A stretch of DNA of 63,221 nucleotides, counting the filler, from Choristocarpus tenellus KU-1152 (taxonomy: Eukaryota; Protista; Phaeophyceae): the NCBI GenBank assembly GCA_964200185.2. It is 14 parts of 14 records of this genome, joined end to end, with 100 filler letters (N's around TTAATTAATTAA, not from the genome) between each part and the next. Parts side by side here need not be neighbours in the genome. Positions count along the whole stretch, not along the records: positions 19,925 to 25,203 come from CAXNAD020011280.1; 13 more parts are not named here. One strand, given 5' to 3'. A program made the position numbers and the translations under genes. Below the pieces are notes generated by a model, which was not told where the DNA came from, did not search any database, and worked only from the letters and a program-made list of their open reading frames with translations. Every line of letters begins with the position of its first letter. The first letter of the stretch is position 1. Below are positions 1 through 63,221 of this stretch, in pieces.

Positions 1-135
1 AAAATGAATTCATTTTTTTGTTATTTTTTTATTTTGGAAATACCTTGAGAGTATACATACTTTTTTTAAATGTATATTTTTTAATATATATACATATATA
101 TATATATTATTTTCACCTACCTTTTGTCTTCCCAG

Positions 136-2636
136 GTTTGTGAAGGTGTGGGGTCTAGGTTCACCCACCCCTCACTTTTCACTGGAGGGTCATGAAAGGG
201 GCATCAACAGCATTGACTACTACCCGGGTGGAGATAAGCCCTACCTTCTCTCAGGCATGCGACTTGGGTTTAGGGTTAGGATTTAGGTTACTGGTTGAGT
301 GTGTTACAAGGTTCTTTGAGATTATGGTCTGGAGCAGACTTACATGTTGAGGTTGGGGGGTTATATAGAGTTTTACCTGTTGGGAGTTGTGGTTAAATCA
401 TCTTTTTGATTAGTATTGTAGATCTTTTGATTTGTATTGTAGGTCTCTCGGGTTGAGGTTAGGGTTAGGTATGACATCATCACTGAGAGTCTTTGGGGCC
501 CGGGTTATGAAAATATGGTTCTGGGGTGGCCCGGGGTGTAGATTCTGGTGGTGAAATTAGGGTTGGGGTTAGGGTTAGGGTTAGGGTTTTACCTATGTTG
601 GTTAGGGTTAGGCTTAAGAGGTTACTGTTGAGATTTGTGGTTTTGGGGGAGATCGTGGTTTGATTTTTTTGCTCGAATCATGGGGTTAGGGTTAGGGTTA
701 TGTAGTATCGATACATGCTTAATTCAGTTGTGTGACCCAAGTCATTTTTCCGTTATTTTTTCAGTTACGTAAAGAAAAAGTAACGTACGTGACGAAAATT
801 ATTTTTTAGTTTTTTTTTTGTATTTAGTTGTGTGACTCAAGTAATTTTTCAGTTTTTTTTTTAGTTATTTTATGTTCAGTTTTGTGACCCAAGTTATTTT
901 TTTTTAGCTTTTTTGCAGTTACATTAATCGTGGCTATGTTCATGATTGAATCCACTCATCGACCCGGTCCTGAGTTGATTAACCATTATGATGACTGATC
1001 CACAGGTTCTGATGATCGGACGGTGAAGATCTGGGACTACCAGACCAAGAGCTGCGTGCAGACGCTCGAGGGGCACGCCAACAACGTCTCCGCCGTTCTC
1101 TTTCACAAACGCCTTCCTGTTATAATTTCTGCGAGTGAGGATGGTACTGTTCGACTCTGGTGAGCTTTTGTTGTAGATAATGATATATATATATATATAT
1201 TTGTATATATATAGTACTTTTATTTATCTATGTTTATTTTTTAATTTTTTGATTAAAAAAAAAAGTTGTTCAATATTTCCATCACCGGTGGTAACAGGTC
1301 AATCAATCCATGCGCTCTTTGCTATTTCCATGTAGGCTAGAATGTGTGTGTGTGTGTGTGTGTTTATGTATGTTTTTTGTGTGCATGCAGTGACGTGCGA
1401 GGTGATGATGTAAGCTTTTTTTTTTCTTGATCTGTGATGAGCAGTAACATATTATTATTATTATTATTATTATTTTGTAGTGTTTTTTATTAGCGTCACT
1501 AGTTTACTTTTATTTGGTTATATTTATTGCATTACTAGTTACGTATTATTTGTTATTTTTTATTACTTTTAGTATTTTACCAATAATTTGGTTTTATTTT
1601 ATTCTTACTACGTTTTATTTTCTCGCAACTGTTACTTATTTTTATTCATTTATTTTTGTTTTTTTCTCTCATCGAAACTCTGTTCTAAAATTATTAACTG
1701 CCTCTCTCTCTATTTATATATATATGTCTCTCTTGTGGTGGGTGGTGATACGGGCGGTGATGGTATTGCTTGCAGGCACTCAACCACCTATCGGGCAGAG
1801 ACTACCCTCAACTACGGCATGGAGAGGGCATGGGCTTTGGCCGCTTCCCCTGATAACAACAAGGCGAGTCAAATTAAAATTATATATATTTTAAACACTA
1901 CTGTACAATATATATATATATATGATATTTAATAATAATGTTGAGAATGCGCTGTGTGAGCTTGGAACAAGGTTGGTATATTTTTTGTTTTTTTTAAAAT
2001 ATGATTAGAACGACCACTGTACTATAATATAATAATAATAATAATATTTGATAATGTTGAGAATATGCTGTATGAGTGTGGAACGAGGTGTTATATATAC
2101 GTTTTTTTCGAATGATTTAAAACACTATTGTACTATAATAATAATATTATTAATCACAATAATGACGTTAGGAATATGTTGTGTGTATGAGCAAACAGCA
2201 AGGCGGTATTTTTGTTTTTTATTATTTCATTTATTTCCTTTTATTATTATTATTTTTTTAATTCTTTCCCCTCTCTTTACTAAACACTTCAAGGTTATTA
2301 TTGATAACAATAATATTTGCCTCTCTCTCTGTGTGTGTGTGTGCATGTGTGATTCTGTTCCTTTTTTTCTAAATTTTTTGAGAGAAGTACGGCGTGTTCT
2401 TTTTTAAATGAAACTGCTCATTTTTTTTTTGTTTCATTGTATTATTCTGTTTATTTGTTGACTTCTTTCTTTTTTGTGCATTTTGTTCCGTGTATAGGTA
2501 TATAAGCATGATTGTGTCTTAATTTTAATTTTGTTTTGTTTTTTGGCAGGTGGCGATTGGTTTTGATGAGGGTACAATTGTTCTCAAACTGGGTCATGAA
2601 ATGCCGGTTGCCTCCCTGGACACACACACTGGGAAG
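136..2636 (+). CDS. COPB2: Coatomer subunit beta' (WD40), four internal exons: 136-254, 1006-1159, 1776-1863, 2550-2636
   Basis: Spliced translation [62 protein letters not shown]...[20 protein letters not shown]...[15 protein letters not shown] matches COPB2/Sec27. Exon phases are compatible. Introns 1 and 3 start with GC. Confidence 0.95.
557..700 (+). repeat. Interstitial telomere-like (TTAGGG)n; further short tracts near 10040, 30710, 31840, 44930, 50415, 52200
   Basis: Short TTAGGG/CCCTAA runs. Confidence 0.8.
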
Positions 2637-3566
2637 GTGAGAGGAGGGTTTTTTATTTCTTTTATGGTATCTTTTGGGTTTTTTGTGATATCATCACCCT
2701 CCCCCCCAGCAGTCCGAAGGCTCCTCCTTTGTTGTTTCATGTTTTTATTTACTGTCTTTATTATTCTTATCCGTCGCTTTTTTTTAATTAGTTGTTTTTT
2801 GGATCTTTTTGGAGTAGTTACAGGATGATGGGTGTGCAGACTCTCATCATAGCCGCTCTTTTGATTTTTCCTGATGTTACCTGATTTTGTGGGGGGGGGG
2901 AGGGGTTCAAACACTTGTTGTGTTGAGGTGGTTGAGGAATTTTATTACATTTGGTATTGTTTTTTTCTGGAATTTTGGTTTTCTTGTTTTATTTATTTTA
3001 TTTTTGGGGTTAGGGTTAGGGTTATGTTTTTTTCAGGGTATTGTTTTGCATTTTTTAGTAGGGATGCTATTTTGTAGAAAAAATGTTCCCGTTGCTGCAG
3101 ACAAAAAAAAAAGATGTCACTTTATATTTTCTGTAAAAATTAATGAAAAAATATGAGGGATTGTTTTTGGCGTGTAACTGAACAGTGGCAGGATGTCGAT
3201 CTTCATACCAACTCAACAATAAATGAATAAAAGGAGGTCATTAATGGTTAATAAACCTCTACTGTGGTAGTAAAATTATTCACGAAATCGCTTCTGATAT
3301 TTTTTTAATCGATATTGTGTTTTGTCGTTGTGAGTTTTGTAATCATCACGGCAGTTTTTTTTATTTCTATATTTTGATTGATTTTTAATTATTATTTTGG
3401 AAATACCTCCACTGTGTATACACACTTTATTTTTTTTAAAATGAATTCATTTTTTTGTTATTTTTTTATTTTGGAAATACCTTGAGAGTATACATACTTT
3501 TTTTAAATGTATATTTTTTAATATATATACATATATATATATATTATTTTCACTTACATTTTGTCT

Positions 3567-3666
3567 NNNNNNNNNNNNNNNNNNNNNNNNNNNNNNNNNN
3601 NNNNNNNNNNTTAATTAATTAANNNNNNNNNNNNNNNNNNNNNNNNNNNNNNNNNNNNNNNNNNNN
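3567..3666. other. Artificial contig linker (N-TTAATTAATTAA-N), recurring 13 times
   Basis: Identical 100-nt spacer with stops in all six frames at 3611, 7471, 10957, 15326, 19869, 25248, 32100, 37307, 40359, 46941, 49884, 55831, 58483. Confidence 0.98.
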
Positions 3667-4146
3667 CACATGAAAAAATTGACCCCAAATGGACAGCCGC
3701 CACCCCCTCCCAGATGCTTTGAGCCACAAACAGGGAAAAACTCGTACCCTCTAAGATACTTTAACTCAGCTACTGATCTTAGCAACACATTTTTGTGTTG
3801 TACACTGTAGTATATAAATAAATCGATACCATTCACTGCATCTACTGAACCACAAAAAAGGTTTGAATCATCCCTGATAACAAGAATTCAGCACACGTAG
3901 ATATTTGAAGAACGAAATATTTCATATTTTTGCTTTTCATACAAGATCCTCACATAAATATTGACCTGTATTTTCCTATGTAAATGTCAGTAGTAACTAT
4001 AAAACTCACGAACCATTCCCACTTCAGTCGCACAGGTATACTCCATGGACAGAGGTTGATAAGACGTCAGACCACTTGAATATTGAAGGACATCAGATGT
4101 AAACATTGAAGGATTGACTTGGGTTTAAAAAAAGAGTTTTGCACAC

Positions 4147-7100
4147 CTAATATTGACCTCCTCTGGGGCACCATTTGCAATATACGTTTTGCAAATAAAG
4201 GTGAAGCTCTCAAATTGGTCTGCTTCCCTGCCTAGGAACCCACTGCAAGTCGAAAAGTCCCCATCTTGGTACCTAGATGCACATTGAGGAAATGACAAAG
4301 TCAGATCGTCGGCCAAGGGGAAAAAAATGTGGTTGGTATTTGCATATTGAATTGGATCAGAAGGAAGATCATCACACCATGCTGATATGGAGACACCTAC
4401 ATGATTGGCACACATACTCTCGATTAGAGGCAAGACTATTTATGTGATTATTTCGACCTAAATGGCGTGTTTTACTGTACCATACACTCTAATTCGGAGT
4501 TACCGTAAGATAAACAAGTGCATATAATGTCAATGCGGTGATGGTTGGAGCACAGCCAATTCCTGAACAGGTCAAGTTACTGAAAAACTCTGAGAACTCA
4601 CTTATCAGTTTATGTACCAAGTTTAAAGCTATGCGCAGCTGATTCATAAAAAGCCACACTGCACTAGTACTGCAGATACGTTGGTCAATAATCCTACTAC
4701 CTTACCCAACCCTCAATTTGCAACCTCTGACAACACATCTGCTCTTGACATAGAATGTTCTCGAAAAACTACAAACAAAATACCCTGAGGAGTACTTTTG
4801 TGTCTAACTCTACATATAAACACATTTACATAACCTTCTAGCCTATCAGTGGCTCCAACATCTTCCTACTTGCCTGGAAACCTCGGTGAGGAAAAGGATA
4901 GATTCATGACACAATGCCTTTCGTGCAAACTCCTCAAAGGCAGATGCCAACATGGGTGTAGATGCTAACCGCTCAAAGTTCCACCGTGGGTCAGAGGAAG
5001 AGGAGGTGACGCCAACAGAAAGAGATTGCTCTATTGAGGTGTGTCCTCCTGCCTGTGATTGGTCTTCAGTCACACCAGCGTTGCTCTCCATGGCGTTAAT
5101 GTCAGGACTTGTATCTATGTTGATCGAGGGGGACCTTCTGTGCAAAGAGGTGGGTACAGTCGATGACAGAAATCCCAATTCGAGTAAGCTATACACATAA
5201 GAGAAAAAAAGAAAGAGCAGTTTCTCCTTACACGTATCTCAGTTTGAGTTTGACATAGATACATGACCTGGTTCTCCTTGCAATTGGTTGGCTTATTGAG
5301 GTGACACCACAGACAAAGTCTGTCTTACCATTTTGATCTTGAAGCGAGTTGGTGGAAAAATAGTAGAAAAGGCAGCCCAGCAAAGACAAAAACCATGCAG
5401 TCAGAAAATTGTGCAGCAAACTCTTCAGTTGCATGACTCATTATCTAGTTACTTTAGGTTCTATTCCGGATCCACCTCTCTTTAAGGGCTAGGGTTTGCT
5501 ACATCACATCTGCATGCATACTCACGATGAGCTCTGACCAATTCTGGAGCTGATATTGCTGCTTCTACTAGTTCGACTGAGGAGAACTCTGTTGGCATAG
5601 GATCTTTTGGAGGCCGACAAGGGATCAAAATGCAGTCGCCACATTGGCTCCAGAATGCTGAAGATCCACATAAATGTCAGAAAAAAGGATGATGGACAAG
5701 TAGTATGTTAGTCACAGAAGTTTCAACATTGTGACCGTTAGGTCTTTTATAGAGCAGAGGTCAGATCTAACAATAAGATTCAAAACGAAAATAAACGAGA
5801 ATAGCTATAATTTCAGCTGTCCAGAGTAGCAGCACTTTTAGGTGGTAGGGACAATAGGTACTCTAATTCGCCAGGCAACAGAGGGTTCCAAGTTCTGTTC
5901 TCTCAAGTATTTGAGAGTACTGTGCAGCACCACTGTCTATTTGTAAGGTTTATCTCACACATAACATCCTTAAGTTCTCCCACTAGTACCTGCTATATTA
6001 GTTTGGCTTCAAATTTGCACATATCTTCACAGGGAGTACGGTTATGTGTTCAATTCAACGGAAGTCATGGAGGGATTTCATTAAACACCACTTGTGTGAC
6101 GTGGAACAATTTGGCATACCTGATGGAGAGGAACAAGTTTGTGGCTATGACTGAGACGTTCTGGACACTCATCCATACTTGAACATTGGAACTCCCATAA
6201 TTAGGGACAACCTTGAAGATGACTGCACAAAGGGATTGCATCTCACATCAGTCAACACAAGGTTAGCGATGGGAGTGTAAAGCATTGTGGAGGAGACGCC
6301 TGAGTGGTGGTAGTAAATTAAGTCTAGAGTGGAATACTTCAGCCCTCCAGAGAAACAGTGGCTTCACTCCACCCTTTCAAATTCACACCACAACAGCATA
6401 GGTAGACGTTGAGCAGATAATTGTGACAGCTGGAGCAATCACCCAGAAAAGGTTTGAAAAATGCCCAAATTTCTTTTCCTGTGAAGTGGACATGATACAA
6501 CACCAGCATTCACAACATGTACCCTGAAAACCGCAGCGAGAGAAAATAAATAAACACGTTTCAAACAGTAAAGAAGTCAAGCAATTGGAAGGGGAGATCT
6601 ATCTTTAGGTACTCGAAACTGTAATGAATCTCTTTGCGGTACACACAAGTCAATGTTTGATCTACCAGGGCCCTCTGCAGCAGCATAAACGGGGGAAGTC
6701 ATACAGCACATGTGAACTCTTAGGCAAGCACAATGGAATGGAACACATGTACCCTAGCACTTATGAGAGAAGGATAATATACCAGTAGAATACGTACCAG
6801 CCCAGCTGATCAAGATAAGCATTGCAAACACAAGCTCTTTGCTGATGTCAAAGATGTCATCGACATTCCTGTCGAAAGCACGTACATGTTAATAAAGGGT
6901 GAAGATTGCTGTGAGAAAAGGTAAATTTTGAGGTGAACTACCAACTATACATGAGTCAAAGTATCTTAAAGGGTATAGAGCCGTGTTCATTTGGGGCTAA
7001 ATTCCAACGTTGCGATTTTGATGTAATTCTGGCTATCGTGTTTGTTAGGAAGTGTCAATATCCCTTCTTCCAGATGCACCTTTTCATATGAAGTATACAT

Positions 7101-7330
7101 TTTACCTACATCAAAATATTTCGGAGTAGGTAAAATGTGAAAACAAGTTATGGGAAGCCAAGTCCCAAACGGACAAACAGGGAAAAACTCATACCCTCTA
7201 AGATACTTTCACCCACATGTGCATAAAGTCACGCACAGCACAAGAAACATATTTTTTTCTTATTTTTCACATACCAGTGAGAGAACGGTCTGGAAGATAG
7301 GGAAGAAAGCAACTAAAGATTACTTCTAGC
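4147..7330 (-). CDS. 7TM-RGS-type protein (TM helices plus C-terminal RGS domain), multi-exon fragment
   Basis: Exons 5188-4874 and 4272-4147 give RGS-like AFEEFARKALCHESILFLTEVSRYQ...FICKTYIANGAPEEVNI. Upstream exons encode hydrophobic helices (LVAFFPIFQTVLSL; NVDDIFDISKELVFAMLILISWA; VWMSVQNVSVIATNLFLSI). Confidence 0.75.
6953..7214 (+). mobile_element. MITE-A (~255-260 bp, Sola2-like ends), intronic
   Basis: TIR GAGTCAAAGTATCTTA...TAAGATACTTTCACCC; 4-bp TSD ACAT. Confidence 0.9.
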
Positions 7331-7739
7331 TGGAGCACACCATGATATCACGTCAGAGTCAAAGTATCTTAGAGGCTAGAGCCGTGTCCATTTGGGGGCC
7401 AAAATCCAATGTTGCGATTTTGATGTNNNNNNNNNNNNNNNNNNNNNNNNNNNNNNNNNNNNNNNNNNNNTTAATTAATTAANNNNNNNNNNNNNNNNNN
7501 NNNNNNNNNNNNNNNNNNNNNNNNNNTTTGGCGGCCTTTACCCCGCCCGGTCTCTTTAGAAACCCGGTCCCGGTGAAAAAAACCCCAAGCGTGTTTTTTA
7601 CCCCCAAACCCCCCCCCCCCCCCCCCCTCCATCTAATCTCCCCCACTCAAACTTCCTTTCATAGACAAGGATAGGGAGGTATATTATTATAGCATAGAGG
7701 ATTGAAGGGAACAAGGCCGAGAATCCTGATTTAACCAGA

Positions 7740-10700
7740 AACTGGCTAACGAGCTCTTCCCATTGCAATTCAATCAACACCTCATCCTTTCCTGCCGTCA
7801 AGCCTCCATTCTGCCAGAGCTGCAAGGTGTCCCTCTAACCACGAGGATGATCCTCTGCATCCAATAATAAGGTGCACCATTGAGGTTGATGAGATAATAA
7901 TAAGGTGCACCATTGAGGTTGATGAGATAATAATAAGGTGCACCATTAAGCTTGATCAGATACCACAATGCCTCCACGATGGACGTAACTGTGTCTTACT
8001 TCAGACAGTCCGTATTTCATTTTTTATTTTTTGTCTATTGGGATAATCGACATTTCAATTTGAGCGGCGTCATGAGTATAAAATTTCCAATAAATTTCCA
8101 ATAAAATTTCAAACAGACTCTTCAACTATTGATAGGTAGTAGTAGTAGAGCACAGCAGTTCTTGATAGAGGGTACAGTTACAGTGCTACTTCTAGGGGTG
8201 GAAAAGTACAGCAAGTCCTTATTGATAGATGGTAAGAGTGCAGCAGTTCCTGGTACATGGTACATGGTACAGTACTTCAGTGCGATGTTCTTTCCCGCTA
8301 GGTCATTGGTCAGTCTTGAACTGGAGAGGATCGACACAATTATCTGCAGCCTTCCAGAACTCACATCCTTAGTGAAGTCGATGCTCATCTCTACAAATAC
8401 GTCAAGATATAACCCTTAAAAACAAACTCCTTGTTACCAAGTAAAGAAAAAATAAATCACAAGTACGCCTTCCATACTACCCCAAGTCATTTACACCAAA
8501 CCAAGCAAGCACTAGGACCCATGAAAAAAAAGAAAAGGATAATAGATGTACACAGGTGGGAAGAGGTAGGAGGGGTTACCTGCAATCAACCGTACCCTCT
8601 CAATGGACTTGGTACCACTACAGCTCCACTACGAACCATACTGGAACTGCAATGCTTAATAAATAAAATAATAGCATGGTTCTAAGAAAGCAGCAATACT
8701 ATCAAGAAAGTAACAATACTATTAAGGTGCCAAAGAAAAGCTCACTCACTGTGCTGTTTGGCTGAGTCTCCTTCTTCCCAGGGTCACAACCAGGTTCCAC
8801 GGTGACCATCTCCTCCTCCTCCCCCCCCCCTCCTTCGGCGAGGATACAAGAAGAACTGGGTTTAATCTCATGAAAACTCTTCACTGAAGGAAGCATGCGA
8901 GCACGTGGTGTGTATGTACTACACCTACTTCCTTACCACACTGTGAAATAAAGACTTCACAACAGTTTTTTTTTCCTTTCATCTCCAAAGGATACACTCT
9001 GTTTCTGTTATCGTCCACGGTTGGTTGTTTCCTATCACATCAAGCACAACTTCAAGATGACTGTGTGTGCATGTGTATGTATGTGTGTGTATGTATTTCC
9101 TGTGTCATCCATCCAGTGACATCTAAAAAAAGAGTAAACAAAGTAGAACACCAGCAAAATTTTTATTATGGTAGCAAGAGCACCGCTTAAATATTTAAAA
9201 ATGCTACAAAATGGCAACACTAGATAGTATGGTAACACTAGATAGTATGGTAATATTAGATAGTATAGTAATACTACATAGTATGGTAATACTACATAGT
9301 AATAACAAAAAAACAGAAAAGGTGACCATCATGATACTTTGAATAAAATCCCTACAAAACAAAACCAGGTATATCCTCTCTTTGTCAAAACACTCCTTCT
9401 ACAGTGAGAGTACATTCCCCCCTACACATTTTGCATCACACACCACTCCTCCCTCCCTCCCCCTACATTCCTATCAATCCATCCACCCACCCATCCGCAC
9501 CTCCTTTCTGCCCCCAGACAAATCCGTAACTACATCTTCAACCAGTGGTCTTGGGGATTCAGATATTGGCACGTGTAGCAAGGGCTGAGGAGGAAGGACA
9601 GGCATGGTCACAGTCAAAACCCTCCTTCCATCAGAGCCTGCCTGGGAGAGCCGGGCTGTAGCCTTGGACTCATCTGCCACAGGGTACTTCAGTGACAGGT
9701 CTAGGTACCTTTGAAGGGAAAATAGAAAAATACCAAAGGGTGAGGTATGGTGAGGTGAGGTGTGGTGAGGTGAGGTGAAGAATATATAATACAACAAAAA
9801 ATAAGAAAATGATAATATCAATAAGAACAAAAATAATAATATAAAACAATGCGAGCGGAAGGTTCAGATACCCTGAAAGGAAAAAAAAAACGCAAATAAA
9901 GCCAGTCCAGTGGGGTGAGGTAAAACAAGAAAAAAGGTACAATATCTTCTGTGGCAGGAGTTATACCATCTCTCCCCCTGTTCAACACCGGTTCAAACAC
10001 TTCATGATCGAATTAGTAATGAACAGACGGAGTATTACATAACCCTAGCCCTAACCCTAACCCTAACCCTAACAACAACAACGTTAATAAATTTAACAAT
10101 TAGGTACAATGCCTGACAATACCCATTTCCATCAAATGATGTAACGTAACATACACAAGCACGTGTTCCATATAGAATATTTAGGGTTAGGGTTACAGGA
10201 CATTCACAGCGCAAACCAAGGGTGATGGCAACACAAAAAAGGTGGGAAGGGAGAGAGAGAGAGAGAGAGAGATCGCGTGAACTTCCCTGTCTAAAAATAT
10301 TCAGAATATATTTTTATTAGTTTAAAAACAAAAAATAGTATAAAATATAAAAATGACATTGCAAACAAAAAAACAAATTCCTGCCTCCAAATATATCTAA
10401 AAATAAAAAAGAGCATCGATGTGTGTCACTTCGAAGCCTCTATTCATCGTTTAACCCCCCGATAGTACCTCTATTCGTCACTTCAAAGAAGTTTGTGGGG
10501 GTCAGGGCTGACTGACTATAAATGTAGTAGAAGGCGGTAGAAAAAAGGTTTTCATTGCCTTGGTGGGGAGTTTTGCAACAAAAAAATGAGAATAATCTGG
10601 CATGGTCTGCCCTGTTCTACACTACCCGCCTGCAAAGCCATAACAAACGCCTTCCCAATGATGTATATTTCCTCATCCAGGTAAACCGTTCACTCAGAGA

Positions 10701-10855
10701 CTAATACCAGTAACGAACAGGAGGGAGATCAAACTCAAACTAGATCAACGCCTGCGATGTCATTCATACCTAGGGGGCAAGCCCTTCGCATCGTCAGTAC
10801 ACCCAAGCTTGAGAGTGTTCGTCCCCATCTCTAGGTCTAGCTTGCTCGCATGCAC
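7740..10855 (-). CDS. PIH1/CS-domain protein, probably kintoun (DNAAF2/PF13)-like. Best exons are 10855-10770 and 9708-9501; downstream exons uncertain
   Basis: Spliced VHASKLDLEMGTNTLKLGC...PRYLDLSLKYPVADESKATARLSQ...RVLTVTMPVLP resembles the PIH1 CS domain (LDLPYPVD...A.F....LTVTLPV). The apparent long C-terminal extension favours kintoun. Confidence 0.6.
7863..7945 (+). repeat. 33-bp tandem repeat, about 2.5 copies
   Basis: AATAATAAGGTGCACCATTGAGGTTGATGAGAT repeated. Confidence 0.85.
9215..9303 (+). repeat. 18-bp intronic minisatellite, about 5 copies
   Basis: AACACTAGATAGTATGGT units. Confidence 0.85.
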
Positions 10856-11049
10856 CTGAAAAACAATAAAAACAAGAACAAAGCGAGAAAAGAGGGGTGG
10901 CGGGGGGGGTGGNNNNNNNNNNNNNNNNNNNNNNNNNNNNNNNNNNNNNNNNNNNNTTAATTAATTAANNNNNNNNNNNNNNNNNNNNNNNNNNNNNNNN
11001 NNNNNNNNNNNNTAGACCCCCCCCCCCTCTCCCAGATACTTTGGGTCTG

Positions 11050-13960
11050 ACAAGTTCACGGACAATCCACCTCCAATATTACTTTGCAGAACTTCTTGTG
11101 GATGGTCTTGGCAAGTGGAAATATTGATGACCCAGGAAACGAAACATTTCCTGAAGTGTTGCCTTGGTTGCTAGTGCTACAAAAGTCATGTTCATTTCTT
11201 GTCACAGCCTCAGCATATAACCCCAGGGTGCTTTATCAGACTGTAGACTCCTAGTTTATACCTGAAACAGTGGGGAATATCCAGGCCCTGTCTGTCGAGT
11301 TCTCTACAAAGGTGGAAAGGGGACCAAGTCCACTTCTTGCACTGAGTCAACTCAATGCACCGTGGGGCAGGGTGGTTACAACATATTTCGTCATCTGCAA
11401 CAAGATGGTTCTTCACCTGATTTTGAGTGTATCCAGGCTGGATTACAATACTGAGACACTACTCACTTTGCATAAGACATTGGATCGAGGGGATGCTGCA
11501 AAAAGAGTGTATGAGAACAGTTTGCCCAGGTCCTAAACGGGAACGGAACAAGAAGCAATAGCAGTCATGCCCTGGTCACTGGAAGTTCATCTCATCGCAA
11601 CGGCCAAGGCCATGACAGGATGCGAAATTCATTGGCAGAACAAAAAGGTATGATGGACAAAAGAAGAACACTAACTCTAATTCTGATTCCAAGGGGTCCA
11701 AGAAACTTCCTTGTGAGGAGGTTGCCTGCCCAAGCAAGATCTGTAGTAATTGCACCAAATGTGCTCATTGTGCTGTTCCATGCCCTTTGGTCTTGATGAT
11801 CTCAGGACCAGGTGATGCAAGAAAGGAGGATAGAGAGCATGCAGGAGGTGACCTAGGACAAGTCCTTCAAAGATACCATGGCTAGTGCATTTAACCATGG
11901 TGATCAGGATCAATTCATGTTGATAGCAATTAAGAAAGACTATTTGAGTGGAAGTATCTTAGAGGGTACCGAGTTTTGACCTGTTTGTCCATTTGGGGCT
12001 TTGCTTCTCACGGGTTCTTTATGACATTTTCCTACTCCGAAATGTTTCGGAGTAGGTAAAATGTATACCTTTTAATAAGGTGTGTCCAGAACAAGGATAT
12101 TGACATCTCCTAACAAACATGATAGCCAACATTACATCAAAATTGCAACATTGGATTTTGACTCCCAAATGGACGCAGCTCTACCCTCTAAGATACTTTG
12201 ACTCTTTGCAACAATGCTCCGGCAAGTGTGGATTAAAAGAGTGTTCGGTATCATGTATTGGGGGTGACCAAAAAAATGAAGAGTGGATTTTGTACAACAC
12301 AGCTTAATATCATTCCCGGCAGTATAACTTTTTCAAAGAGGTTAATGTCTAATTACAGGCCTTACCTCGATAACTAAAATAATATGTCATAACTGCCTTA
12401 CAGAAATCATTCTTTACCATGGGTCACGACAACTTGGCGGTGGTGTTTCCCTTGCATGATGATGACGCAATTGATATATCACACACCAGAACGCTGCCAG
12501 CATACCAACTCTTAGTTTCAACACTTTCTCCTACCAAGTCACAGCAGACTTGGGTGTAAAATGCTCTGGTACAGTCATTGACTTTTCTCTTCTAGATAAA
12601 AAAACTAGTCTCCAAACAAGATCCAGGTTGCTGCTACACCCTTAACGGCCAATGCTCTTTGTCATGGCCTGTATAAAATCAACGACATGATTCTGAAGGC
12701 CACACTAACCCCCTTCCTCACACCACACGCTCCCCTTACAAAAGTCGACATTAACTTCTACTATTTCTATGGTCATGCTCACGATGCACTGCTCAAGTCA
12801 ACTACTGCTGCAATGGGGAATTTATTGGTGAGTAACTTGGAGTCATGTGCCGGTTGCTCCATGAGCAAGGGCATTTGGCAAAGATGTTAAATGCATGAGG
12901 TCATCCTTCGTATCTACATAGTATAGGTGTAGGGTTTTCATCATACGTGCACGTATATACTTCCGGATGCAGGAACGGAAGGCTCTTTCCACAGGCACGT
13001 TATTTACATGCACACTTGACTTCAATAGACTGGAAAAGGACCAAAAATAGGTGGGGTTCCACACCTTGGGGAAGTGTTTGAGAATATCATATGTGGGATT
13101 TGTCTGTACTCTACAGCAACTTTCAAACGTCATACGTGCTTTGAAGTGTATTTATCAACTTAGTTCGGAAGGGGATCCCATCCAGCACATCATCATGAAG
13201 GGTGACAAAACTGGATCGTTTTTTGCTAATCTTGGACCGTTTTCTGTGTAACAACAGAAAGTTGTTCATCAAAGAATCTCATATACACGCCTACAGTAGT
13301 ACTCTTTTTCTCAGGCTACATATGGCCGACTCATGTTCTGATTTATGATGTATTTTGTCAGAATTTTTCTACATATAACTCTATGGTGAATATTCACAAA
13401 ATGGAAAAATCTAACTTTTGACCAACCCTTTGGATATGGCCAAAATCTAGATCCATGTAAGGCACTTGCTCTCTAATGTCAAATCAAAAATCGGAATATA
13501 AATCAGTCAAAAATAGCCCAGGTAGGATGGCACCATATGCTCGTATTTGGGATTCATTCACAGCCAACTTTTTCTTACTATAGAAATGGCCTTTTTGTGG
13601 TAAAAGAACGACCCTTTTGATTGGCAGCAAATGTTACCCAATGAAAAAAAGTTTGGATGACTTCTTTCATTTTGTGTGGTTCCACTTCCTTCATCTCAAG
13701 TTGGACACTGCCCAAGCTTCTAGAGGTACCTGGCTGATATCTGGGCAGATGGTACTCCCTCTTGGGTCATGTACGTGCGATCTGACAATGAGGGCAAGTT
13801 CTATGAGAGAGCTTTTGATGCCCTTTTTGGTCACTGTGGGATTAAACAATAACTCACTCCTGCAGACAGCCCTCAATTTAATGGGGTTTCTGATTAATAT
13901 TCTCTTTCTCTTTTCCCCCAACAGGTTTACTCAGACACATACATACCACTCTTTCCTCCA
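11050..13960 (+). mobile_element. Degenerate Ty1/copia retrotransposon (gag-protease-integrase)
   Basis: Remnants EEWILYNTA (protease), YGHAHDALLKSTTAAMG...LESCAGC (GAG-pre-integrase), VRSDNEG (integrase); collinear with the copy at 60060-63011. Confidence 0.75.
11946..12204 (-). mobile_element. MITE-A inside copia
   Basis: Both TIRs present; TTT(G) duplication. Confidence 0.9.
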
Positions 13961-14049
13961 GGGGCTGCTGGAGAACAGTCACCACTAACTGATGGAACTT
14001 TCCCGCCGCCTTACCCCACAGCATACCCCCCCCTTGTTACCCTCTTACA

Positions 14050-15280
14050 TGATCCGCCCTGCAGTACCCCATTGTGGACATAGAAATCGCAGTAGTCCAT
14101 TTTGGTTGTTGCAAGAGAGATATAGGAGTACTTAAATAAGAATATTGCCGATCCATACCATTGCCACAATGTGTTCATCCGAGTGCGTGTAATTCACGAA
14201 ATAGGTGTAATTCTGTTGACAAATCGTAAAGAAATGACTTAAAAAGTGAGATGCTGCGACCAAGCTCAAAAGAGGATGTTGCTGTGAGGGATACCTAGGA
14301 AGAAAGAAAGAGGATATTTCACCACACAGGAGTCTGGGGCACAGATGCATACTAACACAGCAAAACAAATCAGAGCTTAGACAACACTCCCAGCTTGGTC
14401 AGATGTCTCCCACAAATATAACTGTCAACAGTTTTAATGCGTTGGAAGGTATGATGAAGGAAAGTCCTTACTACCCCCATGAGCCCACATAGACCTTGAA
14501 AGACACATCCTCATCATATCCGCTTTGAGTAGCAGGAAGTGGGCCACAAAAGTGGTTTTCATTGGTACAATTGCCTACACACCCACTTTCTGTCGCATCA
14601 CATCAGGGGGGTCATCATTGCACTGGGAACTGAGTGCGAACAGAGGGGCAAGCAACGCCAGACTGCTAACAAACACCAGTCGCCAAGCTTACAAAACACA
14701 AACCATATCAAATATCCTCAAGACATCTTCATCTGGCCCTTGTGTGGCATTGAGTTCAAATAAAGGCAGGTACCCTTCAATGATCCCTATCAGTAGCATG
14801 GTGGGAATATGAAGAGATCACGCAGATTGCTGTCATGTGATGTACTGCACGAAAAACAACAATATCTACCCAGCCAGGTGTACCAATCTCATTGGAGGGT
14901 CCTAATAATAGTGCATCTATTATACAACAAGGTAGCAAAAACTTCAACGGCATTTCATTCCTCCTCAAAAAGCTGTTTCTCTCTACAAAATTCAAATGTC
15001 TCTCTTCATTTCACTCACAATTAATTGATTCACTAGCCACTTGCATCTGAGCCCCACTGCTCTTCTCGCTCGTTACTTTCTCCAAGACAAACTCCCTTTG
15101 GGCTGAAGCACAACATTCTATATGTGACTTAGTCAAACACACCTCAACCACTGTTAATTCCTGTTGGAAATCGCTGCATGAAATGTGGTATAGGTCATCT
15201 GCACCTTTAAGAATCTAGCAAATTTTTCAACCTGGTTTTTGCTGTCTAATTAAGACCCCAAAGGCCTTTCACAACGCTAA
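14050..15280 (-). mobile_element. Highly degenerate copia RT-like region
   Basis: Fragments resembling the RT start and IVAMVWIGNILI (degenerate VYVDDIL); many stops. Confidence 0.35.
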
Positions 15281-15381
15281 ANNNNNNNNNNNNNNNNNNN
15301 NNNNNNNNNNNNNNNNNNNNNNNNNTTAATTAATTAANNNNNNNNNNNNNNNNNNNNNNNNNNNNNNNNNNNNNNNNNNNN

Positions 15382-17449
15382 AAGGTGTAGGTGGTAGGGA
15401 GGCATGTATATTGGGAGAGGTGAGTGTGGCAAGGGTGGGGGTAGGTGGTGCTTGAAGTACAGGAGGGATAATAGGGTCGGGTGGTGAGGGGGTGGCAGGA
15501 CAGATAGAGAAGTCCAGGTAGTACAGGGAGCCCAGAGTTCGTAGTGGTGTGCGGGTCTTGCCATTAAGGAGGTGCGGTTGGAGGGAGATCAGAGCGGTCA
15601 AGCCAGTAGTCGCCGCAGCACATGCAGAGTACAAATGACGACCAAGTCCAGGTACCAGCAGAACAGTGAACGTGGAGCGTGAAGACCGTGATGGGGGGTG
15701 CTGCAGAAGTCCTGTGAAGAGAGCTTGCGGATGTGCTGCGAGGTGTAGGTTCCCGATGCCCGAGACGGTGATGGGGTGGGCAAGAGAGGTAATATGGGAT
15801 AGGATATGGTGGTGGGAGGAAAGGAGAGTGGGATCGGCCATGTGTGTTGTGCAGCCGGGGTCAACTATGAAGGAGGTGAGTTCAGTTGGGTGTGGATCTT
15901 GTACGGGAGTTGTGTGGTGAGTTGTGGTGGTGGAAAAACAGTAGGAGTAGTGGCCATTTGCATCTGGACCCCAGCCATCTGATGGTGCTTAGGTAGTGAT
16001 CGAAGTGGTGGCGGTCTGATTGGGAGTGGTTGGTGGTGCGTTTGATGGATGAGGGGCGGTCGGTCGGGAAATATGGTGGTTTGGGGCACAGCGTTCTTGA
16101 TCAGTGTGGGTGGAGGTCACGTGGAAGGAACACCACATGCCAATGGGTGGGTAGGGGTGTGATGAGGTGGTGGAGTGGGAGCAGTTAGGGGTGTGCCTGA
16201 AGTGGAGGGGCGGTTGGGGCAGCAGTAATGATGGTGACCAGGTTGGTTGCAGCGTCGACAGTGGCAGTTCTTGGCGGACAGAGCAATGTTGGGAGCACCG
16301 TCAGTGGCAGAGTCAGCAAGATTCATGTCGTTGTTATACGTTTCCCGAATTGCTGTGGTAATGTCTTCAGTGGAGTACTCAGACTGGAAATGCACTTGGC
16401 TTGAAGCGCATCATAGTCCGGTGAGAGGCCAGAGATTATTGCAGCCTGCAGGCGAAAATCACTGATTGTTTCACCGAAACCCTCCAGTTCAGCTTTAGCC
16501 TTGTAGAGGCGTAGAAGCCATTGATCTGGGTCTTCGCCAGTGTCCATTGTACAGTTCTCGAAGCGACCATGTACAGCGCGCATCCGATGCTCTGTGGCTG
16601 CTTTGTACTTGGACTTTAGGGCCTGCTGTGCTGACAACCCATCGTTCAGTTGGGTCTCATCGCGTTGTTGGAGTCCATGGAGTAGGTCCTTAGCGGGGCC
16701 ACGACAGGTAGCAAGAAGGATGCCGAAGAGCTGGTCCTTGTCTTCTTCATAAGTGGTGATGGGTGAGGCGGTGGCAGCAGCGGGACGTGACAGGCGCTGC
16801 ACCAGAACTTTATAGGCCTTGGGTGCAACACAGGTCAAGATGCCCACGAAGCCAAGTTTGAAGGCGTTCCATGAGGAGTCGTCGCCACTGAAGATCAGGA
16901 CGTTTAGGGTGCGTTCCATGACGAGGTCGTGTGAAGGTATCTCTAGTGGGGGGTGAGGGAAGGAATTGAGGGCAGTACAAGAGAAGATCGGGAGGATTGG
17001 GTGTGTAGTATGTGTCAATCAAGTGTTGAGGCTCGTAGCCTGTTGAAACTTGAATCGAATGCATTGTATATGTAAGCGAAATGGGTAGACTACGAAGGAA
17101 GAGAAATCATGGTGTTGTAAAGCACCGATGAGTAGAGTACGTAGTCTGTGTTATGAGTAGATGTGATTTTGATGCAGATCACTGATGTATTTGTTCTGTT
17201 GCAACTGAAGTCATTGTTCTCTCAGTCAAGATTGATGTGATGTGAATTCAGTGTTCTTTCATGAGATATTCAACGAAAGAAGTCCATGCTCTGTGGAGAG
17301 GCTTGTTACCTTGACTTGCAAGGGTTTCCGTAGATGGTTTTAACTCTCATTGTATTATATCCAAGTGTGCGTCAGGGGCACTATTGCAGAGTGAGCATGA
17401 GGCGCTCAGTGAGGGGCAATGACAACTAATGAAAAAGTAATAACCAACA
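15382..17449 (-). mobile_element. Ty1/copia 5' half: putative LTR (~17449-17041), PBS, gag, zinc knuckle, protease
   Basis: LTR ends ...TTTCAACA followed by GGCTACGAGCCT (similar to the GGTTATGAGCCC half-tRNA PBS); gag ORF 17018-16323; CRRCNQPGHHHYCC knuckle; FIVDPGCTTHM protease motif. Confidence 0.85.
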
Positions 17450-17935
17450 ATTAACTTGCATCTGGGGTCTAATGCTTACAAAAAAAGAACAGAGATGACA
17501 GGCAACAACAAAGAGAAAAGAAGAACAGAAGACAACAGTGGAATGCACTTGGAACAAGTTCCGAAGTAACTTGGATGACGCGTGCTATGATATCCCTCTG
17601 TGTGATGTGTATCCACTGAATATCAACTGATGATATACTTCTATCTACTCTCATCGATGTGATGATGAGTTGAGGTGTGCAATAAATAAATGGACAATAA
17701 CGACCAGTGCAGTGCACCAATCAACAGTCAGTACAAGGTGAGTAGTTTTTGTATCATATCAACAAGAAACAGATGAGTAGCCTATGTTTTCACAATGTAT
17801 ACGCTATGAAAAGGTATGTCCGGAACAGTATAGACTCTTCCTAAAAAACACGATAGACAAAATTACATGGATATCGCAACATTGGATTTTGGCCGCCAAA
17901 TGGACGCGGCTCTGCCCTTTAAGATACTTTGACTC

Positions 17936-19824
17936 GCCACATCCTATGTCTCCTTAGCCTCCAGCTTCCCATTTTTGGCGAAGGTGCTGGTCTACTTTGT
18001 TGGTGTGACAATGATGGGACTATTGCCCATTTCAGCTTCATGTAGCTTATATCGGGTCTTGTGATGGGCTGCACAGGGATCTCGTCCTCTGCACGTCCTC
18101 CGTTGAGGCGCACGGGGATCTCGTCCTCCGTGCGTCCTTTATTGAGCTGCAGGGGAATCTTGTCCTCCGCACATCCTTCATTGATTCCTCTTTCGTAGTT
18201 CCAGTGCGATGTTCGTTCTGTTCCGATAGTGTCTCTGTGAGTTCAGGGTGGCGTATTTTCGCCACAGAAGGTCTTACAGACCCTTTCGCTGGCATAAACC
18301 AACAGAGAAAATCTCCATGTTGTCCAAGTCTCTATTGGTCATACTGGTGCTCGAGTCCAGTTGGGCAACCTCTTAATTACCTCGTTGAGGCCCATCACCT
18401 CCTCCTTTCCTCCATACTACTGAGGCTCATAACCTGTGCAATTTACCTTGGGAGGCAATGCTATTTATCAGTGGTGAAGACAAGAAGGTGTGAAGCCTCA
18501 CACGGCTCCCAATTGTTGAACGTGATTATATGGTCGAAATTAGAAGAGTGACCTTTGTGGGGTATCTTCTTTTTGCAAAAATAGCATTACCTCCCAAGGT
18601 AAATGGCACAGAATCCCCCTCCTTGATGCACAGTAAACCTACAACAGGCAACCGTCTGCTCAGCGGAGTGGACCGGTGGTGTCTCTGTTTGACGAAGTCA
18701 GAGGATGCTGGACCGAATCCCTGCTGGATTACTTTCCCTACTATGCAAAAGAGAGCTACTCTGATCCCGTCTGCTGAGTGCTTGATTTTGAAAGCAAATC
18801 GTGACTTGATTGCCTTCCTTTCTTGGGGTAGGGCTTTGTCACTAAACGTCCCCTTCAGCCAAAGTCCTGCCATTTCCTTTTCCATGGCTTCCTGCCATTG
18901 ATCTGCATCTGGCCCATTCAAGGCCTCCTTGGTTGTGGATGGCTCGTCTGTACCTGCTGTTACTTCCCCCATGAGACCCATAAGGCAGTACACTTCTTCG
19001 TTGTTCTGCTGCGTAAGGGTTGATACGAAGTGGTTCATTTCCATTTCCTCATCCTCTTCCTGGGCACACATTTGACATGCGTGGGCCATCCGCCGGCGCT
19101 GCTCCAGCCTGGCAGATTTCCACCTCTCAGAGTGTGGTGCCAAGCGTTTGGTTACCATCTTTGCAGCCCTATCCATGCGCTGGCGTTGTCCCATCCTGGG
19201 AATTTCTTGACTGTGGGGGGAAGCTGGGGGCGCTTTGAATTTTGAGCCCCACGCCCAATATTTGGGCTCTCACTCCCAGTCATGTCTGCCTCGCTCCCTG
19301 TTGTGGAAACCTCCTCTTCGTTTTGTATATCCAAATTTATGTCTTCATCAAATTCTGACTCTCCAAATATGTCTAGCTCTGGCTCCCCCACTAGTTCCAG
19401 CAGTTTGGTTTCAGGTTGGAAAGTCACCTGTGCTGAGGTCACGAGCTTTTGTTCCTGTGGGATCCATACGTGCCAGCATAGTGACACCCTGTCATGTCCT
19501 ACAAGGATCCCCCTCTTTGTATATGGATGGAACTTGGCATTAGCGCCCCGCTGTTGCTTGGTTTGGTGTACAAAACACTCTGTCCCAAATACTTGAAGCC
19601 GAGTGTAGTTGAATGGCTTGTTATTCAGGCGCTCGTATGGTGTCTCGCCTCCTAGGTACTCTTGCGGCATGCCAGTGGTCTTATATGTGGCATCTGCTAC
19701 CGCGAAGAACCAGAACTCCTCCCCCAGTCCAGCCTGAATCAACTGGCTGCGTGCCGCTTGCATAACTTGTTTGATTGCTCTCTCAGTAATTCCATTGCTC
19801 TGGGGCGTGCGTGGGGGGCTCTTA
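17936..19824 (-). mobile_element. Ty1/copia integrase and start of RT
   Basis: APEQWN/AARSQLIQAGLGEEFWFFAV...TPYERL...LQVFGTECFVH (integrase, SH3); EPSTTKEALNGPDADQWQEAMEKEM...KAIKSRFAFKIK (RT start). Confidence 0.9.
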
Positions 19825-20142
19825 NNNNNNNNNNNNNNNNNNNNNNNNNNNNNNNNNNNNNNNNNNNNTTAATTAATTAANNNNNNNNNNNNNNNNNNNN
19901 NNNNNNNNNNNNNNNNNNNNNNNNCCCCCCCAGGTACTTTGGGTCTATGCGGGAAACAACAATGTGCGACTGGGTCACCTGCTAGAGTAGATGTCGGTTT
20001 TGTGGATACAACTTGGTATGTGGACAACATAACGCCATCTATCATTCTCATTTCAAAGCGAGGATATCCTAGTTCAGTACCCCAGCAGTTGAGACTCTGC
20101 CGGGGTATGTTCCTTATTCCGGTCTGCCGAAGATAAATAGGC

Positions 20143-20634
20143 TGTTAGAACACTAGTAAACACCGCTGTGTCTACCGACCAGATAATCTCTGACTACCTA
20201 GTGACTACCTGGTCGGTAGACACAGGGGTTTTACTAGTGTTCTAACAAAAGCTAATCTCGGGGATCGCAAGCTGTTAGACTTGATGAGGTTTCGCCCGAG
20301 GGTTGCTATCCCTCTAATCAGTGACCATCTTCGGCGGGGCAGTTGCTAATGTGAGTTTGTGTATCCTGGCTGCGTATTTAGCCTTTTGACGGATGTGTAA
20401 CCATATATCCATGGCGGGATTCGATCCCATGACAGTAGCGTAGTACTGAAAAAGGCTAGACACGCCGCCAGGATACACAAACTCACAATAGTAACTGCCC
20501 CGCCGAAGTTGGTAGCTGATTAGAGGGGTAGCAACCCTCGGGCGAAAACTCATCAAGCCTAGCAGATTGCAATCCCCGAGATTAGCTTTTGTTAGAACAT
20601 TAGTAAACCCCTGTGTCTACTTAGTGTTCTAACA
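20143..20634. mobile_element. Palindromic (foldback) TG...CA element, copy 1: U-X-X'-U
   Basis: Starts TGTTAGAACACTAGTAAAC and ends TAGTGTTCTAACA; whole element is self-complementary; flanks TAGGC/TGGGC. Confidence 0.75.
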
Positions 20635-21064
20635 TGGGCACCGTACTTGGCATATGTAGATTCGATTACTAGTCGTAAGGTACAGAAAATAGGAATGATG
20701 GGAACTGAGTGTGAACAGGGAACAAGATGGGGGCAGGTATATGGTACTTGGATTGGCATATACGGCAAAAATTCGAAAAGGCAACGTGCGACACATCAGA
20801 GATAGTGAACAATGGACATTGGTTTAGAGGTTACCTATTGCACAAGTCACATATGCTCAATCAGCCACAAAACTAATCGGTGTCTACTCCGCCTATAACC
20901 CCAATCTATGCACATCATCATACATTGCATGAAGCGACCTCAGCCAATGGCCTATCTTCCACCACAACACAACATCGTAGACACATAGTGCGCTATGTTT
21001 ATTGCTATTAGTACCAGTCAAAAACCTTGTCGAACCAGCAGCCAGGGAAACAGTAGTCTCTCTA

Positions 21065-22660
21065 TAGTGGTACCAGTAGCTTCATCCTCTGGGGTTGTCC
21101 TGTCATAACGTTTGACGTAGACATAAAATAAAAAAACTAAAAGCATATTCGCGATGCCCGTCACAAGGCCCTCCAGCGTACAGGCTCCGTTTTTTCGCCA
21201 ATTTTCTATTTTTCTGAAGAAATAACGGTCGTATTGGGGTTCGAACCCCGCATTTTAGGTCACCAAGAGTGGAAACAGATGCACTATTACTTGGTTAAAG
21301 TATAGGGTTTAGCCTGGAAAAAGGCCTCCCCACCCTTTCTTCTTGTGTTGATTTCTCGAATGAATGCAGAGACAGGAAGAAAGGCTTAATCAACTTTATA
21401 CGTCCAACCTGCCCTAAGTCAAGGATGAAGAGTAAATGTACGGCATCTTGCAGGAAGTGGGAGACACCAAACCATCGGTGTACAAATCTCAATCTCACGC
21501 CCTCTTCTTCCCTGGCTTCCACGTCAATGGCTACCTTAACCTGCTACGCGATCTCTCCGAAGTAAAGGATTTGGTGGTATTGAAAAGTCTCCATGGCTGC
21601 CTTTGTTACAATCACTTTCTCCTCCGCCTTGCGAGCCCTTTCGACCTTCTTTTAGACTTCAGAACCCTTGTAGCCCAACCCTAACACCTTCTTTCTTGTT
21701 TCCTTAATTCTCTATGGCTCACACAGCTTCCAAACAGCCTGGGCCTGCTGCAATTGTCGACTACTAATATATTCTACAACCGGGTTTCGCTTATGCGTTT
21801 CCTGAGCGCAATGGCACGCAGTCGCACTACTCTCTTTCCCAACCTTCCCTTCGGGCGGCCACCCCGGCTCTCCGTTCGCCTGCCGTGACCAGACGTTCCC
21901 ACAGACTTCGTCACTGTACCACCTGGTGATGGACTTGCCACACTCTTCCTGATTTTCTGAGGCGGCAGAGACTGCAGAGCAGTGATCCGATGTGGTTGAA
22001 GATCCAACTACTTTTGTGCGGTAATGCTTTCAATGCATCTTCTTTCAGTGTCAGTGTTGCGGCCCCATGATCCATTTTGTGATTTGATTACGCTGCTGCA
22101 CCACACTACTCGCACTTTCTCGTCACCTCACATTGTACTGAGTGTCACACGGTACTTGCATTTCCGTCGCCTCTTGACAGAGAAGGTGCCGAGGGTAGAT
22201 CCAGGGGGCAGGGTGGCCTCGGCGACTCTCCTTGTCTCATCACCATGGCTCATGTTGCTGTATAAGTCATGTGTGTGTGTACTCACATTCTAAAAAGGTG
22301 TTGAAAATATGTCCAGAAATCTCTATTTTTTATTTTTTATTTTTTATTTTTTTCGGTATCGCCGCACCGACCAAACTTGGGCAGCGACTTACCCCGGACC
22401 GAGTTTTTTACGAAGAGTTCGGCAACCACTTTATTTTTGTCCGTTTTGAAGTCTTCACCTTCCAAATTGCGCCAGAGATGTTCCCTCTCGTTTTTTCCAC
22501 TATTTGATCAGGATATAGGTCCCATTCCCCGAAGACTGGACATTCATGCATACAAACCTTCAAAATCTCTTATCATACCCTTTTATTTGATATTATATAC
22601 ATTTTTGTATGACCTTATCCTAAGTCGAAAGGAGATGAGGGTCGAGCTAGCTATTGGGCA
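21065..22660 (-). mobile_element. Family C TIR element, copy 1, with a decayed internal ORF
   Basis: Left end TA-(T/C)AGTGGTACCAGTAGCTT; internal sequence shared with 23209-24664 and 46997-47910. Confidence 0.65.
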
Positions 22661-22714
22661 TCGCAAAATTTGACTATACACCGCACAAGCCCCACCAGTA
22701 CAGCGCCGAGTGTC

Positions 22715-22954
22715 CTACGTGAAGGGACTGAGGATACCCTGGGCGTCCACAAGCTCCTGAACAAGCATACCCACCACACCGATCAGGCCCAGTCGTCCAT
22801 TGCTCAACTCCTTTGACTGCATCACCTTCAACTCCTCAGGTGATTCGGGCTTGAGCCCAGCGGGATCAAACCCGATATCTCCTGGGGTGTAGTCGGCCTT
22901 GGGGTTGCCCATGTCGGTCAAATAATCCAGTTTCCCCCAACCCTGCGTGATAGC
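22715..22954 (-). CDS. Light-harvesting complex protein (LHCX/LI818-like), last exon
   Basis: DYTPGDIGFDPAGLKPESPEELKVMQSKELSNGRLGLIGVVGMLVQELVDAQGIL contains the FDP.GL and KEL.NGRL helix-3 motifs; AG acceptor at 22956-22955. Confidence 0.9.
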   Translation of the reverse strand, partial: AITQGWGKLDYLTDMGNPKADYTPGDIGFDPAGLKPESPEELKVMQSKELSNGRLGLIGVVGMLVQELVDAQGILSPFT

Positions 22955-23208
22955 CTGATTTTGTTGTCGGTTTCGGTTTTTAGTCAAGCCTCACACACCA
23001 TCAAAGAAATGGTGGATGGTTCAGAAAGTCCTTATTCAAATAGGACATTTTGAGTCAAGCTGCACACGTTCACTAGAGAGAAGGGGTTGATGGTTCAGAA
23101 AGGCCTGATCCAAACCGCATATTTGAACATGGGGTTGGGGAGTTTGGGCACAACACAAAGGCCTCGGAGGATGCAGTGATGTCATGTTGTAGTGGTAAGG
23201 AATTCGTA

Positions 23209-24664
23209 CAGTGGTACCAGTAGCTTTGCCCTCTGGGGTTGTCCCGTCATACCTATTGATGTAGACATCGGATTTAAAAAAATAGAAAAATATTCGTGAT
23301 GCCTGTCACAAGGCCCTCCAGAGTACGGGCTCTGCTCTCCTCCCCAATCATACCTTTGACCGGCCACTCTGGTTCTCCCTTCGCCTGCCGTGATCAGGCT
23401 TCCCCACAGACTTCATCACTATACCACACCTGGTGGTGGAGTCGCTGTTCTCTTCCCTCTTTTCTGAGGCGGCAGAGACTCCAGAGCAGTGGTACGATGC
23501 GGTTGAAGATCCAACCACGTTTGTGTGGTAATGCTTTCAATGCGTCTTCTCTCAGCGTCAGTGTCGCGATGGCGTGGTCCATTTCGCGATTCGACCATGC
23601 TGCTGAGCCACACTACTCGCACGTTCCCGTGACTTAACATCACACTGAATTTCACACAGTACTCGTTTTCCGGCCTCTCTCGACGGAGAAGGTGCCGACG
23701 GTAGATCCAGAGGGCAGAGTGGCCTTGGCGGCTCTCCTTGTCTCACCGCCATGGCTCATGCTGTTGTGCAAGTCGTGTGTGCGTGTGCTCAAAAGAAGAG
23801 TATCTTAGAGGGTATGAATTTTGCCCAGTTTATACATTTGGGGCTTGGCTTCCCGCCGTTTATTTAATGACATTTTCCTACTCCAAAATGTTTCGAAGTA
23901 GGTTAAATATGTATGTTATGAAAATGTGTGTTCGGAACAAGGATAATGGCACTTCCTAACAAAATAATAGCCAAAATTTTATCAAAATCGCCACATTGGA
24001 CTTTGGCCCCCAGATGGACACGGCTCTACCCTCTAAGATAATCTGACTCAGTTTTGCCCTGTTTGTCCATTTGGGGCTTGGCTTCCCTCGGGGTATTTTA
24101 TGACATTTTCCTAATCGAAAATATATCGGAGTAGGTAAAATGTAAACGTTATGAAAAGGTGTGTCCAAAACAAGGATATTGACACTTCGTAACAAACACG
24201 ATAGCCAAAATTACGTCAAAATCGCAACATTGGATATTGGCCCCCAAATGGACGCGGCTCTACCCTCTAAGATATTTTGGCTCCTCACAGAAAGTCTGCA
24301 AAAGGCGTTAAAAAGAGGAAATTCTTGGAGGGTTTTTCTCCTTTTTGTTTCAGTGAGGGCTGCACCCGCCAAACTTGGGCAGCAACGTACCCCGGACCAA
24401 TTTTCTGCAAGGAGTTCAGTCAACCACTTCATTTTTGCAAGTTTTGAAGTCGTGACCTCAAAATTGCGCCGAAGATATTCCCCCGCGTTTCTTCCATTAT
24501 TCTATTGGGACAAAGTTCCCGTTCACCGAAGCTTCTACAATCCTGGATTCAAGCCTTCAAATGGTCTTGTCATAAGCTTTCATCTGATATATATATTATT
24601 GTATATCTGTTGTGGCGTTCCAGTAAAAAAGGCAGAACTGCCACAGAGTGCAAAGCTACTGGTA
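23209..24664 (-). mobile_element. Family C TIR element, copy 2 (internally deleted, with a MITE-A dimer inside)
   Basis: TA-CAGTGGTACCAGTAGCTTTGCCCTCTGG ... CAGAGTGCAAAGCTACTGGTA inverted ends. Confidence 0.7.
23792..24283 (-). mobile_element. MITE-A head-to-tail dimer
   Basis: Two bodies with one left end; TSD CTCA. Confidence 0.85.
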
Positions 24665-26001
24665 TATCACCTTAGACACCCAACCACACATCACATACCT
24701 TGAGCAACAATGAAGAGGGGTATGCTGCTATCTGAAATGACTTGATTAATTCCTTGGTGGGTTGGACAGATTTGTAGACGAAGTGTAAGGAAGGGGAAAG
24801 GAGTAGTGAAACCTTCAAACCCAAGAGGGGTTTCTCTTTCACCAGATCTATCCTATTCTGTGGGGATCACTAATCATTACCTACAGATTTCTTGCTACAA
24901 TATTTCCTATTCCTGGACTCTTCCATGTTCTAGTTCGTCAACCCATGCTTACTATTTCTTACATAATCTACTTTTACACATGGATAAAAAGCATGTTCTC
25001 GACATACTCTCCTGCTTTGAACTTCTTGTGAACAAGGGTCAAAGTATCTGGGAGGGGGTGGCGGCTGTCCTTTTGGGGTCAATTTTTTCATGTCTCGATT
25101 CTTGGGTGATTTGGTTCCTTACGTTGGAAGGATAATGAATGTACACTTTTCCCGATTTTGGTCCAAATGGATACTCTGGTGTAGGCGCCCGCCCACGCTC
25201 TGCNNNNNNNNNNNNNNNNNNNNNNNNNNNNNNNNNNNNNNNNNNNNTTAATTAATTAANNNNNNNNNNNNNNNNNNNNNNNNNNNNNNNNNNNNNNNNN
25301 NNNGGAGGGGGGGGGGTGGGCGGAGGCGTTTATGAGTAATGACATGCACTGTACGACCGTGTTTGAAAAAGAAAAAATAGAAATATAGGTGTACACACAC
25401 ACACAAACACACACACACACACACACACACAAAGCATGCCTATTTTGTCCCTTTCACACAAGGAAGGTGTCGACAACGCCTGCTCGGATTGAGGCGCAAG
25501 TGATAAAAAAAAAACTTGGTGATGAGGGCATTGTTACACAGTCAAGGTTACAGCGGGGGGTTGGACAAGTGTTACCAACGAACAACGCGGTGCGGACGAG
25601 GTGCTCTGATTGGGTAATTTTATTCCTAGCACTCATGAAGCAGTAAACTATTCAGCCTTGGTACAAAAAGAAACACAATACAACACAGCATGTACACACA
25701 CATGGGCCTCCTGCTCATGCAAAACAAGCGCCTTCCTAGTTTCGGAGAGAGAAAGTGACGAGAGAACATACAAAAAAAAGGGAAAACAAGAATATATATA
25801 TATATATACTTTTAAAAAAATCCTTTTGATTTTTGTATATCGATGCTGATGCACACACATCAACCAAAAAAAAAGAAAAGAGAGGGAAGAACCGCCCTGA
25901 GCAGAATTAAAGAAAAATCCTTCAACCTGAAGTTTCCCTCCCAACTCTCAACATCAGTAGACACAAATCAGTGACACTGCCATTGCGCTCAATAAGCTCA
26001 C

Positions 26002-27951
26002 CCCCCGAGGAGAAAGGGGTCGTTGATGGCGACATGGTAGAATGAGCTGCAGGCAAAGCACATCTGGACATTCCAGGGTACTCCAGAGGAGAGGGAGGTC
26101 AGGCCCTTGTCGAGGGGGAGGAAAAGACCCCCAATACCAGAGAGTGCGCCCGTCTAGCAGCATGTTTTTTTCATTTGGGAGGTGTGTGTGTGGGGTGGGG
26201 GGGGGGGGGAATTAAAAAAAAACGGGGGACGGAGCAGGCCTTCACAACTNNNNNNNNNNGGTGGTGGGGTGTGGGGGGGTGTTGTGTGGGGGGGTGGGGG
26301 TGGGGGGGGGGGGGTGGGGGTGGGGGAATTAAAAAAAACATGAGGAATGAATCTGACATTCATATTTGAACTGCAATGCACTACGGTAGTAGAGCTTCGA
26401 AGAACTGCCCCCTAACTATGTACTAGAATACGAGACTTTTTTCATTTCATTACTGAAAGACATTAAGTTGCAGAAGTGCATTATGACAGTTACTCTAGCA
26501 CTCTATTGGCTCTTGTCACCATGGATTTGAGAGTTGACAACATGCAAAAATTGGGATAGATGCTATTGCTGTGTTGCTCTCAGTTCTTGTGGGGAAACAG
26601 GTGGAACAATTGGTGAAATAGGGTCTCGTCGTAAGCAAGGAGAAAGTTTAAGCTTCAGACGCAGTGAGTCAGAGAATGGAGAGGGAGGGCCCACACACTT
26701 TGTTCTTGTGGCACTGTGCCTTAGTCAATTGCATTGCTTAGGTTTGGGGATTTGGCATTGTTGTAATGGAGTGCACGTTGTGATTCTAAACAGACTCTTG
26801 TTGCTCTGATCAACACAGGGGTGACGATAGAAAGGTGAGATGGGTAGGTTTACCAGATGCACCACCAGCACCCATGCATTGCGAGTGTGGTATGGACACC
26901 TTAACTGACAAATGGGCTTTGGCCTACCATGATAGGCCCGAAGAGCGCTATGGGGTAGAACTTGCTGGGAGGGTAGAGGCTGAAGGCCATATTCACGAAT
27001 GCAACCACCATATTCACGCGGCCAATCACAGACAGCAGGACCAAGATCTGCCACACACCGGTCTGGAATGATGGGTGGGATGGGATTTGGTCAAGTGTTA
27101 GATGGTGGATGTGGCTGGCGTTTGAAGCCGAATGCCACAAAATCGGATGATAAAGTGCTCCAAAAACCAGTGTTTCGCTCCACCAAAATTGTACGAGGAG
27201 GAGAGAATGATCGTTGCTACCCCTCAAGTCTAGAGCAGTAGTTATGACTGGCACTCGGGTTGTGCGTGCGAACAGTTCAAAATTTAAACCTTCCATCACA
27301 TAACCACACCAAGCCAATTGTAAGAGCACTCTCCTTATGCTCGTGCGAATTCGATCCTCGCACACATAACCTTCCTTCCCTGACCGCATTACGCTGTTGT
27401 AATTAAACCATTACTCCAGGCACGCTAGCATGCGGGATCCCCGAACCCTGAACCACTAAGGTGACCACAAATGCCAAAAACCAGAGGAAGCACCTCTACA
27501 ACCTCGACCCCAATTCTCATCCCCTTAAAAAAGCTACAACTTTCATCCCCACAATCAATCTACAGATCATTGAAGCTCAACAAGCAACCAACAACCCATC
27601 CCCATACCATGACACACACATCCTCCTACCACCTCTCACCATCCTTGCAAACGGCACGAAATGTCTTTCGAACCTTGCTGTGAACATGTAGACAACCACC
27701 ACCAGGGGCAAAAAAAGATCATTGGTGAAGATTACAGGTAATTTTCCCACCAGCAGAGGTGCAATGATACCCCCACCGAAGGCGGTCATCAGCGTCAAGC
27801 CAACACCGAGAAGCACATCCCACTCCTTGGCTCTATCAGCCAAACGGGTGTTGACGCAGCTGATGACGACCAGAGCCGTGGAGCAGACCTCACTAGCATA
27901 AGGCCATTGCATTAGTAGTACATATCGTAGGACATCTAGAGTGGGCATCAT
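26002..27951 (-). CDS. TRIC/TMEM38-like cation channel, exons 27951-27640, 27062-26928, 26153-26002
   Basis: TAFGGGIIAPLLVGKLPVIFTND and FGPIM|TGALSGIGGLFLPLDKGL are the two glycine-rich TRIC repeats; in-phase GT-AG introns. Confidence 0.8.
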
Positions 27952-29779
27952 CTCGATACACGGGACTGAAACGATTTTGAGGTTGGTGTGTAAAGTGCGT
28001 GTTAAGGTTACAAAGTACTACTACACTACTACAGACTTTGGAAGGTACACCTCCACTATCTGGTCAGGTGTAAGACATTGAAAGGTATAGGAGGAAATTC
28101 AAAATTTAATTAATCAGTTCGGGGATATCCTACAGAGGTGCTACAGGGAGATACGTTGTTCGGACTAAATGGAACGTAAAGACCCAGGGGGAATGGGAAG
28201 GAGAAATACAAGGGTAAGCGACCTAAGAAGGTCACTCATTCAAGGAGTGATAATGGAAGTGAATGAGCGGGGTATAGAATCTCGACTCCACATCCTAATT
28301 ATGTTGCAAGGAATAAGTGTAGATGTGATATATTATGAGGAAAAAGACTGTGTATACTTTTAAAAAAGAAAACGCATCTCAAAGGTATACCTTGGTGTGA
28401 AGGTGACCATAGATCAAAGATAGAGAGAGATACTTTGTACAGCCCAGCCTTGGCGTGTCCAAGTCCCCAGGATGTACCCACTAGCATCCGTGTTGCTTCT
28501 CTTGGGTGGGGATGCTGACACATCAAGCTTTACAATGAACCGCCCTTTACATTCGGTATGGGGTAATACAACGTTCAAACCGAGGAATGCTTTCGTTCAA
28601 AGTCCTCCACATGTTGAACAAACTCGAGCAAGGGTTAGCCGGCAGCGGTGGCAATGGTGTGTGGGAAGATCTTGCTGTAAGTTTCATTGGAGAACTATCC
28701 CACCAATTGGAGAGGGAAGATCCTCTGTTGTTGGAAAGGCAGGTATTCATGTCGTGATGTCGGCTAGGTCTTCAAGGGATGCCTGGTGAGTGATGATCAG
28801 GGTCACAGGTCGTTGTGATCGATCAAGCTTAGTATATCGAGTTTTTATGCCCATTGAAGTGCTGGTTCTTATAGAAGGTAAGCGGAAGCTGCTGTCACTT
28901 GTTCCTGTCCTTGACTGGTATGGAAAATGGTGCACACTGAGAAGTGCTGCTGGTACCACAGTGACAGTCAGGTTGCAAACATTGCCAGGATTATTTCGAA
29001 AGCAAAGGATCGAACTCTGTGCTATAAATTCAAAGGTAAGGTCGTCTATGGTCAGGTTGATTGCCTTGTCTCTGTGCCGTTTCTTTTTTTAGAAACACTA
29101 CGGCAATACCTACACAGGACATCAAAACACAAGGTTAGTCATCTCGGAAGTGTGTGTACGCCCATTTGTTCCGAGGTATGTCATCCATGGGGTCCTGTGT
29201 CATCATTTTGAGTGGCGTGAGTTGCCCCTGATAGGGATCTCGACCGCATTTGCAACTTCAGCAGAGTCGACCACCTGCCCCGATTACTCACATTGTACTA
29301 CCAACAAGCACGCTCGATATATCAAGAACTATCATCTTACAAGTATGCACCCTCAGACATTTATCACGATGACGTTTTATTCGTCATGTATTTGTCTCAT
29401 CTCTGCAGGGATGAAGACAATGAGAACAATGATGAGGACGACTCTGAGGGAAGTTCAATGAAAGGCGGCAAAGGTCCATTATCTCTGCCCAAGTGAGTGT
29501 GTCATCCCTCCCCCACCAACCCACCCTTCCCTTCTTTTCTGCCAGCACACACTGTGCCCCCACCATGACTGTGTGTTATCCTTAAACGCACCCCATTGAC
29601 ATGGCCGCCAGGGATGCTCTACATGACGCACACTACTGTGCAAAAGAGGTGAAGTTGATCCTATATAGGGTTAGGGTAGTAGTTATTTTGGTTGTGAATT
29701 TTTATTATTTTTTGAGCGCTGAATTGCCAGAGGTTTGTCACAGGCCCTTCACTGTGCAGATCCACAGGTACAAATCATT

Positions 29780-30380
29780 TCCAGGGACCACGGGTCGTAC
29801 CTGCAGTTACAACCCGTGTGGAACTCAAAACAAACACGGAGGTCCACTGTGTTGTGCAACCTCTTACCTCGGAAAACTACGCCACACTCTTAAATGTGTG
29901 CGCACTGTGGGCACTGACAGGTGTCGCGCGCAGTCTCAGGTCTTGCACCTCGATGTGTTCTTTGTTGAGTATTTTTTTCGTTTTCCCATCTATAGTGGCG
30001 CTCGCTGGAGTTGTAGGATTTCGATGTCTTCGTTGAGGAGTGAGTGTGTGTAGGTGAAACCACAGAATTGCTTGTTCGCCCTGGGCCCCACTACGATCTA
30101 TGTTACTCCTACACCTCTGTGTGGCACAGTAAGTTCTTATGTATGACAAGCTCTGCAGTTTTGTGATCTCACCTCTTTTGGAGTTGTGTTTCACATTGCA
30201 TTTTGTCGCACAAACTTCTTCGTCGGCAATTTCGACAATGTGCTGTGTGGTACTTGATAGCACCAAGTTCCGTGGTACCAATATGTGGTCCACACGTGGA
30301 GGTTTGCGGTCCAAAACGAATACATGCACAGGATCACGCTTACTTGACTTGACGGCAGGTCGAACTTGAAGGTACTCCGT
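29780..30380 (-). pseudogene. Possible piggyBac-like transposase C-terminal remnant
   Basis: Cys-rich tail RCK...CQCPQCAH...DLRVCFEFH across frameshifts. Confidence 0.3.
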
Positions 30381-30567
30381 CCGGCGGATGAGTCACCTTT
30401 CGACTCAACGGGGGGGGGATTCTTGTCTTCTATCAGATTATCATGATTCCAACATGCTTTTGTCTTGCCCTTCCTATATATATATATATATATACATGAC
30501 CGCAGGTGGTTGTTCATGCTTTAGGGTTATAGGGTACCTGGACTATATATTTACTTGGCATCATCTC

Positions 30568-30604
<37 letters not shown>

Positions 30605-32155
30605 CTTATTTTTTGTTTGACAGAAATTTTCTGTACAATAAATCTACCACGACGTGAGAAGAAGGCCTTCCAAGGTATGGAACGTTAAACCAAGGACACG
30701 GGGGCTACCCTAACCCTAACCCTTGTTGACTTGGGGGAAAAGGACGTACTGCAGCGGGGACTGACTGGATGGATCCTGGTTGTGCAGAATGGAGAGGAAA
30801 ATGTATGCCAATTGGCTAGATTTAACTCCTCTCAGTCAATGAATTGTACCTACAGTTTCATCGACATAGAGATCTAGATGGCACATGGCTGTGTGCGGTT
30901 CTTGCCTACAAATCTTTTCTACCTCCTCTGTTCATCACGAGCTTGACCTCTTCGCAGGGCAGGCTGTAAATGCATTAAAAAACGGAAATAATCACTGTAT
31001 ACTTGTCAGGCTGAGATTTGTACTTGTTGCAGTAGGTAGATACTAGACTAAGTCGGGGTTTGCTTAGGACTTAGGATTACCTCATTGTGAAAGGGGTTTT
31101 TTTTGCAGGACCATCCACAGATAGCAATGAAGATATAGTATAGTATCACCTTGTGGATTTGTACCCTGCCCAGCAAACTGTTTGAACTGATAGTGATCGG
31201 AGGAAGTGGTCATTGATGATGGACACAAGAGTTGGTACTGTTTCCAACTCACCGTGAGGCCCACTCCACACTACACTCATGGGGGATATACAGCCCTATC
31301 GGGTCGAGTCTCAGTGTGTGTATTTGCTATGTTTACCAGCTGTTTTGGGACCAGATATTGGACTCCTGAACTTCTTCCATACTCGTCATGACTGTGGGTC
31401 CTGTAATGTGGTACCAGATTCAGACCAGATGGTTTGTGTGGGTACTAATAGTGTACCCTTGTACCTGGAACTGGGTCATCAAGCGCTGTGGAAGGTTTAG
31501 GGTCGAGTCCACTGCGGTCCGATACTTTGGACCCTGTGACCTCGGACCAGACCTGAACCGGGTACAACTGTGGGTACCACTGAACACTGAGTACAAGAAA
31601 AGTCAGTTCACGGTTCACGGATCACGGTTCAAAGTTCACGCTTCAGATTTCACGGTTCTAAGTTCGTGGTTCAAGGTTCATGGTTCGCAGTCCACGGTTC
31701 AAAGTTCTTATTAAATTGTATGCCGTGGTTGAATTTGATTTTACTCTTGTGTTGTGTGTAGTTCCAGCCCCTAGACTGATAAGTACATCTAGCCCCCATT
31801 TTCGGACCTTCACCTCAACCTCAAAACCTCAATCCCTTAGCCCTAACCCTAACCCTATAACCGAACTTATTTCACGCCATCCCGCTATTTGAAACCCATC
31901 CTTTCTGTTAATTTCCCTAACCCTAACGAGGAGAGTGTACCAAGAGGACACGATCTGAGGTGCCCTAGTATACCCCCCCCCCCCCCCCGAAGGGGCCTAA
32001 CCTGCATATGATCGTTAACAGGGGATATGATGTGTCTGGGAAGGGAGGGGGCAACNNNNNNNNNNNNNNNNNNNNNNNNNNNNNNNNNNNNNNNNNNNNT
32101 TAATTAATTAANNNNNNNNNNNNNNNNNNNNNNNNNNNNNNNNNNNNNNNNNNNN

Positions 32156-32434
32156 CTAGGGAGGGTGTTCGATTAGATTCTTCCAACTCTATTGGACAGT
32201 TACGCGGACAGTTACAGAGTAACGGAACAATCAATTAGTGGTTGAGTTATCAGAACCTTTTACTAGTGATTGGTTGAAGGAGAATCTTTCTCATATAAAA
32301 AAAGGAAATATTTCTGATTTTATGGGGACTTGCATGCCCCACGTAAATTTAATCAATCACTCTACAGACACAAAGCAATCTCGCCGGGTTTATCACCTTT
32401 ACCCTCTTTTGATTATTTTGGGGATACTGTAACA
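32156..32434 (+). mobile_element. PPT plus 3' LTR (~270 bp, TGTTCG...TAACA); second copy at 59163-59428
   Basis: AGGGAGGG directly before TG; dispersed homologue with the same boundaries. Confidence 0.7.
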
Positions 32435-32814
32435 CATGCTTCCTCATACAAAACCTTTAAATATCACTCTTTTCCAAGCGATGTGTAATTTTCACCCCAT
32501 TCTAAGAATATCAAAATACTCGTAGCTTGATGCATGCGCTACTGATCGAGACTTAATATTCCGTTCATACCATTTGATCCCCCTCCCCCCTCAGCTTTCA
32601 CTTCATACATTTTTTTTTTTAACGAAGAATTACACAAGCTACGACCATATGCTTACACACGACTACCTATTTCCTTCTTCCGTAATATGTAAATACATGC
32701 AGTACATAGTATCACCAACAAAATTTAACTCTTTATCACATTGTATCTGAAATAACAATTATGTTGCAGTTCACGTATCGACCTTCACATACTCTTTCTT
32801 GTGCTGGGTCTCAC

Positions 32815-34099
32815 CTTGACGAGGTCCCGCCAATTCGTGAGGTCTAGTTCTGTCCCAAAAGCGCCGAGCTGTTGCTCTGCGAAGTCTCTCATTAAGGAGG
32901 GAGTGATGAAAGAGTAATCGCCGCTGGAGATGGCAATCATGGAAACCAAGTTGACCTCCAGCTGGGTGTATGTGACAGCGCCCACGGCGATGTTATGTTC
33001 GTCCACCTTTCCTTCGATCTCGCTTTCCAAGAGTCTTGAGCCTCCAGCAGAAAAGGCAGCCGAGTCGGTGTAAAACACCACAAGGTCTACAGTTATGAGG
33101 GCAGCATATGTACAAGAATTGGAACACGCAAAGAGAGGAGTGGGGGGACAGCGTGGGGAAAAGAAGGGAGAGAGAGACCATCCGCGATGAGCGTATCGAG
33201 TTATGGATCGGTTAAGTGACCCGGGGCATGTGACTACAATACTACATATGCAAATGATTAACACAGGTATATTGTTACGTGTTTTATTCAGACTGAGCAG
33301 TTCACTGTTGGGAACAGCTAGATCCTATTGCACTCTATACCAAAGAACATAGATTTCCACAAGAACATACGCGTCAGTGTCTCTACAACTCTACTTGAGG
33401 TACGTTCTCAAACATACCAGTTCCACGAGCTGCTCCTGCAGGAGTTTCCACTAAACGACGCCCTTCGGCATGTGATTTGACGTCGCCAAGACCACGTCTC
33501 CGATCGCCATCACCGATTTTGGGTATGTCCGTCTTAAGGGTGCGCTTCACTACGAATTCGGTCTCCGCCACTGTCACTCTGTAGAAAGAGTCCACGTCAT
33601 CATCCATCGCGTGAATTGTAATGTCGAGTGCACCCCAAGAGAGGCGACAGGTCAAGTCTCCTTTCGACTCGTTGATGGTGCCTGTCCAAAAGTATCTACT
33701 CTTCGTCATATCACATGCACCTTGGTCGACCGTGTCCTGTCTCGATGCCGTGAATGTTTCCGTGCCAACTGAGAAGGTGATGATTTCACCGCATCTAATG
33801 GCTTCCACCAATGAACCACTCCACTCAAGCATCTTCTGACTGGCGGTGGGCACGATCACCATTGTCGACCCCGTACCCGCAACACTCTCGAATTCACCCA
33901 CATCCAAACGGAAGAGGGGCTCTTCTCCACCTTCTCCGAGATTGTGAACGGAATAACTTGCACCGTCTATGAGCCATATCGCTGGGTCCTGGAGCTCTTG
34001 CATTTGTGGGACAGACTGCAGAGATTGAGGCCGGGATTCTGCCGCAAACAACAGCATGCACAAAAACAGGCCATTTTGGAGGACACTAGTCTTAACCAT
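32815..34099 (-). CDS. Secreted reprolysin/M12B-like metalloprotease, 5' part (exons ~34099-33418 and 33086-32815)
   Basis: Signal-peptide-like N-terminus, long pro-region, then DLVVFYTDSAAFSAGG...EIEGKVDEHNIA...LEVNLV, like the start of reprolysin catalytic domains. HExxH motif not in the contig. Confidence 0.55.
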
Positions 34100-34789
34100 A
34101 CCCCTCTCCAGATTGGGTAAGCACTTTGTGTTGTCGCGTTCCCTTTTCCGAGCAAGATGCGAGAAGCACAGAATGGTAGAACCGACAGTGGTCTGATGGT
34201 CTTATAATGTGGGTAAATTAATTCGTCGATCAATCAATCTCACTCGACTTGGACACGCGTGATTTCTGATGTTTTAATTGAATACTGGACAGCCTATTGT
34301 GTAAGTGTGGTGGCTACTAAAATGTTGAAGTTGAGGGAGGAGTTAGTAGTGACAAAATAGAACTATATATACACAACAGTAGTATTTGTAGTAGAAAAGT
34401 ACCGACTTAGAACAGGGGATGAATAGGGTGTGCAACAACTTCCAGCATCGTATCTGTTCAATTTATTTACCTTTACCTGATTCAAACTTCAATATAGAGA
34501 TATATGTTTGAACTAACTCAAGTTTCTGCTAAGGAAAGAAGTTTCTCTAGGTCAAGGAGCCAGGACTGGTGCTCAATATTTTGGAATCTGGACGAACCTG
34601 TACACGCTATATTGCGAAAAATTTCGTGTGGCAGACATTTGTCCAACTTGTTGGGCAATAAATTGATGTGTCCAACCTCATCTCGGTCTTTTTTTTTTAA
34701 TAGGCATCGCCAAAAACGTTGAAACGAAGATGAGAAAGGAGTTCAGGTAGGTCCCAAAATCGAAAAAATAGAAGAATTCCCCCTCGTCC

Positions 34790-35060
34790 AATAATAATGT
34801 ACAACCTAGTTATAAATGGACACCTTCGTGGTGGAAAGGTTTGGCAAGCAAGCGGAACTTTTCCTGGATGAGTTAGCTGACACACGCGGTAGGGGGGAGA
34901 GGAACTGGAGGCTACTACACCAGAAAAGGAGCTGTCAAATCCCGCCAACGCCAGATAGTCTCAGTCACAACGCAAGTAGCCCTATCTAGATGGGTCATGT
35001 GTTTTACGCTGCAGTCACCAGGAAGATGAGCAAGGGGGGGCTTATTAGATTCTTGAGACG
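34790..35060 (+). mobile_element. 3' remnant of a non-LTR retrotransposon (restriction-like endonuclease end)
   Basis: Degenerate ...LTHAVGG...EKGAVKSRQRQIVSVTTQVALSR, resembling the C-terminus of RLE-type LINE ORFs. Confidence 0.45.
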
Positions 35061-37487
35061 CTTCCCTAGCTCCTCACTTTGGGGTGCAGGAATAGGTTTG
35101 AGACACTGGAAGGTAGTAGTACAACATAGTAATAAAATAGGAAATAGATTAACGTTTTTCACTTTTGTGACTATTACTTCTTCAGGGATTTTTCAGACAT
35201 GTATGTGTGAATAGTTTTCATTACTTTTTCCCGGCACATCTACAAAATGTCAGAGGGTATAATAATATAATGTACTACCAATATGTTAAGGTATTGAAAA
35301 CCTCTTTTGTGGAAAGCAGGTTTGTCTATTATATCGTTATTGCCGTATTCCATACACCGTTTTACCAATTGAGATTCCTTGTCAAGAATCCATGATTCAA
35401 GTGAAGGATCTTCCGAGAGAATGAATCAACCCAATCTCTTCAAGAGACCAGTTCCAAACATATGAGACTGCTCTTCATTCAGAGTTGTCATATATGAAAG
35501 ATTTACTTTGTTCTCACGTCTTAAGCTTTCTGATGATCCTCTCTCACTAGATACTCAGTCTGTCAGTCCGCACAGTTTTTGTACAAGTAGTCTTGCACTT
35601 GTCCAACTTTAACCTCGTCCTCTCGGTTACCGTTCGTCTTGGTCTGTCTGGTCCGTCTTGCTTGGTGATTCTCTTCACCACCACCCTTGCTTGAGCGATC
35701 CATTCCGCCACAGAATCACATGATTCAAAATTTCTTGAAACTTAATGCCACTTGTGAAAACCTTATTCGTTGTGAAAGCATAGGATTGGGGAAGGTACCT
35801 GAGAAATATCTGTATTTTATCGGAAAATTAATACCATAGGATAAGGAGGGGAGGAGGAGGGAATAGATGGTTCAGATGCCACTGGAATTCACTACAGCAT
35901 AGAAGAATCGAGGATAATCCTGATTACCACTTCAAGTGCTATTTCTTGAGGATATGCTTTGCGTATTAGTGTTGCAAACACACAGAATAATAATAAAATA
36001 TGAACCACACATAGTTCAAAGAGTTGTTTGGAGGGGAATAAGAACAAATCAGATACTATGACCTGTACCTGCTGTGATAGGACATAGGTTGTCTACTTGT
36101 CTTCCACACTTTTCTCCCGTTGACTGTCCTCATTCTCTGGATCATTTTCAAGTCTATCCCCTTCTCCTCCAAGATCCTCCATGACTTGCACTACTGCGAC
36201 ATCTAAATCTGTCTGTTTGGCAAATGTCTTAAAAATGCATCATCCTCTTACATGTATTCTTCAGTTTATCAGTATCGAGTGGCAGGTCCTCTTCCTCATC
36301 ATTTGCGTTCGGGACATTGTTCTCGTCAGTCCATCCTTCTTTTTTTTTCCACCCTGCCTATAACCTTCTTAGCCTTAGATGTGTCGGAATCGCTTTTCTT
36401 TCCCTGGTTCTTGGCGCCTTGAAGGGCCTTGGGAACTGCGTGGAAGGGGAGGACAGCGGTGCATTTAGAGGGCAACTTCAACTTCGAAGCATGTTGCGAA
36501 GCGTCTCAGATCATTCACTGAGACAGTATCCAAAATATGTGAGAAGTAAATAAAAAACACTAACAGTTGATATTTTGTCTCTATTCATCGGACTACCAGT
36601 TAGCCAGAGGGACTTAACCAGAATGAGTTCGCAGACTGGTTCGAGACCCAGTCCAGTCACCAGTCCAGTCACCAGTCCAGTCATATCCCTGACAGCACTT
36701 GACAACAATACACATACTTCACAGGGAACGACCCACAGCCCAAATCGGTTGAAACTCTGACGGCCTAGGACCAATCCTCTAGTGAAATGTACTTTTTTCA
36801 GACCGATCAATCACACCCATCCGTTTCAAATCTCCGATGACCCTGAAAAATTGTGGCATGTTTGCTGGACCAGTCAGGTCAAGATGGATGGGTCAAGCAC
36901 GCCAGAAGGTGACAATATGTAGTACTTGTTTTAACAGAGTGGGGACAGAAAAAGTTTTTTGAGTTCTAAATCGTGGTAATCGTAATCGTGAGTAGGAAAA
37001 CAGGTCTTGGAGTTTTTGCATTCAAAGCCACCTTTTCAGTTCACCCTAATTTGTATGGATAAAGTGTTAAGATTGACTTGAGAGTATTGATTCTTGGTTG
37101 TTTGAAAGTTTTCCACAGAATCCAGAAAAGTCTTAATTTGCATTGATTGGGAAGTTATCTACTACTACTACATCACAGTTCACCATCGAAACAGGGGAGT
37201 GTGTCAAGGCTTACAACAGCCTCTCAGTGAAATTGAGGATGGAGCATATACTATGGAGGATGNNNNNNNNNNNNNNNNNNNNNNNNNNNNNNNNNNNNNN
37301 NNNNNNTTAATTAATTAANNNNNNNNNNNNNNNNNNNNNNNNNNNNNNNNNNNNNNNNNNNNTAGGATAGGTATAGAGTTTAAGGAGGACTTGTATTGGT
37401 GAGGGTGGATGTTAGAATATGGCTTGGCAGAGAAAGGAGAGAACCTGAGTTCTCCCTTCTTGGGTTTTGTGTCGAGACCACCAGGGA

Positions 37488-37741
37488 CAGTCAAAATATC
37501 TTAGAGGGTACAGCCGCGTCCATTTGGGGCAAAAATCCAATGTTGCAATTTTGATGTATTTTGACTATCATTTTTGTTAGGATGTCAATATCCTCGTCTG
37601 GACACTACTTTTCATAGCGTACACATTTCACCTACTCCAAAATGTTGTCGAGTAGGTAAAATGTCATTAAAAACCCTTGGGAAGTCAAGCCCCAAATGGA
37701 CAAACAGGGCAAAACTCGTACCCTCTAAGATACTTTCACTC
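37488..37741 (+). mobile_element. MITE-A inside DIRS RNase H
   Basis: Removing it restores SRPPGT-TWYLDAC. Confidence 0.9.
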
Positions 37742-38269
37742 ACAACATGGTACTTAGATGCGTGTTTTTCAGCAGTAGGAGGGTACAAAAAAGGGTAAGT
37801 GGTGGAGGTACGATTTCCCGGAGCACCTGATGAAGAAGGACATTACATGTAGTGTGATTATAGGAGAGGGAGGGAGTATATCGATCAATGTTTTGGAATT
37901 GCTAGGGATGGTAGTAAATGCGTGGTTATTGGTTGTGAAGGTGAGGAGAAAGGCAAGGAAGAAGGGAGACCCAGTGTTGCTAAGAGGGGACAACAACTCT
38001 GCAGTGCACTGGTTACGTAAGTGTGGGGGGGTCAAAGATAGGAGGGCAAGGGGATTAATGAGAACAATGGGGGCGTTGGAGATAGCAGGGGAATGGTCAT
38101 TTGTAGCTGAACATGTTGCAGGGAAGCAGAATGACTTAGCCGATTGATGCGGATAATGGAGGTGTTGGAGATAGCAGGGGAATGGTCATTTGCTGCGGAA
38201 CATGTTGCGGGGAAGAGGAATTATTTGGCAGATGGTATATCGAGATGGGAGAGGCATGGGATTCAATCT

Positions 38270-38448
38270 GACCCAAAGTATACGAGGGGGGGTGGCGGCT
38301 GTCCATTTGGGATCCATTTTTTCATGCCGCCATTTTTGGGTAATTTGGTTGCATACGTCGGATGGATAATGTAAATGCACCTTTCCTGATTTTGGGCCAA
38401 ATGGACACCCTGGTGTAGACCTCCTCCCCCTACCAGATACTTTGGGTC
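38270..38448 (+). mobile_element. MITE-B (~180 bp sister family); other copies at 3667-3725, 11013-11047, 19925-19945, 25036-25203, ~40440-40515, 63012-63140
   Basis: TIR GACCCAAAGTAT...ATACTTTGGGTC; shares CAAAGTATCT and GTCCATTTGGGG motifs with MITE-A. Confidence 0.85.
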
Positions 38449-39776
38449 TCTAACCTCCAACACGCTTGTTTGCGTGTTGTTTGACAGGAATAGCCCCAGG
38501 GTCGGGAAGGGGAGATGATGTGTTTGTGTGCCTTGCAGCCATGTACGCCAGAGGATCGGTTGCACCATCTACTCAGAAATGATACGAGACATCTTGGGAC
38601 CAATGGTCTGAGTTCCGTACATATAGAGGACTGAGTAGGTGGTTTGACCCCAGGAGTCGAGAAATAGACGTAGTGAAGGCCCTAGCGGAGTTCATGTGTT
38701 TTTATCGCGGAAGTAGGGGAAACCAAGTAAGCACAGTTAAGGGTAAGATCCAGTATTACCATAAACAATTTTTTCACTTCCAACTTCCCACACAACATTT
38801 CATGATTCACTTAGTGCTCAAAGGGATAGGGAGGAGCCACACAAAAATAGGCAGTGAGCCTAAGAGGAGGAGACCCCTGACATGAAGAATGATTGTAGAG
38901 ACAAAGCATCGCATTGAAATGTTAGGAATGGAGGGTAAATTGTCAAGGCTAGGATTGAGTTTCTCGTTTTTATTCCTAGCAAGAGCATCAGAGTTGTGGG
39001 CTTACGATGATGGGGGGGGGATACACGGAGATTTTCCAGTAAGAAGGAGGGATGTAGTGTGGTGAAGGGGAGTCGAAAGATTGAGGTGGGAGGATAGACA
39101 CCAAGGAGAAAAATTAGAGGTAACGTTTACAGGGTCAAAAGAAGATCAGGTCAGGAAGGGAACAGTGTTGACAAGGTTTAAGGTGGAGGGAAAAGGGGGG
39201 GAAGAAAGTATGGGAGGCTTTGAGGTGGTAATAGCTATCATGGAATGCTTCCCAGAACTCCCCCCTGATGCCCCACTGATGACATGTAGGCAAGGAGAGG
39301 GGTGGAGGGTGATTACAAGGGGTCAAGCAACGCGTGTCCTGAGGAGGATAGTAAAGGAACTCAAGTTGAGACCAGAGGAGTATGCCCTGCATTCGGGTAG
39401 GATAGGGGGAGCCACGAGATTGGCAACCATGGGGGTATCAGAGCTAGTAATGCAGAGGGAGGGGAGATGGAAGTCGAGTGCATTTCTGGTATACGTCAGG
39501 GCTAACCAGAGTGACCCAGTTTGGGTTTCAAAGGGCCTGGCAGAGAGTAGGAAGGATTGGATCCAACCAGGGCAGGAGGTAAAGGGATGAACTCGAAGGG
39601 AAATCAACCCTGAAGGGGAGGGGAGGTCAAGTTCGGGCGAGGTAGATGTCTTCTAGCTGTATGTACTGATGTATTATTTGCTTTGCTCGCAAATTCTGGA
39701 TTATTATTATTAGCTTATTCCTTGTTTTCCATTCCCTTATTCTCCATTCCTTTCCTTTCCCATGTATTCCTTCTTC

Positions 39777-40115
39777 TGACCAGCCCCTTGCGACCCCTTC
39801 GCCACTGGTTTCCTATTTACTCCCCCATGAGGTGACCAACCAGTGCGAATGCCCTTTGTCACCGATTTCCAGTCACCCTCTCCATTTGATGGCCAACCAG
39901 TGCGAATGCCCTTCATCACTGATTTCCGGCCATCCCCCCCATTTGATGACCAACCAGTGCGAATGTCCTTCATCATTGATTTCCATTCATCCCGCGCATT
40001 TGATGACCAACCAGTGCGAATGCCCTTCGTCGCTGATTTCCAGCCATCCCCCACATTTGATGACCAACCAGTGCGAACCCCCTTCGCCACTGATTTCCAG
40101 TCACCCCCCCCCACC
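39777..40115 (+). repeat. 57-bp minisatellite, 5-6 units; related array at ~48245-48485
   Basis: GACCAACCAGTGCGAA recurs at 39834, 39891, 39948, 40005, 40062. Confidence 0.9.
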
Positions 40116-43100
40116 TTTTAACCCCACACAAGTTACCACTCCCCTCAACCCCGCAGCAGTTCCCACACCACTCAACACCACTCCACAATCATCCAAGAAC
40201 ACCCCTTCATGATCCACTTCAAACCGTGCCTTTGAGCTAGAAGACATCTACCCTGCCGCAACTTGACCTCCACCCCCTTACCCAGTGTTCCTGTCGGTCG
40301 TGAGCAAGCGACAGNNNNNNNNNNNNNNNNNNNNNNNNNNNNNNNNNNNNNNNNNNNNTTAATTAATTAANNNNNNNNNNNNNNNNNNNNNNNNNNNNNN
40401 NNNNNNNNNNNNNNTCCCCCCCGCGCCCCTCTCCCGATCACAAAAAAAAGCGTTGTTTGCCCAAAACGGCCGCCCCCCCACAACCCCCCCCCCCCCCCCC
40501 CAGATACTTTGACCCTCATCAACAGTCCAGTTGTTGCGCCCTCAAGTTTCCTGATCAGCACAGGGCTATAGGGAACTACTCCTTCGAGCAGAACCAATAC
40601 TCTACCTTTCCCAAAGGGTATCGAACAGGGCAAGTCTATACAAGTTTTGGGAGTCAGTTGTCCCTCATCATATCTATATTGTAAATTTGGATGTCACACT
40701 GGAGCGTGAGGAGTAATGAGACCGGAAGCGAGTCAGTCACAACCCTAGTTCCTTTGATTCTGGATTACACATTCCTCCGTAATCACGGGTCTGCGCTTGT
40801 TCGAATAATCTTTCTTAGCCTTCCTGAAGCAAGAGGGACTACTACTGCATTGTTGTGTGACAATTTTGACTGTTACGGTTCGTTGTTGTTTTATCTGTCG
40901 TGTGGTATGAGGTATTATCTCGTTCCGTGCGCTCTATCAATTTGCATATAAGGAGGAAGCTTATAATTTTTTGTTTTCTATTATCTGTGCAGGGTACTCG
41001 ATCGAGACACACCTTGGTCTGACTCTTTGACCTATCGTATAACTGAAAAGGGGTGCGAGGTGGGATATAGCCCGTCTTCACAGTTGAATCCATCCAAATC
41101 AAGGTAAGCGCAACAATCCTTACTGATAAGCCGATCTCATCGCGAGAAAGTTCTCGATTGATTCGATATGTTAGCTTTGTTTTCATGGTGCAACTTCTTT
41201 GTTTGTGTTGTAGTTTTGGGTATACACAAGATGATCTACTTTCTATCCCCATTCATTCACCGCCTTTCCAAGGTGAAACGCCGATCACAACTCCATTATT
41301 GTTAGTATTGTGATGTTTGAACTCCACCTATCGCACCACTCCACATTACATTGAACCAGGTTACAGCTTGCCCTGTGGCTATGTACGCCTCCAAGGCTAA
41401 GCGATCTGCCCCATTCTTCTCACAGGAATGCCTTCGATACAGAAGGGTCGCTCAAACCGTCATGTCGAAGCAATGCAAACCAATCTGCAGAGAACTGTGC
41501 TCGAAGCCTGTTTCGGAAAGCTCAGGCAACTGGAAGCGACTTCAAAGTGTCCCCACTGCAGCAGTTGCAGCTACTATGGTGCTCGGTCCGATGCTGGGAT
41601 GGGTTGGTTACTACGCCTCGATTTACGCCCTGAAAGAAAGAATATGCGAGCACCACTTGCAGCAGGTGGGTCGTGACCAATGGCGAGATAGACCGCCTTC
41701 AGGTCCTTGCTTTGTGGTGGGTTATTTAGGACGGTATTGACGACCGCGATATGCAGTAGGAGAGGTTACTTTTCAAGATAAAGCACAGAACAGTAATGTA
41801 ATTAACACCGCTACCATTGACGCTGCCCCTGGAGAGTCAACTGATGTTCACCTAGGCCACGTACCCTTACAACCCCTAATTGCAAGAACAAGTTGTGCAC
41901 GAATGTAGGTACAACCTACTATGAGTACTCCCATAGGAACTGTAACCTCCCCCGCCAATATATCAAAGTAGATAAAACCTCAGGAGAAAGCACAGGCAGT
42001 ATTTAAGACTATTGTACTAGGAAAAGAGTAGTCGCAACTCTGCGACCAACACCATACATGCACAACCACCAACACCCAACAATCTACAACAGAGGTGACC
42101 CCGGCAGCAAATATTATACCCGCCTGGGTTGACAACACAGGTCGATCACGCTCCCTACTCTGACGGAGACGATTTTACTGGAAGGACTGGCCGTCGAAAA
42201 GAGGGGGTTGGCCGGCGGGGGAGAGGGGGAAACACCACGGTAAAGGGTCGCATTACTCCCGGGTCACCTAATGATGCTCGGGAACTCCTCCATGCGTTGT
42301 CCATGCCAGCCAAGGGTGTTACAGTTCTCTGTGTTGACCCCCCATCAAGGTAGGATGATAAAGGAGCAATCCTGTTCTACAGTTACTTTATCCTGGGAGG
42401 GGATGAGGGGTGAGAATTTGTCCGTAAGGGGGTTGAAGGAGGTAGGTAGGTATTTTGAGGTCACTCGCTCAGTGAAAGCAAGGGGGTAGTAATCCTTAGT
42501 TCAATAAGGAGCAAAAGTCTTTGCTTTTTTGGTGTTCTGGTTCGTTTTTAATGTTATTATAAGTGTTTCAGTCTTCCCCCAATGCTGATCCTTTCCATCG
42601 TCTCATCCGCTTAACTGCCTCGACCCTATTACAGAAGGAACTGACAGGTAGGCACGAAAACACGGTTTCTAGACAGCTTTAATATAATTTTTTCTGATAG
42701 GAAATTTTTTCACTTGGCATGTGACTCTTCACTGCATCACTAGCGAAGCCCTCACAATCTATACAAAGTGGTGCATTGGAAAGATCGGGATCCGGGTGTT
42801 CCACAGGTGCACATCTCGCCTACAGAAGAGCCCTAGAGGTTGCGCAGTGGTGGTTAGAAGTTGATCCGTCTGTTTTAGGGTTGCCAAATCAAACATGCTA
42901 TATACCACCAACCTGATGGCATCCAATGAAGAACGAATTCCTCCATGTGATAGCTAGGAAACCTTGAAATCCAGAATGCGTTAGACCTTTCCTCTGCCTA
43001 TAGTTGTTGATGAGACACACGTGATTCCACACGTGTATGTCACAATTGAGGTCAGTTCTCGAGCTTTTGTGGCAGGGCGGATTGTGGTGAAACACAAGCC

Positions 43101-43949
43101 TCTCCGAACGATTTTCTCGACGTTGAGAGGTGCGTTGGAAGTATCGGGATCCTGGTGTACCACAAGGTATTCCTCTTACCTGCAGGGGAGCCCTACCGGT
43201 TGCACATTGGCACCTAGAAGTTAAGAGGACTGTTTGGGGATTGGCCAATCGGGTCGGGAGTAATCTTGCCCTGAAGGTGTCGAATGAAGCAACGGATTCT
43301 TCCCTGTGGTACTTGGGAACTGTTGGAGGGGGGTGGGGTGATATGGTCTCATGTGCACAAGATAGAAGTCGTTGTGAACATGGGTATCATGATTGGGGTT
43401 CTGGGGACTCTTTTGAAAGGCTGGGTGACAGGGAAGCGCAAGATTGGAAAGGAACATGTGCAAGGGGGTGATTGGGCGTAGGGGGAGGGGGACAAGAGGC
43501 AAGCCGTGTTTGCTTCCGACTTTGCTGTGATGAAGGGGGTTGAAACTGAAGTTGACTGAGGAGGTTGAAGAGGGCGAGCTTAGGGTTAGGAAGGAGGATC
43601 TCGTTGCTCCCCTTGTTACTGTGAACGGCATTCCTCCCTAGTGTTTGGCGTTGAGCAGGAGGAAAAAAAAAAGAAGATGAAGAACAGGAGGAGTAGGAGT
43701 AGGATTAGGAGTAGGAGGAGGAGGAGGAGGAGGAGGATGTGGGCGAAGAGGTGTGTTAAGAGAGGGCACCCTGCGTAGAAATTTGAAGACACAACTAGCT
43801 TGCATGAACACAAAAAACACTTCAATGTTTCAATTCTTCAGCGACCCAAGCACCAACGAGCAAGCCCCGGAAGGGCAGTCCCACACAGCAACATGCAGGG
43901 ATACGTTTCATTTGGTGTCTGCCACGAGCAGATTGCACCAAGTACCTCT

Positions 43950-43984
<35 letters not shown>

Positions 43985-46507
43985 GTGTCTTGTACCTCAA
44001 GATACTTTAAATTATTATTTTTATATTATTTTCACTGCTGTACCGAGAGCAAAATTCTCTGCTCTTTTTTTTTTTTTTTTCTGAGTCCCGCCGTCATTCC
44101 CATTGCCACCCCACCTATTCCTACTCGAGTGTCTTGGCATACGTGCACTCTCTGCCACCATGTTGTGTCTTGGCATACGTGCACCCTCTGCCACCATGTG
44201 CTTCCTCATGTGAAACCGTAAGATACTCTCTGCTTTTTTTGCAGTGATGTGAAATGTGCACTTCATTCCAACTAATCTCCGAACACCTGTAATGTCTCCG
44301 TTCCATGTGCTACCTATCGAAATCCGGCCTTCCGGTGCTACCACCACACTCCCCTAACCCTCACTTTTTCACCTCATATGTGGAGTACTGCTTGCATTTG
44401 TCTGATTTGAGCTTGATGTGCGAAATTGATGGCCATATGTCCACCTGTTAGTTCTCTCTGTGAGATTGGGGTGCGGGTAACTTATGGGGGGCGCATTTTC
44501 TTTGCATTTTCTTTGCCGCCTCTCTTTGATAGCTCCAGCAGGGGCAATCACGGAATGTGCCCTTGAATCACAGGGTACTATACGGAGTAGATAATTGCAT
44601 GTGTTCCTTCTCACTAATTATCGAGACATTGGGTTACTGAAATTGCTTTGTGGTCTATTGCTCATCCATCCATCCATCCGTCCATCCATCCATGTGGATT
44701 AATGGGAAATTTTCGTTCCTTTTCCCTGCCAATCATCAACTCGAAATTGCAGCCTCCCAACCTTGGGTGCTATTTGTAAAGAGATTGTGGAACCTGCAGG
44801 GACTTCTCGAACTGTAAAGAGGTTTTGTGCACGTTGGACTAGGAAGGGCATCCATCCTCAAGTTGTGAGGTGCTTTGCTGAGTAGTCAAACAGCGAGCAC
44901 ACTCGTACCCCTTTGGAGAGTCAATGCTAGGGTTAGGGTTAGGATTGGGATGAAATCTCTTGAGACTTCGCAGTGGTGGTTCGGCCACGTCACATACCAT
45001 AGTGATGGGGATCAGTTGAAGTAGGGTTTTGGTTCTGACCAAATGTTGATGACGTGTAGCTTTCAATGGGTTTTGTCTTGTGCAACATTGGTCTCCTTAT
45101 GGTACTGTGCCACGTGATGTACTTTCAACTGCTAGCACTGTGCCGTACGGCCCAAGCTCTACCGATCCGTTCAAAACATTTACCCGCTTTTTTTTTGTGT
45201 TTTGATGGGGTTTAGGGTCGAGGGGGTGCAGTAGAGCATGCCCCCTCTCGCCTCGTGTTCCAGCATCAAATTCGAAGAGTGCCGAGGGAGGAGTTTCCAG
45301 TAGAAAGCGAAATAGAATAATAATAATTAGTTTTTATTATTCTTATTTTTATTATTCTTTTGTTATTATTAAGGTGAAGTGAGCGGTTTGCTGCTGCGAT
45401 ATATATATATATATATATATTTAAAATATATGTATATACATGTTTTCCTTAGGACATGATCGCACACAGTGTGGAGAGGAACTCCCCCTACTTGGTGGTA
45501 AGGCTTGCTTACAAACAATCCTGCGAGTAGAGATCAGTTTCCCCTAACGCAGTGATCGGTCGCATAGAAGTCACGAACCTCTTACGGTGCTTACCGTAGT
45601 TTATTTTTATTTTTAATTTCATCGAGGTGTTCAAGAGCCTACGGAGGAGGCGTGACACGCACGGAGGGTCTGTCAGGGGTATGCCAAAATGCTTTATTTT
45701 TTTTGGCACTGAAGGTTTGTGGCTTCTGCACAGGAGCAAGAGCAAGGTTGATCCGCCGTGGTGTTCATGAATGATGCTAGTGACTGCTTGGAACGACGAT
45801 GTCATCGATCTTTTTTTCTTTTCTTTTTTCCTGTGCATGTGCGTGACGGGTGTATGGTCGGTTACCTTCCAAGTAGTATGATACCCGATCCTCCACTCCT
45901 TCCGACTCTAGCCTTGTGTGAGGTGCGATGTTTCAACGTTTATTCGGAGGCGTTTTGGTTAGGAGGTTTTGGGGGGTATTGCGGCCTGCCGACGAGGTTT
46001 TTGGAATCGAAGTTCGTCCCGATTGAGTCCCGATATTGGTGACGCGGTCGAGGCGTGTTCTGTTCTGCGTGTTGCAGGGTGTTGTAATGTGTGTAGAGGC
46101 GTTTGTTCTTTGCTCGTAGAGTGTTCGGTCACAGTGCCGCGTTTGATGCGTGCATCACTTGTTTGGTCGTGCTGAGAATCCCTCTCCCCCCCCCTCCCCC
46201 CCCCCCACTGATAAATAGGGGGGCAAGGTTTTTTGAAAAGGACATATTTAATGTATTAGACCCACAGAGTTGTAGGCTGTATGTAGGTAGTGGACTGGTG
46301 TGATAAGCTGCATAGATGTTTTTGGGCTAATCAAAAAGCCTGTACATACATAGTAGACCAATAGAACAGGTGGGGTAGATAGTAAAGCAGTGGAGAAGTA
46401 CACAAACGTCTGACCAATAGAACAGCCTACATGCATGCAGCGGACCAATCAAATAGTTATTCGTGTCACGTCAACTAGAAGAAGAATATGTTCGCTCTTC
46501 GGTCTCC

Positions 46508-46542
<35 letters not shown>

Positions 46543-46996
46543 TTTCTCTCTTACCAAACTACCTTCCTTTTGTTGGGTTGTTGGTTTCTNNNNNNNNNNA
46601 AAATTCTTTCCTCTCCGGTCCCCCCCCCCCCCCCCCCCCCCAGTCTCAAAGCCATCGCTTCATTGCACTTAAAATGCACTTGCTTGTGTGTGTGTGTGTC
46701 CTGCCAGCCGTAATGGTGCAGAGTTTCTTTCGGAGGCGTTGAAGGGAAGGGCAGCAACTGTGTTCATCGATGTGGCAAGCGGGTTTTGTAGAGGCTCCAG
46801 CGGTAGCAGTGGAGCGTGTCAGGGGCAGGGGGGATGTCAGGGGCGGCGGGGGGGGGGGGCAGCGTATTCTGCTGTGACAGTGATGCAAGAGCTCTTNNNN
46901 NNNNNNNNNNNNNNNNNNNNNNNNNNNNNNNNNNNNNNNNTTAATTAATTAANNNNNNNNNNNNNNNNNNNNNNNNNNNNNNNNNNNNNNNNNNNN

Positions 46997-47910
46997 GGCC
47001 TGCTGCAACTGTCAACTACTAAGATATTCTACACCCGGGTTTTCGCTTAGGCGTTTCCTGAGTGCAATGGCACGCAGTCGCACTGCTTTCCTCCCCAATC
47101 TTCCCTTCGGCCAGCCACTCTGGCTCTGCCTTCGCCCGCCGTGACCAGGCTTCCTCACAGACTTCGTCACTGTACCACCTGGTGATAGACTCGCTGTTCT
47201 CTTCCTGCTTTCCCGAGGCAGCAGAGGCTGCAGAGCCGTGCTCCAACGTGGTTGAAGATCCAACTACGGTTATGTGGTAATGCTTTCCATGCATCTTCTC
47301 TCAGTGTCAGTGTCGCGGCCGCGTGGTCCATTGCGCGATTTGATCATGCTGTTGCACCACAGTACACACACTTTCTCGTCACCTAACATCACACCGAATG
47401 TCACATGGTACTTGCTTTTTGTCGCCTCTTGACAGAGAAGGTGCTGAGGGTATATCCAGGGGGCAGAGTGGCCTTGGCGGCTCTCTTTATCTCAGCATCG
47501 TGGTTCTTGTTGCTGTGTGGGTCACGTGTGTGTGCTCTCAAAAAGTCTACAAATGGTGCTAAGACGATGTCCACAAATCTTGCTCTTTTTCTTTGGTATT
47601 GCCACAAGCACCTTATTAGAGCAGGGGTCTAACCCGGATTAGGGTTTTGCGGAAAATTCAGCCAATCACTTCATTTTTGTACCTTTTAAGGTTGTGACCA
47701 TCAAAATTGCACCAGAGATGTTCCTCTGCATTTTTCAATTATTTGATCGGGGCATTGTTCCTGTTCATCGACGTTTGTACATTCGCGTGTTCTAACCTTC
47801 GAATGCTCTTGTCATAAGCACTCATTTGATATACATACTGTTGTATACTACTTGTGGCAATACACTTAAAAAATGCAAGATTGATCCAGAGGGGTAAGCT
47901 ATTGGTACCA
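46997..47910 (-). mobile_element. Family C TIR element, copy 3 (left end lost at the contig edge)
   Basis: Homologous to 21740-22660; ends CCAGAGGGGTAAGCTATTGGTACCA. Confidence 0.7.
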
Positions 47911-48873
47911 TTTCAATTTGTTATTTTTTCCTTGACTTTACACATGGCTTTTTGAGAAACCTCTGTAAGTCAAGTAGCACTTGTAAAAAAATTGCGAGCT
48001 TGCTCGATGTAAGAGAGAATTGGCTGGAAAACGCAGAAACCTCTCTTATAGTCTGAAAAGTTGTCACAAGGTAATTTACCCTCTCTTATATTCCCTTTTC
48101 TTTTATATCGACCTCTCTTACATAGGTACACCCACTGTATTCAAATGGTAAATTTTGTTTGGCTCACGAATTCTGGATTATTATTTATTTCATTCTATGT
48201 TTGCATTTCACCCATTCCCCTCCTCCCCATTGTACCATCCCTTGTGACTAACCAGTGTGAACCCCTTCGTCACTGATTTCCAGTCACCTCCTCCCTCTAC
48301 GATGACCAACCAATGCGAACCCCTTTCGCAATTGATTTCCAGCCACCGCTCACCTCTGATGACCGACCAACCCCCTTCGACACTGATTTCTAGTCACCCC
48401 CCACATCTGATGACCAACCAGTGCGACCCCTCCATTACTGATTTCCACCCACCCCCCCCTTTGCAATGAACTAACCAGTGCGAATGTCATTAAGTCTCTC
48501 TATGACACGCACAGCATAACCAGCCTCTGATTACTCCGCCATCAGCATGTCATCCACATGAACAATCATGATAATCACAGCCTCACCATCCACAATCATT
48601 CTGAACAGACATGGATCTGCCTCAGATTGTTCCAATCCCAACTCCCAACAAAGCTTCCACCAGCAGAAAATTCCAGTTTCGAGAAGCCTGGACTATCCCA
48701 TAGAGGAACTTTTCAGTAATCCCACAGCTCCATCAAACTTTAGCTTTCCTTCGGGAAGTTCGACACATATAGTTTCTTCCAAGTCAGCCTGTGTGAAAGC
48801 CTTCTTCCCACCACTGCAAATAAACGTATAATTCATCTTCCCTGCTAGTGCAAGTAATATGCGAAGAGAAGTA

Positions 48874-49791
48874 TGTTAGAGCACTAGTGAACCCCTGCAT
48901 CTACCGAGCAGGAAGGCAGCTGACTAACTCCTCGGTAGACACAGGGGTTTACTAGTGTTCTAATAAAAGCTAATCCAGGGGATCGCAAGCTGTTAGACTT
49001 TATGAATTTTCGCTCGAGGGTTGCTATCCCTCTAATCTGTGACCAACTTCGGCAGGGCACTTACTAATGTGAGGTTGTGTGTCCTGGCGACGTGTTTAGC
49101 CTTTTGACGGATGCGTAACCATGTAAGCATGCCGCGATTCGATCCCATAACAGTAGCGTTTGTTAGAACACTAGTAAACCCCAGGGTCTACCGAGCAGAA
49201 AGTCAGCTGACTCGTTGCACCTAAGGCCCATAAAGTTCTGGTCCAGCGCCCACTACACCCTACCACCACCACGTCACCCACCACCACCCACGAAGAAGAC
49301 AATGACCAGCTATTCGGCATACTCCTGGCTATCTGCCGTGGATCTGCCAAACACCTTCTCCATGGACTGCAACAGCGAGATGATACTCAACTCAATGATG
49401 GCCTGTCAGCATGGCACACCCTCGAAGTACAAAGCAGTCACGAAGCAATGGATGCGTGCTGTTCACCGTCGTTTCGAGCACTACACCATGGATGCCGGCA
49501 AGGACCCTGATCAGTGGCTTCTGCACGTATACAAGGCCAAAGCTAAGCTGGAGGGGTTTGGAGAAACGATCGGCGATTTTCGCCTGCGGGCTGCAATAAT
49601 CTCTGGCCTTACGCCGGATTACTGTGCACTTTGCAGCCAAGTTCGCTTTCAGTCACGACTTTCTGCTCGGTAGACACAGGGATTTACTAGTGTTCTAACA
49701 AACACTACTCTCGTGGGATCGAATCTCGACATGGTTACACATCTGTCAAAAGTCTAAACACGCCGCCAGGATACACAACCTGACATTAGTA
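48874..49791. mobile_element. Palindromic TG...CA element, copy 2: U-X-U[copia gag cargo 49214-49650]-X', cut by a MITE at the contig end
   Basis: Same U and X modules as 20143-20634; cargo is homologous to the gag at 16831-16385. Confidence 0.75.
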
Positions 49792-50499
49792 GAGTGAAAC
49801 TATCTTAGAGGGTACGAATTTTTCCCTGTTTGTCCATTTNNNNNNNNNNNNNNNNNNNNNNNNNNNNNNNNNNNNNNNNNNNNTTAATTAATTAANNNNN
49901 NNNNNNNNNNNNNNNNNNNNNNNNNNNNNNNNNNNNNNNGCATTACCGGCTATTTTTTTTCTTCTGGGCTCCATCCACCAGAAATTGTGAATGGTAAGTT
50001 GATACGGGGGGTGGGGGTGAGGGGGGGATTGTAGGGACTCAAGAGAAAATTCAAATACTGAGACGAGTGCTCAACGACTAGCGGAGACTGGTGAAATGAT
50101 GGTGTGTGGATTATTCTGGGTAGGTCCTTGGGCTGTGGTTTTTGTGAGGATATTGAGGTCCTGTTTGCTTGACCAAGTCAACGGTCTTGCGAGATGGTTT
50201 TTGTGATGATACTAGGTGCCACAGTGAGAAAGAGTAAAGTGAAACTATGAGCATCTCAGCATCTTGACGAACAATTAAGTAAGTGCTGCTGCAATCAAGG
50301 AGATGAGGATTCTGCGCCCGAATCAATAGATGGAATAATCAATAGATGGTGAATTATTCCGATGGAATACTCTATGGGCGCATCAATGGGATCATCAATC
50401 GATTTGTTAATGGGTTAGGGTTAGGGATGTCCACCCTTTGCGCATTCGATCAGCCTAGACCTTAACCAGTGTGTGTTGGCGTGAATGTGTGTATTGCAG

Positions 50500-50656
50500 A
50501 GCAGCCCAAGAGACTGAAGAGGTGACCAGGCTGTGGGAAGAGAGGGTGAGGGTGCTGAGGGGGCAGCTAATGGCGGAGCGGGAGGGCCGAGAGGATGATG
50601 TCCAGACCATGAATGAGGAGAAGTTTGCACTGGAAGCAGAGCTAGCTCGCCTCCAG
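50500..50656 (+). CDS. Exon of an unknown coiled-coil protein
   Basis: TTGCAG acceptor and CAG|GTAGGT donor around AAQETEEVTRLWEERVRVLRGQLMAEREGREDDVQTMNEEKFALEAELARLQ. Confidence 0.55.
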
Positions 50657-53600
50657 GTAGGTAGTTAGGTAGATTTTCCAAGCCTTTTCAAAGAGAGTAT
50701 TTCGGGATTTTCATTGGTGTAGAAGTTTGTGTTTGAAGCACCTAATTCGGCTATTGTTTCAGGTAGTGAGGTATTGAAGTGCTTTCAACAGGTGAAATGT
50801 ACCCAAGGTAAGATTCACTACTGGTGAGTGTTGTATGGTTCTACTGGACCTCACTTATTATTAGCTTTAGCTGTTGAGAAACAAGGCCAGCTGAAAAGAT
50901 GAAGTCCCTCAGCATCTCTACGTGGTTGGAATATATTGGAGCTGGGGGAAAGGTCTGCAGGTGAACCTGTATGTGATCATATTCTTGCTGTGTGCATGGG
51001 GTGACTCCAAGAAGTTGGCCGGAATGATCCAAAGAAGGGATGGACTTCATGAACTAATTCATGATGCTCAGTTTGATACTTTCTCAGTTGGTGTTGAGGC
51101 TTGTTGATAGTACTGTTGTTGCATTTGATAAGCTGCGATCAGGAAGCATTTGATCAGAAAGCTGTTGTGTTGGAGTTGTGTCAAGAGGTTTGAGATAGAC
51201 TATTGTTGCATTGAGTCCTTTGGTGCATGATTGTGTTTGAATCCTATTCATTTTTTTCTCATCGTGTCCTGATAGGTTCTGTTGTTATATGCTAGTTCTC
51301 TGTTGAGAAATTGTGTAGTTGCATTTTCTATGGCAGGCTTCTATCTGCAAAAAAAATAATATTTATAGTGGGTTATTTATATGTTCACTGAAAACGTTAC
51401 ATGGGTAGCAAGGGGTTGAGTATGTTTACACACACACACACACACACACATCTCTTGACCTCCCTGGCAACTAGGCTCGATACGTCAGGCTTCGCAGAGC
51501 CACCCAGTCTATCAAGAAGCCCAGAGGTAGCAAAGATAGGCCAAGAAAAGTGACTGGGAAGCGTCAACTAGGTCTCAAGGTCTTCAACTCAACAAAACTT
51601 GATACAAGATCAAGAGACAACAAATCCCCCGCAGCTGGAAGAGCCAACAGAGTCAGTACTAAGCCCGGTGCTTCCGCCTCCTCCTTAAAGGAAACAAAAG
51701 AAGATTTTAGAGGTCCAATTGAAGGCGGAAATGATTTGAAAATTCCATTAACTGCTGAGATTCCTAATTGTGCAGAGTCAGCTGGCGTGGCAACAAAGAT
51801 AGATGCTGTGCATGAGTGGAATAAGGTGGTTGAGAGGATGGAATGGTGGGAATGAGAGATGGGACCATTCTGCGAACTGCTTGCTTGTGCATAGACGGAC
51901 TTAGCTCTCTGCTCAGAGGAAGGCCGTGAGGTCTGGTCTTCTTATGTCTCCTCACACATGCTGATGCGTACAATTTTTTAATAAATGGAGGGGGGGGGGG
52001 AAATAGCATCCCTGATTTGTAGAAGCTGGTGCTATATCTGAGGTCAGCTTCTTTAGTGTTGAAGTAACAAGTATGGTCATTGTTTTCAAGATAACATATT
52101 TTGGATAACATCTAACACCTCCATCTTGCAGACTTACATGTACTTAACTTCCTTTGCAAGACCGACCAAAATATTGTAGAGGGCTATTTACAAGTATTGG
52201 GTTAGGGTTAGGGTTGGGAGAAACGCTGGTGGTGTATGACTATGGACGGTAGCAAATCGTCCTGTTGTGTTGGTTTAGCAGATTTGACGTCGTCCTGTTG
52301 TGGTTCATGTTTTTGAGGTGATGGAGTGTTTGTGAAGATAAGATTGTTGTCCATGTTCACGCCTGTTTTGTGTGTGCAATGGTTAGGATGAAAGGAAGTG
52401 AGATTTGGGTGACTGAACAATCCGCACGCTCGGTGTTCTTTGAGATGGCCTGTGTGTTGGGTGAACCTTGAAGTCAATGGGTGGGGCTCTTGAATGGGCA
52501 GCACAATATTTTGCGCCAATCTACAACCTCCGTCAGGCGACATACACAATAAGAAATATTGAGAATATTCCATTTTGATCTTTCAACTACTCCACTAGTT
52601 AATAGTGCATTATTTTTAGTCTTATTTTTAGTCTTTGTCAGTAAAAATGTTCCACATGGTGTTTATAATAAGATATATGTTTAAGATATGTTCGTGTCTG
52701 TCCCCATCTCTTCGTGCGGGATTTGGGATTTATGGATGAGAATCTTGTAACACTTCTGAATTCTCCGTTCAAATGTGAAAGGGAACTTAGTACCTGTACA
52801 ATATCATAGAAGTGTGTATGTTGAGTTGTTTGTCACTCAGCACTGGATGAGCAGTGAAATGCTTGTGCCCTGCCGTTCTCTGTGCTCTCCTCCTGAAAAC
52901 ATTAGCAAGGTGTCAGAGAGCCTTGTGTAGTGTATTTTTTGAGCAAGTGTATGATGTTTGGTACAGTTGACAGATAGAATGCCAATTACAAACACTTTGC
53001 CCAGCCACACTCTTCTTGAAGACAAAAACAGCTCCCTGGGATTCCTTCTGTTTGTGTCTTAGTTCTTTTGTCTCCTTGTTGTACTTGACCTCCCCCTTGA
53101 TGTGAGGTGTCTGAAAGGACACAATTACATTACCAGGTAATACACCATATTGGGGTGGATATCGCATTGTAAATTGCCCAGTGTCAGGAGGGAGAGACTT
53201 GAAAGTCCCTCTCTGCCTCAAAATTTATCCCGTCCATGTCATGCTGGTACAGTCTGGTAAACATGGCCATTAAAGGTATGTGAACAGATTGCAATACCTT
53301 ACTTGGTTCATCAGTGTTTGGAGTAAACTTCTCTGCGTCTAAGTAAACAAGGTCTTCATACTCTATCATCCCCCACCCGTCCATCCAGCATATTCATGGT
53401 GAGCTTCGGTCTTGGCCAGGGTAACTGAATGCTAGACGTTTTAGAAATGGCATAGTGAACATCCTCTCCATGATTCTCATTCCCATGTCATTTTCTACAG
53501 TGCCACTGAGAATGTACCTGCCTTGATTTGGGAACTATTTTTAGGTCACAGAGGAACATCATCAGATACTCCGTCGGAATATGGTGTGGCCACAGAACCC

Positions 53601-55689
53601 TGATTACCTTCCCCATCATTGAGCAGATCTCGTTACGGCCCAAGCTCAGTCATAGCTCTACACCTCAACCAGGTTCCCCCCGCTTGACACTTCTTGGTGC
53701 GCAGATGAAGAAAGAGGGAGGTACTAGTTAATTATCGAATTTGCCTTGCCGAGTACGCAATCTTCCGTATCGACAATAACCTTAGGAAACTTGCGTACTG
53801 TCTCTATGAGTTGCTCTGCTGGTACATGCTAGGAAGGATTATCATCACCAGTGCCTGTAGCTGCTATGATCGGGTGTGATTCCTCATCATTGTAGAGCTC
53901 TAGGTGCTAATATGGTGGTCCTTCCATAATCAGGGAGATGATTTGGCTCAAGAAGTCAAACGCACTCACTCTGGGTGTGTATATCAACAGCTGTGGACTG
54001 TTCTAGAAAACTTACAAGCTCGTGGAGGTTGTTCCACTTTTTACCTCACCTCTTCATGTTCTTTGGTTGTATATTGTTTTATTGGTTGTTGGTGCCTCGA
54101 AAAGAAACTTGCAGGGTAACGGCTCAAAAGACGTTGATCTGTAACGTAACTATAGCGAAACAAATATAAAAGAAAAATAGAACCTGTACAAGCATCAAGA
54201 GTTTTTCGACTATTTGAAGCATTCCAGGTCAATTGCAGATCCAATGTAAAAATACATACTCGATTGATTTGCAATTCTCGTACATGGCATCAAAAGTGAT
54301 GTAATCCGAAGTGTACGCACACAATGTTGTAGATTGAATCAATCAAAACGATAGCAGTAACGGCAGCGGTTAACCCTCTTACTAGTAGGACTGGGCTGAG
54401 CAGGGGCTATATATGTTGTCCACAGGGTCAACCAATTTAGAATGTGATTTACAAGAATTGGACTGGGCAAAAAAATATATAGATAGGGTTGGGGCATATG
54501 CTGGACTGGATAGGATACCTTTCTGTAGGGAAGCCCAGTCCTGGAAGTTCAGAGATGCGGTGGGGTCAGGCTGTGGACCGACTTGATTAACAACAGATCA
54601 GGTGTAAAATATCTGAACATTTACTGTCAAACAGTAAACGCAATTTGATACAATACTGCCTTCAACAGTTTCTGATGAGTGCATAGTCATACTGCATTGC
54701 CTACTAAACTGCAAATCCTATTTATACAGCAGGAGGGCTGGCAGCGATACGATACCAGAACGGTGCTCTCACGCCACATCCAAACAAGGTGCACCAGGAT
54801 CTGTATCTGTGACAACTCCAAACCCAACATAATTCATACTCAAAGCGCGATTGTTGCTTGGATGCAATCCTGTGTAACAGGACAATAAACCCCAGTAGAG
54901 ACCTCTCAAATATATGTGCCTGAAAACAACAGCAAGGTGCAGTCTACCGTCAAGATACTGAACTTCTACGTGTGCAACTAGCATCAATACTGCAACTGCA
55001 TCAAGATGTTTATGATGACTACTTCATTCAATATGCCGCATAATTCACACGCAGGGGGTGGGCTCACAAGACGCAATTCTACTACATAGCAGGGCAGCAA
55101 GTACAAGAACTGAAAGCTCAACAGTTTTGCCTGAGAGGCATATTGAGATGATGTACATGTCAGAACTTGATGTGAAGAATATCCGAGAAGGAGCAAAAAT
55201 GCCACAGTAGAAGAAACTGTCACGACCAGGATAGAGGTCCGTAAGTATGTCAAAACAAAGACCTGCGACCCTTTTGGTCTGCGGGCTGAGAAAAAATAAA
55301 GCAAAAAAATCTTGGTCTCCATGAAATAGATAATCGCGGACCGCTTGTCGCTGAATATGCAACATTTATTAGTTCTGTCAACGGTTGCTATTTTGCGCAG
55401 TCGCAAAGTGATCCGCTGACTCCAAATCATACACCTATTTCTCTCCCTGATTTGGACAGCCCCTCACTTCTGATGATGCAATCCACCCACAAGTAAAACC
55501 TGTGTTCGAACTGCAACACATTTCGCTGTGAATGTCCTAACTCTTTTAAAATACTGTGTAATCAAGTTTTGTATAATGGGCGCAATGACAATTCGTCCAT
55601 AGAGTCGAAGCTTAGCCTGCCAGACCTAGCACAACCTGAAGGTGTTAAGACTCACGACCTGCAAGTTGTATTATTCCGTCCTCTCCTTA

Positions 55690-55771
55690 CGCTAGTTCAC
55701 GCTGGGGGGCATGTTACAGAAGAAATACTCGCTCTATTCGCCTGTAACATGCCCCCCAGCGTGAACTAGCG
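55690..55771. repeat. Perfect 30-bp inverted repeat with a 22-nt loop
   Basis: CGCTAGTTCACGCTGGGGGGCATGTTACAG ... CTGTAACATGCCCCCCAGCGTGAACTAGCG. Confidence 0.9.
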
Positions 55772-56429
55772 GTACATGTTTCACGCNNNNNNNNNNNNNN
55801 NNNNNNNNNNNNNNNNNNNNNNNNNNNNNNTTAATTAATTAANNNNNNNNNNNNNNNNNNNNNNNNNNNNNNNNNNNNNNNNNNNNGGTGCCGGCGTCCG
55901 TTTTTCACCCTTTTTCGATTTTCACTTTTTTTTAATGATTTGGTCGCACGTGTCGGTTTTGAAATATCAGCAAAAAAAAGAAGGCTGCTGGTTAGGATCA
56001 TTTCTGTCCTTGCGTGTGCAAGAGGAACAGGAATATATGCCACCATTTGATTGGGTTTGGTTATGAGTTTGGACATTTGCATGTGTCGGATTTCGAGTCT
56101 TCTCAAACAGGTTTATTGGTTTATGTATGTTGGTCGCGCAGTTACGATGAAGAACAAGAGATACGTGTTAGGCTGTTCCAGGGTCGGATTTTTGATGTTG
56201 TTGTTGTTGCATGACTGGGATTTGGTTAGCACATAGAGGTACATAGAGGTTTGTCGGTTAGGGTGTGTTTTCCCACTGTTGGATGAGGAATTGACAAAAT
56301 AGTATGGGCTGTTGCGAGTTTGTTTTTTTCGTTTATTTGCTTGCATCGGTCATTTCTGGTGTGTACACAAAGAGGATTGTCAGTTTGGGGCTGTTCTCCC
56401 GGCGTGTGCACGAGGAACCAAAACATACG

Positions 56430-56675
56430 GAGCCAAAGTGTCTTAGAGGGCAGAGCGGTGTCCATTTGGGGGTCAAACACCAAAATTGTGATTTTGATGT
56501 AGTTTTGGCTATCGTGTTTGTTAGTAAGTGTCAATATCATTGTTCCAGACACACCTTTTCACAATGTGTACATTTTGCCTACTCCGAATGTAAATGTCAT
56601 AAAAAAAATCCTTAGAAGCCAAGCACTAAAGGGACAAGCAGGGAAAAACTCGTACTCTCTAAGATACCTTCACTC
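56430..56675 (+). mobile_element. MITE-A
   Basis: TIRs present; central hairpin half-deleted; TSD not preserved. Confidence 0.85.
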
Positions 56676-57299
56676 TGTATCATGTACAGTTTACATCTAA
56701 CACTTCGTTTGTTTGTGTGCATGTGTTGGATGTAATATGTAATAAGACAAGGCCACGCCAAGGTATGTGCGGAAAGTCTTTCGATTTTTAGGGCACACGC
56801 TACACTGACGACTGGGCAACTCAATGTTTCCTAACCACTACAGGATACCCAGTCACATACTGCATCCATCAGTGCTCACACACAAGGAATGCTAACCCAC
56901 CGTATACCTCCCTCCACTCTTCCACGCAACACAGATCGCGCGTTTGCATTCACCATAGGACCACCGACCTCCAGGTTCAGTGCCTAAGAGAGAACAGGAA
57001 GAAATTACATGCGAGTAAGAGCTTTAGCGACGATGGACAACGCACTTGCGCATGCGCATGCGCATTTTGCGACAAAGGCAAAGGATTCGGGTCTAAAGAA
57101 GTGGAGAGCACTCGAAAGTGGTGCTCATCTAATGGCCTTTCTCTAGTAAGTTTGTCTTCCAAACCACATCCGTGATGTGGCGTGAATGGTATCCAAAATG
57201 ATGAAACCACTGTAGATACACACCAACGTACTCACCCTCAAACCGTTTCACTACATCCTCTACAAATATGGCAGTTACAGCCAGACTCCACTAGTGACG

Positions 57300-58250
57300 T
57301 TCTATCCGCTACTCAAACCTCTACACCAACAACAAAAACCGCTCGTGGACTAATCAAAACAAGACAGGTGCGAGACGACCGTGCTGGAGTCCCTCAGCGA
57401 ACCGTCCTCTGGCGGTTCCTCGGGCAGTTTCAAAAATTCCTGTGTCAACGGTACATGTGACAGGTGTGACTGGAAATCTCATCCCATATGGAAGTGCCCT
57501 TGTATGTAAGACTCTTACAGCACCCGTGTCACATGGAACGAGTTCGTCCACGCGTACACCCCGGTGGTGGAGGCGGATTTGCAACAAAATACTTGCCTTA
57601 TCCAAACACTCACCAACCAGTTACATTTTGAAGACGAACGTGTCCGGTTACACCCTTCACGCCGGGTCCAGGACCGACGCAGCAACCTGCCCTACCAATC
57701 AACCATATCCCCGTGTAAACATCCAGACCACACACCCATGCTGCAATAAATCTCTCTATCCGTCTACACTGCCACACAGGCGCTGTCGTCTAGACGTGGC
57801 ATCGCCACCCCAAGCACGACCACCATGACATGATCCAGATGATCAAGGCAAAATATGCGGAGCTAAGGGCGGACAATCTCACGACGGACGATTTGATTAT
57901 CGCTAAGTGCATGGTGGGAGAGTCCGCCCCCGACCTCAGGAGGAACAGGACCGAAGAGAACGATGACGAAGACGCCACAGGGTCTACAGACAAACACAGC
58001 CGGAGGCGAAAGGTGAGCGACTGTTTCATTCCACTAGTAATTACAGTGTACATTGAATGTATCACACGACGTATTGGTCAAACAACGAGCAGATGCTCCC
58101 TCCCACAGCACCGTACATAATCGGTTACACCACAACTAAGCCAGAATCACCATGACCTATCACCAGCAACAACGCTTGATACGCGACCACCTGGCCCGTT
58201 CGATGCAGGTGCTGTTCCCAAGGACGGAGGGATTTCCTACACTCCTAAAA
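57300..58250 (+). pseudogene. Degenerate Sola2-like DDD transposase
   Basis: Ordered motifs across frameshifts: FKNSCVNGTCDRC...KCP...VTWNEF; ILKTNVSGYTLH; QTTHPC; HD; TYWSNN; GPFDAGAVPK (compare CxxGxCxxC, QxTxHP, WSDG, HGKGxxDGxG). Confidence 0.5.
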
Positions 58251-59778
58251 ATCATATTTGCAAACTTCGACAAGGAGTGAAAGTGTACTAGAGGGTACGA
58301 GTTTCGCCCTGTTTGGCTTTCCCCATGTTTTTTTTATTGACATTTTCCAACTTCAAAATGTTTAGGAGTAGGTAAAATGTATACGTTATGAAAAGGTGTG
58401 TCCAAAACATGGATAATGACACTTCCTAACAAACACGANNNNNNNNNNNNNNNNNNNNNNNNNNNNNNNNNNNNNNNNNNNNTTAATTAATTAANNNNNN
58501 NNNNNNNNNNNNNNNNNNNNNNNNNNNNNNNNNNNNNNTAATAAATAAATAATCAAGAAGTACAAATATATCAAATCTAGAACTTCAATATCATAATGGT
58601 GTTTACGAAACTGCCATCAAGACATATCGCCTGTGACAATTCTCCTGGATTATGTCTCTGTTACATATCGATGAGCTGTGAGCCCTGTTCCGTCCCTTTC
58701 CCAGAATTCCCGTCTCCCTCTAGTCCCTCAACCAAACTATGGGTAGGAGCGATGTAATTTTTTTTTAACTCCTGTAGAGCCAAGCCCTGGTGGATGTGTG
58801 GAAATTGGGAACTGAAGTCCATCAACATGGCAGGTGGCTTTTGAGGAGGCGGGATTTGCAATGCTTGTACTGCCGTGCCTGACAAATTGGCTGCGTTGTG
58901 ATGAAGAAAAATTATTGACGAAATTCCCAAAGAGAACCTCTACGCATGTAGGGAACGTCTCTATCTGTGGGAATAGCACCTAATAGTGAAAGAAGCAGTG
59001 CTTGCATCTTTTATTCAAAGAAGTAATGGATTGGAATTCATTGTATTGCTGTGGGTGTGATGCGTGTACATTTAGTGCAGAGGCAGGGCATTTGCTTTTG
59101 ATAGTAGGACCCTTGCATGGTGTCTTACTGTGTCGCAATCCATTTGCTCGTGTCAAGAGACTTGTTCGATTAGACTCTTTCAACTCTATCGGACAGTTCT
59201 GGTAAAACGTATGCGGAGTGAGAACAATCGTTAGTGATTAAGTTTGCTCAGCACCTTTTATTAGTGATTAGTTGTATGAGAATATTTCTCGTATAAAAGG
59301 AAATATTTCTGATTTTATGGGGTCCTGCATGCCCCGCTTAACTTTAATCAATTACTCTACAGGCATCAAGCAATCTCCCTGTGTTTATCACTTATTTCGT
59401 TTTTCATGACTTGGGCAAAACTTTAACACAATATATTGAACCTTAGGTTTCTAACCCATCATTTCATCATGTCTCCACGTCCTGCTATTCAAGAATTTCG
59501 ACAGCTTATGGCGACAATAGCGGATCTGTCACGAAAAGTTGGCAATATCGTGTTGCAGTCTGATAGAGTCTGCGACGGAAATCATCCCGTCGTCCAGGCC
59601 GCTGTGCTCAGCACACGGCTTCCGCCTGGGCATATACCAGTCGAAGTGGGTCCTGTGGAACTCATGTTAAGAACATTTTCCTAGAGAGGGGAAACAGTTT
59701 GGATGCTGTGAGCGTCGGAAGTAGGGCGAGCCGGATGTCCGGTTCTTCGACGAGTTTGGGTCAGGCGCACATATTGTT

Positions 59779-60038
59779 CAGTCAAAGTATCTTAGAGGGT
59801 AGAGCCGGGTCCATTTGGAGGCCAAAATCCAATGTAGTGATTTTGATGTAATTTTGACTATCGTGTTTGTTAGGAAGTGTCAATACCCATGTTCCAGACA
59901 CACCTTTTCATAACGCATACATTTTACCCACTCCTAAACATCTTGGAGTAGGAAAATATCATTTTAAGAAAACATGGGAAGCCAAACCCCAAATGGACAA
60001 ACAAGGCAAAACTCGTACCCTCTAAGATACTTTCATTC
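59779..60038 (+). mobile_element. MITE-A
   Basis: Full body with both TIRs. Confidence 0.85.
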
Positions 60039-62246
60039 ACATTCATCCTAAGAGGTCAAGGGCTCAGCCACCAAAATTATTGGACGACTCGGACTGCCGG
60101 AACTGGCTGAGCCGTTTCATCGTGCACTGTTATATATATATCCATTCCCTGGGTGCATTAGAAAGTGAAAGACCAGCTAACCAAGAACACTCCTACAAAG
60201 AACTTCTCTTGGATGGGTTCAGCGCAAATGATATCTGGATGGCCGAAGAGGCTTAATATGAACTTACTGTTGCTCTTGTTGCACCCACCACCAGGTAGGT
60301 CTCTGTGCTATGTGCACCAAAGCCAGAGTGAGCTTTTCCGAGCAGTAGATGATTGGTTCATGCCCAACACAGCGGGTAATAGCCAACATTTGTTCCGTGA
60401 GTTTTTCTCTTTGAAGGTGGAGAAGGGGGAGAATCCGCTCCTGACCTTAACAAATTTGGAGGAGCAATGGGGGAGGATCCTATCAATGGGCCTCGCCATC
60501 TCGGACAATCTGTTGCTCCTACAGTTTCTGAGTGCACTCGGATCAGATTACAATACCGAGATACACATGATGACCTCGCAGAGGACACTATGTCGAGCAG
60601 ACGTCGAGAAGACAATCCGATAGCAATATGCTTCCCTTCATGAGGGAAAGTAGTCAAGACAAAAGAGCAGCCACGCTTAGGATGTTAGCAGTCGATCCCC
60701 TCATCCTACCGGCCAAGGTCGTGGGATGGAACGTAAATTTCATGGTGGAAGAAAGAAAATGGTCCTAATTCCAACCCTAAAACTTCCGAGAAGATTCCTT
60801 GTGAGAAGGGTGGTAAGAATGAACACGAGAAGGGAGCTTGCCCAAGCCGCATTTGCACCGAGTGTGGTGGACGTACCCATGATGCTACAACACGTACTTC
60901 AGTGTTCATCAGTAGGGTGGAGTCTGGGAAAGAAACTGCTAGACTGAGGCGAAACCTTCTCACATTACTGTGGAAAGTGCAACCAGCGGCGACGACAACG
61001 AACGGTACACACTACTGGCCGCCACTGATGACTCTCCGAGCAGCAATGCTCAAGGCAAGTGTGGGGTAAATGAATGTTTGGTGTCAAGTGTTGGGGTTGG
61101 CCACGAAAGAGAAGAGTGGATTTTTGACAATGCGGCTACATGTCACATGACAAACATGATAGCATGCATGACCAACTACAAAACCCTGTGTAGTAGATCG
61201 AAGAGCAATTACTGCCTGTCATAATTCCTTTTGTATTGCCGGTCATGGTGATCTAACCATCTTGTTCCCTTGCGGACAACAAGTGTTTGTAGATAGTGCT
61301 GCTGATATACTATAGACACCACCGGTGGATTAGGTGATAGGATGGAGAGCCAGTGACATATATCATATGTACTGACTCATAGTGTCCATTGATTTCTGTG
61401 TCATGTTCAAGTAACACTTGCTATAGTTAAGATAAGTTAATAAATTATTCATAGTAATTAGTGTGGACGATTGCAAATCCCACACTATAGGAACAGTAAT
61501 GATACTCTAGGCACATATCACCACCCACCATTTCAGTCAACAGAATTGAGATCACAAGCCCCTTGTAACATTGATATTGCATATCTACATATCAAGCTAT
61601 TCATTGTCCTCTATCAAGGCACACAGCCGCGGGTCCAGTATGGAATATTTCAACACAAGGAAGTATAGATTCTCCTTCATAATGTCGCACATGTCCCAAA
61701 TCTTGGATTCAACTTTTTTTCTTACTAAGCCACAGCAAATATGGGTGCAAAATACACTGGCACAGCTAGTACATTTTCGTTAGCTAATGGTAAAATTATC
61801 TTCACAAGAGATCCTGGTTGTCATTATACCCTCCATGTTCAATGGATATTGCCGCGACCTGGTCGGTATGCTGAAGTTACTTTGAAGGTCACCATAGCCC
61901 CCTCACTTGCACCTCACGCTCCCCACACAGACGTTGATATTAACCTTATTCATTGATCTTATGGCCACATGCACAAGGCATTGCTCAAGTCCACCGCCAG
62001 TTCAATGGGCACTACATTGGTGGGTGAGCTGGAACCATATGCGGGCTGCTCTGTGAGCAAGGGCATACGGAAGGGCGTCCTATTCAGCACGTCTAAAAGG
62101 GTGGTGAGAAAGCTGGATCGTATTTTTGTCGATCTACGTAGGAAGAGGGCTACCCATTCAATTTGCTGTAAACGATACACTATGATAATCCAGGACGACT
62201 ATTCTCGTTTTGTTTGGTTGTATTTCCTTTGCACTAAGTCGGATGT

Positions 62247-62497
62247 GAGTGAAAGTATCTTAGAGGGTACGAGTTTTGCCTTGTTTGTCCATTTGGGGCT
62301 TGGCTTCCCATTGGTTCTTTATGACATTTTCCTATTCCAAAATGTTTCGGAGTACATAAAGTGTACATGTTATGAAAAGGTGTGTCCAGAAATTGACACT
62401 TCCTAACAAACACAATACCCAAAATTACATCAAATTCGCGATATTGGATTTTGGCCCCCAAATGGGCGCGGTTCTACCCTCTAAGATACTTCGACTC
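62247..62497 (-). mobile_element. MITE-A inside copia integrase
   Basis: TSD ATGT; removal restores KSDVAEAFKKY. Confidence 0.95.
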
Positions 62498-62651
62498 ATG
62501 TCGCTGAAGCCTTCAAGAAGTACCTGGCCATTATCCGGGGTAACGGTACTCCCTCTCGGGTCAAGTGCATGCGGTCTGACAATGGGGAGGAATCTTATGG
62601 GGGAACTTTTGGCGTCCTTTGCCGTGATCGCGGGATAAAGCAGGAGTTTAC

Positions 62652-62908
62652 GAGCCAAAGTATCTTAGAGGGTAGGGCCGCGTCCAATTGTGGGCCAAAA
62701 TCCAATGTTGCGATTTTGATGTAATTTTGGCTATTGTGTTGTTAGGAAGTGTCAATATCCTTGTTCCGAACACACCTTTTCATAAGGTACATATCTTACC
62801 TACTCCGAAACATTTTGGAGCAGGAAAAAGTAAAAAAGAAACCGTAGGAAGCCAAGCCTCAAATGGACAAACAGGGCAAAGCTCGTACCCTCCAAGATAC
62901 TTTCACTC
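62652..62908 (+). mobile_element. MITE-A inside copia integrase
   Basis: TSD TTAC; removal restores QEFTPADRPQFNGVAER. Confidence 0.95.
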
Positions 62909-63221
62909 TTACACCTGCAGACAGACCTCAATTTAATGGGGTTGCTGAACGCATGTTGGGTATCGTTGATGGAGAATCATTATCCGTCCGCCTCCAAGCT
63001 CCACTCATTTTGACTCAAAGTATCTGGGAGGGGGGGGTGGCGGCTGTCCATTTGGGGTCAATCTTTTTTATGTCGCGATTTTTGTGTGATTTGGTTGCAT
63101 ACGTCGGATGGATAATGTAATTGCACCTTTCCGGATTTAACAGGGGATTCTCAAAATTGAGGATGGAGCGGGACTATGAGGATGGTTGTTCTGCGAAAAA
63201 AAAAAAAAAAAAGTACCGAAA

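Follow-up and report, generated by a model that had tools for sequence, protein, structure and literature searches.

A nested palindromic repeat in Choristocarpus tenellus, most likely the relic of a foldback/MITE-type transposon

Anatomy of the nested palindrome and its neighbourhood

The window analysed here is a stretch of 63,221 nucleotides, filler included, of the Choristocarpus tenellus KU-1152 genome (assembly GCA_964200185.2), in which 14 parts of 14 records are joined end to end; all positions count along this window. The part of interest, a 5.3-kb piece at 19925-25203 (CAXNAD020011280.1), contains a near-palindrome of 492 bp, the limits of which fall exactly at 20143 and 20634. The repeat finder returned inverted arms of 162 nt each at 20226-20387 and 20450-20611, 90% complementary and 62 nt apart, together with two inverted pairs nested within the left end: 20143-20160 against 20230-20247 (18 nt, 100% complementary) and 20159-20191 against 20200-20232. 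Folded as single-stranded DNA, 20133-20644 forms one long hairpin of -204.5 kcal/mol, compared with -60.2 +/- 5.1 kcal/mol for shuffles of the same stretch (z -28). The nested palindrome described in the original prediction, which was made by reading the sequence, is thus real.

Aligning the 492-bp element to its own reverse complement yields the modules listed in Table 1: a hairpin module, U, and a non-palindromic module, X. The original prediction had given the order as U-X-X'-U, with U a hairpin of ~100 bp and X a module of ~195 bp. These sizes hold for the left-hand copies, where U-left is complete and folds as DNA with -41.1 kcal/mol (z -12), and X is of full length. They do not hold on the right: X' contains no counterpart of the final ~53 nt of X, and U-right, compared with a full U, has lost ~60 nt of its hairpin tip and folds weakly (-7.4 kcal/mol, z -4). 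Because X' is without this distal stretch, the 62-nt centre of the palindrome is asymmetric; its fold is unremarkable (z -0.3). We set the end of X at 20442 from another copy, seen as a joint in a short-read contig (20441>20143), in which a single T separates position 20441 from the start of U. Taken alone, X has neither significant terminal inverted repeats (P ~0.12) nor an unusual RNA fold (z -0.4).

Table 1. Features of the element at 20143-20634 and of the surrounding piece (window positions)
Feature	Position	Strand	Description
Left candidate target-site duplication	20138-20142		TAGGC, direct reading
U-left	20143-20247		Complete 105-bp hairpin module, ends TGTTAG...CTAACA
U-left, arm a	~20143-20182		Inverted pair with arm a'
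U-left, loop	~20183-20208		
U-left, arm a'	~20209-20247		Inverted pair with arm a
X	20248-20442	+	Full-length 195-bp module, non-palindromic, non-coding
Left-arm private changes	20328, 20345, 20371, 20376		Family state from reads
Palindrome centre	20388-20449		Asymmetric: last ~53 nt of X plus 8-nt junction AGTACTGA
X'	20450-20589	-	~140 bp, inverted X minus distal ~53 nt, ~90% identical to X
Right-arm private changes	20488, 20548, 20558, 20562, 20566, 20571		Family state from reads
U-right	20590-20634		Truncated 45-bp U: 31 nt from arm a joined to the final 14 nt from arm a'
Right candidate target-site duplication	20635-20639		TGGGC, direct reading
Direct repeat, first copy	21063-22593		~74-87% identical to second copy over ~850 bp of shared blocks
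Insertion in first copy	21188-21823		~636 bp
Perfect palindrome	21238-21251		GGGGTTCGAACCCC, tRNA T-arm/B-box-like
T-rich low-complexity run	22317-22355		(TTTTTTA)n-like, bordering the first direct repeat copy
LHC fragment	22715-22987	-	ORF limited to the C-terminal third-helix region of an LHC protein that binds chlorophyll a/b or a/c, PF00504, E 1e-14
Direct repeat, second copy	23207-24590		See first copy
Insertion in second copy	23792-24332		~541 bp
Tandem duplication	23819-24283		Period ~233 bp, 83-87% identical, within the insertion in the second copy
Inverted fragment	24633-24664		Short, from the start of the direct repeat

The ends of the element are sharply defined. The 14-mer TGTTAGAACAYTAG occurs four times, twice per strand, at 20143(+), 20247(-), 20590(+) and 20634(-), where chance expects 0.1 occurrences, and its copies are paired in the orientation expected of transposon ends. 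The terminal 14-mers match at 13 of 14 positions, and the inverted repeat stops precisely at TGTTAG and CTAACA with no extension into the flanks. The TG...CA ends noted originally can be read directly, as can the two flanking pentamers with their single mismatch, and the outermost bases, TGTTA at 20143 and TAACA at 20634, satisfy the TGTNR...YNACA rule. The flanking pentamers, a candidate target-site duplication (TSD), agree at four of five positions in the one copy that could be read from end to end. Chance would give such agreement with a probability of ~0.016 at one fixed length, and a higher one if further lengths are permitted, so that the candidate is weak as an isolated instance. A 9-bp duplication is absent, the 9-nt left and right flanks being different on direct reading.

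The remainder of the piece contains a direct repeat, both copies of which are interrupted by insertions (Table 1); scanned ORFs in the two copies contain no Pfam domain. ARAGORN found no tRNA at the small palindrome GGGGTTCGAACCCC in the first of these insertions, and a box within X, GGGATTCGATCCC (20416-20428), is similar to it. The LHC fragment, the one gene recognised in the piece, has its best single-domain PDB matches in cryptophyte ACPI and diatom Lhcr, a generic red-lineage Lhcr/FCP/ACP likeness, and its nearest database proteins are at most 60% identical. It stands between two repeats and shows no upstream exons, and is therefore probably a pseudogene or the fragment of a gene; its sequence suggests a host alga with a red-lineage plastid.

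We searched the element for coding, RNA and retroelement signals. Apart from the unrelated LHC fragment, no Pfam domain was found in ORFs of the element or its neighbours, and the 5.3-kb piece holds no transposable-element protein remnant or coding capacity of the element; an 80-aa ORF across X-X' has no protein relatives by word search. ARAGORN predicted no tRNA, and no Rfam family scored above threshold in the element. Weak miRNA-precursor matches on U-left, the best at 29.8 bits where the gathering score is 50 and others lower, reflect a generic hairpin and carry no weight as evidence; miRNA-precursor models are drawn to any hairpin. Two identities were considered and rejected for X. A tRNA-derived SINE had been suggested by the GGGATTCGATCCC box, which lies at the 3' end of X and has no upstream A box; ARAGORN found no tRNA and Rfam no tRNA or SINE at E up to 1. 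A hammerhead retrozyme is equally unsupported by Rfam, with no hammerhead family at E up to 1, and in the CTGATTAG...CGAAAAC string in X, read directly, the conserved G8 position is a T and 4 extra nt stand between helix II and GAAA.

Neither U has a TGG-initiated primer binding site (PBS) within ~10 nt. U is followed by AAAGCTAATC as its next 10 nt; read the opposite way, TGG first appears ~13 nt in, and the bases following it are unlike the complement of a tRNA 3' end. A search for a tRNA-iMet PBS with up to 3 mismatches found none in the piece. Nor is there a polypurine tract by U, the preceding 15 nt being mixed or pyrimidine-rich at the two types of junction (...GATTAGCTTT and ...ACAGTAGCGT) on direct reading.

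The repeat family in short-read contigs

Contigs of three public runs of one organism (runs X1, X2 and X3) were placed on 19925-20900 at a likeness of at least 80%. A 348-nt contig of run X1 covers 19926-20273 with 0 differences, running from the left flank through U-left to 26 nt into X; another from the same run covers U-right and the right flank (20592-20900), also with 0 differences, and run X2 contains an exact match to 19927-20163. Both runs with coverage of the locus carry the insertion. The palindrome could nevertheless be a product of assembly, through the collapse of a repeat or a chimeric fold-back read, for example, given that palindromes are difficult to assemble and that neither these contigs nor any other short-read contig crosses the whole element. 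Fold-back read artefacts, however, produce identical arms, whereas the arms here are merely 90% alike and their deletions asymmetric. Furthermore, both outer junctions are matched exactly by contigs of an independent short-read assembly, and arm-specific bases are found at roughly single-copy depth, as for the reference A at 20481 in X' (13.8 of 1864 depth in X1). An assembly artefact is thus unlikely, and we accord it barely any probability.

Across the three runs, 434, 289 and 68 contigs match at 80-100%, nearly all of them on 20189-20650. The 434 contigs of run X1 comprise 51 at 99% likeness or above, 93 at 95-99%, 166 at 90-95% and 124 below 90%. Depth summed over contigs in this run, which as the tool warns is no copy number, is 17-43 on the flanks, ~1,700-1,800 on the two inner U arms and 4,000-8,300 on most of X, with its highest value, 19,721, on the X core at 20288-20320. 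The contrast nonetheless reveals that the family is highly repeated and that X, above all in its core, is much deeper than U. In run X3 the depth on the flanks is nil while that on X is strong; the family is therefore independent of this locus.

The modules are arranged differently in other copies. Contigs in the order X'-U-X have joints at 20620>20231, 20620>20202 and 20624>20202, with differing loop sequences. One arrangement passes from X' through a single U arm to X (20621>20246), and another joins X to U (20404>20583), besides the X, one T, U joint used above to place the end of X. Module orders are thus mixed (U-X-U, X'-U-X and X'-a-X), with X in both orientations; U loops and second arms are highly variable among copies, and some U modules have no second arm. 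Loose ends were found before 20589/20590 in six contigs of X1 and four of X3, and before 20244 in six contigs of X1, in each case with an agreement of ~0.5, that is, in unrelated flanks. In some copies, therefore, U at its TGTTAG end and X at its start each have a real boundary against other DNA. X is also found without U, and in some copies both X and U adjoin non-repeated DNA; being far deeper than U and found without it, X may spread or persist by another route.

Reads also hold a second, ~85%-identical copy of both flanks (19950-20100 and 20654-20850). One piece of this diverged flank lies in a 1070-nt contig, and the depth is 18.6 on both sides. Were both sides to belong to one contig, it would be too short for the 492-bp element and would be a candidate empty site or shorter insert.

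Beyond this organism, an exact scan with the most conserved X core gave no match in metagenome contigs, prokaryotic genomes or viral contigs. A 19-mer of U is found at ten metagenome loci, five of whose contigs have the same 20-mer with one extra T. The likeness is confined to the 19-20-nt seed, and we rejected these loci as relatives of the element, seed-only matches reflecting chance or an unrelated conserved gene. A full-text literature search with motifs of the element found no paper.

The reads also bear on how the two X arms are related. Two pairs of positions, 20258/20579 and 20356/20481, have in both arms a base that is absent from at least 93% of the family depth (97% at 20258, 93% at 20579, 97% at 20356 and 99% at 20481). 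At the other informative mismatches between the arms, one arm has the family base and the opposite arm a private change (Table 1). The two X arms are sister copies, and the combination of shared rare bases with one-sided private changes means that the palindrome either goes back to the inverted duplication of a single X or arrived already palindromic. Decay since the duplication amounts to ~5% per arm, or ~10% between the arms, and with such divergence this copy gives no sign of recent activity. The missing 53 nt of X' and tip of U-right would be central and tip deletions of the kind that stabilise long palindromes. The junction after X starts with AGTAC, resembling the diverged U start behind 20441 in other copies, which weakly suggests that a middle U has been lost.

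Origin and mobility of the element

Any account of the element has to begin from what is observed: its structure, repetition, modularity and sister arms, and its lack of retroelement signals. We consider it most likely to be the relic of a foldback/MITE-type transposon rather than a member of a new class of palindromic-LTR elements. The specific form of this reading, to which we give a probability of roughly one half, is that of an old copy, now decayed, of a modular foldback repeat that is non-coding and high in copy number. This copy would be a composite with U mini-MITEs at its ends, mobilised by an integrase-type DDE enzyme acting in trans. The two hairpin U modules would be the mini-MITEs, their outward ends TGTTAGAACAYTAG following the TGTNR...YNACA pattern of integrase-type DDE enzymes, and they would enclose an inverted pair of the abundant 195-bp X. 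We infer the class of enzyme, the TSD and an earlier mobility of the unit as a whole: the outer U ends would be recognised by a DDE transposase or integrase, most like that of Ginger2/TDD, which would excise or copy all of U-X-X'-U and integrate it at a 5-bp staggered cut, with TAGGC/TGGGC as the trace. At U, template switching or recombination would flip or duplicate X, giving rise to the mixed module orders; X could stand in either orientation between U modules because U looks alike in both. The X arms would have arisen from one inverted duplication and then diverged by ~10%, while a central deletion (probably of a middle U and ~53 nt of X') and the deletion of the U-right tip would have made the palindrome less perfect. 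Counting against a transposon is that no transposase, empty site or insertion polymorphism was seen in the piece and the runs.

These observations might be accounted for differently if U and X were a satellite-like alternating repeat (~300 bp per U+X) and not a transposon unit, an alternative that we regard as possible but on the doubtful side. The hairpin-prone U would drive inversions, fold-back duplications and deletions through recombination or replication template switching, and the TG...CA ends and the 4/5 match of the flanks would be coincidental. The recurrence of X'-U-X and X-U joints is what alternating arrays would give, and U loops and second arms do vary greatly among copies; the inverted duplication of the X arms requires no transposase, the TSD is imperfect and comes from one case, and the surrounding 5 kb is repeat-rich too. 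Yet the copy studied here is short and isolated, has a different sequence on each side, and its palindrome stops exactly at the 14-mer. Several other copies likewise end at TGTTAG against unrelated sequence, and the variety of flanks among hundreds of contigs speaks for dispersal over a small number of arrays. It is unlikely that the element is a TRIM-like non-autonomous LTR retroelement with the palindromic U modules as its LTRs, copied by reverse transcription and integrated by an integrase of copia or gypsy type. Its proportions would fit (U of 105, X of 195, then U), its TG...CA ends and 5-bp candidate TSD are as in plant TRIMs, which have a 5-bp TSD (PMC3532108), and the U-X-U-X orders recall the multi-LTR arrays known for TRIMs (PMC4079214). 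Against it stand AAAGCTAATC after U, the first TGG only ~13 nt in the other way, and the lack of a tRNA-iMet PBS anywhere in the piece, of a polypurine tract before U and of any tRNA-like or ribozyme element in the searches described above. The right U is a mere 45 bp, X lies both ways round between U modules, which is not predicted for an LTR element copied from RNA, and we know of no precedent for a hairpin LTR.

Less probable again is that the U hairpin represents a new type of self-complementary transposon end that mobilises the DNA between pairs of U in either orientation, or that the element is a retroelement whose palindromic LTRs prime without tRNA. The former would be a case of hairpin-MITE composite transposition in a eukaryote, with the integrase motif twice per U, and in both cases an integrase-type enzyme would be mobilising a non-autonomous element in an unclassified way.

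As it stands, then, the element is an ordinary though tidy foldback repeat. Should a census of the family agree with the foldback/MITE-type reading, an alga of the red-plastid lineage would offer a clear case of DNA-transposon relics with integrase-type (TGTNR) ends, and the family would show a self-complementary terminal module yielding both families of mixed order and foldback copies. Repeat annotation and assembly are affected as well, given that several hundred short-read contigs match the element and that palindromes break contigs, and the long hairpins could be sources of small RNA.

Comparison with known element classes

Termini of the form TGTNR are common to Gypsy LTRs and to the Ginger1 and Ginger2/TDD cut-and-paste transposons, and the terminal inverted repeats (TIRs) of Ginger2/TDD are 50-180 bp long, with TSDs of 4 bp, or of 5 bp in TDD-4 and TDD-5 (Bao et al. 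2010, PMC2836005; PMC10045372). The element resembles this group in obeying TGTNR...YNACA, here as TGTTA...TAACA, and in its long TIRs, the whole element being an inverted repeat. Short non-coding derivatives of a few hundred bp in tens to hundreds of copies are also known for Ginger2/TDD, and Ginger2-derived MITEs in insects likewise begin with TGTTA (PMC3845634). Beyond TGTTA, 10 of 16 positions of an insect Ginger2 TIR are identical here, which is not significant. In contrast to Ginger2/TDD, each end of the present element is a hairpin with the terminal motif twice. The target of Ginger2/TDD is AT-rich (RTATAY/TATA), whereas the candidate here, TAGGC, is GC-rich, and its length of 5 bp is compatible, with a 4/5 match in one copy. 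Autonomous Ginger2/TDD elements encode a Gypsy-integrase-like DDE transposase; none could be linked to the element within the 5.3-kb piece.

TRIMs are similar to the element in size, with terminal repeats of ~100 bp and an internal domain of ~200 bp, and also in their TG...CA ends and multi-repeat arrays. As a class they have terminal repeats of about 100-250 bp and TSDs of 4-6 bp. They have a PBS by the 5' LTR and a polypurine tract by the 3' LTR, both of which are absent here. Their LTRs are direct repeats and their internal domain is never inverted, whereas here the terminal modules are hairpins and X is inverted; since both U-left, with its TG...CA ends, and the shorter U-right are palindromic, direct and inverted orientation of U are indistinguishable. 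The copia-type palindromic-LTR element put forward originally is consequently not borne out, there being no PBS, no purine tract and a right 'LTR' of 45 bp.

Drosophila FB is reported to make a 9-bp TSD, which is absent at 20143-20634. The arms of FB are tandem sub-repeats, whereas here a hairpin module alternates with a 195-bp module, and there is no sequence relationship between the two. The likeness lies in construction: FB/Foldback4 elements are non-autonomous class II elements that consist almost entirely of long modular palindromic ends, with copies that vary in module number, deletions and order, and Foldback4 has modular palindromic ends of variable module content (PMC2955051).

The original prediction of a non-autonomous foldback element thus stands, in that the element is non-coding, strongly palindromic and belongs to a high-copy family. 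It had named independent occurrence of U and X, each with TSDs of its own, as a result that would speak against it, and the contigs go part of the way towards this: X has far more summed depth than U, and in some copies each of them adjoins non-repeated DNA. Its view that the element fits no class was overstated: TGTNR ends, long TIRs and a TSD of 4 or 5 bp describe Ginger2/TDD (PMC2836005, PMC10045372), while palindromic ends built of modules are characteristic of Foldback-type elements (PMC2955051). In our reading, the integrase-style ends and foldback structure place it among the foldback/MITE-type elements, with no need for a new class.
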